Source: an uncultured Pseudomonadota bacterium (GTDB taxonomy: Bacteria > Pseudomonadota > Alphaproteobacteria > Rs-D84). Taken from it: a stretch of DNA of 64,000 nucleotides. The translations under genes and the position numbers were made by a program. Under the pieces are notes generated by a model that saw only the letters and a program-made list of their open reading frames with translations, searched no databases and was not told where the DNA came from. The first letter of the stretch is position 1; every line of letters begins with the position of its first letter. The stretch lies in NCBI GenBank assembly GCA_902801125.1, contig CADCGT010000001.1, positions 97,101 through 161,100 on the forward strand. The letters run 5' to 3'. This document shows, piece by piece, positions 1 through 64,000 of the stretch.

Positions 1-23
1 ATAAAATTGGGGGATTTATTGAT

Positions 24-3000
24 ATGTTAAAGTTCTTTGTTAAACGGCCAGTGACAACGGTTATGTTTGTGTTGTTGTTCGTGGTGTTGGGGTTGGTGTC
101 TTTTCCGAAAATGAATATCGAACGCACGCCGGCATTGGACTTTCCAATGGTGACCGCGACATTTGTATATCCCGGTGCCGCGCCCGCAGAAATAGAATCC
201 CAGGTTATTAAAAAGGCCGAAGATGCCATGTCCCAGGTGCCAGAGTTAAAAAAACTTACATCCCAGGCATTTGAAAACGGCGGCTATGTTATGGCTGAAT
301 TTAATTTGGGCGTCAATGTCAATGACAAGGCCAGCGAAGTTAAATCTAAAATCGATGCGTTGGCATCCGAATTCCCAACAGATTTGAAACAGCCCGTTAT
401 TGAAAAATTAAATCCATTGCAAACATCGGTGGTTGATATCGCGTTGTCGGGGGCGTCACTGCGTGATTTAAAAGAATACGCCGATGACATATTGGCAAAC
501 AAAATTACAGGTATAAACGGTGTTGCAAGTGTTTCGGTTTTCGGGGGCGAAGAACGCGCAATACGTGTTGCGTTGAATCCAGAATCTATGGCGGCGCATG
601 GCATTACGATAATGGATGTTGTTGCCGCATTCGGGGCCAGTAACCTGAACGTGCCGGGGGGCAAGATAGAGGCCGGCGCCGATTCGTCCAGTGTGCGTTT
701 TATCGGCGAATTTGATTCGGTTGATGCGATTAAAAACCTGCATATAACAACGGCCGAAGGTCAAAAGTTTCGTGTGTCGGATGTTGCAAGTGTGACCGAT
801 TCTGCGCGTGATATTGAAAACGGTGCGCGGTATAATGGCGAAAGTGTTGTTATTGCGTCTGTGGTCAAGGCAACCGATGGAAATGCGATAAAAATTTCAC
901 GCGCATTAAATAAAGAGTTGCCAAACTTTACCAAAGATTTGAAATCTCGATTCCCGGATGCAACGATGGAAATTATTTCTGATTCGTCGATAGTGGTTTC
1001 CGATGAAACATCGGGGACAATAAACGGTATTATACTGGGGGTTATATTCACGGTTATTGTGTTGTTGGCCTTTACGCGGAATTGGCGTTCGACAATTATT
1101 GCAGGCGTTGTGATTCCGGCATCGTTGATTGCGGGGTTATTCTTGGTTGATGCAAGTGGGTTTACAATAAATGCGATGACTTTGTTGGCGTATTCGTCGG
1201 CGTTAGGAACATTGGTGTCAAATGCCATTATTCTTATCGAGGCCGCATTGCAAGAAATGCGCGCCGGCAAAGACCCCGAGACCGCCGCGTTGGACGGAAC
1301 GAAAAAGGTCGCGGTTTCCGTGTTCGCGGGCGTTGGAACAAATGTTGTGGTGTTTTTGCCGTTGGCGTTTATGGGCGGAATTGCCGGTAAATTTATGTCG
1401 CAATTTGGTATGACGGTTGTGTATTTGACGGTGCTGTCGTTGGTGTTCTCGTTCACATTGGCACCAATGATGATTGCAAAAATTCTGCGTTTGCCGCGGA
1501 TGCGTCATATCACAATCAATATGGAAAAAAAATCACTTATGCAGCGGTGGTTTGCGTATCAATATAAACATTCGGGCCGTGTGATTTTGATGGCGGTGTT
1601 GGTGTTGTTTGGGTCTGCGTTTTTGATGCGGTTTACCGGAAATGAATTTAGTCCGTCAACCGATGCAAACGAAATAAATATTACCGCGCGTGCGCCAATG
1701 GGGGCGACATATGAACGGTCTGAACAGATTGCGACGGATATTGAAAAGGTATTGCATAATTTTGACGAGGTTAAATCGACATCGGTCAAGATTGGTGAAC
1801 GTGGTCTGCAAAATATCGCGGTGAAAATAAAATTGGTTGAAAAATCAGACCGCCGACACAGCGATAAAGAAATCGCACGCCGGATGTTGCCTGAATTGAA
1901 TAAAATACCCGATGCAGAAATTCAAATTCGTGCAGGCGAAGGTGTTTCCAGTTCTATATCGTCCGATATTGTGTTGAATATATTTGGTGAAGATGATGCA
2001 AAACGCCAAGAATATGCGTTGCGTGCGTTGGATGCAATAAATAATATCGGCGAAGTCCAAACCGCCGTGTTGGCACAACAAACGCCGGGCGATGAAATAC
2101 GCTTTATGCCCGATGCCGATAAAATGGATTTTTGGGGAATCAAGAATTCTTATGCGGGGGGCGCGTTGCGAACGGCACTGTATGGAAATGATACATATAA
2201 ATACAAAGAACGTGGCGAAGAATATCCAATTATCCTTGAATTCGCACGCCCATTCCGCGATGCATCTTTGTTTGACAATGTGTTGCTGAATTCGCAAAAG
2301 GGTATGGTTGCATTGTCCGAATTGGGGACCGCACAACGCACAACCGCAACATCGGATATTCGGCGTTTGGATAAAAATCGTATAACCGAAATTGATATAA
2401 ATATCGGTAAATCTACCAGTGGCCCCGTTCAACAAAAAATTGTCCAGGCATTGGATAAAATGGAGTGGGATATGGGTTATGGATATAACTTTGGCGGTAT
2501 GGCGGAAATTCAAAGCGAAACCACCGGTGAAATAGGCCAGGCCTTTATGTTGGCGACGATTTTAACATTTATGTTGTTGGCCGCGATTTTGAATTCGCTT
2601 ATTCACCCGTTCACAATTGCGACATCGATTATAACAAGTTTTGCCGGTGTGTTTATATTGTTGTTCTTATCTGGGGCGTCGACAAATGTCGGGGCTATGA
2701 TGGCGTTTGTTATGTTGGTCGGATTGGTGGTGAATAATAATATTTTGGTTCTTGAACCAACAATCAACAGAATTCGCCACGGTCAAAATATGAAGAATGC
2801 AATATGGACCGAACTGAATGAAAAAAAGAATATGGTGTTGATGACATCTATTGCGGTTATGGCGGGTATGTTGCCGCAATTGTGGAGTGCCGACGGTATG
2901 AAACGCGCAATGGCGGCGGTTATGATTGGGGGGATGTTGGCGTCACTGATTTGGACATTTGTGCTTACGCCGGCATTGTTTTTTGCGATGGAACGCCTGC

Positions 3001-3026
3001 GCCAAAAATTAAAAGGAAAAAAATAA
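24..3026 (+). CDS. RND-family multidrug efflux permease (AcrB/AcrD/AcrF-like), 1000 aa
   Basis: Size and 12-TM-plus-two-periplasmic-loop layout typical of the RND superfamily. ATG at 24. Confidence 0.85.
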   Translation: MLKFFVKRPVTTVMFVLLFVVLGLVSFPKMNIERTPALDFPMVTATFVYPGAAPAEIESQVIKKAEDAMSQVPELKKLTSQAFENGGYVMAEFNLGVNVNDKASEVKSKIDALASEFPTDLKQPVIEKLNPLQTSVVDIALSGASLRDLKEYADDILANKITGINGVASVSVFGGEERAIRVALNPESMAAHGITIMDVVAAFGASNLNVPGGKIEAGADSSSVRFIGEFDSVDAIKNLHITTAEGQKFRVSDVASVTDSARDIENGARYNGESVVIASVVKATDGNAIKISRALNKELPNFTKDLKSRFPDATMEIISDSSIVVSDETSGTINGIILGVIFTVIVLLAFTRNWRSTIIAGVVIPASLIAGLFLVDASGFTINAMTLLAYSSALGTLVSNAIILIEAALQEMRAGKDPETAALDGTKKVAVSVFAGVGTNVVVFLPLAFMGGIAGKFMSQFGMTVVYLTVLSLVFSFTLAPMMIAKILRLPRMRHITINMEKKSLMQRWFAYQYKHSGRVILMAVLVLFGSAFLMRFTGNEFSPSTDANEINITARAPMGATYERSEQIATDIEKVLHNFDEVKSTSVKIGERGLQNIAVKIKLVEKSDRRHSDKEIARRMLPELNKIPDAEIQIRAGEGVSSSISSDIVLNIFGEDDAKRQEYALRALDAINNIGEVQTAVLAQQTPGDEIRFMPDADKMDFWGIKNSYAGGALRTALYGNDTYKYKERGEEYPIILEFARPFRDASLFDNVLLNSQKGMVALSELGTAQRTTATSDIRRLDKNRITEIDINIGKSTSGPVQQKIVQALDKMEWDMGYGYNFGGMAEIQSETTGEIGQAFMLATILTFMLLAAILNSLIHPFTIATSIITSFAGVFILLFLSGASTNVGAMMAFVMLVGLVVNNNILVLEPTINRIRHGQNMKNAIWTELNEKKNMVLMTSIAVMAGMLPQLWSADGMKRAMAAVMIGGMLASLIWTFVLTPALFFAMERLRQKLKGKK

Positions 3027-3027
3027 A

Positions 3028-3486
3028 ATGGTACAAGAAATTAGATTTTGTAAGCCTGAGGGTGAATATTATTTTTTAAGTCCGTTGGCGGCATTTCCAA
3101 TAAAAATGTCTGTGGATGGTAAATTGTTTACTTTTCCGACGGTGGAACATTATTACCAGGCGATGAAATTTTATGTGTCTGATCCGCGTTTCCACATTGT
3201 TTTGCATCAAGACAATCCCGATATGGCGCGATTGCTTACAAAAACACCGGAATATAAAACAAATCGTCGCGCCAATTTTGATGGGCAGAAATTTGAAATT
3301 ATGGAAAACGCATTGCGCGCAAAGTTTAAACAAAATCCCGACGCGGCGGAAATGTTAAAATCTACGGGTGATGCAATATTGATAAAATCTTGCCCGGTGT
3401 GTTATAAGTGCGGTTTTGGGGAAGGTTCCGGATTTAATCGTATTGGAAAAGTGTTGATGCAAATTCGTGCCGAATTGCAAAAGTAA
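3028..3486 (+). CDS. NADAR (DUF1768, YbiA-like) domain protein
   Basis: EHYYQAMKF motif characteristic of NADAR/YbiA. ATG is 1 nt after the RND stop, so the two genes appear translationally coupled. Confidence 0.7.
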   Translation: MVQEIRFCKPEGEYYFLSPLAAFPIKMSVDGKLFTFPTVEHYYQAMKFYVSDPRFHIVLHQDNPDMARLLTKTPEYKTNRRANFDGQKFEIMENALRAKFKQNPDAAEMLKSTGDAILIKSCPVCYKCGFGEGSGFNRIGKVLMQIRAELQK

Positions 3487-3491
3487 TATTT

Positions 3492-3516
3492 ACGGGGCGT
3501 GGCCCCGTTTTTATTT
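3492..3516 (+). terminator. rho-independent terminator
   Basis: Hairpin acggggcgtggccccgt followed by a T-run. Confidence 0.6.
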
Positions 3517-3570
3517 GATATATTTATTTATATGTATATAATGCGGTGAATTAAAACAAAAGGTTATGAT

Positions 3571-4167
3571 ATGTTAAAACCGGTCAAGGTTGTTTTATTT
3601 GATTTCGATGGAACACTGTCTGGGCGTGATACGAATATGGAATTTTCACGGTTCTGTTTTCGGCATTCGATTCGACCCTGGGTGTTTTTGCCATGGATGG
3701 GGGTGTGTGCGATTGTGCGCCTGTTTAATCCAGGGGGCATTTGGTGGCGGCAAAATATTCGCCGTTTTATTAGTGCAGATTTGGTGCGTCGTTTCGCAAA
3801 GGATTTTATAAAGCAACATAAACGCGAACGCTTTGGGTGGGCGGCGGACAAGGTTGCCGATGAACGCGCGCGTGGAAATATGGTTGTTTTATTGACTGCG
3901 TCGCCGGATTATTTGATTCCAAAATTGGTTGGTGACATGAAATTTGATGCGGTAATTTGTTCACAGATGGATTCTGCGCGTCCGTGGAAATATAAAACAT
4001 TTTGTTGGGGTAAAAATAAAGTCGTGTTGATGGATGCGTGGGCGCGTGAACATAAATTTATACCACATGTTGTGCGCGCATATTCGGACAGTAAATCTGA
4101 TTTACCAATGATGGAAATCGCCGACCAACAGATATGGATAAACCCAAAAACCGGTTTGCCACGATAG
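3571..4167 (+). CDS. HAD-superfamily hydrolase (subfamily IB, phosphoserine-phosphatase-like)
   Basis: N-terminal LFDFDGTL (DxDGT motif I). Confidence 0.75.
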   Translation: MLKPVKVVLFDFDGTLSGRDTNMEFSRFCFRHSIRPWVFLPWMGVCAIVRLFNPGGIWWRQNIRRFISADLVRRFAKDFIKQHKRERFGWAADKVADERARGNMVVLLTASPDYLIPKLVGDMKFDAVICSQMDSARPWKYKTFCWGKNKVVLMDAWAREHKFIPHVVRAYSDSKSDLPMMEIADQQIWINPKTGLPR

Positions 4168-4202
4168 TGGTTAGTGCGGGCGCGGATGCGCCCGTGTTTT
4201 TT
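4165..4202 (+). repeat. Short member of the TTAGTGG-hairpin element family, doubling as terminator
   Basis: tagtggttagtg overlaps the stop codon, followed by hairpin cgggcgcggatgcgcccg and a T-run. Confidence 0.6.
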
Positions 4203-4386
4203 ATGTTTATATATGATAAAATGCCTGTGTCGGCGTATTCTGCCGATGGGGCGTCGTGAACAACATTTGAACATGACAGACGTCGCAAAAATGTTTCATA
4301 TTTCACGCAAAGAATATATGTTAAAATGCAAATGATATTTGTGCTATACGACAAAATCCGCCGTATAGCTGATTTTTTACTGGCCA

Positions 4387-5265
4387 CTAATTATCAAAAT
4401 CCAATTCTTTTAATTTTTCTGCGCGGGGGGTGATTTTATTCACCGATGTTTGTAATTGTTCTATGTCGGTTTGCGCCATGTTAAAGTGTTGTGAAACCTT
4501 GGTCGCGCGTTCGGCAAGGCGCGAAAGGTCGGTCAACAACATATCCAATTCCCGTTTGATTTGACCCGCAACACGCTTTATTTTTATATCGGACAGCACC
4601 GCGCGAATCGTATTCAATGTTGCCCACAATGTTGATGGTGAAACAATAAAAACCTTTTTGCGCGCGGCGTATTCAACCGCGCCCGGAAATTCACGGTGCA
4701 ATGTTTCAAATATGGATTCCGATGCGATAAACATCATCGCACTGTCCGCCGTTTTGCCCGGAATAATATATTTTTCGGCAATGGCGTCTATGTGTTTGCG
4801 GACATCCAGTTCAAACTGTTTCCGGTACAATTCTGGGTTATCGCCGCTTTGCACGCGGGAATAAGATTCCAATGGAAATTTGCTGTCGATTATCATATCA
4901 CCCGGCGGATACGGCAGGCGGATTATGCAATCGGGCCGGACGCCCGTTTCCATAACATGTTGAAACGCGTAGGTTTCCGGGGGCATGATGTCGGCAACCA
5001 AATCTTCCAGTTGTTTTTCGCCGAATGTGCCACGCGCCTGTTTGTTGCCCATAAGGATGTTTTTGAAATTCGCGATATCTGCACTTATACTTTTTAATTC
5101 ATTTGCGTTTTGCGCCAACACGCCAAGCCTTTCCGCCAACCGTTCGCGCAGGCGCGTATTGTCTTCACGCAGGCCCGACATATCAATTTGCGTCGGCCGC
5201 ATCAATAATGCCCCCAACATCACGATTATAATCGCACACATCACAATTAAAATATAAGTTGTCAT
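4387..5265 (-). CDS. rmuC: DNA recombination protein RmuC
   Basis: RmuC-like coiled-coil N-terminus and conserved C-terminal domain. Start taken at the MTTYILIV Met (ATG at 5265). The longer ORF to 5514 would overlap def. Confidence 0.8.
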   Translation of the reverse strand: MTTYILIVMCAIIIVMLGALLMRPTQIDMSGLREDNTRLRERLAERLGVLAQNANELKSISADIANFKNILMGNKQARGTFGEKQLEDLVADIMPPETYAFQHVMETGVRPDCIIRLPYPPGDMIIDSKFPLESYSRVQSGDNPELYRKQFELDVRKHIDAIAEKYIIPGKTADSAMMFIASESIFETLHREFPGAVEYAARKKVFIVSPSTLWATLNTIRAVLSDIKIKRVAGQIKRELDMLLTDLSRLAERATKVSQHFNMAQTDIEQLQTSVNKITPRAEKLKELDFDN

Positions 5266-5308
5266 TTGGAAATCCTTTGCTATCATTTTATTATAAAAGG
5301 ATTTATGT

Positions 5309-5809
5309 ATGTTGCAAATGAAACTTTGTGGTGATTTGGTGTTGCGGGAACATTGTGCGCCCGTGGACGATATTACCCCGGGTATTTTGAAGACTATGGA
5401 TGAAATGGTTAAAATGATGCGTGACCAAAGTGGCGTCGGCCTGGCCGCGCCCCAGGTTGGTGTGACCAAAAGATTCTTGGTGATGATGAACCCGGAAACC
5501 GAGGAAGTTTTCAAAATGATAAATCCGGTTATTACATCCCGTTCGGCCGATACCGTTGTTATGGAAGAAGGTTGCCTGTCGGTGTTGGGGCCGGACGATT
5601 TGCCGGTCTATGCCAATGTGTCACGCCCGGCGGTTGTCACCGTGGAATGGGTGGGGGTGGATGGTAAAAAATACGCCGCCGAAATGTCGGGCATAATGGC
5701 GCGCATTGTGCAACACGAAACAGACCACCTTGATGGGGTATTGTTTATTGACCTGTTGACGGGGGCAAAGCGCGAAATGGTCATGCGCAAGGTAAGGCGG
5801 CGCAAATGA
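5309..5809 (+). CDS. def: peptide deformylase
   Basis: GLAAPQVG, EGCLS and HETDHLDG motifs. Confidence 0.95.
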   Translation: MLQMKLCGDLVLREHCAPVDDITPGILKTMDEMVKMMRDQSGVGLAAPQVGVTKRFLVMMNPETEEVFKMINPVITSRSADTVVMEEGCLSVLGPDDLPVYANVSRPAVVTVEWVGVDGKKYAAEMSGIMARIVQHETDHLDGVLFIDLLTGAKREMVMRKVRRRK

Positions 5810-6609
5810 AAGTTGTTTTAATGGGAACCCCGGATTTTGTTGTGCCGATATTTGATGCCGTGGCCACGCGACACGATGTTGTTGCGGTATTCACCCGCGC
5901 ACCAAAGCCCGTGGGGCGTAAACATATTATAACTAAATCGCCGGTGCATGTTTGGGCGGAATCGCGTGGGTTGCCCGTATATCATAAACCGTCCGAATAT
6001 AACTTTACGCCCGATATGGTTTTTGTTGCGGCGTATGGTGCGATATTGCGCGATAATGTCTTAAATTCTGCGCCGTGTGTGAATTTGCACCCAAGTTTGT
6101 TGCCACGCTATCGCGGGCCGTCGCCGATTCGCACTGCAATTAAAAACGGTGATGCCGAAAGTGCGGTATGTTTGATGAAAATGACGGCGGAACTGGACGC
6201 TGGCGATATTTTAATGTGTAAAAAATTCAATATTGATATTGATGATACAAATGAAACGGTGGAAGAAAAGGTTTCAAAAATCGGTTCGGAAATGATAATC
6301 GAATATATGGATGCGCCGGAAAAATTTCCGCCGGTTCCGCAAAGTGGAAAAATCGTCTATACGGCGAAAACCGGCGTATACGACGAAATTATAGATTGGA
6401 AAAAATCCGCATTTGAAATACATAATTTGGTCCGCGCATTTGGGGCGGGACGCACAAAAATAAACGGCACAGATGTCAAAATATTAAAGACAAAAATGAA
6501 CGGCGATAATTTGGAAATTATCACAATTCAACCCGTGGGCAAAAAGCCAATGGATTGGAAAAGTTTTGTAAATGGACTGCGTGGTGCAGAAATAAGATAT
6601 GGTGAGTAA
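5806..6609 (+). CDS. fmt: methionyl-tRNA formyltransferase
   Basis: Formyltransferase N-domain. 4-nt overlap with def, the classical def-fmt pair. Confidence 0.9.
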   Translation: MKVVLMGTPDFVVPIFDAVATRHDVVAVFTRAPKPVGRKHIITKSPVHVWAESRGLPVYHKPSEYNFTPDMVFVAAYGAILRDNVLNSAPCVNLHPSLLPRYRGPSPIRTAIKNGDAESAVCLMKMTAELDAGDILMCKKFNIDIDDTNETVEEKVSKIGSEMIIEYMDAPEKFPPVPQSGKIVYTAKTGVYDEIIDWKKSAFEIHNLVRAFGAGRTKINGTDVKILKTKMNGDNLEIITIQPVGKKPMDWKSFVNGLRGAEIRYGE

Positions 6610-7367
6610 TGACGCGATATAAAGTAATCTTGGAATACGATGGAACGAATCTGATTGGGTGGCAGGAAAACACCCAAGGCCCGTCTGTGCAATCGTTATT
6701 AAAAGATGCTGTCGAGAAATTCTGTGGCGCGCGGCCAGATATTGTTGGGGCGGGGCGGACCGATGCCGGTGTGCACGCGGTTGCGATGACGGCGCACTTT
6801 GATTTGGATAAAGATTTTGATGCCACAACCGTTATGCGTGCGGTAAATTTCTATCTGAATAATGCGCCGGTGTCTGTATTGGATTGTGAAAAGGTTCCTG
6901 ATGATTTTAATGCGCGGTTTTCCTGTATCGCGCGTCATTATAAATACATTATATTAAATCGTTCGGCACCACCGGTCTTGGACAAGAATCGCGTCTGGTG
7001 GGTGCCAAGAAAATTGAATATAAATGCAATGCGTAATGCGGCCAAATTATTGCCCGGTAAACACGATTGGACATCGTTTCGTGCGTCCCAGTGCCAGGCG
7101 AAAAGTCCGATAAAAACCCTGGATTCGTGCCGTATAGAAAAGAAAGATGAATATATAGTATTTGATTTTTCGGCGCGTTCTTTCCTGCATCACCAGGTTA
7201 GAAATATGGTCGGGACATTGGTGGAAATCGGCCTTGGGACACCGTATAATATAGATGAAATATTTGCCGCACGCAATCGTTCGGCGGCGGGCGCAACCGC
7301 GCCGGCGGCGGGCCTTTATTTTATTCGGGCGGATTATGCCACAGACGATGTGATGGCACATAAATAA
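6609..7367 (+). CDS. truA: tRNA pseudouridine(38-40) synthase
   Basis: GAGRTDAGVHA catalytic-Asp motif. Follows fmt. Confidence 0.9.
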   Translation: MTRYKVILEYDGTNLIGWQENTQGPSVQSLLKDAVEKFCGARPDIVGAGRTDAGVHAVAMTAHFDLDKDFDATTVMRAVNFYLNNAPVSVLDCEKVPDDFNARFSCIARHYKYIILNRSAPPVLDKNRVWWVPRKLNINAMRNAAKLLPGKHDWTSFRASQCQAKSPIKTLDSCRIEKKDEYIVFDFSARSFLHHQVRNMVGTLVEIGLGTPYNIDEIFAARNRSAAGATAPAAGLYFIRADYATDDVMAHK

Positions 7368-9258
7368 CGCGACCATTTCGATATACAACCGCACCACCAT
7401 GAATTATTTTATTTCCACACTGTTCAGAATTTATTTTAAAATATGATGCGATATATCGCGTAGATTCATCGTTGCATATTGAAAACAAATTGCGCGAAAG
7501 CGGAACAAAATTTTGTATATATACCAATTTCCAATCATTGATTAAAATTGTGTATACGCCGGATTCTTTGGGCAAGCGTTCATTTACATCACTTGGCATT
7601 TCGCCATTTGATTTGCGCCATGTGTCAAATGCAAAGTAATTACCACTGTCATGTGATTTGTTGAATTTTAATTTTCCGTCCTGTACCGCGCCAATCAATT
7701 TATGGTCATTAGAGATATAAAATACCGGGCGTGGCTTTGACGCCCATATAATTATTCCAATTGTGCAGAATGTGATTGCAAGTACGATGTTTATGTGGCG
7801 CGCAATTATGGTTTTGTATGAATCCAGGTTTCGAATTATGATTAAACACGCCAATCCAATAATTATAAATATCACCGATTCGTTCGGCATTATGCCAAAT
7901 GTAATATTCCCGTGGGGCAGGGCGGAGATGCGTTCTGCGATATTAAATAATTTATCATATATGATGTGCGCCAAATTCAGTGGGCCGTGCCACCCAAACA
8001 CCGCACAGATTGTTCCGATTATTACACACGGCATAAGGATAAATGAAAACAGTGGCAAAAATATCATATTCCCGATAATTCCATAAATTGGAAATTCGCC
8101 AAAGTGCAACAATACAAATGGCGTGGTGAATACGGTTGCGACCAAAGTTGTCAAAAACGCGGCGTATATGTATTTTAATATGCGGTTGTTCGGCATGCGC
8201 GGATTGACATTTTGCCAAAGCCACATTATTCCGAATATCGCCGCAAAAGATAATTGAAAGCCTGCACGCATTACATAATATGGATTTATAATCGCCAACA
8301 AGATAAATGCTATGGATGCCATGCGCAAAGAAATTGCGCCTCGCCCAACAATTACCGCGACCATAACCAGTGTGGTCATTAAAAATGCGCGCAATGTTGC
8401 AACGCCGCATCCTGATATAAATAAATACCCCACCAGGCCGCACCACGCGCATACCGTCGCAGGCAGACGCGCCGGCGTGCGACGAACCAATTTTGGTATG
8501 CAACGAAATATCATATAGAATACTATAAATAACCAACCCGCAATAATGCCCATGTGATAACCACTTATAGACCAAAGGTGGGCAACACCGTTCGCGTTCC
8601 ATGTGTCCCTTTGTTCGGGTGAAATCGCATTTTTGTATCCCAACAAAAGTGCATTTGATAAAAATGAATTTGATTTATTTTTAATATATTCGCGAACGCT
8701 GTATACATTGGAATCCGCCGTATAGAGCGTTTTTATGTCTTTGATATAACCGGTTGCGGTCATACCATTAAAATATGCGTGTCGCGCAAAATCGAATCCG
8801 TTCGGCACGTCCGCCGGTTTTGGTTTAAACAGGCCACCCGTGCCAGAAATTGTGTCACCAACATTTGCGTCAACCGAATCGGCGGTTGATACGCGTATGT
8901 TCCCAAAATCACGCGTTGACATGTATATGCGGGTTTTGTCCAATGTTGTTTCTATACCGGTAATTTGACCAGTGATCTCAATTCCATGTGTGTCATGCGC
9001 CAACATCGGTGTGTCTTGCATTCTTGTGTATATGCCGGCATAGCCGAATCCCGCAATAAAACACATAACCAATGCAAGAATCGGAATTTTGCGAAATGCG
9101 ATTATTCCGCATATCCCCGCACACAGCGCAATGGTCAATGTTACAAGGCCGGGTTCATTGTATAACGAGAAATAAAGCGCAATTCCAAATCCCAGAAAAA
9201 CCGGTGTCCACAGAAAAGAATTTAATTTTTGTGCGGAAATCCATTTGCGCATAATCAA
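7321..9258 (-). CDS. comEC: DNA internalization-related competence protein ComEC/Rec2
   Basis: Large polytopic membrane protein with a ComEC/Rec2 competence-domain signature. Confidence 0.75.
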   Translation of the reverse strand: MIMRKWISAQKLNSFLWTPVFLGFGIALYFSLYNEPGLVTLTIALCAGICGIIAFRKIPILALVMCFIAGFGYAGIYTRMQDTPMLAHDTHGIEITGQITGIETTLDKTRIYMSTRDFGNIRVSTADSVDANVGDTISGTGGLFKPKPADVPNGFDFARHAYFNGMTATGYIKDIKTLYTADSNVYSVREYIKNKSNSFLSNALLLGYKNAISPEQRDTWNANGVAHLWSISGYHMGIIAGWLFIVFYMIFRCIPKLVRRTPARLPATVCAWCGLVGYLFISGCGVATLRAFLMTTLVMVAVIVGRGAISLRMASIAFILLAIINPYYVMRAGFQLSFAAIFGIMWLWQNVNPRMPNNRILKYIYAAFLTTLVATVFTTPFVLLHFGEFPIYGIIGNMIFLPLFSFILMPCVIIGTICAVFGWHGPLNLAHIIYDKLFNIAERISALPHGNITFGIMPNESVIFIIIGLACLIIIRNLDSYKTIIARHINIVLAITFCTIGIIIWASKPRPVFYISNDHKLIGAVQDGKLKFNKSHDSGNYFAFDTWRKSNGEMPSDVNERLPKESGVYTILINDWKLVYIQNFVPLSRNLFSICNDESTRYIASYFKINSEQCGNKIIHGGAVVYRNGRVIYVPSHRLWHNPPE

Positions 9259-9573
9259 TTATTTTCCAAATATAAAATCGTTATTCGTGCTTATTCGTAT
9301 AATTGCATCTGTGTCGTCGTTCGCGGCCGAATGTTGTCGTATCGTTTTCCCACATGATTCACATCGATGTGTGATAATAAAACCGTCGCCCGATGGGGCG
9401 GCCGCGATAGGCGCCATCATGCCACCGCAATTTGATGCACGGTCGCCGGGGTTATTGTCAACATGGCGTGACCACAGGCACCGCGGACAATGATTTGTGT
9501 ACCCATTACCAAAAACCATCGCGCCACAATGGGCGCATGTAAAATTTTCGATGGTTTTGGTAAATTTCTTCAT
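9259..9573 (-). CDS. RNHCP domain protein
   Basis: YTNHCPRCLWSRHVD, the Cys/His-rich RNHCP motif. Confidence 0.7.
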   Translation of the reverse strand: MKKFTKTIENFTCAHCGAMVFGNGYTNHCPRCLWSRHVDNNPGDRASNCGGMMAPIAAAPSGDGFIITHRCESCGKTIRQHSAANDDTDAIIRISTNNDFIFGK

Positions 9574-9582
9574 GGTTTTGTA

Positions 9583-9831
9583 TTACAGACCAAGTGCATT
9601 GCGATACATCTGGGTCAATTCGTCGGTTTCGTCCAATTCATCTGGGTCCATTTTCCGCAGGCGTATCATTTGGCGAATATACTTTGGGTCAAATCCCGCG
9701 GATTTGGCTTCGCTGTAAATCTCTTTGATGTCGGCCGCGATTGCCGCCGAATCTTCGTTTAATTTTTCAATGCGTTCAATAATGGACAGTAATTGGGTGT
9801 TATCAAGTGCACCGTGATTTGCGTTTTTCAT
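9583..9831 (-). CDS. gapR: GapR-like nucleoid-associated protein (DUF2312/UPF0335)
   Basis: 82 aa with clear similarity to Caulobacter GapR (LSIIERIEKLNEDSAAIAADIKEIYSEAKSAGFD). Confidence 0.8.
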   Translation of the reverse strand: MKNANHGALDNTQLLSIIERIEKLNEDSAAIAADIKEIYSEAKSAGFDPKYIRQMIRLRKMDPDELDETDELTQMYRNALGL

Positions 9832-9914
9832 AGATGTTTTCCCCTTGTTAAAATGTACGTTTTATGATATACCATAAATTGTAAAAATCAACAAGAAACC
9901 CGAGAGAGTATAAA

Positions 9915-11285
9915 ATGTCCAGATTGACGAAAATAACGGCGTCTATTGGCCCAAGTTGCGAAAGTGAAAGCATGTTGCGTCAAATGATTTTGGCGGGGGT
10001 AAATGTATGCCGCATAAATTTTAGTCATGATACCGGTGAAGTTCAGGGAAATAAAATCGATGCCTTGCGTCGCATTTCACGGGCGTTGAATATTCCGGTC
10101 GGAATTTTAATAGACCTGCAGGGCCCAAAACATCGAATTGGAAATTTTGCAACCGAAGAAAAATACCCACTTTCGGTTGGACAAACTTTTGTTTTTGATT
10201 CAGACCCGACGCCCGGTAATTCCGAACGGGTGAATTTACCCGATTCGGATGTTTTGGAATCTTTGCATGTCGGTGAACGGATATTGTTGAACGATGGTAA
10301 AATTGAAATGCGGGTTGATGATGTCGCGCCGGGGCGCGTGCGCGCAACCGTCCTGCGCGGGACCGAGATTTGGTCGCGCCGGGGATTTAACCTGCCGGAT
10401 ACAGAGATAAAAACATCGGCGTTGACCGATAAAGACCGCGCCGATTTAGAATATGCATTGACCAAAAATCCGGACTGGGTTGCGGTGTCCTTTGTGCAAC
10501 GGGCGGAAGATATTGCCGCGGTGCGCGATTTTATTACCGCGCGGACGGCGGCGCCGATTAAAATTATGGCAAAAATAGAACGCAAAAATGCGGTCGAACG
10601 AATCGCAGATATCGCCGCCGCCGCCGATGGGATTATGATTGCCCGTGGAGATTTGGCCGTTGAATTGCCATACGAACAGGTTCCGGCAATTTCGCGTCAC
10701 ATTATTCGTGAATGTCGACGATTAAATCGGCCGGTTGTTATGGCAACACAAATGTTGGGGTCTATGGTGGCAAGTGAATTCCCAACCCGTGCAGAAATAA
10801 GTGATGTTGCAAATGCGGCATATCTGCGCGTGGATTCAACGATGACATCCGAAGAAACAACAATCGGTGCAAATCCATTAAAGGTTATTGAAACCATGGA
10901 TAAAATTTTATCTTATTCGGACGCCGATTCGGTTGAACATTCGGGCGATTGGTTGCGCACAGAAAATGTTCCGGAAAACGATTGGTCGCGTTCGGTGGCA
11001 TCGATGGCGCACCTTAATCACGCATCGGCAATCGTTGTTTTTGCGCGTGATTCAGATGCCGTGACCGCCGTGTCGTGTCGACGGGTTGATATACCAATTG
11101 TCGCCGTATGTGATAATGAATTGATTGCAAACCAATTATGTTTGTTGCGTGGTGTAAAATCGGTCTATACGCCGGATTTGTTCGCATTGCGCGATTTGCG
11201 TTCAATTGCAAATATATGCGAAATCAAATCCGGCAAGGTTGTTATTGTTGACGGCGATAATGTAAGCCTGCGTGATTTAGATTAA
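9915..11285 (+). CDS. pyk: pyruvate kinase
   Basis: Pyruvate-kinase barrel and C-terminal domain motifs (ASIGP, MIARGDLAVE). Confidence 0.9.
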   Translation: MSRLTKITASIGPSCESESMLRQMILAGVNVCRINFSHDTGEVQGNKIDALRRISRALNIPVGILIDLQGPKHRIGNFATEEKYPLSVGQTFVFDSDPTPGNSERVNLPDSDVLESLHVGERILLNDGKIEMRVDDVAPGRVRATVLRGTEIWSRRGFNLPDTEIKTSALTDKDRADLEYALTKNPDWVAVSFVQRAEDIAAVRDFITARTAAPIKIMAKIERKNAVERIADIAAAADGIMIARGDLAVELPYEQVPAISRHIIRECRRLNRPVVMATQMLGSMVASEFPTRAEISDVANAAYLRVDSTMTSEETTIGANPLKVIETMDKILSYSDADSVEHSGDWLRTENVPENDWSRSVASMAHLNHASAIVVFARDSDAVTAVSCRRVDIPIVAVCDNELIANQLCLLRGVKSVYTPDLFALRDLRSIANICEIKSGKVVIVDGDNVSLRDLD

Positions 11286-11288
11286 AAA

Positions 11289-11534
11289 TTATTTTTCAAT
11301 TGGTGGGAAACAATCGCCCCCGTCGTTCGGACAGCAATTAAATCCAGCATCACCCATGTCGGTATATGTTTCACCCGGACAGCAACCATTCAAATCAGGG
11401 GCCGCATTGTCTTTGCACAGGTATTCTGCGTCACCATTCCATTCGTACCGTTGTTTGACAATATATGCGGTCGCAAAGGCCGTCACGATTGCCGTTAAAA
11501 TACATGCAATAATAATCTTGTATATCGGTTTCAT
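11289..11534 (-). CDS. small membrane-anchored Cys-rich hypothetical protein
   Basis: N-terminal TM helix followed by a C-terminal CC...CC...C pattern. No family recognised. Confidence 0.4.
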   Translation of the reverse strand: MKPIYKIIIACILTAIVTAFATAYIVKQRYEWNGDAEYLCKDNAAPDLNGCCPGETYTDMGDAGFNCCPNDGGDCFPPIEK

Positions 11535-11559
11535 TATTATGTTCCTTTGTGTTTATTTC

Positions 11560-13173
11560 TTATTCTGATATTTCCACGGAATCGATGTATTTGCGATTTA
11601 CATTTTCCAATGGTACAGGGCTGTAATCTTCGGCGGTAATTGAAAAATCATTATCGTTTTTCGGTAATACCGTAACCGGCGTTGAAACATTTTCTGGTGT
11701 TGCAATCGTATGATTTGCGCCATATGTTTTTGCGCGGTATTTCCCGGCAAAGCGTTCAGGAATCTTGATATAGTTTAATGGATTGACACCATTGCCGGTC
11801 AATGCCATTGCCTCGGCCGGACTTACATAATTCATCGTGGTGTTATATATTGGAACCATAAACGATGTTTTGGGTGATTTGATAACCGTTGTGGTGCCGT
11901 CGCCGTTCGTGCGGACAATTTGCAATGCGCGTTCGTTCGCACCGTTCGGGCGCAGGCGGAACAGACCATTTATTCCGACATAACCACTTTGATTCATAAG
12001 ATATGGCGCGACATTTTCATTCGCGCGTGCCGCGCCCAAGGCCAATATCGTTGTATCATATCCAATTGCCGCCATCCGCGATGGTTGGGTTCCGGTAGCA
12101 TTTGTATAAACATCTGAAAATTCGGCGGGAATCGGCCCCAAGTCTGCGAACACCGCGCCCGTCATTGCAACATCGGATGCAATATCGCCGTCGGCCCACA
12201 GGGGCGTGCCATAAAATCCGGCGTCACGTGTGCCAAGACCATAATAACGCATAAATGATATCATAGATTTTGTGTCGTCGGCCCCACCCATAAACAATAT
12301 TGAATCATACGGCAATGTGCCAAGTGTGTCTGTGCGATTTATGTTTTCCAATTGACGTGCAATATTGGCCCGTTCGGATGCAGACAGACTTTCTTTGTTT
12401 AAAATATCAGACAGTATTTCTTTGGCACGGGTGTTTGCCGCGTGACGCGCCGTATACATCGTTGCAGACATCGCGGCGGATTTAATAGATTCTGTGTCAC
12501 GTTCGGTATAGTAGAACACACCGGTGTTGCGCGCGTTGTATATTCCGGTCATAGATTTCGCAATGCCCGCCATTGTTTGTCCAGATGCAGTATTTGGCGC
12601 AATGATAATAAAATCTTTGCCACCACGGGCGCGCATTTCTTGAATTGCCGATTCGATTGTATTTGTCGGCAATACGGACATACTGAACACGCCATCACCA
12701 ACCGCCGACACATCCGATGTGAATGATAACGCCGGTATATCAGAAGGCTTTATATCACGCAGGATTTTCGCATTTTCGGCAAATACCGGTCCAATAATTA
12801 CACGCGGGTTTGATGCAACCGCCGAACGTATCGTTTGGGCAACATCGCCGGTGCCGGTATCATAGAAATCAACACGCGTATTCGATGTTCCGTATTGCAT
12901 GGTTGCGGCCTCAATCGCCGGACGAATCGCACGACCAACCGCACCATTTGGCCCCGATGTTGGTAATAAAACCGCGATGTTCTGGGCCGATGTATCGGTG
13001 CCGTACATACCCATGAAATCAGACCCATATTGCAATTGCGATGGGGTTGTGGCGGTTTGTTTGTCGTATTCTGAATACCACCGGTTGTTTGATGTGCCAC
13101 TGCACCCGGCCAAAATGGCCGATATGCATGCCACGCGAAGTAAAGTCTTTATAATATACATTGAAAAATCCAT
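11560..13173 (-). CDS. LppC/LpoA-family periplasmic lipoprotein (penicillin-binding protein activator-like)
   Basis: Lipobox (ILAGCSG) and periplasmic-binding-protein-like fold. Divergent from rsmI, as in the E. coli lpoA-rsmI arrangement. Confidence 0.55.
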   Translation of the reverse strand: MDFSMYIIKTLLRVACISAILAGCSGTSNNRWYSEYDKQTATTPSQLQYGSDFMGMYGTDTSAQNIAVLLPTSGPNGAVGRAIRPAIEAATMQYGTSNTRVDFYDTGTGDVAQTIRSAVASNPRVIIGPVFAENAKILRDIKPSDIPALSFTSDVSAVGDGVFSMSVLPTNTIESAIQEMRARGGKDFIIIAPNTASGQTMAGIAKSMTGIYNARNTGVFYYTERDTESIKSAAMSATMYTARHAANTRAKEILSDILNKESLSASERANIARQLENINRTDTLGTLPYDSILFMGGADDTKSMISFMRYYGLGTRDAGFYGTPLWADGDIASDVAMTGAVFADLGPIPAEFSDVYTNATGTQPSRMAAIGYDTTILALGAARANENVAPYLMNQSGYVGINGLFRLRPNGANERALQIVRTNGDGTTTVIKSPKTSFMVPIYNTTMNYVSPAEAMALTGNGVNPLNYIKIPERFAGKYRAKTYGANHTIATPENVSTPVTVLPKNDNDFSITAEDYSPVPLENVNRKYIDSVEISE

Positions 13174-13209
13174 TTTATTCTGTATTATTTTACTACAAAG
13201 GATTCAGAA

Positions 13210-14007
13210 ATGCAAACAGGGCTTTACATTGTTGGAACGCCAATCGGAAATTTATCTGATATGTCGCCACGTGCAATTGATGTTTTGAAAAATGTTGACT
13301 TGGTTGCGGCCGAAGATACACGCGTGTTTGGTAAAATTGCGTCACATTTTGATATTAAAACGCCACGTGTTTCGTGCCACGAACATAATGAACGCGCGGT
13401 CATTGGTGGACTTATAGAAAAAATTCGGGGTGGGGCATCTGTTGCGGTTGTGACCGATGCCGGAATGCCGGGGGTCAGTGACCCGGGCTTTCGAATTGTG
13501 CGGGCGGCGCGTGATGAAAAATTGCCGGTCTTTGTTGTGCCGGGGCCGACGGCGGTTATATCGGCATTGGTTTTGTCCGGGTTCCCAACAGACCGATTTA
13601 CATTTTGCGGGTTCTTTGATGAAAAAAAATTGCGCGATGATAATAAAATTCGGCATACAATTGTTTACTATGAAAGTCCGAATCGTGTGCATGCGACAAT
13701 CGCCGCAATCGCCCGTGTTATGCCCGAAAGAAAAATCGCAATCGTTCGCGAAATAACAAAAATTCACGAAGAAACTATTATTGGGTATCCGGCGGATTTA
13801 TTGAACATTGACGATGTTCGGGGCGAAGTTGTATTGGTCGTCGCGCCCGCCCCAGAACACAAAATGTCGGACGATGAAATATCGCAAATTGTAAATGATG
13901 TTGTGGCAAATTCTACCAAGGGCGCGGCCGCGGATTTGGCGGCACGAACCGGTATATCAAAAAAAGAAGCGTACAGGCGTATGTTAAACAAAACGGGGGA
14001 CAAATGA
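13210..14007 (+). CDS. rsmI: 16S rRNA (cytidine1402-2'-O)-methyltransferase
   Basis: Tetrapyrrole-methylase fold. LYIVGTPIGNLSD N-terminus. Confidence 0.9.
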   Translation: MQTGLYIVGTPIGNLSDMSPRAIDVLKNVDLVAAEDTRVFGKIASHFDIKTPRVSCHEHNERAVIGGLIEKIRGGASVAVVTDAGMPGVSDPGFRIVRAARDEKLPVFVVPGPTAVISALVLSGFPTDRFTFCGFFDEKKLRDDNKIRHTIVYYESPNRVHATIAAIARVMPERKIAIVREITKIHEETIIGYPADLLNIDDVRGEVVLVVAPAPEHKMSDDEISQIVNDVVANSTKGAAADLAARTGISKKEAYRRMLNKTGDK

Positions 14008-14558
14008 TAAAATTTGTTGGCGGTTTTGAACATGTGGCGGATTTGCCGAAAACTCAATTCCCAGAATACGCATTTGCCGGACGCAGTAATGTTGGCAAAT
14101 CGTCACTTATCAATGCGATTGTTGGCGCGCCGGTGGCGCGGACATCTAATACGCCGGGGCGGACCCAGACATTGAATATGTTTAATATTGACGACAGGAT
14201 TGTAATTGTTGATTTGCCGGGATATGGATATGCGCGCGTGTCGCGTATGGATGCCGCGCGGTGGATGATGCGATTCCAAGAATATATTACAACGCGGCGA
14301 CAAATGAAACGGCTGTTTATATTGATTGATTCGCGAATCGGACCGCGGGATTCTGATATGGAACTTATGAATTTTTGCGATTTGAACGGTATTTCATACC
14401 AGGTCGTTTATACCAAGAAAGATAAACGCCAACGCGAACCAGAGCAGGTCATACTGGACCATACGCAACACCCGGCAATGGTGGCCGATATATTGGAAAC
14501 ATCGGCCGAAAAAAAATACGGAATCGATAAGATAAGGGCGATAATTGGAATCAAATAA
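14004..14558 (+). CDS. engB: ribosome biogenesis GTP-binding protein YihA/YsxC
   Basis: G1 GRSNVGKSSLIN and G3 DLPGYGY motifs. Confidence 0.9.
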   Translation: MIKFVGGFEHVADLPKTQFPEYAFAGRSNVGKSSLINAIVGAPVARTSNTPGRTQTLNMFNIDDRIVIVDLPGYGYARVSRMDAARWMMRFQEYITTRRQMKRLFILIDSRIGPRDSDMELMNFCDLNGISYQVVYTKKDKRQREPEQVILDHTQHPAMVADILETSAEKKYGIDKIRAIIGIK

Positions 14559-17070
14559 AAATATTTTCTGTGTGTCGAACCCGGCGCGAATCATGGACGG
14601 TCTTTGGCGCGTGATGACCGAATCGGGTGTAAATATTCCCGATATTTTGATTTTTGTACCAAGTCGCCGTGCCGCGCGCAGTGTGGAAAAAATGATTGTT
14701 GAAAAATCGGGTGGGGCGGCGATTTTGCCACATATTGTGCCACTGGGTGAAGGTGTCGAAGAATTCCAAGATGAAGAAAACTATGATGATACGGTGTCGG
14801 AATTGGAACGCGTTGTCGCAACCGCGTATATGATTGCCGCGTTGCCAAATGTTCGCAATATGACCGCCGCATTGCCGATTGCGCGAACACTTGTCACCAT
14901 GCAAGATTATTTAGAAAACAGTGGTATAGATATTGCCGATATAGATTGGAAAAGTTTGGTCGATGATAAATACGCGCGACATTTTCGGGACAAGGCCGAA
15001 TTGTTAAATATAATTTCGCGCGTTTCAAATGATGTATTTTCGGGACGCGATACAGATGTAAAACGCCGGAATCACGACGCATACGCGTGGTGTGAATATG
15101 TTAAAAATATGGATGCGCAAAAATCTTTGGTCGTTGTTTGTGGGTCCACGGCAAGTGTTCCGACAACCCGTAAATTGATGTCGGTGATAAGTGGTTTGCC
15201 AAATGGTCGTATAATTCTGTCTGGGCGTATTTCCGGCAATTGCAGCGATTTTGAACTAGACACAAATCCATATAATTCGGAATATAAATTTTTGTCTGAA
15301 ATCGGTGTTGAACCCGAAACGGTGCGGGAACTGGATACGGGAAAATCACATATAGATTTTATGAATCGCGCGTTTTCCAATGTATACAGCGATTTTGGTG
15401 AATATGATTTATCAAATTGCCATTTGATAGAAGCATCGCGCGAATCGGAAGAAGCCGCCGCCGTTGCAGAGGTCACAAATCGCGCATTACAGGATAACAA
15501 AAGCGTTTTAATCATTACACCCGATGCCGCCGGGAACCAGCGTTTAATGTCTGAATTTTCGGCGCGCGGAATCGATGCGGATTTTTCGGGCGGTATAATT
15601 GGAACGGCAACACCGGCGGGCCGCGCAATTTTAAATTTGCTTGATGATTGGATTGATTCCAAGAATGGAATTTTTTCTGATTTATATGCGGAAAATGGAT
15701 ATGATTTGTTTGCAACGATTTCAGAAATTGTTGAAAAGTTTTCGGATTCCATGGTGCCACAATTTATAGTCGATGATTCTGTGTCGATTCAGGTATGGGC
15801 GCAAATAAAAAATTTGTCGGATTGTGTTGCGGGACAAAAAATTCGCGTTGATTTGAATGATGTTCGTGCGTTGATTGCGGATGCACTTGCGGGGGTGCGT
15901 GTGCGGCGGCCAATGAATGATTCGGCGCGTGTCGTTGTGTTGGGAACCATTGAATCCCGTATGCAGACGGCGGATGTTGTGATATTGACCGGCCTTAATG
16001 ACGGTATGTTTCCGGCGCGGGGATATGAAAACCCGTGGTTGCCGCGTGCCGTATCAAATAAAATTGGGTTGCCATCGCCGAATCACAAAGTATCACTTAT
16101 GGCGTTGGATTTTATGAACCTGTCGTGCGGGGCGGATGTTTATTGGACGCGCAGTAAAACATCCGGTGGGGTGCAAATGGCGGAATCGCGATTTATTTCG
16201 CGTGTGATTGTTGCGCGTGGTGCGTTTGATTCCAAGGTTGGTGCGGATGTGTTGAATACTGTGCGGGCGCGCGATAATGTTGCATCCGTCCCGTTGGATT
16301 ATTCCGACCCGGTGCCACCCGCCGATTGGTCCGATGTTTTTGTGACGGAAATTGAAAAACTTATACACAATCCGTATGCGTTCTATGTGCATCATATATT
16401 GCATTTGCGTGTGCGCCAAGATTATTGGGTGACGGCCGATCCGCGTGATTTTGGAAATATTGTACATGCGGTATTGGAAAACGCAACGGGCGAATCAAAC
16501 GAAAACGATTTGGTTTCAGAAATGGACGCACGGGCCGTCGAAAAATTGGGAAAAAACAGTTTGATTTTCTGGTTCTGGCATCGGCGTTTCATGGAAATTG
16601 CGCCGGTTGCGATTGATATGTTGCGGCGCACAGACGGCGCAAAAACAGAAATCGAAGGGCACATTAAAATCGCGGGACGCACCGTGCGCGCCCGTGCAGA
16701 CCGTGTCTGGGCCAATGGGGTGTTGGATATAAAAACCGGAACGCCACCAACAAAAACGCAACTGTTGTTGGGTAATATGCCACAATTACCACTAGAGGCA
16801 TATATGTTAAAAAATGGCGGATTTGCACCGTATAGAGCAAATATGTCTCAAATGCCGACGATTGAGTTTTTGCACCTTGGGACGGGATGTGTGGAATCGA
16901 TTCAATACGATGCAGATACGGTTGATAAAATGATAAATGCCTCGGTTGCCAAGGTGACCGAACTGTTTAATTGGTATTCGGCCGGTGGCGCGCCGTATAA
17001 ATACATGCCGACGGGCGATGTGAAATATCAAGAATACGATGACTTTGCGCGCGCCGACGAACGGGACTAG
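14545..17070 (+). CDS. AddB-like double-strand-break repair protein (PD-(D/E)XK nuclease superfamily)
   Basis: C-terminal RecB-like nuclease motif (ADRVWANGVLDIKTG). No cognate addA is adjacent. Confidence 0.55.
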   Translation: MESNKNIFCVSNPARIMDGLWRVMTESGVNIPDILIFVPSRRAARSVEKMIVEKSGGAAILPHIVPLGEGVEEFQDEENYDDTVSELERVVATAYMIAALPNVRNMTAALPIARTLVTMQDYLENSGIDIADIDWKSLVDDKYARHFRDKAELLNIISRVSNDVFSGRDTDVKRRNHDAYAWCEYVKNMDAQKSLVVVCGSTASVPTTRKLMSVISGLPNGRIILSGRISGNCSDFELDTNPYNSEYKFLSEIGVEPETVRELDTGKSHIDFMNRAFSNVYSDFGEYDLSNCHLIEASRESEEAAAVAEVTNRALQDNKSVLIITPDAAGNQRLMSEFSARGIDADFSGGIIGTATPAGRAILNLLDDWIDSKNGIFSDLYAENGYDLFATISEIVEKFSDSMVPQFIVDDSVSIQVWAQIKNLSDCVAGQKIRVDLNDVRALIADALAGVRVRRPMNDSARVVVLGTIESRMQTADVVILTGLNDGMFPARGYENPWLPRAVSNKIGLPSPNHKVSLMALDFMNLSCGADVYWTRSKTSGGVQMAESRFISRVIVARGAFDSKVGADVLNTVRARDNVASVPLDYSDPVPPADWSDVFVTEIEKLIHNPYAFYVHHILHLRVRQDYWVTADPRDFGNIVHAVLENATGESNENDLVSEMDARAVEKLGKNSLIFWFWHRRFMEIAPVAIDMLRRTDGAKTEIEGHIKIAGRTVRARADRVWANGVLDIKTGTPPTKTQLLLGNMPQLPLEAYMLKNGGFAPYRANMSQMPTIEFLHLGTGCVESIQYDADTVDKMINASVAKVTELFNWYSAGGAPYKYMPTGDVKYQEYDDFARADERD

Positions 17071-17837
17071 GCCAATTTAATCATCAAACCACAATGGTCG
17101 CTTGGTTTTGCGGCGTTGCGCGGTGCGGTGTCTATTTCGCATGCGCGAATCATTTTTGCGGCGGTTTTGTTTGCCAAGAAATAATCAAGACGCAGACCCT
17201 GGCGGTTGCCAATCGTGTCACGACCGCGATAACCGTACCATGTGTAATCCACTTCGTCGGGATGTGATTCGCGCCATGCATCAAACCATCCGGCGTCAAG
17301 CCACGATTGCATTATTTCACGGGCGGCCGGGGCAGAAATACTGGACCCCACATAGTTTTTGGGATTCCATACATCGCGGTCGGTTATCGCAACATTAAAA
17401 TCGCCACCAATTATGACCGCTTCGTCTGAATCAAGATATTGGGCGATATAGTCCGTGAATGCGCGCATCCATTCCAATTTATATTGAAATTTTGGTGATT
17501 CTATTGTATCGCCGTTCGGCATATATACGTTTATAACCCGCACGCGTCCGTCAATAACGCTTTCAAGAAAACGCGCGTTTGGGTCGGCATAGTTCGGTAT
17601 GCCAAGAATTACATCTTCGATAGAATATTTTGAAAATGTTGCGACACCATTCCAACTTTTTTGTCCGAAAACGCGAATGTTATATCCGTATTCTTCGAAC
17701 AGATTATGTGGAAATGCGGCGTTTTCAACCTTTAATTCTTGGACCAAAATTGTGTCGTATTCGCCGGATTTTAATATATCAAGAAATGATTCTATGTGCG
17801 CCCGAATTGAATTGATATTTAATGTAAGTATTTTCAT
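17067..17837 (-). CDS. xth: exodeoxyribonuclease III
   Basis: EEP-fold AP endonuclease (LNINSIRA, QELK, SDHCGLMIKL). Confidence 0.9.
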   Translation of the reverse strand: MKILTLNINSIRAHIESFLDILKSGEYDTILVQELKVENAAFPHNLFEEYGYNIRVFGQKSWNGVATFSKYSIEDVILGIPNYADPNARFLESVIDGRVRVINVYMPNGDTIESPKFQYKLEWMRAFTDYIAQYLDSDEAVIIGGDFNVAITDRDVWNPKNYVGSSISAPAAREIMQSWLDAGWFDAWRESHPDEVDYTWYGYRGRDTIGNRQGLRLDYFLANKTAAKMIRACEIDTAPRNAAKPSDHCGLMIKLA

Positions 17838-17906
17838 GTTTGCAATATTTCCTTTTATGAATATAATAGTTATAATTATTTATAAAAACAACAAGGATTT
17901 TTAGTT

Positions 17907-19487
17907 ATGAGTATGCTGGATTTTTTAAACTGTGCCGTCACAAAATGGCCGAATGAATTATACCTGGTGCGGGAAAAAGTGACTTTTGCCGGGTTTATGG
18001 ATTTGGTGCGCCGGCGTGCGGCCACATTACATAGAAACGGTGTGCGCGCGGGTGATATTGTTGGTATTTTATCGCATAATATACCGGCGTTTCCGATTAC
18101 ATTGTTTGCGGTGTGGTATTTGGGTGGAACGGTATTATTGCTTGATACAAATTTGACACCGTTTGAATACGATAATATGACCGATATAACCAAGTGTAAA
18201 TTTGTCTGTGCGGAAAAATCGTTTTTTTACAAGACTGATGCGTTTACATTCTTTGATATTACGACCGATGATGGGGATGTAAATCCGAAATTAAAACCGG
18301 CAAAATTAAAAGACCAAGATATCGCAACACTGTCGTTCACATCGGGATCAACCGGAACGCCAAAGGTTGTACCGCTTACGCACTATAATTTGACCGAATG
18401 TGCGAATTCGTTGCTTGATATGCGCGAATATTTCGAAGTTGGCGATGTCATGTATGGATTCTTGCCGATGTATCATATTTTTGGTTTTGCGGTAGAAGTT
18501 CTTGCAACATTGCAATACGGGGCGGGGGTTGTGTTGCAACCAACCGTAAACCCCAAAGAATTCTTGGCGGATTTCAAACAATATCGGCCGCATGTTATTC
18601 CGGCGGTTCCCCGTTTATTCGAGGTTTTTCGTAACAAAATCATCGACAATATTAAATCGCAACATAAATGGATGATGTTTTCATTCCTTATGAAGAACGC
18701 CGGGTGGTTAAAGAAAATTGGACTTGGTAAATTGGTGGATATGGCGCGCAAACCGGTGTTAGATGTGTTCGGGGGACGCGTAAAGTTGCTGATTGCCGGG
18801 GGGGCGGCGACAAAGCCAGAAATTGAAACATTCTTTACATCATTGGGCCTTGGGTTTATTCAAGGATTCGGTATGACGGAAACCGTTGGGCCAATCTGTA
18901 TTTCAAAACCGTGCAAGGGGCGTGTTCCGTTCGCATTTGGTGGACCGACACGGAATAATTATGTCGAAATTCGCGATAAAAATGCCGATGGGGTCGGAAT
19001 ACTCTGGGTCAAAGGCAACCAGGTGTTTAACGGTTATATGAATAATGACGAAGCAAACAAAACATCGTTTGATGACCGTGGTTTCTTTAATACCGGCGAC
19101 ATGGTGTCGATGGATAAAAACGGTGAATTGCACTTTGCCGGCCGTAAAAAACAGGTTATTGTTTTGGACAGTGGTAAAAATGTTTATCCCGATGAATTGG
19201 AGGGTTTGTTTATCACTATTCCGGGTGTTAAAAATGTCGCGGTGTTTGAACATCGTGTCAAAGACAAAACCGTTGCATACGGCGTATTTAGTGTAGAAGA
19301 TGGTATGACCATAGAAAAATTGGCGGCCGAGGTTGCACGTGTAAATAAAAAGGTTGCGTCATATAAATGGGTGACGCACTTTGCAATGACAACCGAAGAT
19401 TTGCCAATGACCAGCACACAAAAGGTTAAACATCATATCGTCCGCCAGAATCTGATAGATGGCAAATATCCGGATAGGAAAGAGTAA
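17907..19487 (+). CDS. AMP-dependent synthetase/ligase (acyl-CoA synthetase family)
   Basis: AMP-binding motif SFTSGSTGTPKVV. ANL superfamily. Confidence 0.85.
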   Translation: MSMLDFLNCAVTKWPNELYLVREKVTFAGFMDLVRRRAATLHRNGVRAGDIVGILSHNIPAFPITLFAVWYLGGTVLLLDTNLTPFEYDNMTDITKCKFVCAEKSFFYKTDAFTFFDITTDDGDVNPKLKPAKLKDQDIATLSFTSGSTGTPKVVPLTHYNLTECANSLLDMREYFEVGDVMYGFLPMYHIFGFAVEVLATLQYGAGVVLQPTVNPKEFLADFKQYRPHVIPAVPRLFEVFRNKIIDNIKSQHKWMMFSFLMKNAGWLKKIGLGKLVDMARKPVLDVFGGRVKLLIAGGAATKPEIETFFTSLGLGFIQGFGMTETVGPICISKPCKGRVPFAFGGPTRNNYVEIRDKNADGVGILWVKGNQVFNGYMNNDEANKTSFDDRGFFNTGDMVSMDKNGELHFAGRKKQVIVLDSGKNVYPDELEGLFITIPGVKNVAVFEHRVKDKTVAYGVFSVEDGMTIEKLAAEVARVNKKVASYKWVTHFAMTTEDLPMTSTQKVKHHIVRQNLIDGKYPDRKE

Positions 19488-19593
19488 AAATTAAATATAA
19501 TTATTCATCTGCGAACTTGTTGGCGCGTTTATGTAGGTCTGCTACACCGCACTTGCCAACAAATTCGCATCTAAACAATTCTCTTTAATTTTT

Positions 19594-19646
19594 GTAAGTG
19601 GATAATGTAAGTGGTTAGTAAAACAGCGCAATGCGCTGTTTTTGTT
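19594..19646 (+). repeat. TTAGTGG-family element with terminator
   Basis: gtaagtggataatgtaagtggttagtaaaac followed by hairpin cagcgcaatgcgctg and a T-run. Confidence 0.55.
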
Positions 19647-19687
19647 TGTCTGGAATAATTTTATAATAGTGAAATAATTCAAGATTC

Positions 19688-19758
19688 TACTAACCACTAA
19701 CACCCGTCGCGGCACGCCACGCCGCGGTCGTGACGGACTATCCACTAATCACTAATAT
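19688..19758 (-). repeat. TTAGTGG-hairpin element, minus-strand copy directly 3' of mnmE
   Basis: Reverse complement reads attagtgattagtggatagt-ccgtcacgaccgcggcgtggcgtgccgcgacgg-gtgttagtggttagta. This is near-identical in architecture to the 49832-49945 copy. Confidence 0.7.
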
Positions 19759-21060
19759 TCACTTTCCCAAACACAACTGTGAAAATGTGGCGTCAAGGAT
19801 TTCCGACGTGCCGATTGTGCCAAGTATTTTGCCAATTGCATCGGCGGCGTATCGAACATGTTCGGCCAATATATCATAATCGCCGTCTGATTTTGTCATC
19901 GCGTTTTCTAATTCGCGGGCGGCGGTTGCCAATAAATCATGCGTGCGCGCGTTTATCATTAAAACCGATTCGCCGTGTCCGGTAATGTCGTTTATGCGCG
20001 TGCAAAGCGTTTTCATCATTTCATCAAATCCGGCACCCGTTTTCGCCGATACATAGATTGCGTTTTCTATGTTGTGCGAATCGACCGTGTCGCATTTGTT
20101 GACAACCAGTATTTCCCCTGGCGCGATTGGGGTCGCATTGCCGTTTGGTGTGATAATATGCAAAACAATATCCGCGTTTTCAATCTCTTGGTTTGTGCGT
20201 TCTATGCCGATTCGTTCAACCGAATCAGTGGTTTCGCGAATGCCCGCCGTGTCCGACATATTTACCAAGAATCCGTCTATGTCCAGGTTTGCGGAAACCA
20301 CATCGCGCGTTGTGCCGGGCGTGTCGGAAACAATTGCGCGGTTTGCACCAACAATTCGATTAAACAATGAAGATTTACCAACATTTGTTTCACCGACCAA
20401 TACTATATTCACGCCACCACGAATTGCGCGTGCGGTTTTATATTTCGCCAATGCGGCGGAAATCGCCGTATAGAGCGTTTTTATATGTTCGTGAACAGTG
20501 TGTTCTATGTTCGCCGGCAAATCATCCGCCGGGTAATCGGTCATTGCCGCCGCATAGGCGGAAATTTCCAACATTTGTTGCCGCCAATCGGCATAAACCG
20601 TGCCGTCGCCCCCCATCATAGATTTTAACGCCGCGGCCCGTTGTTTGTCGGTTTCGGCATCAAGCAGTGCGGCCAGGCCGTCAACATCGGACAAATCCAT
20701 TTTGCCGTTATAAAACGCGCGCCGTGAAAATTCACCCGGGGTGGCGATTCGCATGTCGTGCGTCCGCAAAAATTCAAATATTTTATTTATAACCGCCGGC
20801 GCGCCGTGCGAATGAATCTCTATGACATCGGTGCCGGTGAAACTGTGCGGGGCGGCAAAGTATATAATAACACATTGGTCAATGATTTCCCCCGCATTGT
20901 CGGCCAGGTTTGTAAAATACGCGTGCCGTGGCGCCAAGGTGGCGCGCCCAATAATTTTTTGTGCAAAGTCTTGTAAATCGTTGCCCGATATGCGAATTAC
21001 CGCAACACCGGATTTCCCATGTCCAGATGATAATGCAAATATTGTATCGTTATTGTTCAT
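19759..21060 (-). CDS. mnmE: tRNA modification GTPase MnmE
   Basis: G-domain (GETNVGKSSL) and C-terminal CLGK. Confidence 0.9.
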   Translation of the reverse strand: MNNNDTIFALSSGHGKSGVAVIRISGNDLQDFAQKIIGRATLAPRHAYFTNLADNAGEIIDQCVIIYFAAPHSFTGTDVIEIHSHGAPAVINKIFEFLRTHDMRIATPGEFSRRAFYNGKMDLSDVDGLAALLDAETDKQRAAALKSMMGGDGTVYADWRQQMLEISAYAAAMTDYPADDLPANIEHTVHEHIKTLYTAISAALAKYKTARAIRGGVNIVLVGETNVGKSSLFNRIVGANRAIVSDTPGTTRDVVSANLDIDGFLVNMSDTAGIRETTDSVERIGIERTNQEIENADIVLHIITPNGNATPIAPGEILVVNKCDTVDSHNIENAIYVSAKTGAGFDEMMKTLCTRINDITGHGESVLMINARTHDLLATAARELENAMTKSDGDYDILAEHVRYAADAIGKILGTIGTSEILDATFSQLCLGK

Positions 21061-21061
21061 C

Positions 21062-21643
21062 TTATTTGTTTCCGCTTATTTCCCGTAATGCCATGGGAAC
21101 CAGTTTTGTTATGTCCGCGGTTGGGTTTTGTGCAACCAATTTTTGCGCCATATCGACAACATCCATACGCCGATATCCCAATGATTCCAACGCAGACAGT
21201 AAATCCGGCAATACGCCGGTTGACGATACATCGGGCGTAAACAGTGTTGCGGACCCGCCCGCAACGCGCGATTTTAATTCAACGATAATTTTTTCCGCCA
21301 TCTTTTTGCCGACCCCCGGCGCGGTTGCAATGGTCTTGGCATCGCCCGTTGCAATCGCGGTCATAAGTGTATCGGTCTTTATCGTTCCCATAATCGACAT
21401 CGCAACCCGCGGTCCGACACCCGACACACCCGTCAACATATTAAATAAATCGCGCCCCGATTGATTCATAAACCCAAACAGACGAATCGAATCTTCGCGA
21501 ACAACCGTTTCAATCCAGAGCGATATGTTCGTTCCCAATGTCAATGTTTCCGGCGTATAGACCATATATCCAACGCCGCCCGTCATCAAAATTATGTGGT
21601 CGGAACCAATATAATCAACAATGCCTTGCAATTTTCCAATCAT
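21062..21643 (-). CDS. ruvA: Holliday junction branch-migration protein RuvA
   Basis: RuvA domains I-III. HhH motif GVGPRVA. Confidence 0.9.
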   Translation of the reverse strand: MIGKLQGIVDYIGSDHIILMTGGVGYMVYTPETLTLGTNISLWIETVVREDSIRLFGFMNQSGRDLFNMLTGVSGVGPRVAMSIMGTIKTDTLMTAIATGDAKTIATAPGVGKKMAEKIIVELKSRVAGGSATLFTPDVSSTGVLPDLLSALESLGYRRMDVVDMAQKLVAQNPTADITKLVPMALREISGNK

Positions 21644-21696
21644 TTGTTATCCTTATGCCATATTATTTTAATCTAATAAAATCAAAAGGTCAAACA

Positions 21697-22413
21697 ATGA
21701 GTGGACACAGCAAGTGGCATAATATTCAACATAAAAAAGGACTGGCCGATGCGGCGCGCAGTGGTCTGTTCACAAAATTGGCACGTGAAATTACTATGGC
21801 GGCAAAATTGGGCGATAAAAACCCGGATAACAATCCGCGGTTGCGCCTTGCCATTTTACAGGCACGCAAAAATTCTATGCCGAACGATAATATTAAACGC
21901 GCAATTGACAAGGCATCGGGTTCAAATACCGAAAGTTATGTTGCCGTGCGTTACGAAGGATATGGCCCCGGTGCCGTTCCCGTTATTGTCGAGGCATTGA
22001 CCGATAACCCACGCCGCACAGTGCCCGAGGTTCGCAATATATTTGCCAAAAACGGTGGCAATATGGGCGAAGAGGGCAGTGTTGTGTTTATGTTCACACG
22101 CGTTGGGCAAATATTCTATCCGGCGACAATCGGTAAAACCGAAGATGAAATGATGGAAATCGTTATGGATGCAGGTGCCGATAACCTTGAAACATCGGAC
22201 GAAGGATTTATTATTACAACCAAGCCCGATGATTTTATGAATGTGCAAAAGGCGATTTCTGATGCCCTTGGCGAACCGGAAAATGCAGAATTGACATGGT
22301 TGCCAAATATGCCGATGGATTTAGACGAAGAATCATATGCAAAAATCGAAAAATTGGTTGATGCGTTGGATGCCAATGACGATGTGCAAAAGGTATTCAC
22401 CGCCGCGGCGTAA
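21697..22413 (+). CDS. yebC: YebC/PmpR family transcriptional regulator
   Basis: MSGHSKWHNIQHKK start and full-length YebC fold. The upstream extension to 21538 was rejected. Confidence 0.9.
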   Translation: MSGHSKWHNIQHKKGLADAARSGLFTKLAREITMAAKLGDKNPDNNPRLRLAILQARKNSMPNDNIKRAIDKASGSNTESYVAVRYEGYGPGAVPVIVEALTDNPRRTVPEVRNIFAKNGGNMGEEGSVVFMFTRVGQIFYPATIGKTEDEMMEIVMDAGADNLETSDEGFIITTKPDDFMNVQKAISDALGEPENAELTWLPNMPMDLDEESYAKIEKLVDALDANDDVQKVFTAAA

Positions 22414-22472
22414 TTAGTGGTTAGTGGTTAGTGTTAGTGGTTAGTATGCGGGGCGTTGCCCCGCATTTTTTA
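22414..22472 (+). repeat. TTAGTGG heptamer array plus rho-independent terminator
   Basis: ttagtggttagtggttagtgttagtggttagt directly after the yebC stop, then hairpin gcggggcgttgccccgc and a T-run. Confidence 0.75.
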
Positions 22473-22763
22473 CAATTCGTCATACATTGTATTAAATAAT
22501 TTTACCAATAGTTCCGTGTTTTCGATATCGGTGACCAATATCATCGGCTTTGCGCCGGGGTATGGAATTTCAAATGTTGCGGTTGGAATAATTCGTTGGG
22601 CCGCCATTGTTGGTTTGACCAAGAGCCGGTTATCATAAATTCCGCCAATGATTTTTCCGCGATAGTAAACAATGTATTCGCCCATCATTGCACGGTATGT
22701 TATATCGGGCAATTCCGATAATTGCCCAAGGACGAAATCCAAAAATTCTTTGCTTGATGGCAT
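22470..22763 (-). CDS. TfoX/Sxy N-terminal-domain protein
   Basis: 97 aa with a TfoX_N-like core (MGEYIVYYRGKIIGGIYDNRLLVK). Confidence 0.6.
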   Translation of the reverse strand: MPSSKEFLDFVLGQLSELPDITYRAMMGEYIVYYRGKIIGGIYDNRLLVKPTMAAQRIIPTATFEIPYPGAKPMILVTDIENTELLVKLFNTMYDEL

Positions 22764-22765
22764 TT

Positions 22766-23254
22766 TTATTTTATAAATTTTTCAAATTGGGTTGTGTTGG
22801 CGTGGGCAAGGGCGATTGCGATGGCATCACTTTCGTCCGTGGTTTTTGGATTCGCGCCCGGCAACAGTATTCGCACCATTTTATCAACCGCCGTTTTGTC
22901 CGCATGGCCCCCACCGGTAAGAATCTTTTTAACACGATTCGGTTCGTATTCAAATACCGGAATATTTCTAACCGATATCGCAACCATTGCCGCCGCGCGC
23001 GCGTGTCCCAAAATAAGTGTCGTTGTTGGGTTTTTGTTCACAAATGTTATTTCCATGCTGGATTCGTCCGGCGAAAAAGTATCAACCAATTTTGTGACTT
23101 CGTTAAAAATAATCGCCAATCTTTCGGACAGTGCCCCGGTCTTTTTGGGTAAAATCACACCACTGGCAATATATTTGCGCGCGTTGCCAACCGTTTCGAT
23201 TACCGCCCAACCGGTATGTAAAAGTCCGGGGTCTATGCCCAATATGCGTGTCAT
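22766..23254 (-). CDS. ruvC: crossover junction endodeoxyribonuclease RuvC
   Basis: RNase-H-like fold. N-terminal ILGIDPG with catalytic Asp. Confidence 0.9.
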   Translation of the reverse strand: MTRILGIDPGLLHTGWAVIETVGNARKYIASGVILPKKTGALSERLAIIFNEVTKLVDTFSPDESSMEITFVNKNPTTTLILGHARAAAMVAISVRNIPVFEYEPNRVKKILTGGGHADKTAVDKMVRILLPGANPKTTDESDAIAIALAHANTTQFEKFIK

Positions 23255-23262
23255 GTTTTTGC

Positions 23263-23595
23263 CTATTTTCTAAAACTTATTTTCGCAACACAGTCGGTGC
23301 CAAAGTATTTGTTGATTTTATTTTTTATTTCATCCGTCATATATGATAATTGTAATGTATACGCCGGATTCCGTGGGCGCAAGACAATATTGTATTCGCC
23401 GGTGCGTGTTTTTTTTATCGCGCAGATGTCCGCCATGCCGGATATTTCCGGCCCCATTATTTCTGGCCACCGCGCGACCAAATCCGAATCTGATGCGCGC
23501 ACACCAAATATTTTGAACAGCCCGCCCAACGCCCCCGCGATACTTTGCGGACGTTTGGTGCGGACCGATAAATCTTTATTTTTTGGGTTTGACAT
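23263..23595 (-). CDS. DUF721 (DciA-like) protein
   Basis: About 110 aa, basic N-terminus and a DUF721-like core. Family assignment is from pattern only. Confidence 0.5.
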   Translation of the reverse strand: MSNPKNKDLSVRTKRPQSIAGALGGLFKIFGVRASDSDLVARWPEIMGPEISGMADICAIKKTRTGEYNIVLRPRNPAYTLQLSYMTDEIKNKINKYFGTDCVAKISFRK

Positions 23596-24700
23596 AACTG
23601 TATTCTTTCGGCATTAAAATATACATCTCGCCCTGGGCATGTTGACCGTGGGCATATTTATATGCTTCGTCGCCTTTGCCAAAGAATATATCGGCGCGAA
23701 CGAAACCGCGTATCGCACTGCCGGTGTCTTGGGCAATCATAAGGCGTCTAAATTTTTGTCCGTTCGACAGTTTGGTATCGATGTATACGGGCAATCCCAA
23801 TGTATACAGCGAATCGTCCATTGCAACACTGCGTATTTTCGACAGCGGTGTGCCAAGTTTACCAATCACATCCGGCGGGACCGATTCATAGAAATAAACA
23901 TATCGCGGATTGTTGTAAATAACCTCTTTGGCAAGTTTTGGATTCTTTTTCAAATGTTTCCAAACCGCGTCCGCCGAATAACCGCCTTCGGGTCGAATGC
24001 CACGGTTGCGCAATTGTTCGCCAATGGATTTAAATGGTAAATCGTTTACCGCGGCAAAGTTTAACTTTACCAATGTGCCATCGCTTAGTTTTAACATACC
24101 GCTGCCCTGGATTTGAATGTTTTGAACATCAACAATGTTCGCCCAATACAGGACGCGTCCGATTTTGTTTTCAACAATTTGTTTTTTTGAAACGCCTTTG
24201 TATGCGCGGCCATCGGTCGGAACGCCCATCAATGGTTCGTTACATTCCGCCGTTTTTGTTCGGCAACCTGGAATTACCGGCGAATAGTATCCGGTATATG
24301 TGCCGGTACTGGTTCCGTTGTCGTTATAGATTTTATATGGTTGGAAATTCGATTCAAACCATGCGCGAACGGTCGCGGTGTCGGCACTTGCACTTGGTAA
24401 CATATTGCATTTTTCTTCGAACAACGCGCGGTCCGGGACGACGCGTCCGCGGTATTGAATTTTTGCCTTGCACGAATTACGAAACGCCTGGAGTGCGTAT
24501 CGCACATCGTCGCTTTCCCAATCCGGCAAGTCGGAATAAGATACTTTCTTTAAATTTTCGCCCGGCACAACCGAATCGTCGCCACTGTGTGTCGGTGTTG
24601 ATACGTCGCATGATGCCAGGAAAAGTCCGCACAGACCGTATACGGCCCCGCGCAGAATAGCCCCAAGAATGTTTGTTTGCATTTTATTTGTTTCCCCCAC
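23576..24700 (-). CDS. mltA: membrane-bound lytic murein transglycosylase A
   Basis: Lipoprotein signal. MltA and 3D domains. Confidence 0.8.
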   Translation of the reverse strand: MGETNKMQTNILGAILRGAVYGLCGLFLASCDVSTPTHSGDDSVVPGENLKKVSYSDLPDWESDDVRYALQAFRNSCKAKIQYRGRVVPDRALFEEKCNMLPSASADTATVRAWFESNFQPYKIYNDNGTSTGTYTGYYSPVIPGCRTKTAECNEPLMGVPTDGRAYKGVSKKQIVENKIGRVLYWANIVDVQNIQIQGSGMLKLSDGTLVKLNFAAVNDLPFKSIGEQLRNRGIRPEGGYSADAVWKHLKKNPKLAKEVIYNNPRYVYFYESVPPDVIGKLGTPLSKIRSVAMDDSLYTLGLPVYIDTKLSNGQKFRRLMIAQDTGSAIRGFVRADIFFGKGDEAYKYAHGQHAQGEMYILMPKEYSYVKPKK

Positions 24701-24763
24701 TTGTAAATTTTCCCTTCCATGCTATATTATCATAAAACGAGTCATAAAAAAAGGAGCAATCGC

Positions 24764-25201
24764 ATGGCAAAGTTCAATATTATATCCCAATTTCTTAAAG
24801 ATATTTCTTTTGAAAGCCCAAATGTCCCAGATTTATTCTTTAAACAGGACAATGGCCAGGCCGAATTAGAAATAAATATAGATATGCAGGTCAAAGGTTC
24901 AGAAAAGAATCTGTATATGGTTGATTTGATTACAAAAATTCATTCTAAATTGAAATCTGATGCAAAGTCGATATTCCTTATCGAGGCGACATATACGGGC
25001 CTGGTCCAAATCGACGAATCGGAAAAAGATGAAGAAGCAAAAAAACGGACACTTTTAATTGATGTGCCGACGTTGTTGTTCCCGTCGGTGCGTGCGTTGG
25101 TGACGCGCCTTACCGCGGAATCTGGATTCCCGCCGTTCGCAATGCAGATGGTTGACTTTGCCGATATGTATGAAAAACGTAATCAGCAAAAGGCCAAATA
25201 A
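24764..25201 (+). CDS. secB: protein-export chaperone SecB
   Basis: AAAGGAG RBS 8 nt upstream of ATG 24764. SecB fold. Confidence 0.85.
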   Translation: MAKFNIISQFLKDISFESPNVPDLFFKQDNGQAELEINIDMQVKGSEKNLYMVDLITKIHSKLKSDAKSIFLIEATYTGLVQIDESEKDEEAKKRTLLIDVPTLLFPSVRALVTRLTAESGFPPFAMQMVDFADMYEKRNQQKAK

Positions 25202-25220
25202 TTTGCATTCACCAAAATGT

Positions 25221-25247
25221 AACGCACCAGTTGGTGCGTTTTTTTGT
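25221..25247 (+). terminator. rho-independent terminator after secB
   Basis: Hairpin aacgcaccagttggtgcgtt followed by T7. Confidence 0.7.
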
Positions 25248-25312
25248 GCCTTTGCGATTCGGTTTTTTTGTGATACAATTATCACAAGGATTTTTTGGGG
25301 GAGAGAGATTTT

Positions 25313-26497
25313 ATGGCCAAAGACAAGTATATTTCGGCCCGCGGTTCGCTTAGCGGTTTTTCATTTGCAAACCTTGGGATTTTTACCGGTTTTGCCGATG
25401 GTATTTATAATGCAGTATATTCGTTGGTTATTTTGGAAATATTCAAAAGTTCCGCAATTGTTGGTATCTATGTCGCGATTTATTCGGTGTTCTGTGTGAT
25501 TGTGGGTTTATTCGCGAACGAAATATTCCGTATGTTTTCCAAGGTTCGGGTGTTTTATTTTGCGTTGCTGATGTTGGTTGCGTGCTATGCAATGATGGGG
25601 TTTTCGGTGTTGCCACGGACATTTATCGTCTTGGATTATACAAGTGGTTTTGCCATAACATTGACCGCAATGTTGATACCGTTGTTTATGTCTGATTTTT
25701 CCGGAAATGTTGGTATGGCGCGGTTAAATTCGCGTTATCATTTGTGGGTGAATGTGGGGGCATTGATTGCGCCGTTGTTGGCGGTTATGGTTGCAACCCG
25801 ATTCGGTAATCGGTCGGCATTCTTTTTGTCGGCGGCAATTTATATGGTTGCATGGGTGTTCTTTAAATTTTTCCGCCTGCGCCAAGAAGATAAACAAATT
25901 AAACCCGTCAATCCGCGTCGAACGGTGCGCGCGTTATGGCGCAATGCGATGGCTTTCTTTCGCACGCCAGGTATGTTGCGCGCATATGCGATAAATTTTG
26001 GATTTTATTCTTTGCGTGCGATGCGATACCTGTATGTGCCGATTGTGGTCATAGAAAACGGATTTTCACGCGACACATTGGGTTGGGTTTTAAGTATTGG
26101 GATTATTCCGTATTTATTATTGTCTGATTTGATGGCGCGCCTTGTGCGGCGATTCGGTAAAAAGATATGGCTGGTGATTGGGTTTGGGTCGTTCGCGGCG
26201 TTTTCGGTGTGGGCGACGGTCGCAACCGGATTCCCGGTGTTGGCGATATTTGTGCTTTGGCAAATATCGGGGGCGTTGATGGAACCGGTGCATGATTTGA
26301 TGTTCTTTGATAACACCAAGAAAAGTCAACAGGCGCGTTTTTATGGCGTTTTCCGGACCAGTGTGAATTTCCCAAATGTTATTGCACCCGTTGTTGGGGC
26401 GGCATGTATTGCGTTCTTTGGTGCAACATCGGCGGTATGGTTGGTGACCTTTGCCATTGGGGTTTTGTCGGTCGGTATTTTAATGTCTAAAAAGTAA
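25313..26497 (+). CDS. MFS transporter
   Basis: 12 predicted TM helices. ATG 25313 preceded by a GGGGGAGAGAG RBS. The ORF-track start at 25295 is TTG. Confidence 0.75.
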   Translation: MAKDKYISARGSLSGFSFANLGIFTGFADGIYNAVYSLVILEIFKSSAIVGIYVAIYSVFCVIVGLFANEIFRMFSKVRVFYFALLMLVACYAMMGFSVLPRTFIVLDYTSGFAITLTAMLIPLFMSDFSGNVGMARLNSRYHLWVNVGALIAPLLAVMVATRFGNRSAFFLSAAIYMVAWVFFKFFRLRQEDKQIKPVNPRRTVRALWRNAMAFFRTPGMLRAYAINFGFYSLRAMRYLYVPIVVIENGFSRDTLGWVLSIGIIPYLLLSDLMARLVRRFGKKIWLVIGFGSFAAFSVWATVATGFPVLAIFVLWQISGALMEPVHDLMFFDNTKKSQQARFYGVFRTSVNFPNVIAPVVGAACIAFFGATSAVWLVTFAIGVLSVGILMSKK

Positions 26498-26551
26498 TTG
26501 CAAGGGGCATTTTTTCTTTGTATCATCAAAATACAAGAAAAGGGGTTTTTA

Positions 26552-27625
26552 ATGGCAAAAAAAGAAGTTGCAGCAACCGGCGGAAAAAATCCGGCGTTGG
26601 AATCTGCGTTGGCACAAATTCAAAAACAATTTGGTAAAGAAGCAATCATGAAAATGGGCGACGGTTCCCAACAGAATATAGAGGCGATATCGTCCGGTTC
26701 GTTGGGGTTGGATATCGCACTTGGAATCGGTGGGTATCCGCGTGGTCGCATCGTTGAAATATATGGCCCAGAAAGCAGTGGTAAAACCACACTGGCCCTG
26801 CATGCCGTGGCCGAGGCGCAAAAGAAAGGTGGTACATGCGCGTATATCGATGCGGAAAATGCACTGGACCCAAGTTATGCAAAAAAATTGGGCGTGGATG
26901 TCGCGAACCTTATTATATCGCAACCGGATTCAGGCGAACAGGCATTAGAAATTGCCGATACCTTGATTAAATCGGGCGCGGTTGATGTTGTGGTTATCGA
27001 TTCGGTTGCGGCATTGGTGCCCAAGGCCGAATTAGAAGGCAATATTGGCGACAGCTTTGTTGGCACAACCGCAAGATTGATGAGTCAATCGTTGAAAAAA
27101 CTGGCGGGGTCGGTATCGCGCAGCAATACATTGCTTATATTCATCAACCAGATTCGTATGAAAATTGGTGTTATGTTCGGCAACCCAGAAACAACCAGTG
27201 GTGGAAATGCATTAAAATTCTATGCGTCGGTGCGCCTTGATATTCGCCGGACCGGGGCAATCAAAGACAAAGAAAATGTTATTGGTAATGAAACGCGGGT
27301 CAAGATTGTTAAAAATAAAGTTGCACCGCCATTCCGGACCGTTGATTTCAAAATTATGTATGGCGAAGGTATTTCCCGTATAAGTGAAATCTTGGATATG
27401 GGTGTGAAGTATGACTTTATCGATAAAGCCGGAAGTTTTTATTCCTATAACAATGAACGCATAGGCCAGGGCGAAGCGAACGCGCGCCAGTGGTTGAAAG
27501 ACCATCCAGAAGCGCAAGCGGAATTGTTGGAAAAAATTATGGCACGCGCAAACGGTATTGCCGAAGAAATGACAACCGGCCCGTCGGAAGATGAATCTGA
27601 TACGGTCGTGGGCGACGAAGAATAA
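26552..27625 (+). CDS. recA: recombinase RecA
   Basis: Walker [10 protein letters not shown]. Full RecA core. Confidence 0.95.
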
Positions 27626-27639
27626 AGAAAGGGGGCGAC

Positions 27640-28527
27640 ATGAACATATCGCGCGCATGGGCGTTGGCGCAAATTGTTGTGCGGGCGCATATATTGAATT
27701 GGTTTTGGCGACCACGTGCGGTGCGCAGCCTTGTGCGGTGCGATGTGTTTTCTGATGTTGCCGTGCGTTATTTTAAACGATATTTGCCGGCGGTGGACGC
27801 GGTTCAGGAAACCGAAGTTATCAAAGATGATGATAATGAAAAAATTTTTACTATGTGGCAACAGGGGGAAAAATCTGCGCCACCGTTGGTGTCGTCGTGT
27901 TTTCGCAGCATACGTCGTCATTGTAAACAAGAACTTGTTGTGCTTGATGACAATAACTTTGAACAATATGTAAATTTACCGCCCGAAATAATAAAAAAAT
28001 ATCGTGACGGTAAAATAAGACGCGCGCATTTTGCAGATATTGTTCGTGTGGAATTATTATATGAACATGGTGGTATCTGGTTGGATTCAACCGCATTTGT
28101 GACCGAACCGATTCCTGATTGGATTATCAAACAAGATTTCTTTGTGTTTATGGTTGGTAATGTTGGCCAAAAATACAGTTATATGCAAAATTGTTTTATA
28201 CGCGCACGTCGCGGTGCGTATTTGTTGGCGGCATGGCGCGCAATGATTATCGATTATTGGATGCATGAAAATCATTGCTTTGATTATTTTATGCATCAAT
28301 TGTTATTCAAGACTTTGGTTGAAAATGATGCTCGTGCAAAAAAGTATTTTGCCCAAATGCCGCATGTTGACCAAGACCCAACACACGCACTTTGGCATAA
28401 ATACAAACACGAACAATATGATGAAAATTTGTTCAAAAAATTGATTTCTGGGGCGTTTTTTCAAAAATGTGCCTATGCGGATGCACCGTTACCGGGAACT
28501 TTTGCCGAGGCAATAACAAAAATGTAA
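27640..28527 (+). CDS. capsular-polysaccharide-synthesis-type glycosyltransferase (Caps_synth/GT32-like)
   Basis: Pattern LYEHGGIWLDSTAFV resembles the Caps_synth family. RBS AAAGAAAGGGGG. Confidence 0.6.
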   Translation: MNISRAWALAQIVVRAHILNWFWRPRAVRSLVRCDVFSDVAVRYFKRYLPAVDAVQETEVIKDDDNEKIFTMWQQGEKSAPPLVSSCFRSIRRHCKQELVVLDDNNFEQYVNLPPEIIKKYRDGKIRRAHFADIVRVELLYEHGGIWLDSTAFVTEPIPDWIIKQDFFVFMVGNVGQKYSYMQNCFIRARRGAYLLAAWRAMIIDYWMHENHCFDYFMHQLLFKTLVENDARAKKYFAQMPHVDQDPTHALWHKYKHEQYDENLFKKLISGAFFQKCAYADAPLPGTFAEAITKM

Positions 28528-28550
28528 ACACAAAAAAAGGGAGGCACCAT

Positions 28551-29573
28551 ATGCAGCCAAAAATATCAATAATCATTCCTATGTATGGTGTAGAGAAATA
28601 TTTGCGTCGTTGTTTGGACAGTGTACTTAATCAGACATTTTCAGATTGGACGGCGATTTGTGTTGATGATGGTTCGCCCGACCGGTCGGGCGATATTGCC
28701 GAAGAATATGCCGCGCGTGATAAACGCTTTATTGTTGTGCATCAAGAAAATGGCGGTCTGTCGGATGCCCGTAATACAGGTATGAAATATGCCGATGGTG
28801 AATATATAATGTTTTTGGACAGTGATGATTTCATTCATCCGCAAACAATGGAAATGACATATTATATGGCCATGCGCGATGATACGGATGTTGTTGCGTT
28901 CACATATGACAGAATCTATCGTCCGCGTTTAATGGTGCGGCATATGTTGGGTATGAATACCGATAACATTAAACCATGGGGAATCGGGTATAGATACGGC
29001 CCCGAATGTGTGTGCAGTTTGGTCACAAACGATATTTATAAATATGCCACCGAAAAATCCCACAATATGTTTAATACCAATCGTCGTTGGTTGATTAAAC
29101 ATTGCCAGGTATGGAAAAACCTTTATCGCCGTTCTTTGATTGCGGATACGCCATTTATCAAAGGAATTTTGTTTGAAGATTTTCCATGGTGGTCGGTGGT
29201 TATGTTAAAAAATCCGCGCGTCACAATTTTGAATTTGCCACTGTATTATTATATACCAAATTTTGGTGGAATTGTGTTGTCTGCAAAGCAAATGAAAATG
29301 TTGACCAGTTTGTGCCTTGGCATCGAAAATGCCTTTGCGGTTTATCGCGCGCGCGCAAATCAATATCAATTTCAAATGTGGAATAAAAAGTTTTTATGGG
29401 CGTTTATAGGTTATGCATTTAAAAAAATAAAATATCTTGAAGAATCATCTGATATAGATACCGCGCGTGCGCATTTTACAAAACTTTGCAAAATGGGTGT
29501 GATGGATTTGCCGCCAAATAAATCTGCACGAAAATTGCGACATAAAATCCTTGAATTTGTTGGTATGCGGTAA
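28551..29573 (+). CDS. glycosyltransferase family 2
   Basis: ISIIIPMYG...CLDSVLNQT...DDGSPD...FLDSDD, a canonical GT-A/GT2 N-terminal domain. Confidence 0.85.
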   Translation: MQPKISIIIPMYGVEKYLRRCLDSVLNQTFSDWTAICVDDGSPDRSGDIAEEYAARDKRFIVVHQENGGLSDARNTGMKYADGEYIMFLDSDDFIHPQTMEMTYYMAMRDDTDVVAFTYDRIYRPRLMVRHMLGMNTDNIKPWGIGYRYGPECVCSLVTNDIYKYATEKSHNMFNTNRRWLIKHCQVWKNLYRRSLIADTPFIKGILFEDFPWWSVVMLKNPRVTILNLPLYYYIPNFGGIVLSAKQMKMLTSLCLGIENAFAVYRARANQYQFQMWNKKFLWAFIGYAFKKIKYLEESSDIDTARAHFTKLCKMGVMDLPPNKSARKLRHKILEFVGMR

Positions 29574-29579
29574 ATCGGT

Positions 29580-30410
29580 CTATACGCCGGATTTCTTGAA
29601 CCGCGTCGGAATATGAACAACCAATTTTAATCCAAACATTGCGGGTTTGTCGAATGCGTATATCGGGCGAAATATGCGTTGCATTATTCGTGCAATTTTT
29701 ATTGTGCGTTCGCCGCGTGCGTGTTTTTGTGTGACCGCGTTTATTGTCCCATTTCCACGCCGGCGCAGGTGGTTTACCCAATCGGGACCGCGGCGTTGCG
29801 CCTTGGTGACCAACATTTCCATATCGACCGCGCCAAAATGCATCAGATATAAATTTTTATCTATGTGAAAATTTGCGCCATGAACACTGTGGAAACCACT
29901 GCCCCAACGGGCGGGACGAAACAGGACAACCGGTTTTGTATATCGTGTCGACAGCAGGGCGTATTCGCGTTGCGCCAGCATCGGTTTCGTTGTGTCCAAT
30001 GTTTTTTCGGTTTTCATATTTTGTCCGACATCCATTCCTAGTCCTGATACCGTTGTTTTGTATTTTAATTCGGATAAATATTCGCGCAGTGTTTTTTTTG
30101 CGTCTGGGTCAACAATTAAAAATTCATCAGAATCGCAACCAATAACCACATCGTATTTTTTGAATAATTCGTTCGCCAAATCCGATATTTTCCCAATCCT
30201 GTATTTATCGCCGGCGATGCGCGACATTTCCGTGTGTGGCAATTTTATAATGTTTGCACCGGTTGCGTTTTTGGGTGCATCTTGGTCGGTGCCGTCCAAT
30301 ATTATATATAAATTTTTTATTCCTAATTCGCGCCCATAGTATTCAACCCAACGGGAAAGAAAAAATTCATCGTTCCGCGCCATTGTGATTGCGGCAATTT
30401 TTTTTATCAT
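29580..30410 (-). CDS. GT-A-fold glycosyltransferase (DxD motif)
   Basis: IAAITMARNDEFFLSRWVEYY and GCDSDEF motifs. Confidence 0.5.
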   Translation of the reverse strand: MIKKIAAITMARNDEFFLSRWVEYYGRELGIKNLYIILDGTDQDAPKNATGANIIKLPHTEMSRIAGDKYRIGKISDLANELFKKYDVVIGCDSDEFLIVDPDAKKTLREYLSELKYKTTVSGLGMDVGQNMKTEKTLDTTKPMLAQREYALLSTRYTKPVVLFRPARWGSGFHSVHGANFHIDKNLYLMHFGAVDMEMLVTKAQRRGPDWVNHLRRRGNGTINAVTQKHARGERTIKIARIMQRIFRPIYAFDKPAMFGLKLVVHIPTRFKKSGV

Positions 30411-31255
30411 TTCTTGTCCCCCATGATTTTATGACGCGCATACCGTAATTTGCGAATCAAGATTTTGAACGGATTTGATGTTATCAACAAATTCATATAC
30501 TCACGCCCATAAATCCGATTTGTGGTTTTGATAATTGCGTTTCTTGCGCGAACATCGGAATGTTTTAATATATATTTTATTTGACCGCCCGCCGCGCCAT
30601 CGTGCCGTATAAAGCATGCGCGTTTAATAAATGGACAACCGCGATTGAATAAATATTTTGGATAATTATATGTGGTGCGCCCCCATACAGTATAAACGCC
30701 ACCCCAGGTACATTTGTTATTTGTAATCGTCTGACTTAAACCATGTTCATATTTAACCGTGACACAATTTTTTGTTGGCTGGTTCTTCACAGAGGTTATA
30801 AATTTATCGAACCAATCAGATGTGGCGATTTTGTTATTTAATCGCACAAACCAAGATTCCATATATGCGTGTGTTCGGTGTTTCGATACAACCATTCCGG
30901 TCGCATCAGATTTAGTGGATTCCATTTTATTTAATACTTTTTTCATATCGCGCATTGGACCGAACACAGAATCATTTACCAAATAAATTTCATCATAATT
31001 TTTCAATATGCCTTTGTTGCGTGCGAATGTGTATGCGCGTTTATATGAACCAAAATCGTATTCGCCGTGACGCGTGGCCGTGATATGGATACAATATTTT
31101 CTTATTTTGTCGGTTTCGGGTTTCTTGGCATCGCAATCCATAACCAAAATTACATCGCCAAATTTATTTAACTGTTCGGCATAGTAAATAATTGCATCAT
31201 CGATGATACCGTTTGCATCATATCCGGCAAAAAGGAATAACCGTTTTGTTTTCAT
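30407..31255 (-). CDS. putative polysaccharide biosynthesis protein or glycosyltransferase (unassigned family)
   Basis: 4-nt overlap with the downstream glycosyltransferase. No confident family. Confidence 0.4.
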   Translation of the reverse strand: MKTKRLFLFAGYDANGIIDDAIIYYAEQLNKFGDVILVMDCDAKKPETDKIRKYCIHITATRHGEYDFGSYKRAYTFARNKGILKNYDEIYLVNDSVFGPMRDMKKVLNKMESTKSDATGMVVSKHRTHAYMESWFVRLNNKIATSDWFDKFITSVKNQPTKNCVTVKYEHGLSQTITNNKCTWGGVYTVWGRTTYNYPKYLFNRGCPFIKRACFIRHDGAAGGQIKYILKHSDVRARNAIIKTTNRIYGREYMNLLITSNPFKILIRKLRYARHKIMGDKK

Positions 31256-31325
31256 ATTTATATTAAATCAGATTTTTTTGATTTTTTCAACATTGTAAAA
31301 ACACCGGCGAACGCCGGTGTGATTT

Positions 31326-33167
31326 TTATATTTCGTCTTTGCCGCGGGCCAATTTTTTTCGTTTGCCACTGTCCAATTCTTTTTTGCGCAAACGAATTGT
31401 TGCCGGTGTGACTTCTACCAATTCATCGTCTTGGATATACGATAATGCTTCTTCCAAAGACATTTTGCGCGGCGGGGCAAGGAACAATTTTTCATCGGCG
31501 GTCACGCTGCGCACATTGGTCAATTCTTTACCTTTAATCGGGTTGACCTCTAAATCATTTTCTTTGCTGTGTTCGCCGATAATCATGCCTGAATAAACAT
31601 CGGTTCCGGGTCCGACAAACAATACACCACGCGGTTCAAGGTTGTGTAACGCGTATGTCGCGGTGGTGCCTTTTTCCATAGAAACCAAAACACCCGGACG
31701 GTATTGAACAATTGGACCGCGATATGTATCATATTTATCAAACACGCGATTCATAATTCCGGTGCCACGTGTATCGGTGCGGAATTCCGAAAGGTACCCA
31801 ATCAGACCGCGTGATGGCGCAGAAAACACTATGCGGGTTTTGCCGCCACCGGATGCCTTCATTTCGGTAATGGTTGCCTTGCGCTTTGTCATTTTTTCAA
31901 TAACAACGCCACTGAATTCATCGTCAACATCGACAACAACTTCTTCGATGGGTTCAAGTGTTTCGCCGTTTGGCCCCGTTTGCATAACAACACGCGGACG
32001 GGATACAGATAATTCAAATCCTTCGCGGCGCATCGTTTCAATCAATATACCCAATTGCAATTCGCCGCGACCGGAAACTTCAAAAGATTCTTTGTTTTCA
32101 CTTTGTGTGACGCGCAGGGCGATGTTGGTTTCGGCCTCTTTGAACAGGCGGTCGCCAATCATACGCGATGTCAATTTTTTGCCGCTTTGCCCCGCCAATG
32201 GCGATGTGTTCACAAAGAATGTCATGGTAAGGGTTGGTGGGTCAATCGGCATGGCCGGAATTGGGTCGGTCACTTCCGGTGCGCACAGGGTGTCCGCCAC
32301 GGTTGCCTTGGAAAATCCGGCAACAACAACTATGTCGCCCGCCGATGCGGAATCAAGCGAGACCTTTTCAATTCCGCGGTGTTCAATAATTTTTGTAATT
32401 TTGGCGTTTTCGATAAATTCGCCTTTCATGTTTATGGCCTTGACGCTTTGCCCGACGCGCACAGTTCCGGATTCTATTTTCCCGGTCAAAATGCGGCCGA
32501 CATAGGGGTCTGATTCCAGGGTTGTCGCCAACATAGTGAACGGTGCATCCAATTGACAACGTGTGCCGTTGCAATCTGGGGCCGGTACATGGTCCACAAT
32601 AAGTTGGAACAGCGGGGTCAAATCGCGGCGTTCATCGGTCAATTCGCGCACCGCCCAACCATCACGTCCACATGCATACAGGTACGGAAAATCCAATTGT
32701 GCATCGTCCGCGCCCAATTTATCAAACAGGTCAAATGTTTCGGACAGAACTTCGTCTGGGCGGGCATCGGCGCGGTCAATTTTGTTTATGCAAACAATCG
32801 GACGCAGACCCAATTTTAATGCCTTGGATAATACAAATTTTGTCTGGGGCAGGGGGCCTTCGGCACTGTCCACCAGCAAGACGACACCATCAACCATGGA
32901 TAAAATGCGTTCTACTTCGCCGCCAAAATCCGCGTGTCCCGGGGTGTCTACAATATTGATTTTATAATCGCGCCATGTAATGGATGTCGGCTTTGCCGAA
33001 ATGGTAATGCCGCGTTCGCGTTCGATGTCGCCACTGTCCATGACGCGGTCATCAACGCGTTCGTTTTCGCGGAATGTTCCCGCCTGTTTCAACATATTGT
33101 CAACCAAGGTTGTTTTCCCGTGATCAACGTGCGCGATAATCGCAATATTTCTTATTTTCATATACAT
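31326..33167 (-). CDS. typA: translational GTPase TypA/BipA
   Basis: AIIAHVDHGKTTL, EF-G-like domains and a TypA C-terminal domain. Confidence 0.9.
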   Translation of the reverse strand: MYMKIRNIAIIAHVDHGKTTLVDNMLKQAGTFRENERVDDRVMDSGDIERERGITISAKPTSITWRDYKINIVDTPGHADFGGEVERILSMVDGVVLLVDSAEGPLPQTKFVLSKALKLGLRPIVCINKIDRADARPDEVLSETFDLFDKLGADDAQLDFPYLYACGRDGWAVRELTDERRDLTPLFQLIVDHVPAPDCNGTRCQLDAPFTMLATTLESDPYVGRILTGKIESGTVRVGQSVKAINMKGEFIENAKITKIIEHRGIEKVSLDSASAGDIVVVAGFSKATVADTLCAPEVTDPIPAMPIDPPTLTMTFFVNTSPLAGQSGKKLTSRMIGDRLFKEAETNIALRVTQSENKESFEVSGRGELQLGILIETMRREGFELSVSRPRVVMQTGPNGETLEPIEEVVVDVDDEFSGVVIEKMTKRKATITEMKASGGGKTRIVFSAPSRGLIGYLSEFRTDTRGTGIMNRVFDKYDTYRGPIVQYRPGVLVSMEKGTTATYALHNLEPRGVLFVGPGTDVYSGMIIGEHSKENDLEVNPIKGKELTNVRSVTADEKLFLAPPRKMSLEEALSYIQDDELVEVTPATIRLRKKELDSGKRKKLARGKDEI

Positions 33168-33247
33168 AACCCTTTTTTTGACCCAAGGGTATAGATTATA
33201 CTATATTTTTACGTTTTCAACAAATTATAGTGTTTTTTCTTAAAAAA

Positions 33248-33275
33248 TTGACATTTTGCGCGGGTTTGGTATAAA
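33248..33275 (+). promoter_or_regulatory. sigma70-like promoter candidate
   Basis: TTGACA, a 16-nt spacer, then TATAAA, about 20 nt upstream of ORF 33293. Confidence 0.4.
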
Positions 33276-33292
33276 TGGGTTGAAAAAAGAGG

Positions 33293-33889
33293 TTGCAAAT
33301 GAATAAATTGCAAGAATTAAGAATAAAAGGAAAATTAAACCGTGTCTTGGCGGAAAAGCCAAATTCTACGGTTGAAATGTATGCGGTTATACGTTCTGTG
33401 TTGGCGTGGTTTTTTGATGCCGCAATGAAAGATACTGGAAAACAGAAATTGGATACTGCGGGCTGTGATACCGTGGTGCGGTCATTGGCATATATGAATG
33501 CGGTCGCAGAAAACCCGGAAAAATATTTTTCACGTGAATCTACAATTGCGGATTGGGATGCGCGTACGATGGAATATGCAAAAAAATACGGAATGCCGAC
33601 CGGTGACGGATACGATTTCCATGATTTTGTATGGAGTCCCGCAGATGTGGTACATATAAATACAACCAATGCAATATTTAATAATAAATTGTCGTGTGAA
33701 TACCGTGATTTTTGTAAATTGGTTATGAATTGGGAATATAATCGCACGTCGGGGAATAAACAAGAATTGGCGGTGTCAATGACGCAAGCCCAGGAAATCG
33801 TCCGTATAGCCAATAATATATTTGATAAAAAGAAACAAAATTTCTTTCAGCGTATGGTGGCCGGTTTTCGTTCCGCACGCGCACATTAA
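33293..33889 (+). CDS. hypothetical protein
   Basis: 198-aa ORF with promoter and terminator. No family recognised. Confidence 0.5.
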   Translation: MQMNKLQELRIKGKLNRVLAEKPNSTVEMYAVIRSVLAWFFDAAMKDTGKQKLDTAGCDTVVRSLAYMNAVAENPEKYFSRESTIADWDARTMEYAKKYGMPTGDGYDFHDFVWSPADVVHINTTNAIFNNKLSCEYRDFCKLVMNWEYNRTSGNKQELAVSMTQAQEIVRIANNIFDKKKQNFFQRMVAGFRSARAH

Positions 33890-33900
33890 AAAATGATTGT

Positions 33901-33931
33901 AAAAAAAAACCGCCCAAACGGGCGGTTTTTT
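33901..33931. terminator. bidirectional rho-independent terminator
   Basis: A9-ccgcccaaacgggcgg-T6 between convergent genes. Confidence 0.75.
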
Positions 33932-33934
33932 GTT

Positions 33935-35215
33935 TTAATGTTTGCCACCAATTTTGGTTCTGCCACCCATAAGTGGTTGCAATTTTTTCGGGATGCTGAC
34001 AGACCCATCGGCGTTTTGATGGTTTTCAATAATTGGCACCAATGCACGGGGCAGGGCGATTCCGGTGTTGTTCAATGTTGCAACAAATTTGACTTCGCCG
34101 GTCGCATTTTCGCGATAGCGTGTGTTTGTGCGACGTGCTTGGAATTGGCCGATGGACGAACAAGAACCCAATTCGCGGTATGCATTTTCTGATGGGAACC
34201 AGGCCTCGACATCGTTCATTTTAACTTTGTTGAATCCCATATCGCCGGTACTGTTTGCGATAACGCGATACGGCAATTCTAAATCTTCCACCACTTCGCA
34301 CAGGTTGTTTAACAAAAATTCGTGCATTTTATCACTTTCTTCGGGCCGACAGAAAATATACTGTTCCACTTTGTTAAAGTGATGAAAACGAACCAATCCG
34401 CGTGTATCGCGACCGGCGGCACCGGCCTCTTTGCGGAAACATGTTGAAAAACCGGCATATTTTATTGGTAATTCGTTTTCCGATAAAATTTCATCTGCGT
34501 GCAACGAGTTTAAAATTATCTCTGCGGTACCCGCCAAGCAACGGTCTGTGTCGGTTAACATAAACACGTCGTCGTTCATGACTGATAAATCGGAACCCAT
34601 AAAATGTCCAGCATTGAATATTGTTTGTGGCTTTGTTATAGGTGGACATTCAATGTATTTGAAACCTTTACTAATCAATTTTTGAATAACGTATGTTTGC
34701 ACCGCCAAAGATAATTCCGCCAATTCACCCGCCAATGCGTATGTGCGTGTGCCGCATATTCCTGCGATTTTTTCCGGCATCCACCAACCATTCATATCCA
34801 ACAATTCCCATTGTGGACGCGGGGTAAAATCAAATGTGCGTGGTGTGCCAACACGGCGGATTTCCACGTTTGCAGAATCATCGGCACCAATCGGAGCATC
34901 CGGGCTTGGTATTTGTGGAACGCGATGCAACAGGTCGGTAAGTATGGCTTCTTTATCCGCCAATTCCGCCATATCGTTTGCAATCTCTTCACTGATTTCT
35001 TTTGATTTTTTAATCAATGACGCCTTGTCCGATGCCGTTGGAATTTCGCGTGAAATTTTATTTTTTTCGGCGGTCTTGGTTTGGGTGATTGTCTTTAATT
35101 CGCGAACGCGCACATCCAAAGACAATATATCATCAACTACATCTGGAAAATTTTTAACCCGACAGGCATTTTTTACAATGTCCGGGTTTTCACGAATAAA
35201 TTTTATATCCAACAT
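33935..35215 (-). CDS. serS: seryl-tRNA synthetase
   Basis: MLDIKFIRENP start. Class II core motifs. Confidence 0.95.
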   Translation of the reverse strand: MLDIKFIRENPDIVKNACRVKNFPDVVDDILSLDVRVRELKTITQTKTAEKNKISREIPTASDKASLIKKSKEISEEIANDMAELADKEAILTDLLHRVPQIPSPDAPIGADDSANVEIRRVGTPRTFDFTPRPQWELLDMNGWWMPEKIAGICGTRTYALAGELAELSLAVQTYVIQKLISKGFKYIECPPITKPQTIFNAGHFMGSDLSVMNDDVFMLTDTDRCLAGTAEIILNSLHADEILSENELPIKYAGFSTCFRKEAGAAGRDTRGLVRFHHFNKVEQYIFCRPEESDKMHEFLLNNLCEVVEDLELPYRVIANSTGDMGFNKVKMNDVEAWFPSENAYRELGSCSSIGQFQARRTNTRYRENATGEVKFVATLNNTGIALPRALVPIIENHQNADGSVSIPKKLQPLMGGRTKIGGKH

Positions 35216-35233
35216 TTTTGCGTCCTTAATGTT

Positions 35234-36139
35234 TTATTGTGCGTTTTTGTTCAGGTATGCAATCGCGTCCATTGCCGCGGTGCAACCCGTGCCGACCGCC
35301 GTTGCGATCTGCATTTTAATATCCGAATGAACATCGCCCGCAACAAACATTCCCGCCGGTAATGCCCCGGGGGCAAGGCGGCCCATATCGTCGCGTTTAA
35401 TGTCTTCGGTTAGGTAATCTGTGTTTGCCTCGTGCCCAATGGCGACAAAGATTCCGTCACATACGATTTGTTCATCGTTCGTTGTTGTCGCAATCAATTC
35501 ACCGGTTTCGGAACCCGGACGCGATGCAATAGATTTTAATTCGGTGTTAAATACACATTCAATATTTTCTTTGGCCGCAACACGGTCGCGCAAGATTCCT
35601 TCGGCGCGGGTAAAAGACGATTTGCGATAAATGATTTTAACCGTTTTCGCAATGTCCGCCAAATACAGCGCATCGTTCAAGGCAGAATTTCCGCCACCGA
35701 TAACCAATACCGTTTTGTCGGTAAAGAAAAAACCGTCGCATGTCGCGCAATATGAAACACCGCGACCAAAGAATTCACGCGCACCTGCAATTTCTAATTT
35801 GCGTGGGGATGCGCCCGTCGCCAAAATAATACTGCGCGTTTCGTATTTATTGTTATGTGCGTCGGTAATAACAAATGTGCCGTCCGCACCATTCGTAATG
35901 TGTGCCGCCGTTTTCATTTCAACCCGCGCGCCGAACGATTCTGCCTGGGCACGCATAAATTCAATCAGTTCCAATCCCGAACCGCGCCACCCCGGATAAT
36001 TTTCAAGTTTCGCGATTCCCGCCGTTTGGCCACCCAATGTGTCGCCACCCATAACAAGCGTGTTCTTGTTCGCGCGGCCACAATAAATCGCCGCCGTCAA
36101 TCCCGCTGGGCCGGAACCCAATATAATAACATCATACAT
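35234..36139 (-). CDS. trxB: thioredoxin-disulfide reductase
   Basis: FAD site GSGPAG and redox-active CATCDG. Confidence 0.9.
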   Translation of the reverse strand: MYDVIILGSGPAGLTAAIYCGRANKNTLVMGGDTLGGQTAGIAKLENYPGWRGSGLELIEFMRAQAESFGARVEMKTAAHITNGADGTFVITDAHNNKYETRSIILATGASPRKLEIAGAREFFGRGVSYCATCDGFFFTDKTVLVIGGGNSALNDALYLADIAKTVKIIYRKSSFTRAEGILRDRVAAKENIECVFNTELKSIASRPGSETGELIATTTNDEQIVCDGIFVAIGHEANTDYLTEDIKRDDMGRLAPGALPAGMFVAGDVHSDIKMQIATAVGTGCTAAMDAIAYLNKNAQ

Positions 36140-36221
36140 TTTTTATCCCTTACTTTTCCTTTTCGTGCGTTCAACATACCACAAGTATGCCACGCGCGCC
36201 ACAAAAATTTGGTTATTATTC

Positions 36222-36713
36222 TTATTTGCCAAAATATTTTTTAAGTGTCTGGTATGCAGATGAAATTTTGGTAAATTCGTTGCCGGCCATGTTTGTGCCC
36301 GCGGTATCGGGGTGGTATTTCTTGGCCAATGCGCGATACCGGGTGCCGACTTCGCGCCAAGACGCCGTAATCGGTAAATCCAATGTGCGGAATGCCGCCG
36401 TTATATTGGCCGGGACAGATTTTTTCGGCGGCATTTTGTCAAATGTGCTGCGTCCCGTTATAAAATCGTTAAGGAATTTTATGTAATCGGCACTGTCTTG
36501 TTTAGAACGTTGTTTTATTGGTTCACCGAATGTTTGTCGTTCCCAATCTTCTTCGATTTCGTCCGGCGTCATGTCCGCATAGAAATTCCAATTTTTATTA
36601 TATTCGGCGGCATGTTCTTGGCAAAAATTCCAATATTCACGCAAATCGCGCGTTTTTGGCGCACGGCATGTGCCGGCCTTTTGGCAACCGGGAAAATCAC
36701 ATTTTTTTATCAT
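36222..36713 (-). CDS. J-domain protein with N-terminal Cys-rich region
   Basis: C-terminal J-domain with HPD (YRALAKKYHPDTAG). N-terminal CxxC-type motifs. Confidence 0.65.
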   Translation of the reverse strand: MIKKCDFPGCQKAGTCRAPKTRDLREYWNFCQEHAAEYNKNWNFYADMTPDEIEEDWERQTFGEPIKQRSKQDSADYIKFLNDFITGRSTFDKMPPKKSVPANITAAFRTLDLPITASWREVGTRYRALAKKYHPDTAGTNMAGNEFTKISSAYQTLKKYFGK

Positions 36714-37576
36714 TTGTTATGAACCTTGGTTTCAGAAAGTGGATGATGTTCGGCAACAACCGCCGCCAATTTTTCGGGCAACACATGCGTATAGATTTGT
36801 GTTGTTGAAATGTCTTCGTGTCCCAACATTGTTTGTATCGCGCGCAGGTTTGCCCCATGTGCCAAAAGGTGCGACGCGAACGAATGTCGCAGAACGTGTG
36901 GCGTGACGCGGTTTGGTTCAATCCCGGCAAGCACCGCACATTTTTTCAATATCTTGAAAAAACCATCGCGCGTAATGTGGCCCGCCGCCGAATTTGATGG
37001 GAATATAAATTCTGAATCATCGGGGGTGCGCAAAGATATCCATTTTTCTAATGCGTGTTGTGCGGCCTCGTGTATGGGGACAATGCGTTCTTTGGCGCCT
37101 TTGCCGTGAATCAATAATCGGTCACCAAGGTTCGCCGTCATCGGCAACGCGCACAGTTCCGATACGCGCAATCCCGCCGCATACATCAATTCAAGCATCG
37201 CGCGCAAACGCACCGATGTGCGAATGTCGCCCGCCGATGAAAGTAATAATTCGATTTCTTGGGGCGTAAGTAATTTTGGTAATGGTTTTGCGCGTTTTGG
37301 CAATTCTATATTTGTTGTTGGATTTGTCGTGATGATTTTTTCCAACATTAAAAATTTATAAAAACTGCGCAGGCAACTTGCCCGGCGTGCGATGGACGAT
37401 GGTTGCACATCGGCGTTGGATAAATACGATTGTATGTCGGATTCGGTTGCCCCCAAAAGTCCATTTGGCATCGCCGCGTCCGCGTGGTTCAGGTCATTCG
37501 CATACCCCGCAAGTGTGTTCGCACTGCGACCCTTTTCGGCGGACATGGCCTCAAGAAAAACATCTATGTAATTCAT
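36710..37576 (-). CDS. xerD: tyrosine recombinase XerC/XerD family
   Basis: C-terminal HVLRHSFA...LGHEDISTTQIYTHV catalytic motif. C/D paralogue not resolved. Confidence 0.8.
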   Translation of the reverse strand: MNYIDVFLEAMSAEKGRSANTLAGYANDLNHADAAMPNGLLGATESDIQSYLSNADVQPSSIARRASCLRSFYKFLMLEKIITTNPTTNIELPKRAKPLPKLLTPQEIELLLSSAGDIRTSVRLRAMLELMYAAGLRVSELCALPMTANLGDRLLIHGKGAKERIVPIHEAAQHALEKWISLRTPDDSEFIFPSNSAAGHITRDGFFKILKKCAVLAGIEPNRVTPHVLRHSFASHLLAHGANLRAIQTMLGHEDISTTQIYTHVLPEKLAAVVAEHHPLSETKVHNK

Positions 37577-37746
37577 GTTTTTATATATAGTGATTTATTG
37601 GTATAAAACAACTTCGGTCACATTTTGGGCGGGTGGAAAATATATTATCATCAAAACCAACAGTATAATGATAAGTGTCCACATAATAATTTTATTGCGT
37701 TTTGTATTCTTCTTTTTTAACGGCATCTTTGTTTCCTTTGTTTTTC

Positions 37747-38805
37747 TTAAATTGTGTCAAACCCGGCAATAAATATCCCGGCCGCAGATATGATAATAAG
37801 GGGGGGCGCAATAATCGCCAATAATGTCGGTAATGTCCCATTGGCCCCAAGGGCACTGAATATATTCAAAGTAAAATACAATACAAAGCATGTCAGTATC
37901 CCAAGGCTGAATTTTTTTCCAAAACTGTGATTGCGGCGTTGTCGGGTTTGTGAAAACGCGACGCCCAATGTTGCCATTGCGACCATGGTAAGCGGTAAAA
38001 ACAACAGTGTCCAAAATTGGACCAAATGGCCGCGCACCGATACGCCGATATCAGACATTTTCTTGATAAACATCGGCAATTTCCAAAATGAAATCTGGTC
38101 CGGTTGCAGGTATCGGTCCAAAACCGTTTGCGGGGTTATAAGTGTTTTGGTTTTCCATGGGCCAGTTTGTGTTTTGCCCGACGCGTCCAATATTGTTGCG
38201 CGGTCTGTGTTTAACCCGGCCACAGACAGTGTTATTTTGTCGGCGTCAATTCGGTTCGTCAATTTGAATTCATTGTTTTGAATGTAAATCGTTGTGTGAA
38301 AAAATTCCAATGCGTCACCGGTCTTGGTCATGTTTTTCGCAACCAGTGTTATAAAGCCATTATCCGAAGATTCACGCAACCATATTGCATCATCAACCAA
38401 TTTTAATTTTTCGTCTGTGATATTTTTTGAACCCAAAACTACTGCATACGGGTTTATAACCGTCGTCGCAATCACACCAATTAAAAAGGCACCGATTAAA
38501 AATGGTCGCGCCATTTGATACGGCGACAGGCCCGCGCCAGAAATAATAACGCCTTCGCTTGACCGGGTAAGACCGTAATATGCAACCAATGTTCCCATAA
38601 ACACCGCCAATGGTAAAAACAGTGGCACATATTCAATCAGGCGCACCCATGAATCATTCAGTGCCGCAAATATAGTTGGGTTGCGTGGCAATCTTTCAAC
38701 AAAGGTGACCGCAAAAATAATTCCGCACACGATAAGTAATACCAACCCCAATCCGCCAAAAAATCGGCGGAATAAAAATCGCGATAAAATTTTAACTTTT
38801 GCCAT
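37747..38805 (-). CDS. LPS export ABC permease LptF/LptG (YjgP/YjgQ family)
   Basis: 6-TM permease with a periplasmic beta-jellyroll insert. ATG chosen at 38805. The track start at 38856 is TTG. Confidence 0.75.
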   Translation of the reverse strand: MAKVKILSRFLFRRFFGGLGLVLLIVCGIIFAVTFVERLPRNPTIFAALNDSWVRLIEYVPLFLPLAVFMGTLVAYYGLTRSSEGVIISGAGLSPYQMARPFLIGAFLIGVIATTVINPYAVVLGSKNITDEKLKLVDDAIWLRESSDNGFITLVAKNMTKTGDALEFFHTTIYIQNNEFKLTNRIDADKITLSVAGLNTDRATILDASGKTQTGPWKTKTLITPQTVLDRYLQPDQISFWKLPMFIKKMSDIGVSVRGHLVQFWTLLFLPLTMVAMATLGVAFSQTRQRRNHSFGKKFSLGILTCFVLYFTLNIFSALGANGTLPTLLAIIAPPLIIISAAGIFIAGFDTI

Positions 38806-38910
38806 TTTGTGCCTGTGATATATAAAAAGTATAGACTGTTTAATTCCCAATTGCAAAATTAAAATGAATACTTATAATATTCGGGTAAAAAATAACAGGG
38901 AATTATAAAA

Positions 38911-39381
38911 ATGGAAAAGAAACCAATATCGAAACAGGGTTTTGAAGCCCTGGTCAAGGAACTTAAACAATTACAAGAAGTTGACCGCCCGGAAATATTA
39001 AAGGTTGTGCAATGGGCGCGTTCCTTGGGGGATTTGTCGGAAAACGCCGATTACAGTGCCGCCCGTGAAAAACAACGCGAAATAGATAAACGCATTCAAT
39101 ATATTGAAAACTTTATAAATAATGCGTCGGTCATAGATGTTGACAACCTTTCGGGGGACCGGGTTGTGTTTGGTGCGCGTGTGGTATGCGAAGACGAAGA
39201 TGGTAATCGTATGCAATGCCGCATATTGTCCGACATAGAATCCGATGGAAAACAGGTTATATCATGTACTTCGCCGGTTGGGCGCGCGTTGATTGGACGT
39301 TGCGTTGGTGACACATGTGTCGTTCGGTTGCCGTCCGGTGAACGCGAATACGAAATTCTGGAAGTTAAATTCAAAGAATAG
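38911..39381 (+). CDS. greA: transcription elongation factor GreA
   Basis: Coiled-coil N-domain and FKBP-like C-domain. Confidence 0.9.
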   Translation: MEKKPISKQGFEALVKELKQLQEVDRPEILKVVQWARSLGDLSENADYSAAREKQREIDKRIQYIENFINNASVIDVDNLSGDRVVFGARVVCEDEDGNRMQCRILSDIESDGKQVISCTSPVGRALIGRCVGDTCVVRLPSGEREYEILEVKFKE

Positions 39382-39390
39382 GAATAAATT

Positions 39391-41148
39391 TTGTCTGTGC
39401 GCCTGTTGCCTGATTACCTTGTCAACCAAATCGCCGCCGGCGAAGTTGTTGAAAACGGCGCAAGTGTCGTCAAAGAAACGGTTGAAAATGCACTGGACGC
39501 CGGTTCGGACCAGATTATTGTCGATGTCGTTGATGGTGGTCGCACGATGATAAACATCGTTGACAATGGTTCGGGAATGTCGCGCGAAGATTTGGCAAAA
39601 TGTATCGAACGGCATGCAACATCTAAATTGCCCGACGATGATTTGATGAACATAAACTTTATGGGTTTCCGGGGCGAGGCATTACCTTCTATCGCGTCTG
39701 TATCTGAAATGTCGATTGATACATGTAATGGGGCGGATTCAAATGGGTGGCATTTGGATTGTGAAAAGGGCGAAATTCGGCCGTCCGATTGGCAAAGTGG
39801 AACACGGATTCGTGTTAAAAACCTGTTTGCGAAAACGCCGGCGCGGTTAAAGTTTTTGAAAACCGACCGTGCGGAAAATATGGCGGTGTTGGATGTTATA
39901 AAACGGCTGGCCTTGGCGCGGACCGATGTTGGGTTTGTGTTGAACAACAAATGGCGGTTTCCAAAAAATCAACCGCTGATGGAACGAATCGTTGCCGTTA
40001 TGGGCGAAGATGTGCGCGGGGCGATGCATGCGGTTGGTGCCGAATCGGCATCAACGGGCGGAATGAAATTGACGGGTTATATTTCCGACCCAACATTGCG
40101 ACGCGCGTCGTCGGTGGACCAATTTTTATTTGTGAACGGCCGGCCCGTCAAAGACAAAGTCTTGGTTGGTGCGTTGCGTGCCGCGTATATGGATGTTATG
40201 CATGCGCGGGAATTCCCGCTGTGCGCGCTGTATTTGACTTTGCCGGCGTCCGCGGTCGATGTAAATGTGTCCCCAACCAAGACCGAGGTTCATTTTTTGG
40301 AACCGAATCATGTGCGCGCGTTTATTATAAAAAGCCTGCGCGAAGTGTTGGCGCGAACTATGGTTGCAAATGCCCCGGTGGCGGGTGAAGAAAAAATTTA
40401 TTTTCACGGCCCGATTATATCACGTGCAAATGTGCCGACGAATCAATCGCCCCGTGCGGTCTTTCAACCGCGTCCGGTGGGCGGATTGTTTGCCGGAAAT
40501 AAAAATCCAGACTTTGCGGGAACCGCACTGGGCGCGCCCGCGCATACGCCGGCCGTGGATACAAATGTTGACGATATTTTTGAAAATCGCCCCCTGGGTT
40601 GGGTAATTGGGCAAATTGCAAATAAATATATTTTGGCGACAAATGGGGAATCATTGGTTGTTATTGACCAACACGCCGCGCACGAACGCATAACATACGA
40701 AAAGATGCGCAAACACGAAATAAAATCCCAACCACTGTTGACGCCGATTGTGGTGCAAATGCGCGCCGAAGATGTTGCGGCGATTTTGTCCATCGCGGAT
40801 GAAATGCGGGCGTCAGGTTTGGTGCTGGACGCGTTCGGCGAAGACGCAATTGCGATTTTTGAAAAACCGGCGGATTGGGATTTGAATTGGGCAAGTGTCC
40901 TGCACGATATCGCGGACGAGGTTCGCGCATACGGACATTCGGCGCAACTGGGTGAACGATTGCATTTGAAATTGGCAAATCACGCGTGCCATCATTCGGT
41001 GCGTGCGGGTCAAAAATTAGATATGAATCAAATGGACGCGTTGCTGCGCGATATTGAACGAACCGAACACGGGGGCGAATGTAATCACGGCCGCCCGGTG
41101 TATAAATTTATTCCGATATCGGAAATGGATACTTGGTTTGAGAGATAG
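39391..41148 (+). CDS. mutL: DNA mismatch repair protein MutL
   Basis: GHKL ATPase motifs (AGEVVENG, DNGSGM) and a C-terminal dimerisation domain. TTG start. Confidence 0.9.
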   Translation: MSVRLLPDYLVNQIAAGEVVENGASVVKETVENALDAGSDQIIVDVVDGGRTMINIVDNGSGMSREDLAKCIERHATSKLPDDDLMNINFMGFRGEALPSIASVSEMSIDTCNGADSNGWHLDCEKGEIRPSDWQSGTRIRVKNLFAKTPARLKFLKTDRAENMAVLDVIKRLALARTDVGFVLNNKWRFPKNQPLMERIVAVMGEDVRGAMHAVGAESASTGGMKLTGYISDPTLRRASSVDQFLFVNGRPVKDKVLVGALRAAYMDVMHAREFPLCALYLTLPASAVDVNVSPTKTEVHFLEPNHVRAFIIKSLREVLARTMVANAPVAGEEKIYFHGPIISRANVPTNQSPRAVFQPRPVGGLFAGNKNPDFAGTALGAPAHTPAVDTNVDDIFENRPLGWVIGQIANKYILATNGESLVVIDQHAAHERITYEKMRKHEIKSQPLLTPIVVQMRAEDVAAILSIADEMRASGLVLDAFGEDAIAIFEKPADWDLNWASVLHDIADEVRAYGHSAQLGERLHLKLANHACHHSVRAGQKLDMNQMDALLRDIERTEHGGECNHGRPVYKFIPISEMDTWFER

Positions 41149-41150
41149 CG

Positions 41151-41208
41151 GGTAGTGATTAGTGGTTAGTGTTAGTGGTTAGTAAAACCCGCGGAAATCC
41201 GCGGGGTT
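41151..41208 (+). repeat. TTAGTGG-hairpin element 3' of mutL
   Basis: ggtagtgattagtggttagtgttagtggttagt followed by hairpin cccgcggaaatccgcggg. Confidence 0.75.
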
Positions 41209-41219
41209 CATGCGTAAAA

Positions 41220-41338
41220 AAACCAAGGTTTTTTCTATACCCCCCCGGCGGAAAAACCGAAATTTGTAACCAATTGTTTTTACGCAATAAAAAATTTTTG
41301 ATTTTTTGAAAAAAAGTGTTGATTTTAAACCTTGGTTT
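41220..41338. promoter_or_regulatory. Candidate invertible segment (97-bp core between 11-bp inverted repeats aaaccaaggtt / aaccttggttt), orientation A
   Basis: Core 41231-41327 is the reverse complement (about 90% identity) of core 61313-61409, while the flanking sequences are collinear. Confidence 0.6.
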
Positions 41339-41375
41339 ATTGTACACTTTTTATATAGGAAAAGAGAGGAAAAAT

Positions 41376-42446
41376 ATGATAAAAAAATCATTTTTACTTG
41401 GCGCGATTGTATCGATTATTACAACAAATGCCATTGCAAATCAGGTTATAACCAGTCAGACATATGTTGATAACGCAGATGCATTGAAAGTAAATATTGC
41501 CCAAGGTGTCGGCACAAACAACGCAAATGTTGGTAAAACTTTGGTTGTAAATTCACAGGGAAATTTGGAATTGGGAACTGTTTCGGCCGATAATTTTGTA
41601 GAAGACAGTATAACCGACGGTGTGACGAACAAAGCCCCATCCGAAAACGCCGTCCACGATGCATTGGCGGATAAACAGGATACAATCCCGGCCGCGTCAT
41701 CGGATGTTCTTGATGAAGATTGGGGAATAAGCAAAACTTTGTTGGCAACAACGGACACCGCCGGTCAAGTTGAACAAATGGGTTTTACCCAATATGGTGA
41801 ACTGGATAGTAGTAGCCTTGAATATTGGCATCTTGATGCAGATGAGTATAGTTCGATGGATTCGATGGTGCCATCTTATGCGACGCTATACTTAGGAGAC
41901 CAACAGTTGCAAAAATATATTAATGATAGGATGCAAAATGAAATTCCGCAAAGTGGAAGGGTTGTGTATCAATGGGATCACGATAATGGTAGTAACATAG
42001 CTGTCAATCTACAACCTAACGCTTCTGCATGGTTAGAGAGCTATGTCAAAGGGACAGGTTTGGTGACGAAAACAAATGCCCGTGGTATTGTTGGTGAACG
42101 TCAAATTATTGAAACGGCGGATGTTGCAAATTACGGGACCGGCACCGCCACCGAACAACAAATCCAAGAAATATCTATCCCCACAATGGGTGCGGTTATG
42201 GCGGCAATTTCGAATAATACCCCGACATTACCAACCGGTACGGCGAATACGGTCGTTATGTATAATAATTCGGGCGCAATTGGTGGGTCACGTGCGATTT
42301 ACGACGGGTCGGCAACATATAACGCGACAAATGATGCAACCAAATTGGTGGCCGCAAATGGTGTGTCAAAAATGAAGGAATGTACCCGGTGGATTGATAA
42401 CGCCGCGCACACCGACGAGAATTGTTTGCTGTGGCGGTTGCCATAG
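41376..42446 (+). CDS. secreted hypothetical protein, paralogue of 61458-62177
   Basis: Signal peptide. N- and C-termini conserved with the paralogue, including two Cys near the C-terminus. RBS AGAGAGGA. Confidence 0.6.
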   Translation: MIKKSFLLGAIVSIITTNAIANQVITSQTYVDNADALKVNIAQGVGTNNANVGKTLVVNSQGNLELGTVSADNFVEDSITDGVTNKAPSENAVHDALADKQDTIPAASSDVLDEDWGISKTLLATTDTAGQVEQMGFTQYGELDSSSLEYWHLDADEYSSMDSMVPSYATLYLGDQQLQKYINDRMQNEIPQSGRVVYQWDHDNGSNIAVNLQPNASAWLESYVKGTGLVTKTNARGIVGERQIIETADVANYGTGTATEQQIQEISIPTMGAVMAAISNNTPTLPTGTANTVVMYNNSGAIGGSRAIYDGSATYNATNDATKLVAANGVSKMKECTRWIDNAAHTDENCLLWRLP

Positions 42447-42560
42447 TGTTTGTGGCGAAAATAATTTTTTATCCCGGCACCGGCCGGGATATCTTTTTCC
42501 TTTACTTTTTGGGCTTTTTTTTCTATTCTGACCCCATAAATAATAAAAAGGAGAAAACAC

Positions 42561-42878
42561 ATGGAAGAAGTTCAGGTTGTAGATACCGTCGTAAATTCTG
42601 GGAACGTGGCCGCACCGCAACAAAACGGATGGGGCGGGTTGTTGGTATATTGTGTCTTGGCGTTCGCTGTGATATATTTCTTTATCGTGCGCCCGAATAA
42701 AAAGCGTATGGCCGAATATCAAAAAATGGTCGATTCGGTTGCCGTGGGCAATCGTATTATGGCCGCCGGTATTTACGGAACGGTTAAAAAAATAAATGAA
42801 AAAACGGTAGAGATGGAAATCGCCAAAGGCGTCGTGATAGAGGTCAGCAAAAACGCAATCGGCGCGGTCGAAAAATAA
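42561..42878 (+). CDS. yajC: preprotein translocase subunit YajC
   Basis: Single TM. YajC fold. Upstream of secDF. Confidence 0.85.
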   Translation: MEEVQVVDTVVNSGNVAAPQQNGWGGLLVYCVLAFAVIYFFIVRPNKKRMAEYQKMVDSVAVGNRIMAAGIYGTVKKINEKTVEMEIAKGVVIEVSKNAIGAVEK

Positions 42879-42884
42879 AAGGGT

Positions 42885-44453
42885 ATGGTTATGTTGAAAA
42901 AATTATTGATTATATTTGTTGCCGTGTTTGGCGTGTTGTTGGCGGTGCCAACAATGTGGTCGGGCGCGTCAAAATATTTTCCGTCGTGGATGCACCCAAT
43001 ATCACTGGGGCTGGATTTAAAAGGCGGGGCGCAATTGTTGCTTGAGGTTGATACCGCAACCATGTTCAAAGAAAAATCGGTCCAATTGTATGACGAAGTG
43101 CGCAGTGCCATGATTGACCGCACCAAAGGCGTGATTCGGTTTTCAAACCTGCGTAATAATGATGGCGTGGTGTCGTTGACACTGCGCGAAGGCGAAGATA
43201 TGTCGCGCGCCAAAGGTCGGTTGAAAAGCGTGTTCGGAAATACCGTTGATGTGTCAACATCGGGACGGACAATAACACTGTCGTATTCCGATAAACAGAA
43301 AGAAGAAATGACCGCCGACGCGTTGGCGCGCAGTATCGAAATCGTGCGGCGCCGTATTGATGCGTTGGGAACCAAGGAACCGTCTATTCAAAGCCAGGGC
43401 GGAAAATATATCTTGGTGCAATTGCCGGGCGTCGATAATCCCGAACATATCAAAGAATTGATTGGACAAACCGCAAAAATGACTTTCCATTTGGTGAATG
43501 AAAATGTGACCGGCGAACAATTGGCGTCCGGTGTTGCGCCGGCGGGAACAGAATTCTTGCCGTATATGGATTCGCCATGGAACACTGTGCCGGTTTATTC
43601 GCGAATCGAAGTGTCGGGCGAAAGCCTTAAAGATTCCCAGGCGGATTTTGACCAAAATAATATGCCGGTTGTGACAACGGTGTTTGATGCGACGGGTGCG
43701 CGGCGGTTCGCAAAACTGACCACCGAACACGTGAATGAACGATTCGCAATTGTGTTGGATGGACGTGTGTTGTCTGCGCCGACAATTCGTGAACCGATTC
43801 CGGGTGGCCGTGGCCAGATTTCCGGCGGATTCACTTTACAGGGCGCAAAAGATTTGGCCGTTCTGTTGCGCAGTGGCGCGTTGCCGGCACCGTTACAGGT
43901 TATCGAAGAACGCACCGTTGGTGCCGGTTTGGGCGCCGACACCATTGCCGCGGGTAAAATTGGTTCGGCGATTGGTGTGTTGTTGGTCTTGATGTTTATG
44001 GTGTTGGTGTATCGCGGTTTTGGTGTGATTGCCGATGTGGTGTTGTTGGTCAACCTTGCAATGATTATTGGTGTGTCTGCGTTGATGGGTGCGACACTTA
44101 CATTGCCGGGTATTGCGGGTATCGTGTTGACTTTGGGTATGGCGGTGGACGCAAACATTTTGCCGTTTGAACGTATTCGTGACGAAGTGCGTTCGGGGGC
44201 AACGCCGTTGCGGGCCGTGGATGCCGGGTTCGGACGTTCTATGAAGACCGTGTTGGACGGTGAATTGACCAATTTGATTTGTGCGCTGATTCTGTTCCAA
44301 TTTGGGGCGGGGCCGATTCGTGGGTTTGCGGTGACACTGTCCATCGGTGTTATAACAACGCTGTTCACATGTTTGATGTTGTCGCGCGTGTTGATAGATT
44401 GGTGGATGGGCGGCAAAAATAAAAAGATTGGATATATAAGAAACAAAAAGTAA
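42885..44453 (+). CDS. secD: protein translocase subunit SecD
   Basis: SecD periplasmic domain and 6-TM core. Confidence 0.9.
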   Translation: MVMLKKLLIIFVAVFGVLLAVPTMWSGASKYFPSWMHPISLGLDLKGGAQLLLEVDTATMFKEKSVQLYDEVRSAMIDRTKGVIRFSNLRNNDGVVSLTLREGEDMSRAKGRLKSVFGNTVDVSTSGRTITLSYSDKQKEEMTADALARSIEIVRRRIDALGTKEPSIQSQGGKYILVQLPGVDNPEHIKELIGQTAKMTFHLVNENVTGEQLASGVAPAGTEFLPYMDSPWNTVPVYSRIEVSGESLKDSQADFDQNNMPVVTTVFDATGARRFAKLTTEHVNERFAIVLDGRVLSAPTIREPIPGGRGQISGGFTLQGAKDLAVLLRSGALPAPLQVIEERTVGAGLGADTIAAGKIGSAIGVLLVLMFMVLVYRGFGVIADVVLLVNLAMIIGVSALMGATLTLPGIAGIVLTLGMAVDANILPFERIRDEVRSGATPLRAVDAGFGRSMKTVLDGELTNLICALILFQFGAGPIRGFAVTLSIGVITTLFTCLMLSRVLIDWWMGGKNKKIGYIRNKK

Positions 44454-44465
44454 AAGGGTTATATT

Positions 44466-45329
44466 ATGAAACTGCATTTTATGAAATATCGTAAATTGTC
44501 GTACTGGATTTCCGGCGCGTTGGTGTTGATATCGATATTGTCGTTGGCGGTCAAGGGACTGAATTATGGAATTGATTTTGCCGGTGGTATTTCGATGGAG
44601 GTTAAATCGGTCGATGCCGGTTATGGCGTGGATAAAATGCGTCATGATTTGGCGGCGTTTAAACCAGAACTGCAATCGGTGGATAATGATTCTGTGCTGA
44701 TTCGCGTTGGATTGCCACGTGGCGCAACCGATGCGGAACAAAATGAACGCGTGCGCGAAATCAAAGATATCTTGGGCAATCGCGTCGAATATTCCCAGGT
44801 GCAAATTGTCGGTCCAAAAATTGGTGGCGAATTGGTGCGTGGCGGTATTTTGGCCGTATTGGTATCCTTTATACTGATGGCGGTTTATATTTGGATACGG
44901 TATCGCGGGGGGTATGCGATTGGTTCATTCGTGTCGTTGGTTTTGGACTTTGTGCTGATGTTTGGATTCTTTTCAATCGTCGGGTTGGAATTTAACCAGA
45001 CCGCAATCGCAATTATCTTGATGGGTATCGGATATTCTATCAACGATAAAGTTGTGAACTATGACCGTATCGATGAAAATATCAAAAAATATCACAAAAT
45101 GCCGATGGAAGAATTGATTGATTTGTCGGTCAATGAAATGCTGTCGCGAACGATTATGACAAGTATTACCACGATACTGGCGTTGGTGGGATTGTTTGTG
45201 TTCGGTGGAATTGCGTTGCGCGATTTCGCAATTGCAATGACATTTTCGGTCGTGATGGGAACACTTACCAGTATCTATATTTCTAATGTTATTTTGTATC
45301 ACTTTAATTTGCGTGAAACAAAGTATTGA
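44466..45329 (+). CDS. secF: protein translocase subunit SecF
   Basis: SecF motifs (GIDFAGG). Follows secD. Confidence 0.9.
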   Translation: MKLHFMKYRKLSYWISGALVLISILSLAVKGLNYGIDFAGGISMEVKSVDAGYGVDKMRHDLAAFKPELQSVDNDSVLIRVGLPRGATDAEQNERVREIKDILGNRVEYSQVQIVGPKIGGELVRGGILAVLVSFILMAVYIWIRYRGGYAIGSFVSLVLDFVLMFGFFSIVGLEFNQTAIAIILMGIGYSINDKVVNYDRIDENIKKYHKMPMEELIDLSVNEMLSRTIMTSITTILALVGLFVFGGIALRDFAIAMTFSVVMGTLTSIYISNVILYHFNLRETKY

Positions 45330-45369
45330 TTGTGTGGCCGGTCATAAAACAAAAGGAAAGGGGGGACGT

Positions 45370-46881
45370 ATGAGGTTTATAAAATTATTATGCGGGATGT
45401 TTCTTGGCGCGTTTGTGACCGGCGCATATGCGGGTAATTTGTTCTTTGATGATGAGCCCGTGCGTGACGGTATAAATGTGATTCAGATGTCACGTGACTT
45501 TGCCGATATTTATGAAAAATTGGATGGTGTTAAATGGGGCGGTAAAAGTATAAATGTCGCAATCGAAAGTTTGGAAAATATGAACACTAATGCACATATC
45601 GCCGCAACCGATGAACGTGTGGTTTTGGTGTGGGGCGATTCGATTGTTGCAAACTATCCGCGACCGGCGGCGCGTGATTGGGATGCGTTCGGGGAAATTA
45701 CAACGGCGTTGATTTTGAAAATGCGTGAACGCGATGCAAACCTGCGTGCGGCAAGCAACAGCGAGATTTATCGTGCGGTGGTCGATGGACTTATGCGCGG
45801 GATAGATGAAAATGGTCGGTATATTTTTTCCGAAGATGCCGCGGTGAATGATGACGGCCGAATTATTACCAGTGTTGGAATCGAAGGCGCACGTGACGGG
45901 CGTGGAAATTTCCGCGTGTTGGGTGTGTACAAGGCGTCCCCGGCCGATAATGCCGGTATTTCCGTCGGTGATTTAATTGGTGAAATAAATGGGACACTGG
46001 TTTCCGAAATGTCTGATTCGGCATTGGCGTCAATGATGTCGGGATTTAATTCGGGGACATTAAAGATGACGCTTATAACGCCGGGTGGCACACGCCGGGT
46101 GGTGGTGCGTCGCGCAACAATTGTTTTGGCGGATACCGATGTCGTATTTATGGACGATGACAATGGCGGTGTGTTGGAAATTGTCGTAAATCGTATCTCT
46201 GACAGTGCGGTTTCCATCGTGGCCGAGGCGTTAAATAAACACACAAATCTGTCGGGGGTGATTTTGGATTTACGCGCGGCGTTTGGTGATGATGAACGCG
46301 CGGCGGCAAAGTTGGCGGGACTTTTTATTGGTGAAACCCCAATCATGCGTATTGTTGAAACCGCGGGTCAAGAATTAGAAATCGTGCCCGGGGGCGATGC
46401 GGTGACAAATGCGCCGGTCGTTGTTGTGGTTTCTAATATGACGCGTGGCACTGCCGAGGCGATTGCAAGTGCGTTTTATGAAACGGGGCGTGGTGTGTTG
46501 ATTGGAACGCCAAGTGCCGGTGCGGCGCGAATCGCATCACGCATAGAGTTAAATAATGGTGCAATGTTGGAATTGTTGAATAAATCTATTAAAACCGGAC
46601 GCGGAATCGTGCTTGATGGGCGCGGTGTGTTCCCGATTGTTTGTTTGTCGAATATTCGCAGTGCGTCGCAACAAAGTGCATTCTTTCTTAATGTTGTAAA
46701 TCATGATTTTCGTGCGCGTGATTTTAATGGCGATGCAAATGTTGATGCAGAATCTGTGCGTCGCGGTTGCCCAACGATAACCAGTGGCGAAGACGAAGAT
46801 TTACTGGCGCGGTCGGTCGCGGTTCAGATTTTGACCGACGGCAAAGTGTATAACAGGTTGCTGAATATCAGCGCACAATAA
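45370..46881 (+). CDS. S41-family (C-terminal processing, Ctp-like) peptidase homologue
   Basis: Signal peptide and PDZ-like segment. At the expected RGSASA nucleophile region the sequence reads RGTAEA. Confidence 0.65.
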   Translation: MRFIKLLCGMFLGAFVTGAYAGNLFFDDEPVRDGINVIQMSRDFADIYEKLDGVKWGGKSINVAIESLENMNTNAHIAATDERVVLVWGDSIVANYPRPAARDWDAFGEITTALILKMRERDANLRAASNSEIYRAVVDGLMRGIDENGRYIFSEDAAVNDDGRIITSVGIEGARDGRGNFRVLGVYKASPADNAGISVGDLIGEINGTLVSEMSDSALASMMSGFNSGTLKMTLITPGGTRRVVVRRATIVLADTDVVFMDDDNGGVLEIVVNRISDSAVSIVAEALNKHTNLSGVILDLRAAFGDDERAAAKLAGLFIGETPIMRIVETAGQELEIVPGGDAVTNAPVVVVVSNMTRGTAEAIASAFYETGRGVLIGTPSAGAARIASRIELNNGAMLELLNKSIKTGRGIVLDGRGVFPIVCLSNIRSASQQSAFFLNVVNHDFRARDFNGDANVDAESVRRGCPTITSGEDEDLLARSVAVQILTDGKVYNRLLNISAQ

Positions 46882-46895
46882 CAAGGAATACAGAT

Positions 46896-47552
46896 ATGTT
46901 TTTAACAAATGAAAATAAATTAAATTTTGGTGGCGTATTATTGGGTATAGTGTTGACGGCCGTATTGGTGATGGCGGGCGTGTTATGGTTCGATATTCCG
47001 GTGTATAATTTTTTGCGCACATTCAATTGTAAATTTTTCGGCATATTGGGAAATATTTTTTCCGCCAAGAATTGGGTGGTTTTGTCGGCAATCGTGTTGT
47101 TGGTATTCTTTATGCGCAAAATTTTTCAGACCGGGTTTAAATTTAGTATCAAAGATATGTATGACAAGGTCAGGGGCAGTTATGCGTTTTGGATTTTTTC
47201 ATCTGTGTTTTTGGCTGTATCGACCGGGGCGGTGTTAAAGTATGTAATTGGTCGGGCGCGTCCAATATTTTATCAAGAAATCGGAATGACCGGATTTTTC
47301 CCGGGCGCAAGTGACGCGGCATTTCATTCTATGCCGTCGGGGCATGCGATGGCGTCTTTTGCCGGATTGGTTATGATTGGTATGTTGGCGCCACGGGCAA
47401 AATGGTTCACATGGACATTGGCAACGGTTATTGCGGTGTCGCGCGTGTGCGCGGGTTTCCATTGGCCGTCTGATATTATATTTGGGGCATTTTGGGGCGT
47501 GTTGTGTGCGAACCTGGTTCGGGCATGGATGGTGCGTCGTGGACGGGCGTAA
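46896..47552 (+). CDS. PAP2-family phosphatase
   Basis: KxxxxxxRP, PSGH and SRxxxxxHxxxD motifs (PSGHAMAS, SRVCAGFHWPSD). Confidence 0.8.
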   Translation: MFLTNENKLNFGGVLLGIVLTAVLVMAGVLWFDIPVYNFLRTFNCKFFGILGNIFSAKNWVVLSAIVLLVFFMRKIFQTGFKFSIKDMYDKVRGSYAFWIFSSVFLAVSTGAVLKYVIGRARPIFYQEIGMTGFFPGASDAAFHSMPSGHAMASFAGLVMIGMLAPRAKWFTWTLATVIAVSRVCAGFHWPSDIIFGAFWGVLCANLVRAWMVRRGRA

Positions 47553-47608
47553 ATAAAAATAATCCCGGACTGTTATTTTGTCTTTTTTTATGATACAATG
47601 CCCATGAT

Positions 47609-56592: not shown

Positions 56593-57518
56593 TATTGTTT
56601 TCCTATGTAATTTGTGACGGTGTCGATATATGTCGATACCGCATCAAACAAATCATCGTCATAATCTTCGGGTTTTGTGTTCGGGTGTGCGTTCATAAAT
56701 TCGCGCATTTCATCCAATGTCTTGAACACAGATATTAAATCGTTTTCTGGTCCTTGGTCGGGTGCATTTAATATGCACGCATGTACCGACATATCGTTCG
56801 CGGTGTCGCCCAATGTGTCGTCGAACACGGTGACCAATGTTTGTATCGCATCCATTGCGTCCGCCACCGCCGCCCCAGATGTTGCAATCCATACGGTGTT
56901 GTCGTATGCCAATGCAATCATTGGGTCAACCAATTTGCCAATATGGGCGCATTTTTTTGGCGCGTATCCCGCATTTTGAAATATAGATTTAATTTCTTCC
57001 ATGTGTTGTGGCGCGATTCTTGGGGCGGGTGCATCGGTACGTGGCCGTGGTGCCGGTATAGTGTTTTGTTGATTTGTTTGCTGTTGTGCCGGCGGTAAAT
57101 TGGTGCGCATACCCGATGGCGATATTGGACGCGGCGGGGTTGGGCGATGCGACGCCGGAACATTGTTCGGTGTCGGTGGAATGGGTACTGGTGTTGGTTC
57201 TGGTTGGGGTAATACAATGTTTGAAGCACTGGCATTTGGGGCCGGTGGTATTTGTGTTGGTTCAATGAAAAACGTCTGGCGCCGGCCACGCATAATAAGG
57301 TACAAACCAGTCAAACCGATAACAATTGCCCCAATAAGTGATATGTAAAAATCAAGTTTTATTTGTGTCCGATATGCCTGGAGTTCAGACAGATATGCCC
57401 AATGTGCCGCAGAAAATATATTGAACCCGTATTTTATGTTCATCCAGAATGTCGCGGCCAAGGTGATAGTCATCAACCACAGCAGGCCAAGTAAAAAATT
57501 ATCAAATTTTTTTGTCAT
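56592..57518 (-). CDS. membrane protein with two N-terminal TM helices, Pro-rich linker and conserved C-terminal domain
   Basis: TM1 and TM2 in residues about 8-75, about 90 aa rich in Pro/Thr/Gln, C-terminal about 130-aa domain of unknown family. Its stop overlaps the next start as TAATG. Confidence 0.5.
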   Translation of the reverse strand: MTKKFDNFLLGLLWLMTITLAATFWMNIKYGFNIFSAAHWAYLSELQAYRTQIKLDFYISLIGAIVIGLTGLYLIMRGRRQTFFIEPTQIPPAPNASASNIVLPQPEPTPVPIPPTPNNVPASHRPTPPRPISPSGMRTNLPPAQQQTNQQNTIPAPRPRTDAPAPRIAPQHMEEIKSIFQNAGYAPKKCAHIGKLVDPMIALAYDNTVWIATSGAAVADAMDAIQTLVTVFDDTLGDTANDMSVHACILNAPDQGPENDLISVFKTLDEMREFMNAHPNTKPEDYDDDLFDAVSTYIDTVTNYIGKQ

Positions 57519-57561
57519 TTCACTTAAATTATATCACATTTATGATAAAGTAAAAAGTGTT

Positions 57562-58236
57562 ATGATTAAATCAGAAAATATTTTTGATGATATTGAACCA
57601 TTGGTTGCGATTTGGGTCGAAGATTCTGATACGGTTGAATTGGCCCGCATTGCGAATATGGTAATAGATGATGGTGTGGAATATGTGTCTTTGCCGTGTG
57701 CGGTGACGCATGTGTTTTGGCCGTGGATTGAAAATTCAAATGTAAAAATTTTGAACCGATTCGATTTTGTTATACAACAAAATTCTGATATGGATATGGT
57801 GGTGTCTGAATTTGCGACCGCGGTAAATTCTGGGTTTCGTGCCGGTGCATTCGGGGCCCAGGTACGCGTTTCTTGGCCGGATATACAAAAATTTGTCGGG
57901 GCGATTTTGCCGATAAAGAATGATTTGTTTTTTGGTCGATATTTATCAATTGCAATTGACATAGATGATGCGGCGACGCCCGATTGGGATGTAGTGTTCG
58001 CAAATTTGGCCCGGATTTCACCAAATTCTGTATTGATTATGGGACATGTTGATAAATTTAATCCGCGGTCTGATTTTGTGGGGCGTATTTATGGAATGTT
58101 GGAACAATGGAATATAAATTCAGATATTCATTTAATGTTTGGTAAAAATATGCTGCGGGTCAGCCAGGCTTTGCGCCTTGTCCAGAAAATGCGTCCAGAA
58201 TTGGTTAAAAATATGCGCGTGTTTTTGAAAAAATAG
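57562..58236 (+). CDS. hypothetical protein
   Basis: 224-aa ORF, ATG 57562. The extension to 57421 was rejected because it overlaps the divergent gene. Confidence 0.45.
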   Translation: MIKSENIFDDIEPLVAIWVEDSDTVELARIANMVIDDGVEYVSLPCAVTHVFWPWIENSNVKILNRFDFVIQQNSDMDMVVSEFATAVNSGFRAGAFGAQVRVSWPDIQKFVGAILPIKNDLFFGRYLSIAIDIDDAATPDWDVVFANLARISPNSVLIMGHVDKFNPRSDFVGRIYGMLEQWNINSDIHLMFGKNMLRVSQALRLVQKMRPELVKNMRVFLKK

Positions 58237-58240
58237 AAAA

Positions 58241-58870
58241 CTATTTTTTACATAAAATCATGTATTTCGTTTCGGATGTGTGTGCCATATTTTTCTTTTG
58301 ATATCGGGTCTGGATGGTTTCGTGTTCAAAATCGCACACGACAAGTTTCGTGTCTTGTATCCCCGACAAAATCCAATCATAGTATTCCCAATGGTCTGTG
58401 CCGATTATGATTTTCCCGCTTTGCGCCATGTTTTCCGATAATAAATTTAAAAAAATCGGGTTCAAAAGGCGGCGTTTTTCATGGCGCGCCTTGGGCCATG
58501 GGTCGGGATGCAAGACCCAGATTTCAGAAAACGAAAATTTATTTTGATTCAAAATTAAACGCACATCGTCCGGCCATATTCGAATGTTTTTATATTCGGG
58601 CAATATATTGTCGTTTTCATCGCAAATGCGGGACAGCAAGGCGGCCACACCGTTTTCAAATGGTTCTGCGCCAATGATGATTTTGTTCGGGTTGCCTGAT
58701 GCCAATTCACGGACGTGTTCGCCGGCACCGAATCCGATTTCCAAAATGTCCGCATTTTCCGATTCGTTTGGCGTGATTTTCGGTAATACAGTTTGAACCA
58801 GGCGCGCCTTGCGCGGGGATAATTTTTTGCCGTGACGACGACCAAATGTTCTTATTTCTTGTTTTTCCAT
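58241..58870 (-). CDS. trmB: tRNA (guanine46-N7)-methyltransferase
   Basis: SAM-binding EIGFGAG and HPDPWPK...KRRL motifs. Confidence 0.85.
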   Translation of the reverse strand: MEKQEIRTFGRRHGKKLSPRKARLVQTVLPKITPNESENADILEIGFGAGEHVRELASGNPNKIIIGAEPFENGVAALLSRICDENDNILPEYKNIRIWPDDVRLILNQNKFSFSEIWVLHPDPWPKARHEKRRLLNPIFLNLLSENMAQSGKIIIGTDHWEYYDWILSGIQDTKLVVCDFEHETIQTRYQKKNMAHTSETKYMILCKK

Positions 58871-58915
58871 ATATTTAGTATAGAATGCAAATATTAGAAA
58901 CACAAGGATTTGATT

Positions 58916-60490
58916 ATGAGACCAGGTCTATCGGAAGATTTAATCGCACGCGTTTTGGGTGCGGCGCCAAAATATACTTTGGCGGAATTAGAAGAAAAAT
59001 TCCCGCCACGCAATTTGCCGGATGGGGCGATGGTGACGCGTTTCGCACCAAGTCCAACCGGGTATATGCACCTTGGTGGCCTGTACCAGGCATTGATAGA
59101 TTCCAAACTTGCGTATGATACCGGTGGCGTGTTTATGTTGCGCATAGAAGATACAGACACCAAACGCGAAGTCAAAGATGCGGTCCAATTGATAATAGAT
59201 TCTTTGAATAAATTTGGAATATCGTATAACGATATGCCTGAATACGGGCCATATTATCAATCGCAACGCAAAGATATTTATCATTCGGTTGCGGCGGAAT
59301 TGTTGCGAACCGGGCGTGCATACCCATGCTTTTTAACCGCGGACGATATGGAACGCATTCGCGCGGAACAATCCGCGGCGGGCTTTGCCACCGGAATATA
59401 TGGCGAATTTGCACGCGACCGTGATATTACCCCGGACGAGATTATTCGGCGCATGGATAATGGCGCGGTGCCGACGATTCGTTTGTATTCGACCGGTGAT
59501 TCGGCACGGCGTATTTTCTGTAAAGATGCGGTGCGCGGTTCAATCGGGTTTCCGGAAAACAATGAAGATATTGTTTTAATTAAATCGAATGATGGGTTGC
59601 CAACCTATCATTTTGCGCACCTGTGCGATGACCATTTTATGCGCACCACACATGTTATTCGTGGGGAAGAATGGTTGCCGTCATTGCCATTGCATACACA
59701 ATTATTTCGTATGATGGGGTGGCAACCGCCGATGTATATTCATACATCTACGATTGATAAAATCGATAGCGAAACGGGCAAGCAACGCAAATTATCAAAA
59801 CGCAAAGACCCCGAAAGCAATGTCGCATTTTTCTTGGCCGATGGTTGGCCGACGGGCGCGGTGTTGGAATACCTTGGGAATATTGCGGCGTCGGGATATG
59901 AAGAGGCAAAATTAAAAGGCACGGTGAAAACAATCTGGGAATATGCAATCAAGCCTAAAAAAATTCCTATGTCGGGCGCGTTGTTCGATATGAAGAAATT
60001 GGAATGGTGGGCCAAAGAGTATATTGGCGCAATGCCGGTTCCCGATTTGGTGCGCGCGGTTACCGATTGGGCAAATGAATATGGTGATGAAAAACAAAAA
60101 AGTCAGGTCGCAGACCAGGCGTATTTAACAAATGTTTTGGCGATTGAACGCGACAACCCGAAACGTGTGCGCAAAGATTTTATTACATGGCGCCAGACAT
60201 TGGAAATCGTAGAATTTTTCTTTGATGAATTGTTTGTGCCGAACACTGAATACGCATATAACCGCGATGTGCTAAATGCGTTTTTGGATACATTTAATAT
60301 TGCGGATGACAAAGACACTTGGTGGAATAAAATTGTTGAAATCGCACAACGGTTCGGGGTTAAAAATGGCGATGTTGCGATGAATCTGCGCGTGGCCCTT
60401 TCGGGGCGGACAAACACGCCGGATTTGTATTCCATAATAACGGTAATGGGCGCAGAACGCGTGATTAAAAGGATAAAGGCGGTAATGTGA
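58916..60490 (+). CDS. gltX: glutamyl-tRNA synthetase
   Basis: Class I HLGG (HIGH-type) motif and KLSKR (KMSKS) motif. AAGGA RBS upstream of ATG 58916. Confidence 0.85.
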   Translation: MRPGLSEDLIARVLGAAPKYTLAELEEKFPPRNLPDGAMVTRFAPSPTGYMHLGGLYQALIDSKLAYDTGGVFMLRIEDTDTKREVKDAVQLIIDSLNKFGISYNDMPEYGPYYQSQRKDIYHSVAAELLRTGRAYPCFLTADDMERIRAEQSAAGFATGIYGEFARDRDITPDEIIRRMDNGAVPTIRLYSTGDSARRIFCKDAVRGSIGFPENNEDIVLIKSNDGLPTYHFAHLCDDHFMRTTHVIRGEEWLPSLPLHTQLFRMMGWQPPMYIHTSTIDKIDSETGKQRKLSKRKDPESNVAFFLADGWPTGAVLEYLGNIAASGYEEAKLKGTVKTIWEYAIKPKKIPMSGALFDMKKLEWWAKEYIGAMPVPDLVRAVTDWANEYGDEKQKSQVADQAYLTNVLAIERDNPKRVRKDFITWRQTLEIVEFFFDELFVPNTEYAYNRDVLNAFLDTFNIADDKDTWWNKIVEIAQRFGVKNGDVAMNLRVALSGRTNTPDLYSIITVMGAERVIKRIKAVM

Positions 60491-61224
60491 CAAACACAAA
60501 ACGGGTGCGTTTGAAAAATGTGCGGCGCGATGGGCGGGCGTCGCGTATGTTGCGTTGCCTGCGGGCGACGGGGCTGTTTCGGTGGGAACGAAAATCCACA
60601 AAATCGGAAGAGGTTATGAATATCCTTACCCATGGAATTGGTATCGGCCTTGCGATTGCGGGTTTAACATTGTTGGTTGTGTTCGCGGCAATTTATGGAA
60701 ACGCGTGGTCGGTTGTGTCGTGTGCAATTTTTGGCGCAACCATGTTCACGCTTTATTTTGGTTCAACAATGTGTCATGCACTTATTGGTCGGCGCGGCGA
60801 ATGCTTTTTCGAAGTTTGGGATAACATTGCCATCTATGCGTTGATTGCCGGCACATACACGCCGTTTTTACTGGTCAACCTGCGCGGGGCGATTGGATGG
60901 ACGGTGTTTGGAATACTGTGGGCGATTGTGATTTTTGGTGCGGTGACCAAGATTCGCAACCCGCACCAGCAACCAAAATGGACGGTCGCACTGTATTTAA
61001 TAATGGGGTGGACGTTGCTGTTTATATTGCCGGTAATGATACGTAATATTCCACCGCGGGGGCTGTGGTTTATACTGGCGGGTGGATTGTCATACACGGT
61101 TGGGGTGATATTCTACCTTTGGCGGCGATTAAAATTTTCACATGCGATATGGCACCTGTTTGTAATTGGCGGGACGGTGTGTTTTTTCTTTGCGGTGCTG
61201 TATGGCGCGATACTTGACATTTAG
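60487..61224 (+). CDS. hemolysin-III / PAQR family membrane protein
   Basis: 7-TM protein with an EEVMNILTHGIG motif. Start (GTG overlapping the gltX stop) is uncertain. Confidence 0.7.
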   Translation: MTNTKRVRLKNVRRDGRASRMLRCLRATGLFRWERKSTKSEEVMNILTHGIGIGLAIAGLTLLVVFAAIYGNAWSVVSCAIFGATMFTLYFGSTMCHALIGRRGECFFEVWDNIAIYALIAGTYTPFLLVNLRGAIGWTVFGILWAIVIFGAVTKIRNPHQQPKWTVALYLIMGWTLLFILPVMIRNIPPRGLWFILAGGLSYTVGVIFYLWRRLKFSHAIWHLFVIGGTVCFFFAVLYGAILDI

Positions 61225-61290
61225 TGATTAGTGATTAGTGGTTAGTGTTAGTGGTTAGTGAATGATGAACCCAGCGGAATCCGCAGGGTT
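61221..61290 (+). repeat. TTAGTGG-hairpin element 3' of the hemolysin-III gene
   Basis: ttagtgattagtgattagtggttagtgttagtggttagtg followed by hairpin cccagcggaatccgcaggg. Confidence 0.75.
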
Positions 61291-61301
61291 CACGCGTAAA
61301 A

Positions 61302-61420
61302 AAACCAAGGTTTAAAATCAACACTTTTTTTCAAAAAATCAAAATTTTGTTTTTTCGTAAAAACAATTACTTACAAATTTCGGTTTTTCTGCCGGGGGTG
61401 TATAGAAAAAACCTTGGTTT
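61302..61420. promoter_or_regulatory. Candidate invertible segment, orientation B (inverted relative to 41220-41338)
   Basis: Same 11-bp inverted repeats. Core 61313-61409 is the reverse complement of 41231-41327. The downstream aaccttggtttattgtacactttttatatagga leader is identical at both loci. Confidence 0.6.
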
Positions 61421-61457
61421 ATTGTACACTTTTTATATAGGAATATAGGGGAAAAAT

Positions 61458-62177
61458 ATGAGCAAAAAAACACTTTTATTTGGTGCAATTGCATCGATTA
61501 TCGCAATCAATTCAGTTATTGCGGATACAGTTGTTACTTCACGCAACTATGTAGATACCCGGGACGCGTTGAAACAAGATAAAATCACCGCCGGAACCAC
61601 GGGTAATGTTGTTCTGTATAACGGCACACAAAACGGTCAAACACAATTTAGTGAACGCGCGATTTATGATGGAACAAATGAATATGATTCTTCAACCGAC
61701 GCAAACAAACTGATTACCGCCGGTGCAGTGGATGGTATGGTTGGCGATGTATATGATTATGTAGATGACGAGATTTCTAATATTCCGGCCCCAGAATTGC
61801 CGACCGGGGAACCAAATTATGCGGTATTGTACGACAGTAATGGTAATATTGGTGGTGAGACCCCAATAGATTATTATGGCAGCGCATGGTTTGATAGTGA
61901 AGGCGGTGCAATGATAAACGGGCATGATGAAGATTTGATAACCGCCAAGGCGTTGAGGGAAAATTTGATATATGATATAAGTACCCAACATGACGATCAT
62001 GCAGACGGGGCAATTATAACAGGTCAGGCACTTATAAGATATGCGCAACCGCTTAAGACCTGTGCCGGATGGGCGGATGGAACAACAACACCGGATGCAA
62101 CCCACACCAATGCAAATTGCGTATTGTGGAATTTTCCAGAAGGAGAATACTTTTGGGAAAGTGTCGGGAGAGATTAA
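61458..62177 (+). CDS. secreted hypothetical protein, paralogue of 41376-42446
   Basis: Signal peptide. Conserved N-terminal (VxTSxxYVDxxDALK) and C-terminal (C...NC.LW) blocks, variable middle. Confidence 0.6.
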   Translation: MSKKTLLFGAIASIIAINSVIADTVVTSRNYVDTRDALKQDKITAGTTGNVVLYNGTQNGQTQFSERAIYDGTNEYDSSTDANKLITAGAVDGMVGDVYDYVDDEISNIPAPELPTGEPNYAVLYDSNGNIGGETPIDYYGSAWFDSEGGAMINGHDEDLITAKALRENLIYDISTQHDDHADGAIITGQALIRYAQPLKTCAGWADGTTTPDATHTNANCVLWNFPEGEYFWESVGRD

Positions 62178-62230
62178 ATTTTTTCTGTTTTGATATTTTT
62201 TTGTTAAAGCAACTGGGTTAGTTCACATTA

Positions 62231-62257
62231 GGCATACGGTATTAAAAATCGTATGCC
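62231..62257 (+). terminator. stem-loop / terminator-like hairpin
   Basis: ggcatacg-gtattaaaaat-cgtatgcc (8-bp perfect stem) followed by a T-rich tract. Confidence 0.5.
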
Positions 62258-62286
62258 TTGACTTTTTTATTGGGTGGGAATATAAT
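62258..62286 (+). promoter_or_regulatory. sigma70 promoter
   Basis: TTGACT, 17 nt, TATAAT. Consensus-quality. Confidence 0.65.
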
Positions 62287-62295
62287 GCGATTGTT

Positions 62296-62358
62296 ATGAA
62301 ACAATTTGTATTTATCTTGACAGCAACAACTACAACAACCCCGTTTGGGGTGCGGTAA
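62296..62358 (+). CDS. putative Thr-rich leader peptide (MKQFVFILTATTTTTPFGVR)
   Basis: 20-codon ORF with TATTTTT codons (ACA GCA ACA ACT ACA ACA ACC). It overlaps a terminator-like hairpin (gcaacaa ... ttgttgc then T6) directly upstream of thrS. Confidence 0.45.
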   Translation: MKQFVFILTATTTTTPFGVR

Positions 62359-62449
62359 AATTTGTTGCGTTTTTTCATACGCGTTTATATAATCAGAAAC
62401 AATCAAAAAAAAAATAAAAAACAAAATATAAACAGAATAGGGGTTTATT

Positions 62450-64000
62450 ATGTCTTATCCAATTGAAATGATTCGGCACTCGTTGGCACACGTGATGGCG
62501 GCGGCGGTGCAAAAATTACATCCAGATGTTAAGTTCGCGGGTGGCCCGGCGATTGAAAACGGGTTCTATTACGATTTCGATACCGATTATCGTTTTTCCG
62601 AAGAAGATTTTGAAAAGATAGAAAAAGAAATGCGCGAACTGATTAAATCAAATGGTCGATTCGAACAACGCATTATTGATTTAGATGAAGCAAAACAGAT
62701 TTTCGCAAACCAGCCGTATAAAATGGAATGGTTAAACGAATACGATGCCGTGGGCGAAAAACTGTCGATTTATACTTTCCGTGACTTTACCGATTTGTGC
62801 CGTGGACCGCATGTGGAATCAAGTAAAGATTTGCCGCGTGACGGATTCAAAATTCGCGCTGTGGCCGGTGCATACTGGAAAGGCGATTCGAAAAACAAAA
62901 TGTTGCAACGCATTTATGTTGACGCATTTGAAAGCAAAGAGGCATTGGATGCGTTCCTTAAAATGCAGGAAGAAGCCGCAAAACGCGACCATCGTAAAAT
63001 TGGTAAAGAAATGGATTTGTTCCATTTTGAACCAGAATATGCGCCGGGTGCGGTATTTTGGCACGATAAAGGCTACAAGATTTATCGTCGTTTAATTGAA
63101 TATATCCGTGCGCGTCAAGAAATGGCCGGGTATTTGGAAATTTCCACACCGTCCGTAATGGACAGATGTTTATGGGAACGCAGCGGCCATTGGGCAAAAT
63201 ACGGTGCGCATAATTATTCCGGTAAAACCCAAGATGGTAAAGTGTTCTGTGTGAAACCAATGTCTTGCCCGGGTGGAATGTTGGTATTTGGCCAGGGTAT
63301 CAAATCATATAAAGATCTGCCTATGTATTTGGCCGAATTTGGCAAGGTAAATCGTTATGAGGCTGCGGGTGCATTGTCGGGGTTAATGCGCGTGCGTGAA
63401 TTTACCCAAGATGATGCGCATATATTCTGCACCGAAGACCAATTGGAATCCGAAGTTGTAAAGATTTTGCGATTCATCAAAGATATTTATAACAAATTCG
63501 GGTTTGAAAAAATAACTATGAAATTGGCAACCCGTCCATTGTCTGAATTCCGTATCGGTTCTGACGAAATATGGGACAAGGCCGAAGGTGCATTGAAACA
63601 TGCGTTGGATGCAAATGGCATTGAATATGAAATCGCGGAAAACGATGCCGCGTTCTATGGCCCAAAAATCGACAATTATTTAAAGGATTCTATGGGGCGC
63701 GTGTGGCAATGCGGGACGGTGCAATTGGATATGAATTTGCCGGAACGATTTGATTTGTCATATATTGGCGAAGATGGTGAAAAACATCGTCCGATTATGT
63801 TGCATCGTGCAATGTTGGGGTCAATTGAACGCTTTATGGGAATTTTGTTGGAATCAACGGGTGGTAATTTGCCGCTCTGGTTGTCGCCAGAACCGGTGGT
63901 TGTTGTGCCGATTTCCGAAAAATATCGCGATTATGCCGAAAGTGTTGTTGCCGATTTGCGCGCGGCGGGAATATATGCCCGTGCCGATTTGCGTGACGAA
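62450..64000 (+). CDS. thrS: threonyl-tRNA synthetase (3' end beyond window)
   Basis: MSYPIEMIRHSLAHVMA and class II motifs. No N-terminal TGS domain. RBS AGGGG. Confidence 0.9.
   Translation, partial: MSYPIEMIRHSLAHVMAAAVQKLHPDVKFAGGPAIENGFYYDFDTDYRFSEEDFEKIEKEMRELIKSNGRFEQRIIDLDEAKQIFANQPYKMEWLNEYDAVGEKLSIYTFRDFTDLCRGPHVESSKDLPRDGFKIRAVAGAYWKGDSKNKMLQRIYVDAFESKEALDAFLKMQEEAAKRDHRKIGKEMDLFHFEPEYAPGAVFWHDKGYKIYRRLIEYIRARQEMAGYLEISTPSVMDRCLWERSGHWAKYGAHNYSGKTQDGKVFCVKPMSCPGGMLVFGQGIKSYKDLPMYLAEFGKVNRYEAAGALSGLMRVREFTQDDAHIFCTEDQLESEVVKILRFIKDIYNKFGFEKITMKLATRPLSEFRIGSDEIWDKAEGALKHALDANGIEYEIAENDAAFYGPKIDNYLKDSMGRVWQCGTVQLDMNLPERFDLSYIGEDGEKHRPIMLHRAMLGSIERFMGILLESTGGNLPLWLSPEPVVVVPISEKYRDYAESVVADLRAAGIYARADLRDE

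Follow-up and report, generated by a model that had tools for sequence, protein, structure and literature searches.

Here we describe a 105-bp DNA segment that stands before genes for secreted-protein paralogues in an uncultured alphaproteobacterium, and that we take, with a probability of roughly 80%, to be an active site-specific inversion switch of the Mpi type with a split promoter. The window, by which we mean the whole 64-kb stretch of DNA analysed, holds two such loci. On this reading each locus would be an inverton, in which two opposed 26-bp sites of the hix/pix type, with palindromic arms ending in AAACC and GGTTT about an asymmetric central AA/TT, enclose the 105-bp segment. The genome would encode, away from the loci, a small serine recombinase of the Mpi/Hin/Gin/Pin type that binds both sites and cuts at the central AA/TT, whereupon the segment would rotate; a single enzyme may act in trans on every copy, following the example of Mpi in Bacteroides fragilis.

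The two loci of the window carry the same segment in opposite senses. A preliminary description of this DNA had proposed that their cores are reverse complements with about 90% identity, and alignment bears this out: the reverse complement of 61313-61409 matches 41231-41327 at 89 of 97 positions without a gap, as against 36 of 97 when the forward strands are compared. Between the central dinucleotides (41227-41331 and 61309-61413, again as reverse complements) 97 of 105 positions agree, and in a shuffle control (n=20) the best reverse-complement match of a 97-mer reached 47, compared with 90 observed. The bounding repeats had been given as 11 bp but measure 12 bp, with AAACCAAGGTTT on the left (41220-41231 and 61302-61313) and AAACCTTGGTTT on the right (41327-41338 and 61409-61420). 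Allowing one mismatch, this 12-mer has five matches in the window where 0.49 would be expected, and the four exact matches are the four element repeats; at both loci the segment is thus bounded by perfect 12-bp inverted repeats, as an inverton is. Outside the repeats the loci are collinear, as had been proposed: downstream, the leader ATTGTACACTTTTTATATAGGAA is identical and 37 of 40 bases match up to the ATG, and upstream the collinearity runs through a hairpin and arrays of TTAGTG. The TTAGTGG repeats and GC hairpin had also been counted as parts of the module; they are context outside it, as TTAGTG arrays occur at seven places in the window and across the clade and come after many genes, here after mutL and hlyIII.

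At the first locus, the left 26-bp hix/pix-like site occupies 41213-41238 (CGTAAAAAAACC-AA-GGTTTTTTCTAT, central AA at 41225-41226) and the right site 41320-41345 (TGATTTTAAACC-TT-GGTTTATTGTAC, central TT at 41332-41333). The segment between them (41227-41331) lies in what we call orientation A, with its TTGATT end towards target gene 1 (41376-42446, plus strand; ribosome-binding site GAGAGG at 41364-41369), which encodes a 356-aa secreted protein. At the second locus, the sites lie at 61295-61320 (central AA at 61307-61308) and 61402-61427 (central TT at 61414-61415), and the segment (61309-61413) is in orientation B, its TTGATT end facing away from target gene 2 (61458-62177, plus strand), which encodes a secreted paralogue of 239 aa. 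Target protein 1 has a signal peptide, a T-S-x-x-Y-V-D motif and a C-terminal C...C-x-L-W, and searches of the target proteins against Pfam, PHROG and PDB sequences gave no match. An AlphaFold model of the 239-aa paralogue (pLDDT 70, pTM 0.36) found no significant fold match with Foldseek; the best hits, both non-significant, were to an Hsf adhesin domain at E 0.46 and, at E 1.2e-3 with TM 0.14, to a phage minor tail protein.

The element forms a family of more than 100 copies in the genomes, 0.75-1 Mb in size, of the uncultured gut bacteria Rs-D84 and Candidatus Enterousia. Representative genomes contributed 46 loci, about 40 of them in Rs-D84 MAGs, and metagenomes a further 107. Many dispersed elements with one repeat can occupy a single genome (13 in RUG13256, 10 in RGIG8185 and 7 in RUG774), and the parts of the window species' scaffold that were read hold six. 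The window-specific leader AACCTTGGTTTATTGTACACTTTTTATATAGGAA had no match in JGI metagenomes; the species is present in ENA and Logan assemblies. The recombination site is kept in over 100 copies of the family. All 72 of the 117 copies that can be classified by their target gene lie upstream of the one paralogous secreted-protein family, at a fixed distance and with a common leader, and they are oriented about 85% one way (62 B, 10 A). Because the targets form a large family of secreted paralogues, switching would lend this gut bacterium, whose genome is about 1 Mb, a cell surface subject to phase or antigenic variation. This multi-copy element family in tiny-genome gut Alphaproteobacteria is previously undescribed; our literature search found no paper tying Rs-D84 or Enterousia to inversion, and the dedicated descriptions of these bacteria deal with metabolism and genome reduction only (PMC12306168).

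How might inversion control the gene downstream? Every one of 65 non-redundant elements contains TTGAYT (TTGACT in 51, TTGATT in 14), and the adjoining GAAAAAAAGTG is 83-100% conserved per position. At the first locus this hexamer is a putative -35 (TTGATT, 41319-41324, plus strand) at the inner edge of the invertible segment, preceded by the A/T-rich tract AAAAATTTTTGATTTTTTGAAAAAAAGTG (41290-41318, plus strand), which could act as an UP-element, an accessory-protein site or a bending region; a by-eye look for A-tract phasing found no clear 10.5-bp period, and Rfam returned nothing near gathering score in the element. Across the right repeat, 18 nt from TTGATT in orientation A, the leader offers a putative fixed -10, TACACT (41343-41348, plus strand). 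The gene-side outer flank has TACACT in 39 of the 65 elements and ACGCTT in 19 more, where it can be read as TACGCT one base over, and the distance from the gene-side TACACT to the invariant TTGAYT is 17-18 nt. Flanks on the other side mostly lack the final T (CAACAC, TCAACA, TATACA, TACGCC), with TACACT in 2 of 65. These patterns suggest a split promoter, in which an invariant -35 (TTGACT/TTGATT) would follow the A/T-rich tract at the extreme edge of the segment while the -10 would stay fixed in the leader; with the -35 in the segment and the -10 outside it, the recombination site would sit in the promoter spacer, and the right site of the first locus does lie inside the proposed 18-nt spacer. 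At 41231-41327, orientation A would place the two hexamers 18 nt apart and turn the gene ON. At 61313-61409, orientation B would turn it OFF, since TTGATT (61316-61321, minus strand) points to hlyIII and away from the target gene, leaving the -10-like TACACT (61425-61430, plus strand) without a -35 partner and with GTATAG/TATAGA at that position. A generic promoter scan of the element did not call the hybrid promoter, as TTGATT with TACACT scores 8/12 at the first locus, below the scan threshold.

Active inversion could also work by another logic, with orientation B expressing the gene from a wholly internal promoter that reads out of the opposite end of the segment, or with the segment acting as a terminator, operator or bidirectional element, so that inversion modulates expression instead of switching it. 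The predominance of B speaks for this: besides the 62 of 72 copies across the family, all 13 copies in RUG13256 are in that orientation, a pattern that would fit a population that is mostly OFF and would equally fit B being ON. The conserved GTGTTGA, moreover, recurs in similar form in the outer arm of the site remote from the gene, so that its conservation could reflect recombinase binding instead of a -35, and a conserved, TAAAAT-like GTAAAA(T/C)AAT reads towards the gene in orientation B. Yet in orientation B neither that TAAAAT nor the leader TACACT has an acceptable -35 lying 16-18 nt away, and both the one-sided occurrence of the -10-like sequence and its fixed 17-18 nt distance to TTGAYT are difficult to account for if no hybrid promoter exists. 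The locus beside the invertase gene of relatives (see below) argues the same way: in one orientation, that of contig L053, it forms TTGATT-17-TACTAT towards the divergent gene, in the other (L050) it has no -10, and TTGATT-17-TACTAT is thus formed in the minority orientation only. We therefore regard such other logic as unlikely, and prefer the split promoter.

Whatever the logic of expression, orthologous loci are found in both orientations. The locus running from mutL through the element to gene 1 shows orientation A in both the window and L047, and orientation B in L165 (ERZ1104449 scaffold_1) and L166, which belong to the same species; the 585-aa MutL of L165 is identical to that of the window. 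Against L165 and L166 the segment gives a minus-strand alignment (91% over 134 bp) between flanks that match on the plus strand, the left flank with 99.7-99.9% identity over 4157 bp and the right flank, in L165, with 94.7% over 2290 bp; L166 stops 55 bp past the element. In relatives, the core of the invertase-adjacent locus is flipped between L050-52 and L053, which come from differing samples, encode one identical recombinase protein (P0028) and share 1500-bp flanks on each side that are 99.9-100% identical. The right repeat of this locus is imperfect (TATCC for AAACC) and the mismatch travels with the inner arm between L050 and L053, which confines the exchange to the central CC-AA-GG, within which the 2-bp stagger would lie. 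Other pairs of metagenome contigs that appeared inverted by their 80-bp flanks proved to be paralogues when 1.5-kb flanks were compared, and L074 and L139 make a possible allele pair only. Finally, the contigs L047 and L171 turn back on themselves precisely at the repeat and continue as the reverse complement of their own flank, which implies both junction types in one sample; these contigs count as supporting evidence only, as palindromic assembly artefacts do occur (L125, a fully palindromic artefact contig unrelated to the element family).

Such pairs bear directly on a reading named beforehand as the one that would undo a switch, namely an ancient inversion between duplicated copies, fixed and no longer switching today. 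In its favour, the four assemblies read (the window, L048, L180 and the partial contig L049) all show orientation B at the locus at 61313, and the sequence of the window species that was searched yielded no invertase. It is nonetheless contradicted by the opposite orientations of the orthologous first locus in strains with identical MutL and near-identical left flanks, by the second such pair in relatives and by fold-back contigs that indicate both states within single samples; furthermore, the element's sites are kept from species to species, whereas the interior of the core has drifted. A fixed inversion is accordingly very improbable. The promoter-inversion switch proposed in the preliminary description thus stands as far as in-place inversion at the first locus and in the relatives is concerned; at 61313, where orientation B alone was seen, we infer switching from the locus's sequence.

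The enzyme that would perform the inversion is suggested by the relatives. Their genomes encode a conserved serine recombinase of about 200 aa, with the element 107-121 bp upstream of its ATG in every orthologue seen (L011, L050-57, L133 and L155). These proteins, all from relatives and none from the window's genome, match the model NF009949 (master DNA invertase Mpi family) over its full length with 254.6-263.7 bits (E 6e-76 to 1e-78), just under its cut-off of 272 bits. They contain a Resolvase domain (PF00239, E 1e-28 to 1e-30), followed by C-terminal matches to HTH_23 and HTH_7 near or below the cut-offs, and their best PDB relatives are of Gin (4m6f and 3uj3). Identity to PinE is 24% with the catalytic residues aligned, and the Y-x-R-x-S-T, R-L-x-R-S and G-R-P motifs are kept. 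The AAACCTTGGTTT core, too, recurs within the e14 site CTCTCGAAAACCTTGGTTTGGGAGAA in stfP, taken here from the E. coli K-12 sequence. Searches by tblastn with the L011 invertase and with Hin found no counterpart in the 64-kb window, nor in the roughly 110 kb, read as six pieces, of the 1-Mb ERZ1104449 scaffold_1, and there was no invertase among the listed homologue matches on a 1,005,766-bp contig. A guess from synteny, based on ligA lying downstream of the invertase in L155, led to a 670-aa ORF of the window that is not ligA. The link between enzyme and switch is for this reason drawn by homology to the relatives' system, in which a serine invertase probably carries out the inversion. The proposed genome search for invertases and further repeat pairs has thus yielded many copies of the element and, in the sequence of the window species covered, no invertase.

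Could a tyrosine recombinase run the switch instead, in the manner of fim? The gene at 36710-37576 invites the question, being the sole recombinase gene in the window, 3.6 kb off, with weak sub-threshold matches to models of tyrosine-type DNA invertases (62 bits, cut-off 221). Against this, it passes NF001399 (300.9 bits, cut-off 279), its best equivalog model is XerD (TIGR02225, 294.7 bits, under the cut-off of 329.6), and its neighbours are the housekeeping genes lptF/G, greA and mutL, a neighbourhood kept in L165-167; by its sequence it is an apparent XerD-like housekeeping gene, in agreement with the earlier remark that nothing links it to the switch. A dyad with a central dinucleotide is, moreover, the anatomy of a serine invertase site, with a core in common with e14, and the consistent neighbour of the element in relatives is a serine recombinase. 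A fim-type switch is thus exceedingly doubtful, and of the two architectures that the preliminary description had offered, fim-type or Bacteroides-type, the evidence goes with the second, given the hix/pix-like sites and the Mpi-like serine invertase of relatives.

Lastly, it is scarcely credible that the element is a MITE or an assembly artefact instead of a switch, even though it is short, multi-copy, intergenic and bounded by inverted repeats, and even though many copies lie at contig ends and a palindromic artefact contig was met with: its classifiable copies sit at equal distance before one gene family with a common leader, the flanks read show neither target-site duplications nor flanking direct repeats, the segment inverts in place with its flanks unchanged, unlike transposons, its 12-bp repeat is shorter than assembler k-mers, and each orientation of the first locus is found in two independent assemblies (the window and L047, as against L165 and L166).

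Taken at its fullest, the Mpi-type reading describes a minimal switch in which the recombination site itself would serve as the promoter spacer and a 105-bp cassette carrying only an UP-like tract and a -35, too small to hold a classical Fis enhancer, would turn against a fixed -10. Ten or more such cassettes in about 1 Mb would answer to a single Mpi-like master invertase, giving an uncultured gut alphaproteobacterium, probably host- or partner-dependent, many combinations of secreted proteins resembling fibres or adhesins, and the system may have come from Bacteroidota. We advance this full form tentatively, at odds a little short of even. Should the split -35/-10 design hold, the manner in which a serine invertase can synapse two sites 107 bp from each other would become a question of mechanistic interest, and the compact parts (26-bp sites, a 105-bp cassette) could become a small genetic switch. 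At least 13 invertible promoters in a single genome of less than 1 Mb, placed before a fast-evolving secreted family, suggest that surface variation is central to the lifestyle of these bacteria; immune evasion, phage evasion and partner attachment are possible purposes, and the element family points to which Rs-D84 proteins matter. The elements also break assemblies and yield fold-back or chimeric contigs, which is relevant to the binning of Rs-D84 genomes.

Among known systems, fim-type switches are run by tyrosine recombinases encoded beside the switch. The E. coli fimS element, inverted by FimB and FimE, resembles the present one in its short promoter segment, its short inverted repeats and the ON/OFF control of a surface gene downstream; it differs in that the site anatomy and the associated enzyme are here of the serine type, the sole nearby tyrosine recombinase is XerD-like, and the loci read have no tyrosine recombinase adjoining the elements. 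The Hin, Gin, Cin and Pin systems (the Salmonella H-segment, Mu G, P1 C and E. coli e14 P) share with the relatives' system a Resolvase domain with a C-terminal HTH, the Y-x-R-x-S-T motif and G-R-P arm, and 26-bp dyad sites with an asymmetric central dinucleotide, and Hin likewise flips a promoter (PMC3798978). Identity to these enzymes is, however, only about 24-26%, and many loci are targeted here, not one. The classical segments span about 1-4 kb and require a Fis-bound enhancer, which for Hin is 65 bp (PMC3798978), whereas the crossovers here are 107 bp apart, with no space for a 65-bp enhancer plus loops. This spacing is very short for an enhancer-dependent invertasome of the Hin type, and it counts against our preferred explanation.

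Like the invertons catalogued with PhaseFinder and DeepInverton, of which more than 75% are shorter than 300 bases (PMC11602134), the element is a promoter-sized segment between inverted repeats that appears in both orientations in the data. The closest parallel is Mpi (FinA/Ssr2) of Bacteroides fragilis, which inverts 13 regions, seven of them capsular polysaccharide promoters (PMC4747536, PMC3090145, PMC10403206), and whose repeats are reported to resemble those of hin (Patrick et al. 2003, as cited in PMC3090145). In both cases many short, dispersed invertible segments with a common repeat stand before surface-structure genes of a gut bacterium, and one small serine recombinase goes with them. 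The host here is, by contrast, no member of the Bacteroidota but an alphaproteobacterium (order Rs-D84) whose genome measures about 1 Mb; the repeat core is AAACC-AA-GGTTT and the segment only 105 bp; the promoter looks sigma-70-like and would have its two halves on either side of the recombination site; each target is one secreted-protein gene and not a polysaccharide operon; and in the relatives seen an element always lies directly upstream of the invertase gene itself. The switch is thus probably of the Bacteroides Mpi type and not of the fim type, the system may have been acquired from Bacteroidota, and the design in which one master invertase serves many promoters would extend beyond that phylum.

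Reverse-complement alignment of the two loci bore out the inverted cores between collinear flanks of the preliminary description: the core at 41231-41327 (locus 1, before the target gene at 41376) matches the reverse complement of that at 61313-61409 (locus 2, before gene 61458) at 89/97 positions, ungapped, against 36/97 in the forward direction, and the best reverse-complement match of a 97-mer reached 90 as opposed to a maximum of 47 in 20 shuffles. The inverted repeats are present at both loci, albeit 12 bp long rather than 11, with the left repeat (AAACCAAGGTTT) at 41220-41231 and 61302-61313 and the right repeat (AAACCTTGGTTT) at 41327-41338 and 61409-61420; with up to one mismatch permitted, the window contains five matches to the 12-mer (0.49 expected), of which the exact ones are these four repeats. 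The 23-nt leader ATTGTACACTTTTTATATAGGAA is also identical at the two loci. The switch module is narrower than first drawn: the TTAGTGG arrays and GC hairpin lie outside it and form part of the 3' ends of the genes before it, mutL (39391-41148) at locus 1 and an HlyIII-family gene (60487-61224) at locus 2.

The window holds TTAGTGG arrays at seven places, and they recur throughout the clade. Arrays of the TTAGTG(G/A) heptamer (4164-4176, 19608-19755, 22414-22446, 41152-41184, 49828-49924, 61221-61260) lie 3' of many genes and hold stop codons in several frames; as the same arrays are found at many Rs-D84 loci of other genomes, they represent an intergenic repeat of the whole clade and have nothing to do with the switch. 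Between mutL and the switch, the GC hairpin (41188-41205) has a T-run on the minus strand only, and would thus act as a terminator for transcripts that run out of the switch in the direction of mutL, not for the mutL transcript itself; the equivalent hairpin in other genomes has its T-run on the opposite side. Some strains carry a GC-rich insert of ~37 bp (GTCCGTCCCGGCACCGTTTGGTGCCGCGGCCGCGACGGGTG) within these arrays (L165 ~4268-4305, L169 ~9750-9790, L170/L171, all contigs of other assemblies), which is missing from the window's locus 1 and may be a small mobile hairpin element.

The segment flips at the window's own locus 1. Two orthologous assemblies found by the exact MutL protein, L165 (ERZ1104449 scaffold_1) and L166 (ERZ28612972), carry the core of the mutL/element/gene-1 region in the orientation opposite to the window, supporting the proposed active switch upstream of paralogous secreted-protein genes. 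Against L165, BLAST aligns the left flank (99.7% over 4157 bp) and the right flank (94.7% over 2290 bp) on the plus strand and the 134 bp between them on the minus strand. The contig L047, from the window's strain (99.95% identical), is oriented as the window is, and its first bases are its own leader and gene start in reverse complement, with the join falling precisely at the left repeat. From an assembly at k=141 such a fold-back is to be expected only if opposite-junction reads existed, which argues that both junctions were present. A like fold-back occurs at another element of the window's species (L171). We give both only supporting weight, since some contigs are fully palindromic artefacts: the whole 6324-bp contig L125 is a perfect palindrome folded at 3162, inside a coding gene, and is an assembly or library artefact that matches the repeat pattern by chance, a caution against taking fold-back contigs as proof of inversion. 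Locus 2 (61313) has one orientation in 4/4 assemblies examined.

Inversion between samples is also seen at an invertase-adjacent locus, in L050-52 as against L053, contigs that encode an identical recombinase and have 1.5-kb flanks 99.9-100% identical. The right repeat there is imperfect (TATCC-TT-GG vs AAACC-AA-GG), and after inversion the T/A mismatch lies on the other side, having moved with the inner arm. This places the exchange within the central CC-AA-GG, the result expected of a serine invertase cutting at the central dinucleotide.

Comparison with relatives supports a serine invertase of the Mpi/Hin type as the probable mechanism, so that of the fim-type or Bacteroides-type architecture first suggested, the Bacteroides part stands and the fim-type part does not. 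No Hin-like gene lies within the 64-kb window, and the invertase of the window's own genome was not found. In L011, a locus from another assembly, the start of a serine recombinase of 202 aa lies 105 bp from an element; the homologues of this protein (best 120 matches) are ~200 aa long and 72-100% identical. In every readable context an element lies 107-121 bp upstream of the recombinase ATG, between that gene and a divergent gene, whose product is an unknown protein of 204 aa, a YadA-anchor adhesin or a target-family member. The recombinase combines PF00239 with a C-terminal HTH, has Gin as its closest solved relatives, and shares 24% identity with E. coli PinE, including the catalytic and G-R-P motifs; the relatives' proteins match the NCBIfam model NF009949 ('master DNA invertase Mpi family') over its full length at 254-264 bits, just under the 272-bit cut-off. 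An asymmetric AA/TT separates the palindromic arms of the repeat, whose core AAACCTTGGTTT also occurs in the stfP site of prophage e14, CTCTCGAAAACCTTGGTTTGGGAGAA. The nearest recombinase, at 36710-37576, scores above the cut-off of the tyrosine-recombinase model NF001399, with XerD as its best equivalog model, and sits in a conserved housekeeping neighbourhood, in keeping with the earlier view that nothing links it to the switch. In unrelated low-GC organisms (L122 12040-12260; L118 3170-3400; L144, L149), a 113-bp segment flanked by GGTACAAAACCAAGGTTTTTTACC ... GCAGAAAAAACCTTGGTTTATTAC begins ~75 bp after a serine recombinase of 189 aa (25-27% identical) and is itself followed by a gene; given the same site core, the same kind of mini-inverton exists outside Alphaproteobacteria.

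Scanning one genome per species with the pattern AACCAAGGTTTN{85,112}AAACCTTGGTT matched 46 loci, ~40 of them in uncultured Alphaproteobacteria of rumen and gut labelled Candidatus Enterousia or 'uncultured proteobacterium', with up to 13 copies per genome (RUG13256 13, RGIG8185 10, RUG774 7); the same pattern matched 107 loci in JGI metagenomes. Enterousia belongs to the order Rs-D84, whose genomes measure 0.75-1.0 Mb (PMC12306168), consistent with the length of the scaffold on which the window's mutL is found (1,005,766 bp). When the elements are turned the same way and aligned, they have a fixed order: left site, ~45 variable bases, ATTG(A/T)TTTTAC, an A/T-rich tract ending in GAAAAAAAGTG, TTGACT or TTGATT, and right site. 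Some elements have terminator-type flanks on both sides and others leader-like flanks on both (L012 2787-2899; L121 1576; L028, L033, L044, L040 [CAMVAR MAG]), a pattern that would be expected if two different elements recombined with each other and so inverted larger stretches of the chromosome. A 122-bp element in L170 (10892-11013; ERZ1104449 scaffold_1) repeats the TTGATT/A-T-rich core half at each end, with the variable half missing, and is either a genuine 'double-headed' rearrangement or a chimera assembled from both orientations; the same locus in L171 (1057-1169) is normal and in orientation B (TTGAYT end facing away from the target gene, as at 61313), on the contig that folds back at the repeat. 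In L049 (1-110; ERZ28613754 scaffold_234912), the switch of gene 61458 has a TTGATT half identical to the window's and a promoter-distal half wholly unlike it (…AAAAACAA|CGGGTTAGCGATTTTCAATTTTTTCAAAATTCAGGCGTAAAAAAACC). This alternative half recurs at L170 9847 and 18921, which suggests that copies trade core halves with one another.

TTGACT or TTGATT is invariant in 65 non-redundant elements. On the gene-side outer flank, 39/65 have TACACT 18 nt from this hexamer and another 19/65 have ACGCTT, which one base over reads TACGCT; on the non-gene-side flank the final T is mostly missing. L053, the minority orientation of the invertase-adjacent locus, creates TTGATT-17-TACTAT towards the divergent gene. 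From these features we infer a split promoter, in which the invertible segment would carry the -35 and an UP-like tract, the -10 would be fixed outside it, and the recombination site would lie in the promoter spacer. GTGTTGA could alternatively be a recombinase-binding determinant, and a generic promoter scan did not call the hybrid promoter. On the split-promoter model, orientation A (TTGAYT end facing the gene, as at 41231) would be ON and B OFF, such that gene 41376 would be ON and gene 61458 OFF in the window; among 72 classifiable copies, oriented by target gene, 62 are B and 10 A.

Nearly every classifiable element has, as the first ORF on one side, a member of one paralogous family (93-582 aa) with a signal peptide, an invariant T/S-S-x-x-Y-V-D, a modular middle and a C-terminal C...C-x-L-W; the 1-Mb scaffold of the window's species holds at least six further paralogues. 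Searches of Pfam, PHROG and PDB gave zero matches, and an AlphaFold model of the target protein gave no significant fold match. Two paralogues, P0227 and P0156, have no invertible element (L178 9760-9960; L173/L174 ~9760-9990) and are preceded by a different conserved leader of ~230 nt, without a match in Rfam, in which a hairpin CTCCAACC-N4-GGTTGGAG and, further on, AACCTCCAACCAC...GGTGGTTTTTT look like a terminator/antiterminator pair.

Among the papers searched, none links Rs-D84 or Enterousia with DNA inversion, and this element family is not described in existing inverton catalogues (PMC11602134). The interest of the system lies in its host lineage, the density of switches in a ~1 Mb genome, and the probable split-promoter design. 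The closest known system is B. fragilis Mpi (FinA), in which a single serine invertase inverts 13 promoter regions, including 7 of capsular polysaccharide loci (PMC4747536, PMC3090145, PMC10403206), and whose repeats have been reported to resemble hin repeats (Patrick et al. 2003, as cited in PMC3090145). Classical Hin acts on 26-bp sites bounding a ~1 kb segment with a 65-bp Fis enhancer (PMC3798978), whereas the crossovers of the window's elements lie only 107 bp apart.

Follow-up and report, generated by a model that had tools for sequence, protein, structure and literature searches.

The thrS gene in the window studied here, a 64-kb stretch of DNA that was analyzed as a whole, is preceded by a short ORF with a run of Thr codons, and this leader is conserved among close relatives together with two predicted promoters and two hairpins. 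The source of the window is related to Candidatus Enterousia, an alphaproteobacterium of the gut whose genome is reduced. In this group of uncultured gut bacteria, the leader very likely couples the output of the synthetase to the amount of charged tRNA-Thr that is available. We estimate a probability of about 0.5 that the leader is a minimal, non-classical, ribosome-mediated attenuator that senses charged tRNA-Thr and acts on transcripts from the promoter P1 directly upstream of it, with basal transcription of thrS coming from the promoter P2 between leader and gene. Enterousia is unable to synthesize amino acids (PMC12306168), which makes the availability of charged tRNA-Thr a natural signal for such control.

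A Thr-Rich Leader ORF Precedes thrS

The thrS gene lies on the plus strand, starts with an ATG at 62450, and is cut by the window end (62450–64000); the region outlined in an earlier sequence-based note ended at 62449, the last base 5′ of thrS. The protein P0001 is 100% identical to the window ThrRS, and its full length is 577 aa. Through P0001, the window ThrRS was found to contain only the Pfam domains tRNA_SAD, tRNA-synt_2b, and HGTP_anticodon, and no N-terminal TGS domain, unlike the ThrRS of loci L003–L005, which carry a TGS-coding extension. A search of the 64-kb window for tRNA genes found none.

The leader ORF occupies 62296–62358 of the plus strand and consists of 20 codons and a TAA stop codon (ATG AAA CAA TTT GTA TTT ATC TTG ACA GCA ACA ACT ACA ACA ACC CCG TTT GGG GTG CGG TAA), encoding MKQFVFILTATTTTTPFGVR. 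The Thr-codon run (ACA GCA ACA ACT ACA ACA ACC) is located at 62320–62340 of the same strand and contains six Thr codons and one Ala codon; the relatives have five to seven Thr codons. The earlier note had described a 20-codon ORF with six Thr residues in seven codons at 62296–62358, and we confirmed it there. The ORF starts 9 nt past the −10 element of P1 in the window and 6–10 nt past it in all 16 sequences, and in none of these does a Shine-Dalgarno sequence precede it. Because of this short distance, the P1 leader mRNA is probably leaderless, or has a 5′ UTR of about 3 nt.

The presence of the Thr-rich leader is more than a matter of chance. Within the 64-kb window, it was the only intergenic small ORF with six identical residues out of seven. 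Runs of at least five consecutive ACN codons occurred seven times on the plus strand of 160 thrS loci, and four of the seven were this same leader. No leader ORF rich in another amino acid was found adjoining other genes of the window, and the window's gltX (58910) has no leader. One further ORF with a repetitive product ("CCCCIC", 49909–50043) was considered as a leader and rejected: it arises from a GTTGTTGTTGTTGC repeat as a by-product, and the gene that follows has no Pfam match and is thus not cysS.

The Leader Is Conserved in Close Relatives and Linked to thrS

The same leader was present at all 28 related thrS loci that were fetched, in addition to the window itself. These loci represent 17 different ThrRS sequences, all of 577 aa, which were listed at 86–100% identity to the ThrRS of the window or of locus L002. 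Scans of genomes and of metagenomes contributed at least two close relatives each, and most relatives were obtained by exact-protein look-ups. Conservation of the leader ORF upstream of thrS, which the earlier note had named as a check, was thus observed in every close relative examined.

All 17 distinct leader versions preserve their ATG, frame, and stop codon as well as the residues encoded by the Thr codons, whose third positions vary between ACA, ACT, ACC, and ACG. The five to seven Thr codons of the relatives are followed by an invariant ACC-CCN-NNN-GGG-GTR pattern and the stop codon, which together specify a CCCC/GGGG hairpin. Although the genome is AT-rich, every version (17/17) uses ACC for the last Thr and GGG for Gly. 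Eight U-rich codons stand ahead of the Thr run in 16 of the 17 versions. Apart from the Thr run and the hairpin-encoding residues, the leader peptide is poorly conserved. This codon-level pattern shows selection for translation of the leader.

Upstream of the leader, the loci have different genes, which code for an HlyIII protein, YbeY-Lnt, a TPR protein, a reverse transcriptase, or a hypothetical protein. Whatever this gene is, the leader is followed by thrS, and we conclude that the leader belongs to thrS. Beyond the close relatives, a comparable leader was found at only one of 143 other thrS loci, in agreement with the view of the earlier note that a Thr leader on thrS is unusual. A covariance model of the element (R1) detected a single copy in the window with a score of 84 bits, the next best score being 19. 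It detected no extra copies in the window and no copy in a search of 98 other thrS loci.

Two Predicted Promoters Flank the Leader ORF

Promoter P1 is located at 62258–62286 of the plus strand and comprises a −35 hexamer TTGACT (62258–62263), a 17-nt spacer, and a −10 hexamer TATAAT (62281–62286). No site within 61400–64000 resembles a promoter more closely than P1, which agrees with the consensus at 11 of 12 positions; the consensus promoter that the earlier note had placed at 62258–62286 was correct to the base. P1 is kept in 16/16 relatives, with TTGACT, TTGATT, TTGACA, or TTTACT as the −35 element, 16–17 nt of spacing, and TAnnAT as the −10 element. Immediately upstream, an intrinsic terminator of the preceding gene (61458–62177) was predicted at 62230–62258 of the plus strand. 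It has an 11-bp stem, with its final base doubling as the first T of the P1 −35 hexamer, and is followed by TGACTTTTTT. The relatives L081, L082, L162, L168, L002, and L167 have an equivalent GC hairpin and U tract directly before P1.

The second promoter, P2, had been missed in the earlier note. It is of the sigma-70 type, begins 6 nt past the leader stop codon, and lies between this codon and thrS at 62365–62393 of the plus strand, with a −35 hexamer TTGCGT (62365–62370), a 17-nt spacer, and a −10 hexamer TATAAT (62388–62393). P2 is conserved in 16/16 sequences as TTG(C/T)NN, 16–18 nt, and TATAAT (AATAAT in L171 and L174), and the ATAAT of its −10 element is invariant across the alignment. 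Owing to the position of P2, the T6 tract taken as a terminator tail in the earlier note doubles as P2 spacer and as the loop of a second hairpin, and the conservation of P2 suggests that thrS is not dependent on read-through from P1 alone. The 5′ UTR of thrS at 62394–62449 of the plus strand is A-rich and unstructured, with a Shine-Dalgarno sequence GGGG at 62440–62443.

The second hairpin, hairpin 2, is located at 62366–62383 of the plus strand and consists of UGCGU, the loop UUUUUCAU, and ACGCG. Its 5′ arm corresponds to positions 2–6 of the P2 −35 hexamer and its 3′ arm lies inside the P2 spacer. The arms covary among lineages (GCGT/ACGC, GCAC/GTGC, GCGC/GCGC, GTGC/GCAC, and GCGG/CCGC), and a perfect Watson-Crick partner for the 4-nt arm was present in 12 of the 16 sequences, against a frequency of 0.004–0.13 in shuffles of each spacer. 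The spacing of P2 is maintained despite the loop of the embedded hairpin varying between 3 and 10 nt. Hairpin 2 is therefore under selection. It was also considered as a terminator and rejected, since it has only 4–5 bp, is not followed by a U tract, and stands at a variable distance from the next conserved element.

Hairpin 1 Overlaps the Thr Codons

The conserved core of hairpin 1 spans 62338–62351 of the plus strand and has the form A-CCCC, a 4-nt loop, and GGGG-U, with CCCC at 62339–62342 and GGGG at 62347–62350. The 5′ arm is made up of the last Thr codon and the CC of the Pro codon, and the 3′ arm of the GGG of the Gly codon and the GU of the Val codon. A consensus fold computed from 14 sequences contained no helix other than hairpin 1, five pairs of which were invariant in 14/14. 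When a ribosome was modelled with its A site at Thr codon 4 or 6, hairpin 1 was abolished; with the A site at Thr codon 2, it remained.

In the window, the hairpin is part of a longer structure. The region 62310–62380 folded into one hairpin (62319–62371) with a predicted energy of −19.0 kcal/mol and a z-score of −3.0, and none of 200 shuffles folded as well. The extended terminator predicted from this fold (62319–62375, plus strand) has an outer stem formed by the start of the Thr run (62319–62329) with 62362–62371, encloses hairpin 1, and ends with U6 at 62370–62375. The terminator proposed in the earlier note, a GCAACAAC/TTGTTGC stem with T6, holds for the window, where TTGTTGC is located at 62362–62368 and T6 at 62370–62375, but not beyond it, as the nearest relatives (L178, L166, L177, and L165) do not have it. 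L178 and L166, whose ThrRS are 97% and 96% identical to that of the window, carry ACA ACA ACG/ACC and TTTCTATTTGCG instead and cannot form the extended terminator. Compared with L178, the 5′ arm differs by three changes (TTT to TTG, ACA to GCA, and ACG to ACA), each of which creates additional pairing with the altered 3′ arm. The stem has become longer in the window lineage, where the start of the Thr run provides the 5′ arm and U6 follows the stem. At L168, an independent Thr to Ala change (GCG) at the run start pairs with UUUGCGG, which is followed by UUUU.

In the relatives, the putative terminator consists of the 5-bp core with a bulged lower stem, with predicted energies of −9 to −14 kcal/mol and z-scores of −0.3 to −2.4, and the tail of hairpin 1, AAUUUCUAUUU, has no clean U run. 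The gene-end terminators of this genome have stems of 7–12 bp followed by U4–6. By these folding predictions, the putative terminator outside the window is weak compared with the gene-end terminators. As the z-scores of the relatives are unremarkable, the case for hairpin 1 being under selection rests on its invariance and on the codon choice.

No conserved antiterminator appeared in the consensus fold or in folds in which the ribosome was placed at the stop codon or at Thr codon 2, 4, or 6. A terminator and antiterminator pair of the thr/his/trp type, whose logic the earlier note had invoked, is thus not conserved, and the stalled-ribosome folds show no conserved alternative helix. Folding, which the note had named as a check, did return a stable structure, at −19.0 kcal/mol in the window, but no conserved structure mutually exclusive with it. 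A pairing of the 5′ end GUUAUG with UAUAAU appeared in some minimum-energy folds and was dismissed, as it is not in the consensus and would be broken by variation at the two bases before the ATG.

Known Regulators of thrS Were Not Detected

At gathering thresholds, the whole window gave no match to Rfam, including Thr_leader (RF00506) and other leader families. With E-values up to 10, the region 62100–62600 gave only chance-level hits, for example Phe_leader on the minus strand with 15 bits against a threshold of 55. The earlier note had set the locus apart from the T-box and the E. coli-type operator, the classical controls of thrS. Neither Rfam search found a T-box (RF00230). An E. coli-type operator was likewise rejected, on the basis of both the Rfam scan and the thrS UTR: the 56 nt from the P2 −10 element to the ATG are rich in A and lack structure, no hairpin resembling an anticodon arm lies close to the Shine-Dalgarno sequence, and the 3–10-nt loop of hairpin 2 has no anticodon-like motif. 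We also rejected an ermC-type sequestration of the Shine-Dalgarno sequence and AUG of thrS, as their mean unpaired probability was the same in the free P1 transcript, in the P1 transcript with a stalled ribosome, and in the P2 transcript.

Possible Mode of Action

In the mechanism that we favor, P1 would give rise to an mRNA with little or no 5′ UTR, the first 60 nt of which code for a peptide of 18–20 residues. A translating ribosome would pass eight U-rich codons and then five to seven Thr codons, the last of which form the 5′ arm of hairpin 1, and would reach the stop codon immediately beyond the hairpin. A shortage of charged tRNA-Thr would make the ribosome dwell on the Thr run and cover or melt the 5′ arm, and more transcripts would read through into thrS. 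When the 5′ arm is free, the hairpin and the U-rich tract would end P1 transcripts before thrS; in the window, the terminating hairpin would be extended to the −19 kcal/mol stem followed by U6. P2 would supply basal thrS transcription that bypasses the leader.

In support of this mechanism stand the conservation of the leader and its linkage to thrS, the selection on the ORF and on hairpin 1, the loss of hairpin 1 with a ribosome modelled at Thr codon 4 or 6, the longer stem of the window, the independent change at L168, the single copy of the element in the window, the analogous leader at L147 described below, the inability of Enterousia to make amino acids, and the precedents in Streptomyces. 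Several observations speak against an attenuator. Neither an antiterminator nor any other mutually exclusive structure is conserved, the terminator is weak in the relatives, and P2 as predicted permits transcription of thrS without the leader. Standard footprints of the ribosome and RNA polymerase also point to a kinetic problem. The ORF spans the hairpin, so a closely coupled ribosome would block hairpin 1 whether or not Thr is limiting, and a ribosome stalled at the first Thr codon would leave hairpin 1 free. Starvation would therefore not automatically induce read-through unless the polymerase paused or an alternative structure persisted. The effector step of the proposed mechanism, and even its sign, whether stalling raises or lowers read-through, is an inference.

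The kinetic problem would be resolved if the sensor and the sign were the same but the effector were a slow process, on which a long-lived stalled ribosome can act. The stalled ribosome would mask the C-rich, G-poor leader RNA and thereby block Rho loading, as in tnaC or toiL, or would protect the 5′ end of the P1-thrS mRNA from decay, as in ermC. A ribosome that has finished and departed would expose the RNA, and polymerase would pause at hairpin 1 and at the −10-like TATAAT. We regard this as unlikely. In its favor, the leader from the ATG to CCCC contains 19–32% C and 4–17% G in all 14 sequences, no antiterminator is conserved, and the terminator is weak in most relatives. It is established that ribosomes stalling on an upstream ORF can control termination by Rho (PMC12121999, PMC12360218), and Seliverstov et al. 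proposed Rho for leader peptides without terminators (PMC1262725). However, the stretch with more C than G covers only about 45 nt and has few YC dimers (3–7), C and G are roughly equal in the downstream UTR, and both the invariant hairpin 1 and the covarying hairpin 2 are left unexplained. Less likely still is an opposite sign of the response. The attenuators of pyrBI and pyrE work by coupling of ribosome and polymerase, and a leader of this type would let a close ribosome prevent hairpin 1 and permit read-through; slow decoding of the first Thr codons would uncouple the two, hairpin 1 would form, and P1 transcripts would end. P1-driven thrS expression would then rise with the supply of Thr-tRNA, and P2 would provide a floor. 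Such a reading accounts for the stop codon just 3′ of the hairpin, for the U-rich tract ahead of the Thr run, for the lack of an antiterminator, and for hairpin 1 staying intact upon a stall at Thr codons 1–2, and exactly in such a case a separate basal promoter would be needed. Against it, the response would be anti-homeostatic for an essential synthetase, whereas the known amino-acid-specific controls of aminoacyl-tRNA synthetase genes (T-box, pheST, and the classical leader of the L147 type described below) induce on starvation. Furthermore, since the first Thr codon marks the beginning of the extended 5′ arm in the window, the terminator would be blocked wherever in the Thr run the ribosome stalled, a better fit to the homeostatic sign.

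P1, the ORF, and hairpin 1 could also form a separate small gene, whose RNA of about 70 nt and/or peptide of 18–20 residues acts in trans like rnTrpL/peTrpL of Sinorhizobium, thrS being transcribed from P2 only. The complete and conserved P2 is compatible with this, hairpin 1 with its U-rich tail could be an ordinary transcript end, and trans-acting attenuator RNAs and peptides exist in an alphaproteobacterium (PMC6614838). The strict linkage to thrS amid changing neighborhoods and the poor conservation of the peptide outside the Thr run and the hairpin-encoding residues nevertheless make a small gene quite improbable, and the Thr codons beside the gene of the Thr synthetase would be an unexplained coincidence. 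Replication slippage could produce a simple repeat such as ACAACAAC, but a chance ORF or an ACA microsatellite is already contradicted by conservation, namely by the synonymous variation and the fixed frame across 17 versions. A T-box or an E. coli-type ThrRS operator conflicts with the unstructured thrS UTR and with the Rfam results, which include no match at gathering thresholds and chance-level hits only at E-values up to 10. We consider all of these extremely improbable.

A bolder version of the attenuator, which we rate as unlikely, is a minimal type that has not been described. In it, a leaderless Thr-codon ORF would decide the fate of P1 transcripts without an antiterminator while being interlocked with a promoter that bears a covarying hairpin. 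Read-through from P1 and initiation or sigma-dependent pausing at P2 would influence each other, and the TATAAT would additionally act as a pause site, so that the leader ribosome has time either to finish or to stall. If true, this would be a new route to amino-acid-specific control of an essential synthetase in a genome of <1 Mbp.

Comparison with Known Leader Peptides

Leader-peptide attenuation is textbook knowledge, yet few cases are documented for synthetases, and for thrS only a weak candidate with two Thr codons from Streptomyces. The comparison across relatives adds a clear case for thrS, from an uncultured, genome-reduced gut alphaproteobacterium that imports its amino acids. Its layout departs from the classical three-hairpin model in being leaderless (as predicted), in lacking an antiterminator, in having an ORF that runs through the hairpin, and in containing an internal promoter with a covarying spacer hairpin. 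Being compact, it lends itself to testing how transcription could be controlled by a ribosome stalled on hungry codons in the absence of alternative RNA folds. For annotators of this widespread gut genus, it provides a recognizable element, for which there is currently no Rfam family.

The classical attenuators of Proteobacteria (the thr, his, trp, leu, and pheA operons and pheST with its leader pheM) share with the thrS leader a short ORF with a codon run for the amino acid of the downstream gene, regulatory codons in the 5′ arm of the first hairpin, and a stop codon adjoining the hairpin. In pheST, as here, the regulated gene encodes an aminoacyl-tRNA synthetase. In contrast to the classical attenuators, the thrS leader has no conserved 2:3 antiterminator and no separate strong 3:4 terminator, probably has a leaderless mRNA, has a second predicted promoter between leader and gene, and matches neither Thr_leader nor any other Rfam family in sequence or structure.

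Leader peptides have been reported before thrS of Streptomyces lividans (PMC8079986) and before trpS and leuS of Streptomyces (PMC1262725). The thrL-thrS of S. lividans (PMC8079986) involves the same gene and a leaderless leader ORF, and in Streptomyces thrL the Thr codons are directly followed by Pro and Gly codons (..ETTPGFVPAR, compared with ..TTTTTPFGVR here). The Streptomyces leaders (PMC8079986, PMC1262725) also have one hairpin and no clear U tract. However, they belong to another phylum and show no sequence relationship. The thrL peptide has only two Thr residues, compared with five to seven here, backed by 17 sequence variants, and no internal second promoter comparable to P2 was reported for thrL-thrS (PMC8079986, PMC1262725). 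In the actinobacterial ilvB-type "leader peptide with terminator" (PMC1262725), the codon runs overlap the terminator hairpin and there is no antiterminator. As in the ilvB and thrL types, the last Thr codons here form the 5′ arm of hairpin 1 and a second, alternative structure is lacking. The ilvB-type elements differ in controlling biosynthetic operons instead of a synthetase gene and in having hairpins followed by poly-U, while a clean U run is found here only in the extended version of the window; their mode of regulation was called unclear by the authors (PMC1262725).

The pyrBI/pyrE and tnaC/toiL leaders resemble the present one in that the ORF runs through or up to the termination signal and the position of the ribosome decides without a classical antiterminator. 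They sense UTP, free tryptophan, or antibiotics, compared with the cognate charged tRNA proposed here, and either the sign (pyrBI) or the effector (Rho) differs from the mechanism that we favor. Finally, the locus L147, an uncultured high-GC proteobacterial contig that was not among the 98 loci searched with R1, carries MNHRAATTTATTTRSGGPVGARVR upstream of thrS, followed by a hairpin and a canonical terminator. Its sequence is unrelated, its GC-rich terminator with a U tail is separate and further downstream, and its ThrRS has a TGS domain. Like the leader of the window, that of L147 has six Thr residues in seven codons, and its Thr codons lie in the 5′ arm of the first hairpin.

The thrS Leader and Its Conservation

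In the window, the promoter-like site P1 (62258-62286, + strand; TTGACT at 62258-62263, a 17-nt spacer, TATAAT at 62281-62286) matches 11 of 12 consensus positions and is the best such site in 61400-64000. Nine nucleotides 3' of its −10 element starts the leader ORF (62296-62358, +), which is not preceded by a Shine-Dalgarno sequence and reads ATG AAA CAA TTT GTA TTT ATC TTG ACA GCA ACA ACT ACA ACA ACC CCG TTT GGG GTG CGG TAA. A further promoter, P2, and then thrS (start 62450, +) lie 3' of it. The promoter, the ORF and its Thr run had been described in an earlier note, and re-reading of the sequence confirmed them. No second intergenic small ORF with six identical residues in seven was found in the 64-kb window.

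To this locus 28 related ones were compared, four obtained by collection scans (L001, L002, L081, and L082) and the others by exact-protein look-ups (L161-L184). The leader was present in all 28, in 17 distinct nucleotide versions, and the Thr run was kept throughout, so that its conservation in relatives was borne out. All versions share an ATG, eight mostly U-rich codons (Phe, Ile, Leu) and then five to seven Thr per seven codons, followed by an invariant 3' part, ACC-CCN-NNN-GGG-GTR, with or without CGG, and TAA or TAG. The Thr codons ACA, ACT, ACC, and ACG interchange (L165, for example, has ACA ACC ACG ACC ACA ACG ACC), whereas the last one is always ACC and the Gly codon always GGG. Thus, what is kept is the amino acid at the freely varying positions and the nucleotides themselves at those that form the CCCC/GGGG stem. 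As the upstream gene varies between loci (HlyIII, YbeY-Lnt, a TPR protein, a reverse transcriptase, or a hypothetical secreted protein), the leader stays linked to thrS. When the 17 versions were made into a covariance model, it recognised a single copy in the window, at 84 bits against 19 for the runner-up, and no copy among 98 further thrS loci. By sequence comparison, we regard it as established that the Thr-codon-rich ORF is under selection as a coding unit, and so is probably translated, that it is tied to thrS, and that its last Thr codons form one arm of a conserved hairpin.

P1 was kept in 16 of 16 sequences. With no more than 6-10 nt between its −10 element and the leader ATG, the mRNA probably has either no 5' UTR or one of about 3 nt; leaderless leader mRNAs have likewise been reported for Streptomyces leaders (PMC8079986).

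The ThrRS encoded in the window is 87-88% identical to those of animal-gut MAGs labelled Candidatus Enterousia or Alphaproteobacteria, and hundreds of database clusters fall at 86-100% identity. Among the clusters listed, every full-length protein has 577 aa, with tRNA_SAD, core, and anticodon-binding domains only and no TGS domain. The ThrRS of this clade (window 62450-64000; protein entries P0001-P0234) begins where full-length enzymes have ..EIIRHS.AH... The next relatives (L003-L005 and L083; 61-63% ThrRS identity) have the TGS extension and no leader; in the loci examined, TGS loss and leader presence coincide. Enterousia belongs to the order Rs-D84, with genomes below about 1 Mbp and without amino-acid biosynthesis (PMC12306168).

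Hairpins and the Second Promoter

Folding of 62310-62380 gave a single hairpin (62319-62371, −19.0 kcal/mol, z = −3.0, with none of 200 shuffles as stable), whose outer stem joins the start of the Thr run to UUUGUUGCGUU and whose inner stem is CCCC/GGGG; a U6 tract lies at 62370-62375 (+). The terminator claimed in the earlier note does therefore fold in the window. It is, however, specific to it. In L178, with a 97% identical ThrRS and the same upstream neighbour, the stretch reads TTT ACA ACA ACG ACT ACA ACA ACC ... GGG GTA CGG TAA TTTCTATTTGCGTTTTTTT, as against TTG ACA GCA ACA ACT ... GTG CGG TAA AATTTGTTGCGTTTTTT in the window. All three 5'-arm differences gain pairs with the altered 3' arm, one at the cost of a Thr codon, and this lineage seems to have reinforced a stem in which the Thr run serves as 5' arm. 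A similar case, independent of this one, is L168, where GCG stands in place of the first Thr codon and pairs with UUUGCGG ahead of a UUUU stretch. When 14 sequences were folded to a consensus, hairpin 1 (62338-62351 in the window, five invariant pairs) was the only helix, with no antiterminator. A simple scan scores the minus strand at 62338-62351 as terminator-like, where the hairpin 1 complement precedes UGUUGUAGUUGU, itself complementary to the Thr run; no minus-strand gene that such a terminator could serve lies nearby.

The earlier picture is further changed by P2 and hairpin 2. P2 (62365-62393, +) begins 6 nt 3' of the leader stop codon and was kept in 16 of 16 sequences as TTG(C/T)NN, 16-18 nt, and TATAAT (AATAAT in two). 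Hairpin 2 (62366-62383, +) is formed by positions 3-6 of the P2 −35 element and four complementary nucleotides of the P2 spacer, and its stem covaries (GCGT/ACGC, GCAC/GTGC, GCGC/GCGC, GTGC/GCAC, GCGG/CCGC). A perfect Watson-Crick partner of the arm is present in 12 of the 16 sequences; in per-spacer shuffles one arises at a frequency of 0.004-0.13. Although its loop ranges in length from 3 to 10 nt, the −35 and −10 elements remain at a constant distance, which argues that P2 is constrained as a promoter, in the DNA, in addition to the RNA hairpin. The T6 of the window is terminator U tract, hairpin 2 loop, and P2 spacer at once.

The 5' end of the predicted P1 transcript (GUUAUG, 62293-62298) is complementary to the P2 −10 element as RNA (UAUAAU, 62388-62393), and the lowest-energy structures computed for the window, L001, and L167 have this long-range helix closing the whole leader. 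It is probably an AU-rich coincidence, because variation at the bases 5' of the ATG fails to preserve the pairing.

Possible Mechanism

The reading we favour is a homeostatic attenuator acting on P1 transcripts. A ribosome stalled in the Thr run would block hairpin 1 and polymerase would go on into thrS, and P2 would provide basal thrS expression. A modelled ribosome whose A site was at Thr codon 4 or 6 abolished hairpin 1, and one at Thr codon 2 left it in place; one at the leader stop codon covered hairpin 1 and abutted hairpin 2. The predicted energy of hairpin 1 with its tail UGUAAUUUCUAUUU is −9 to −14 kcal/mol, its z-scores are unremarkable, and by these models it is terminator-like but weak; gene-end terminators of the same genome have 7-12 bp stems with U4-6 directly after.

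There is no antiterminator, and the hairpin lies within the ORF. Judging from standard footprint sizes, a ribosome coupled closely to the polymerase would therefore block hairpin 1 whatever the Thr supply, and one stuck at the first Thr codon would not. The conserved design therefore needs a polymerase pause, for which hairpin 1 and the −10-like TATAAT are candidate sites, or another effector, with Rho and mRNA decay as candidates. The leader RNA is C-rich and G-poor, over only about 45 nt. Control of the reverse sign, with the leader as a pyrBI-like coupling sensor, seems unlikely to us; it fits the extended stem of the window less well, since the 5' arm of that stem begins at the first Thr codon. 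An ermC-like translational switch was rejected, as accessibility of the thrS ribosome-binding site is independent of the leader.

Comparison with Known Systems and Other Lineages

The element is not a T-box, nor is it a ThrRS operator of the E. coli type, and no Rfam family matched it. In working principle it resembles the thr, his, trp, and pheST leader-peptide attenuators, but these have an antiterminator, and no conserved counterpart of it was found in the Enterousia element. Of the attenuator proposed earlier, the Thr-sensing leader on thrS is well supported by the comparative evidence, while the particular terminator and the classical switch it implied are not general. The minimal, leaderless, two-promoter layout departs from the textbook attenuator model, and it is widespread in an abundant, uncultured gut genus.

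Among the closest described cases is S. lividans thrL-thrS, a leaderless candidate (MKRVRPFLETTPGFVPAR) with one hairpin and no U tract, which shares with the Enterousia leader a Thr-Thr-Pro...Gly arrangement encoding a CC/GG hairpin (PMC8079986).

Of the 143 thrS loci taken from other lineages, L147 alone is preceded, within 300 nt, by a small ORF with TTT in it. In this unrelated high-GC metagenomic contig (230-372), the leader MNHRAATTTATTTRSGGPVGARVR provides the Thr run as 5' arm of a first hairpin, followed by GAGGCCCCGG...CGGGGCCUUGUCGUUU, and the whole looks like a classical attenuator of hairpin and canonical terminator. L143 (2126-2250), from another such contig, has a Thr-rich ORF (MTPRTLTETTSERR) together with a strong terminator some 70 nt 5' of thrS, and may be a weaker case. 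Thr leaders on thrS thus occur outside Enterousia, though rarely (1-2 of 143 loci), and are as unusual as the earlier note had supposed.

Neighbourhood of thrS

Between the HlyIII gene and the leader, the window encodes a 239-aa protein (61458-62177) with a signal-peptide-like N-terminus and no Pfam match. Its gene is also present there in L178-L182, and in L166, L177, L167, L171, and L174 the HlyIII gene is directly 5' of the leader; by this comparison the gene is a strain-variable insertion adjoining the control region. In one strain (L184, 1-850) a reverse-transcriptase (RVT_1) gene directly upstream of the leader could be part of a group II intron or retron-like element. In many bacteria thrS is followed by infC-rpmI-rplT, which is not so in L161-L182. 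In many of these loci, about 60-100 nt 3' of thrS, there is a conserved 46-49-aa ORF that matches no Pfam family, and after it come a SPOR-domain gene and tatA. At 49831-49960 and 61224-61262 in the window, the stop codons of an FtsK-like gene (47609-49831) and the HlyIII gene (60487-61224) mark the start of tandem degenerate repeats of GTGATTAGT, GGTTAGT, and GTTAGT, and GC-rich hairpins come after each.
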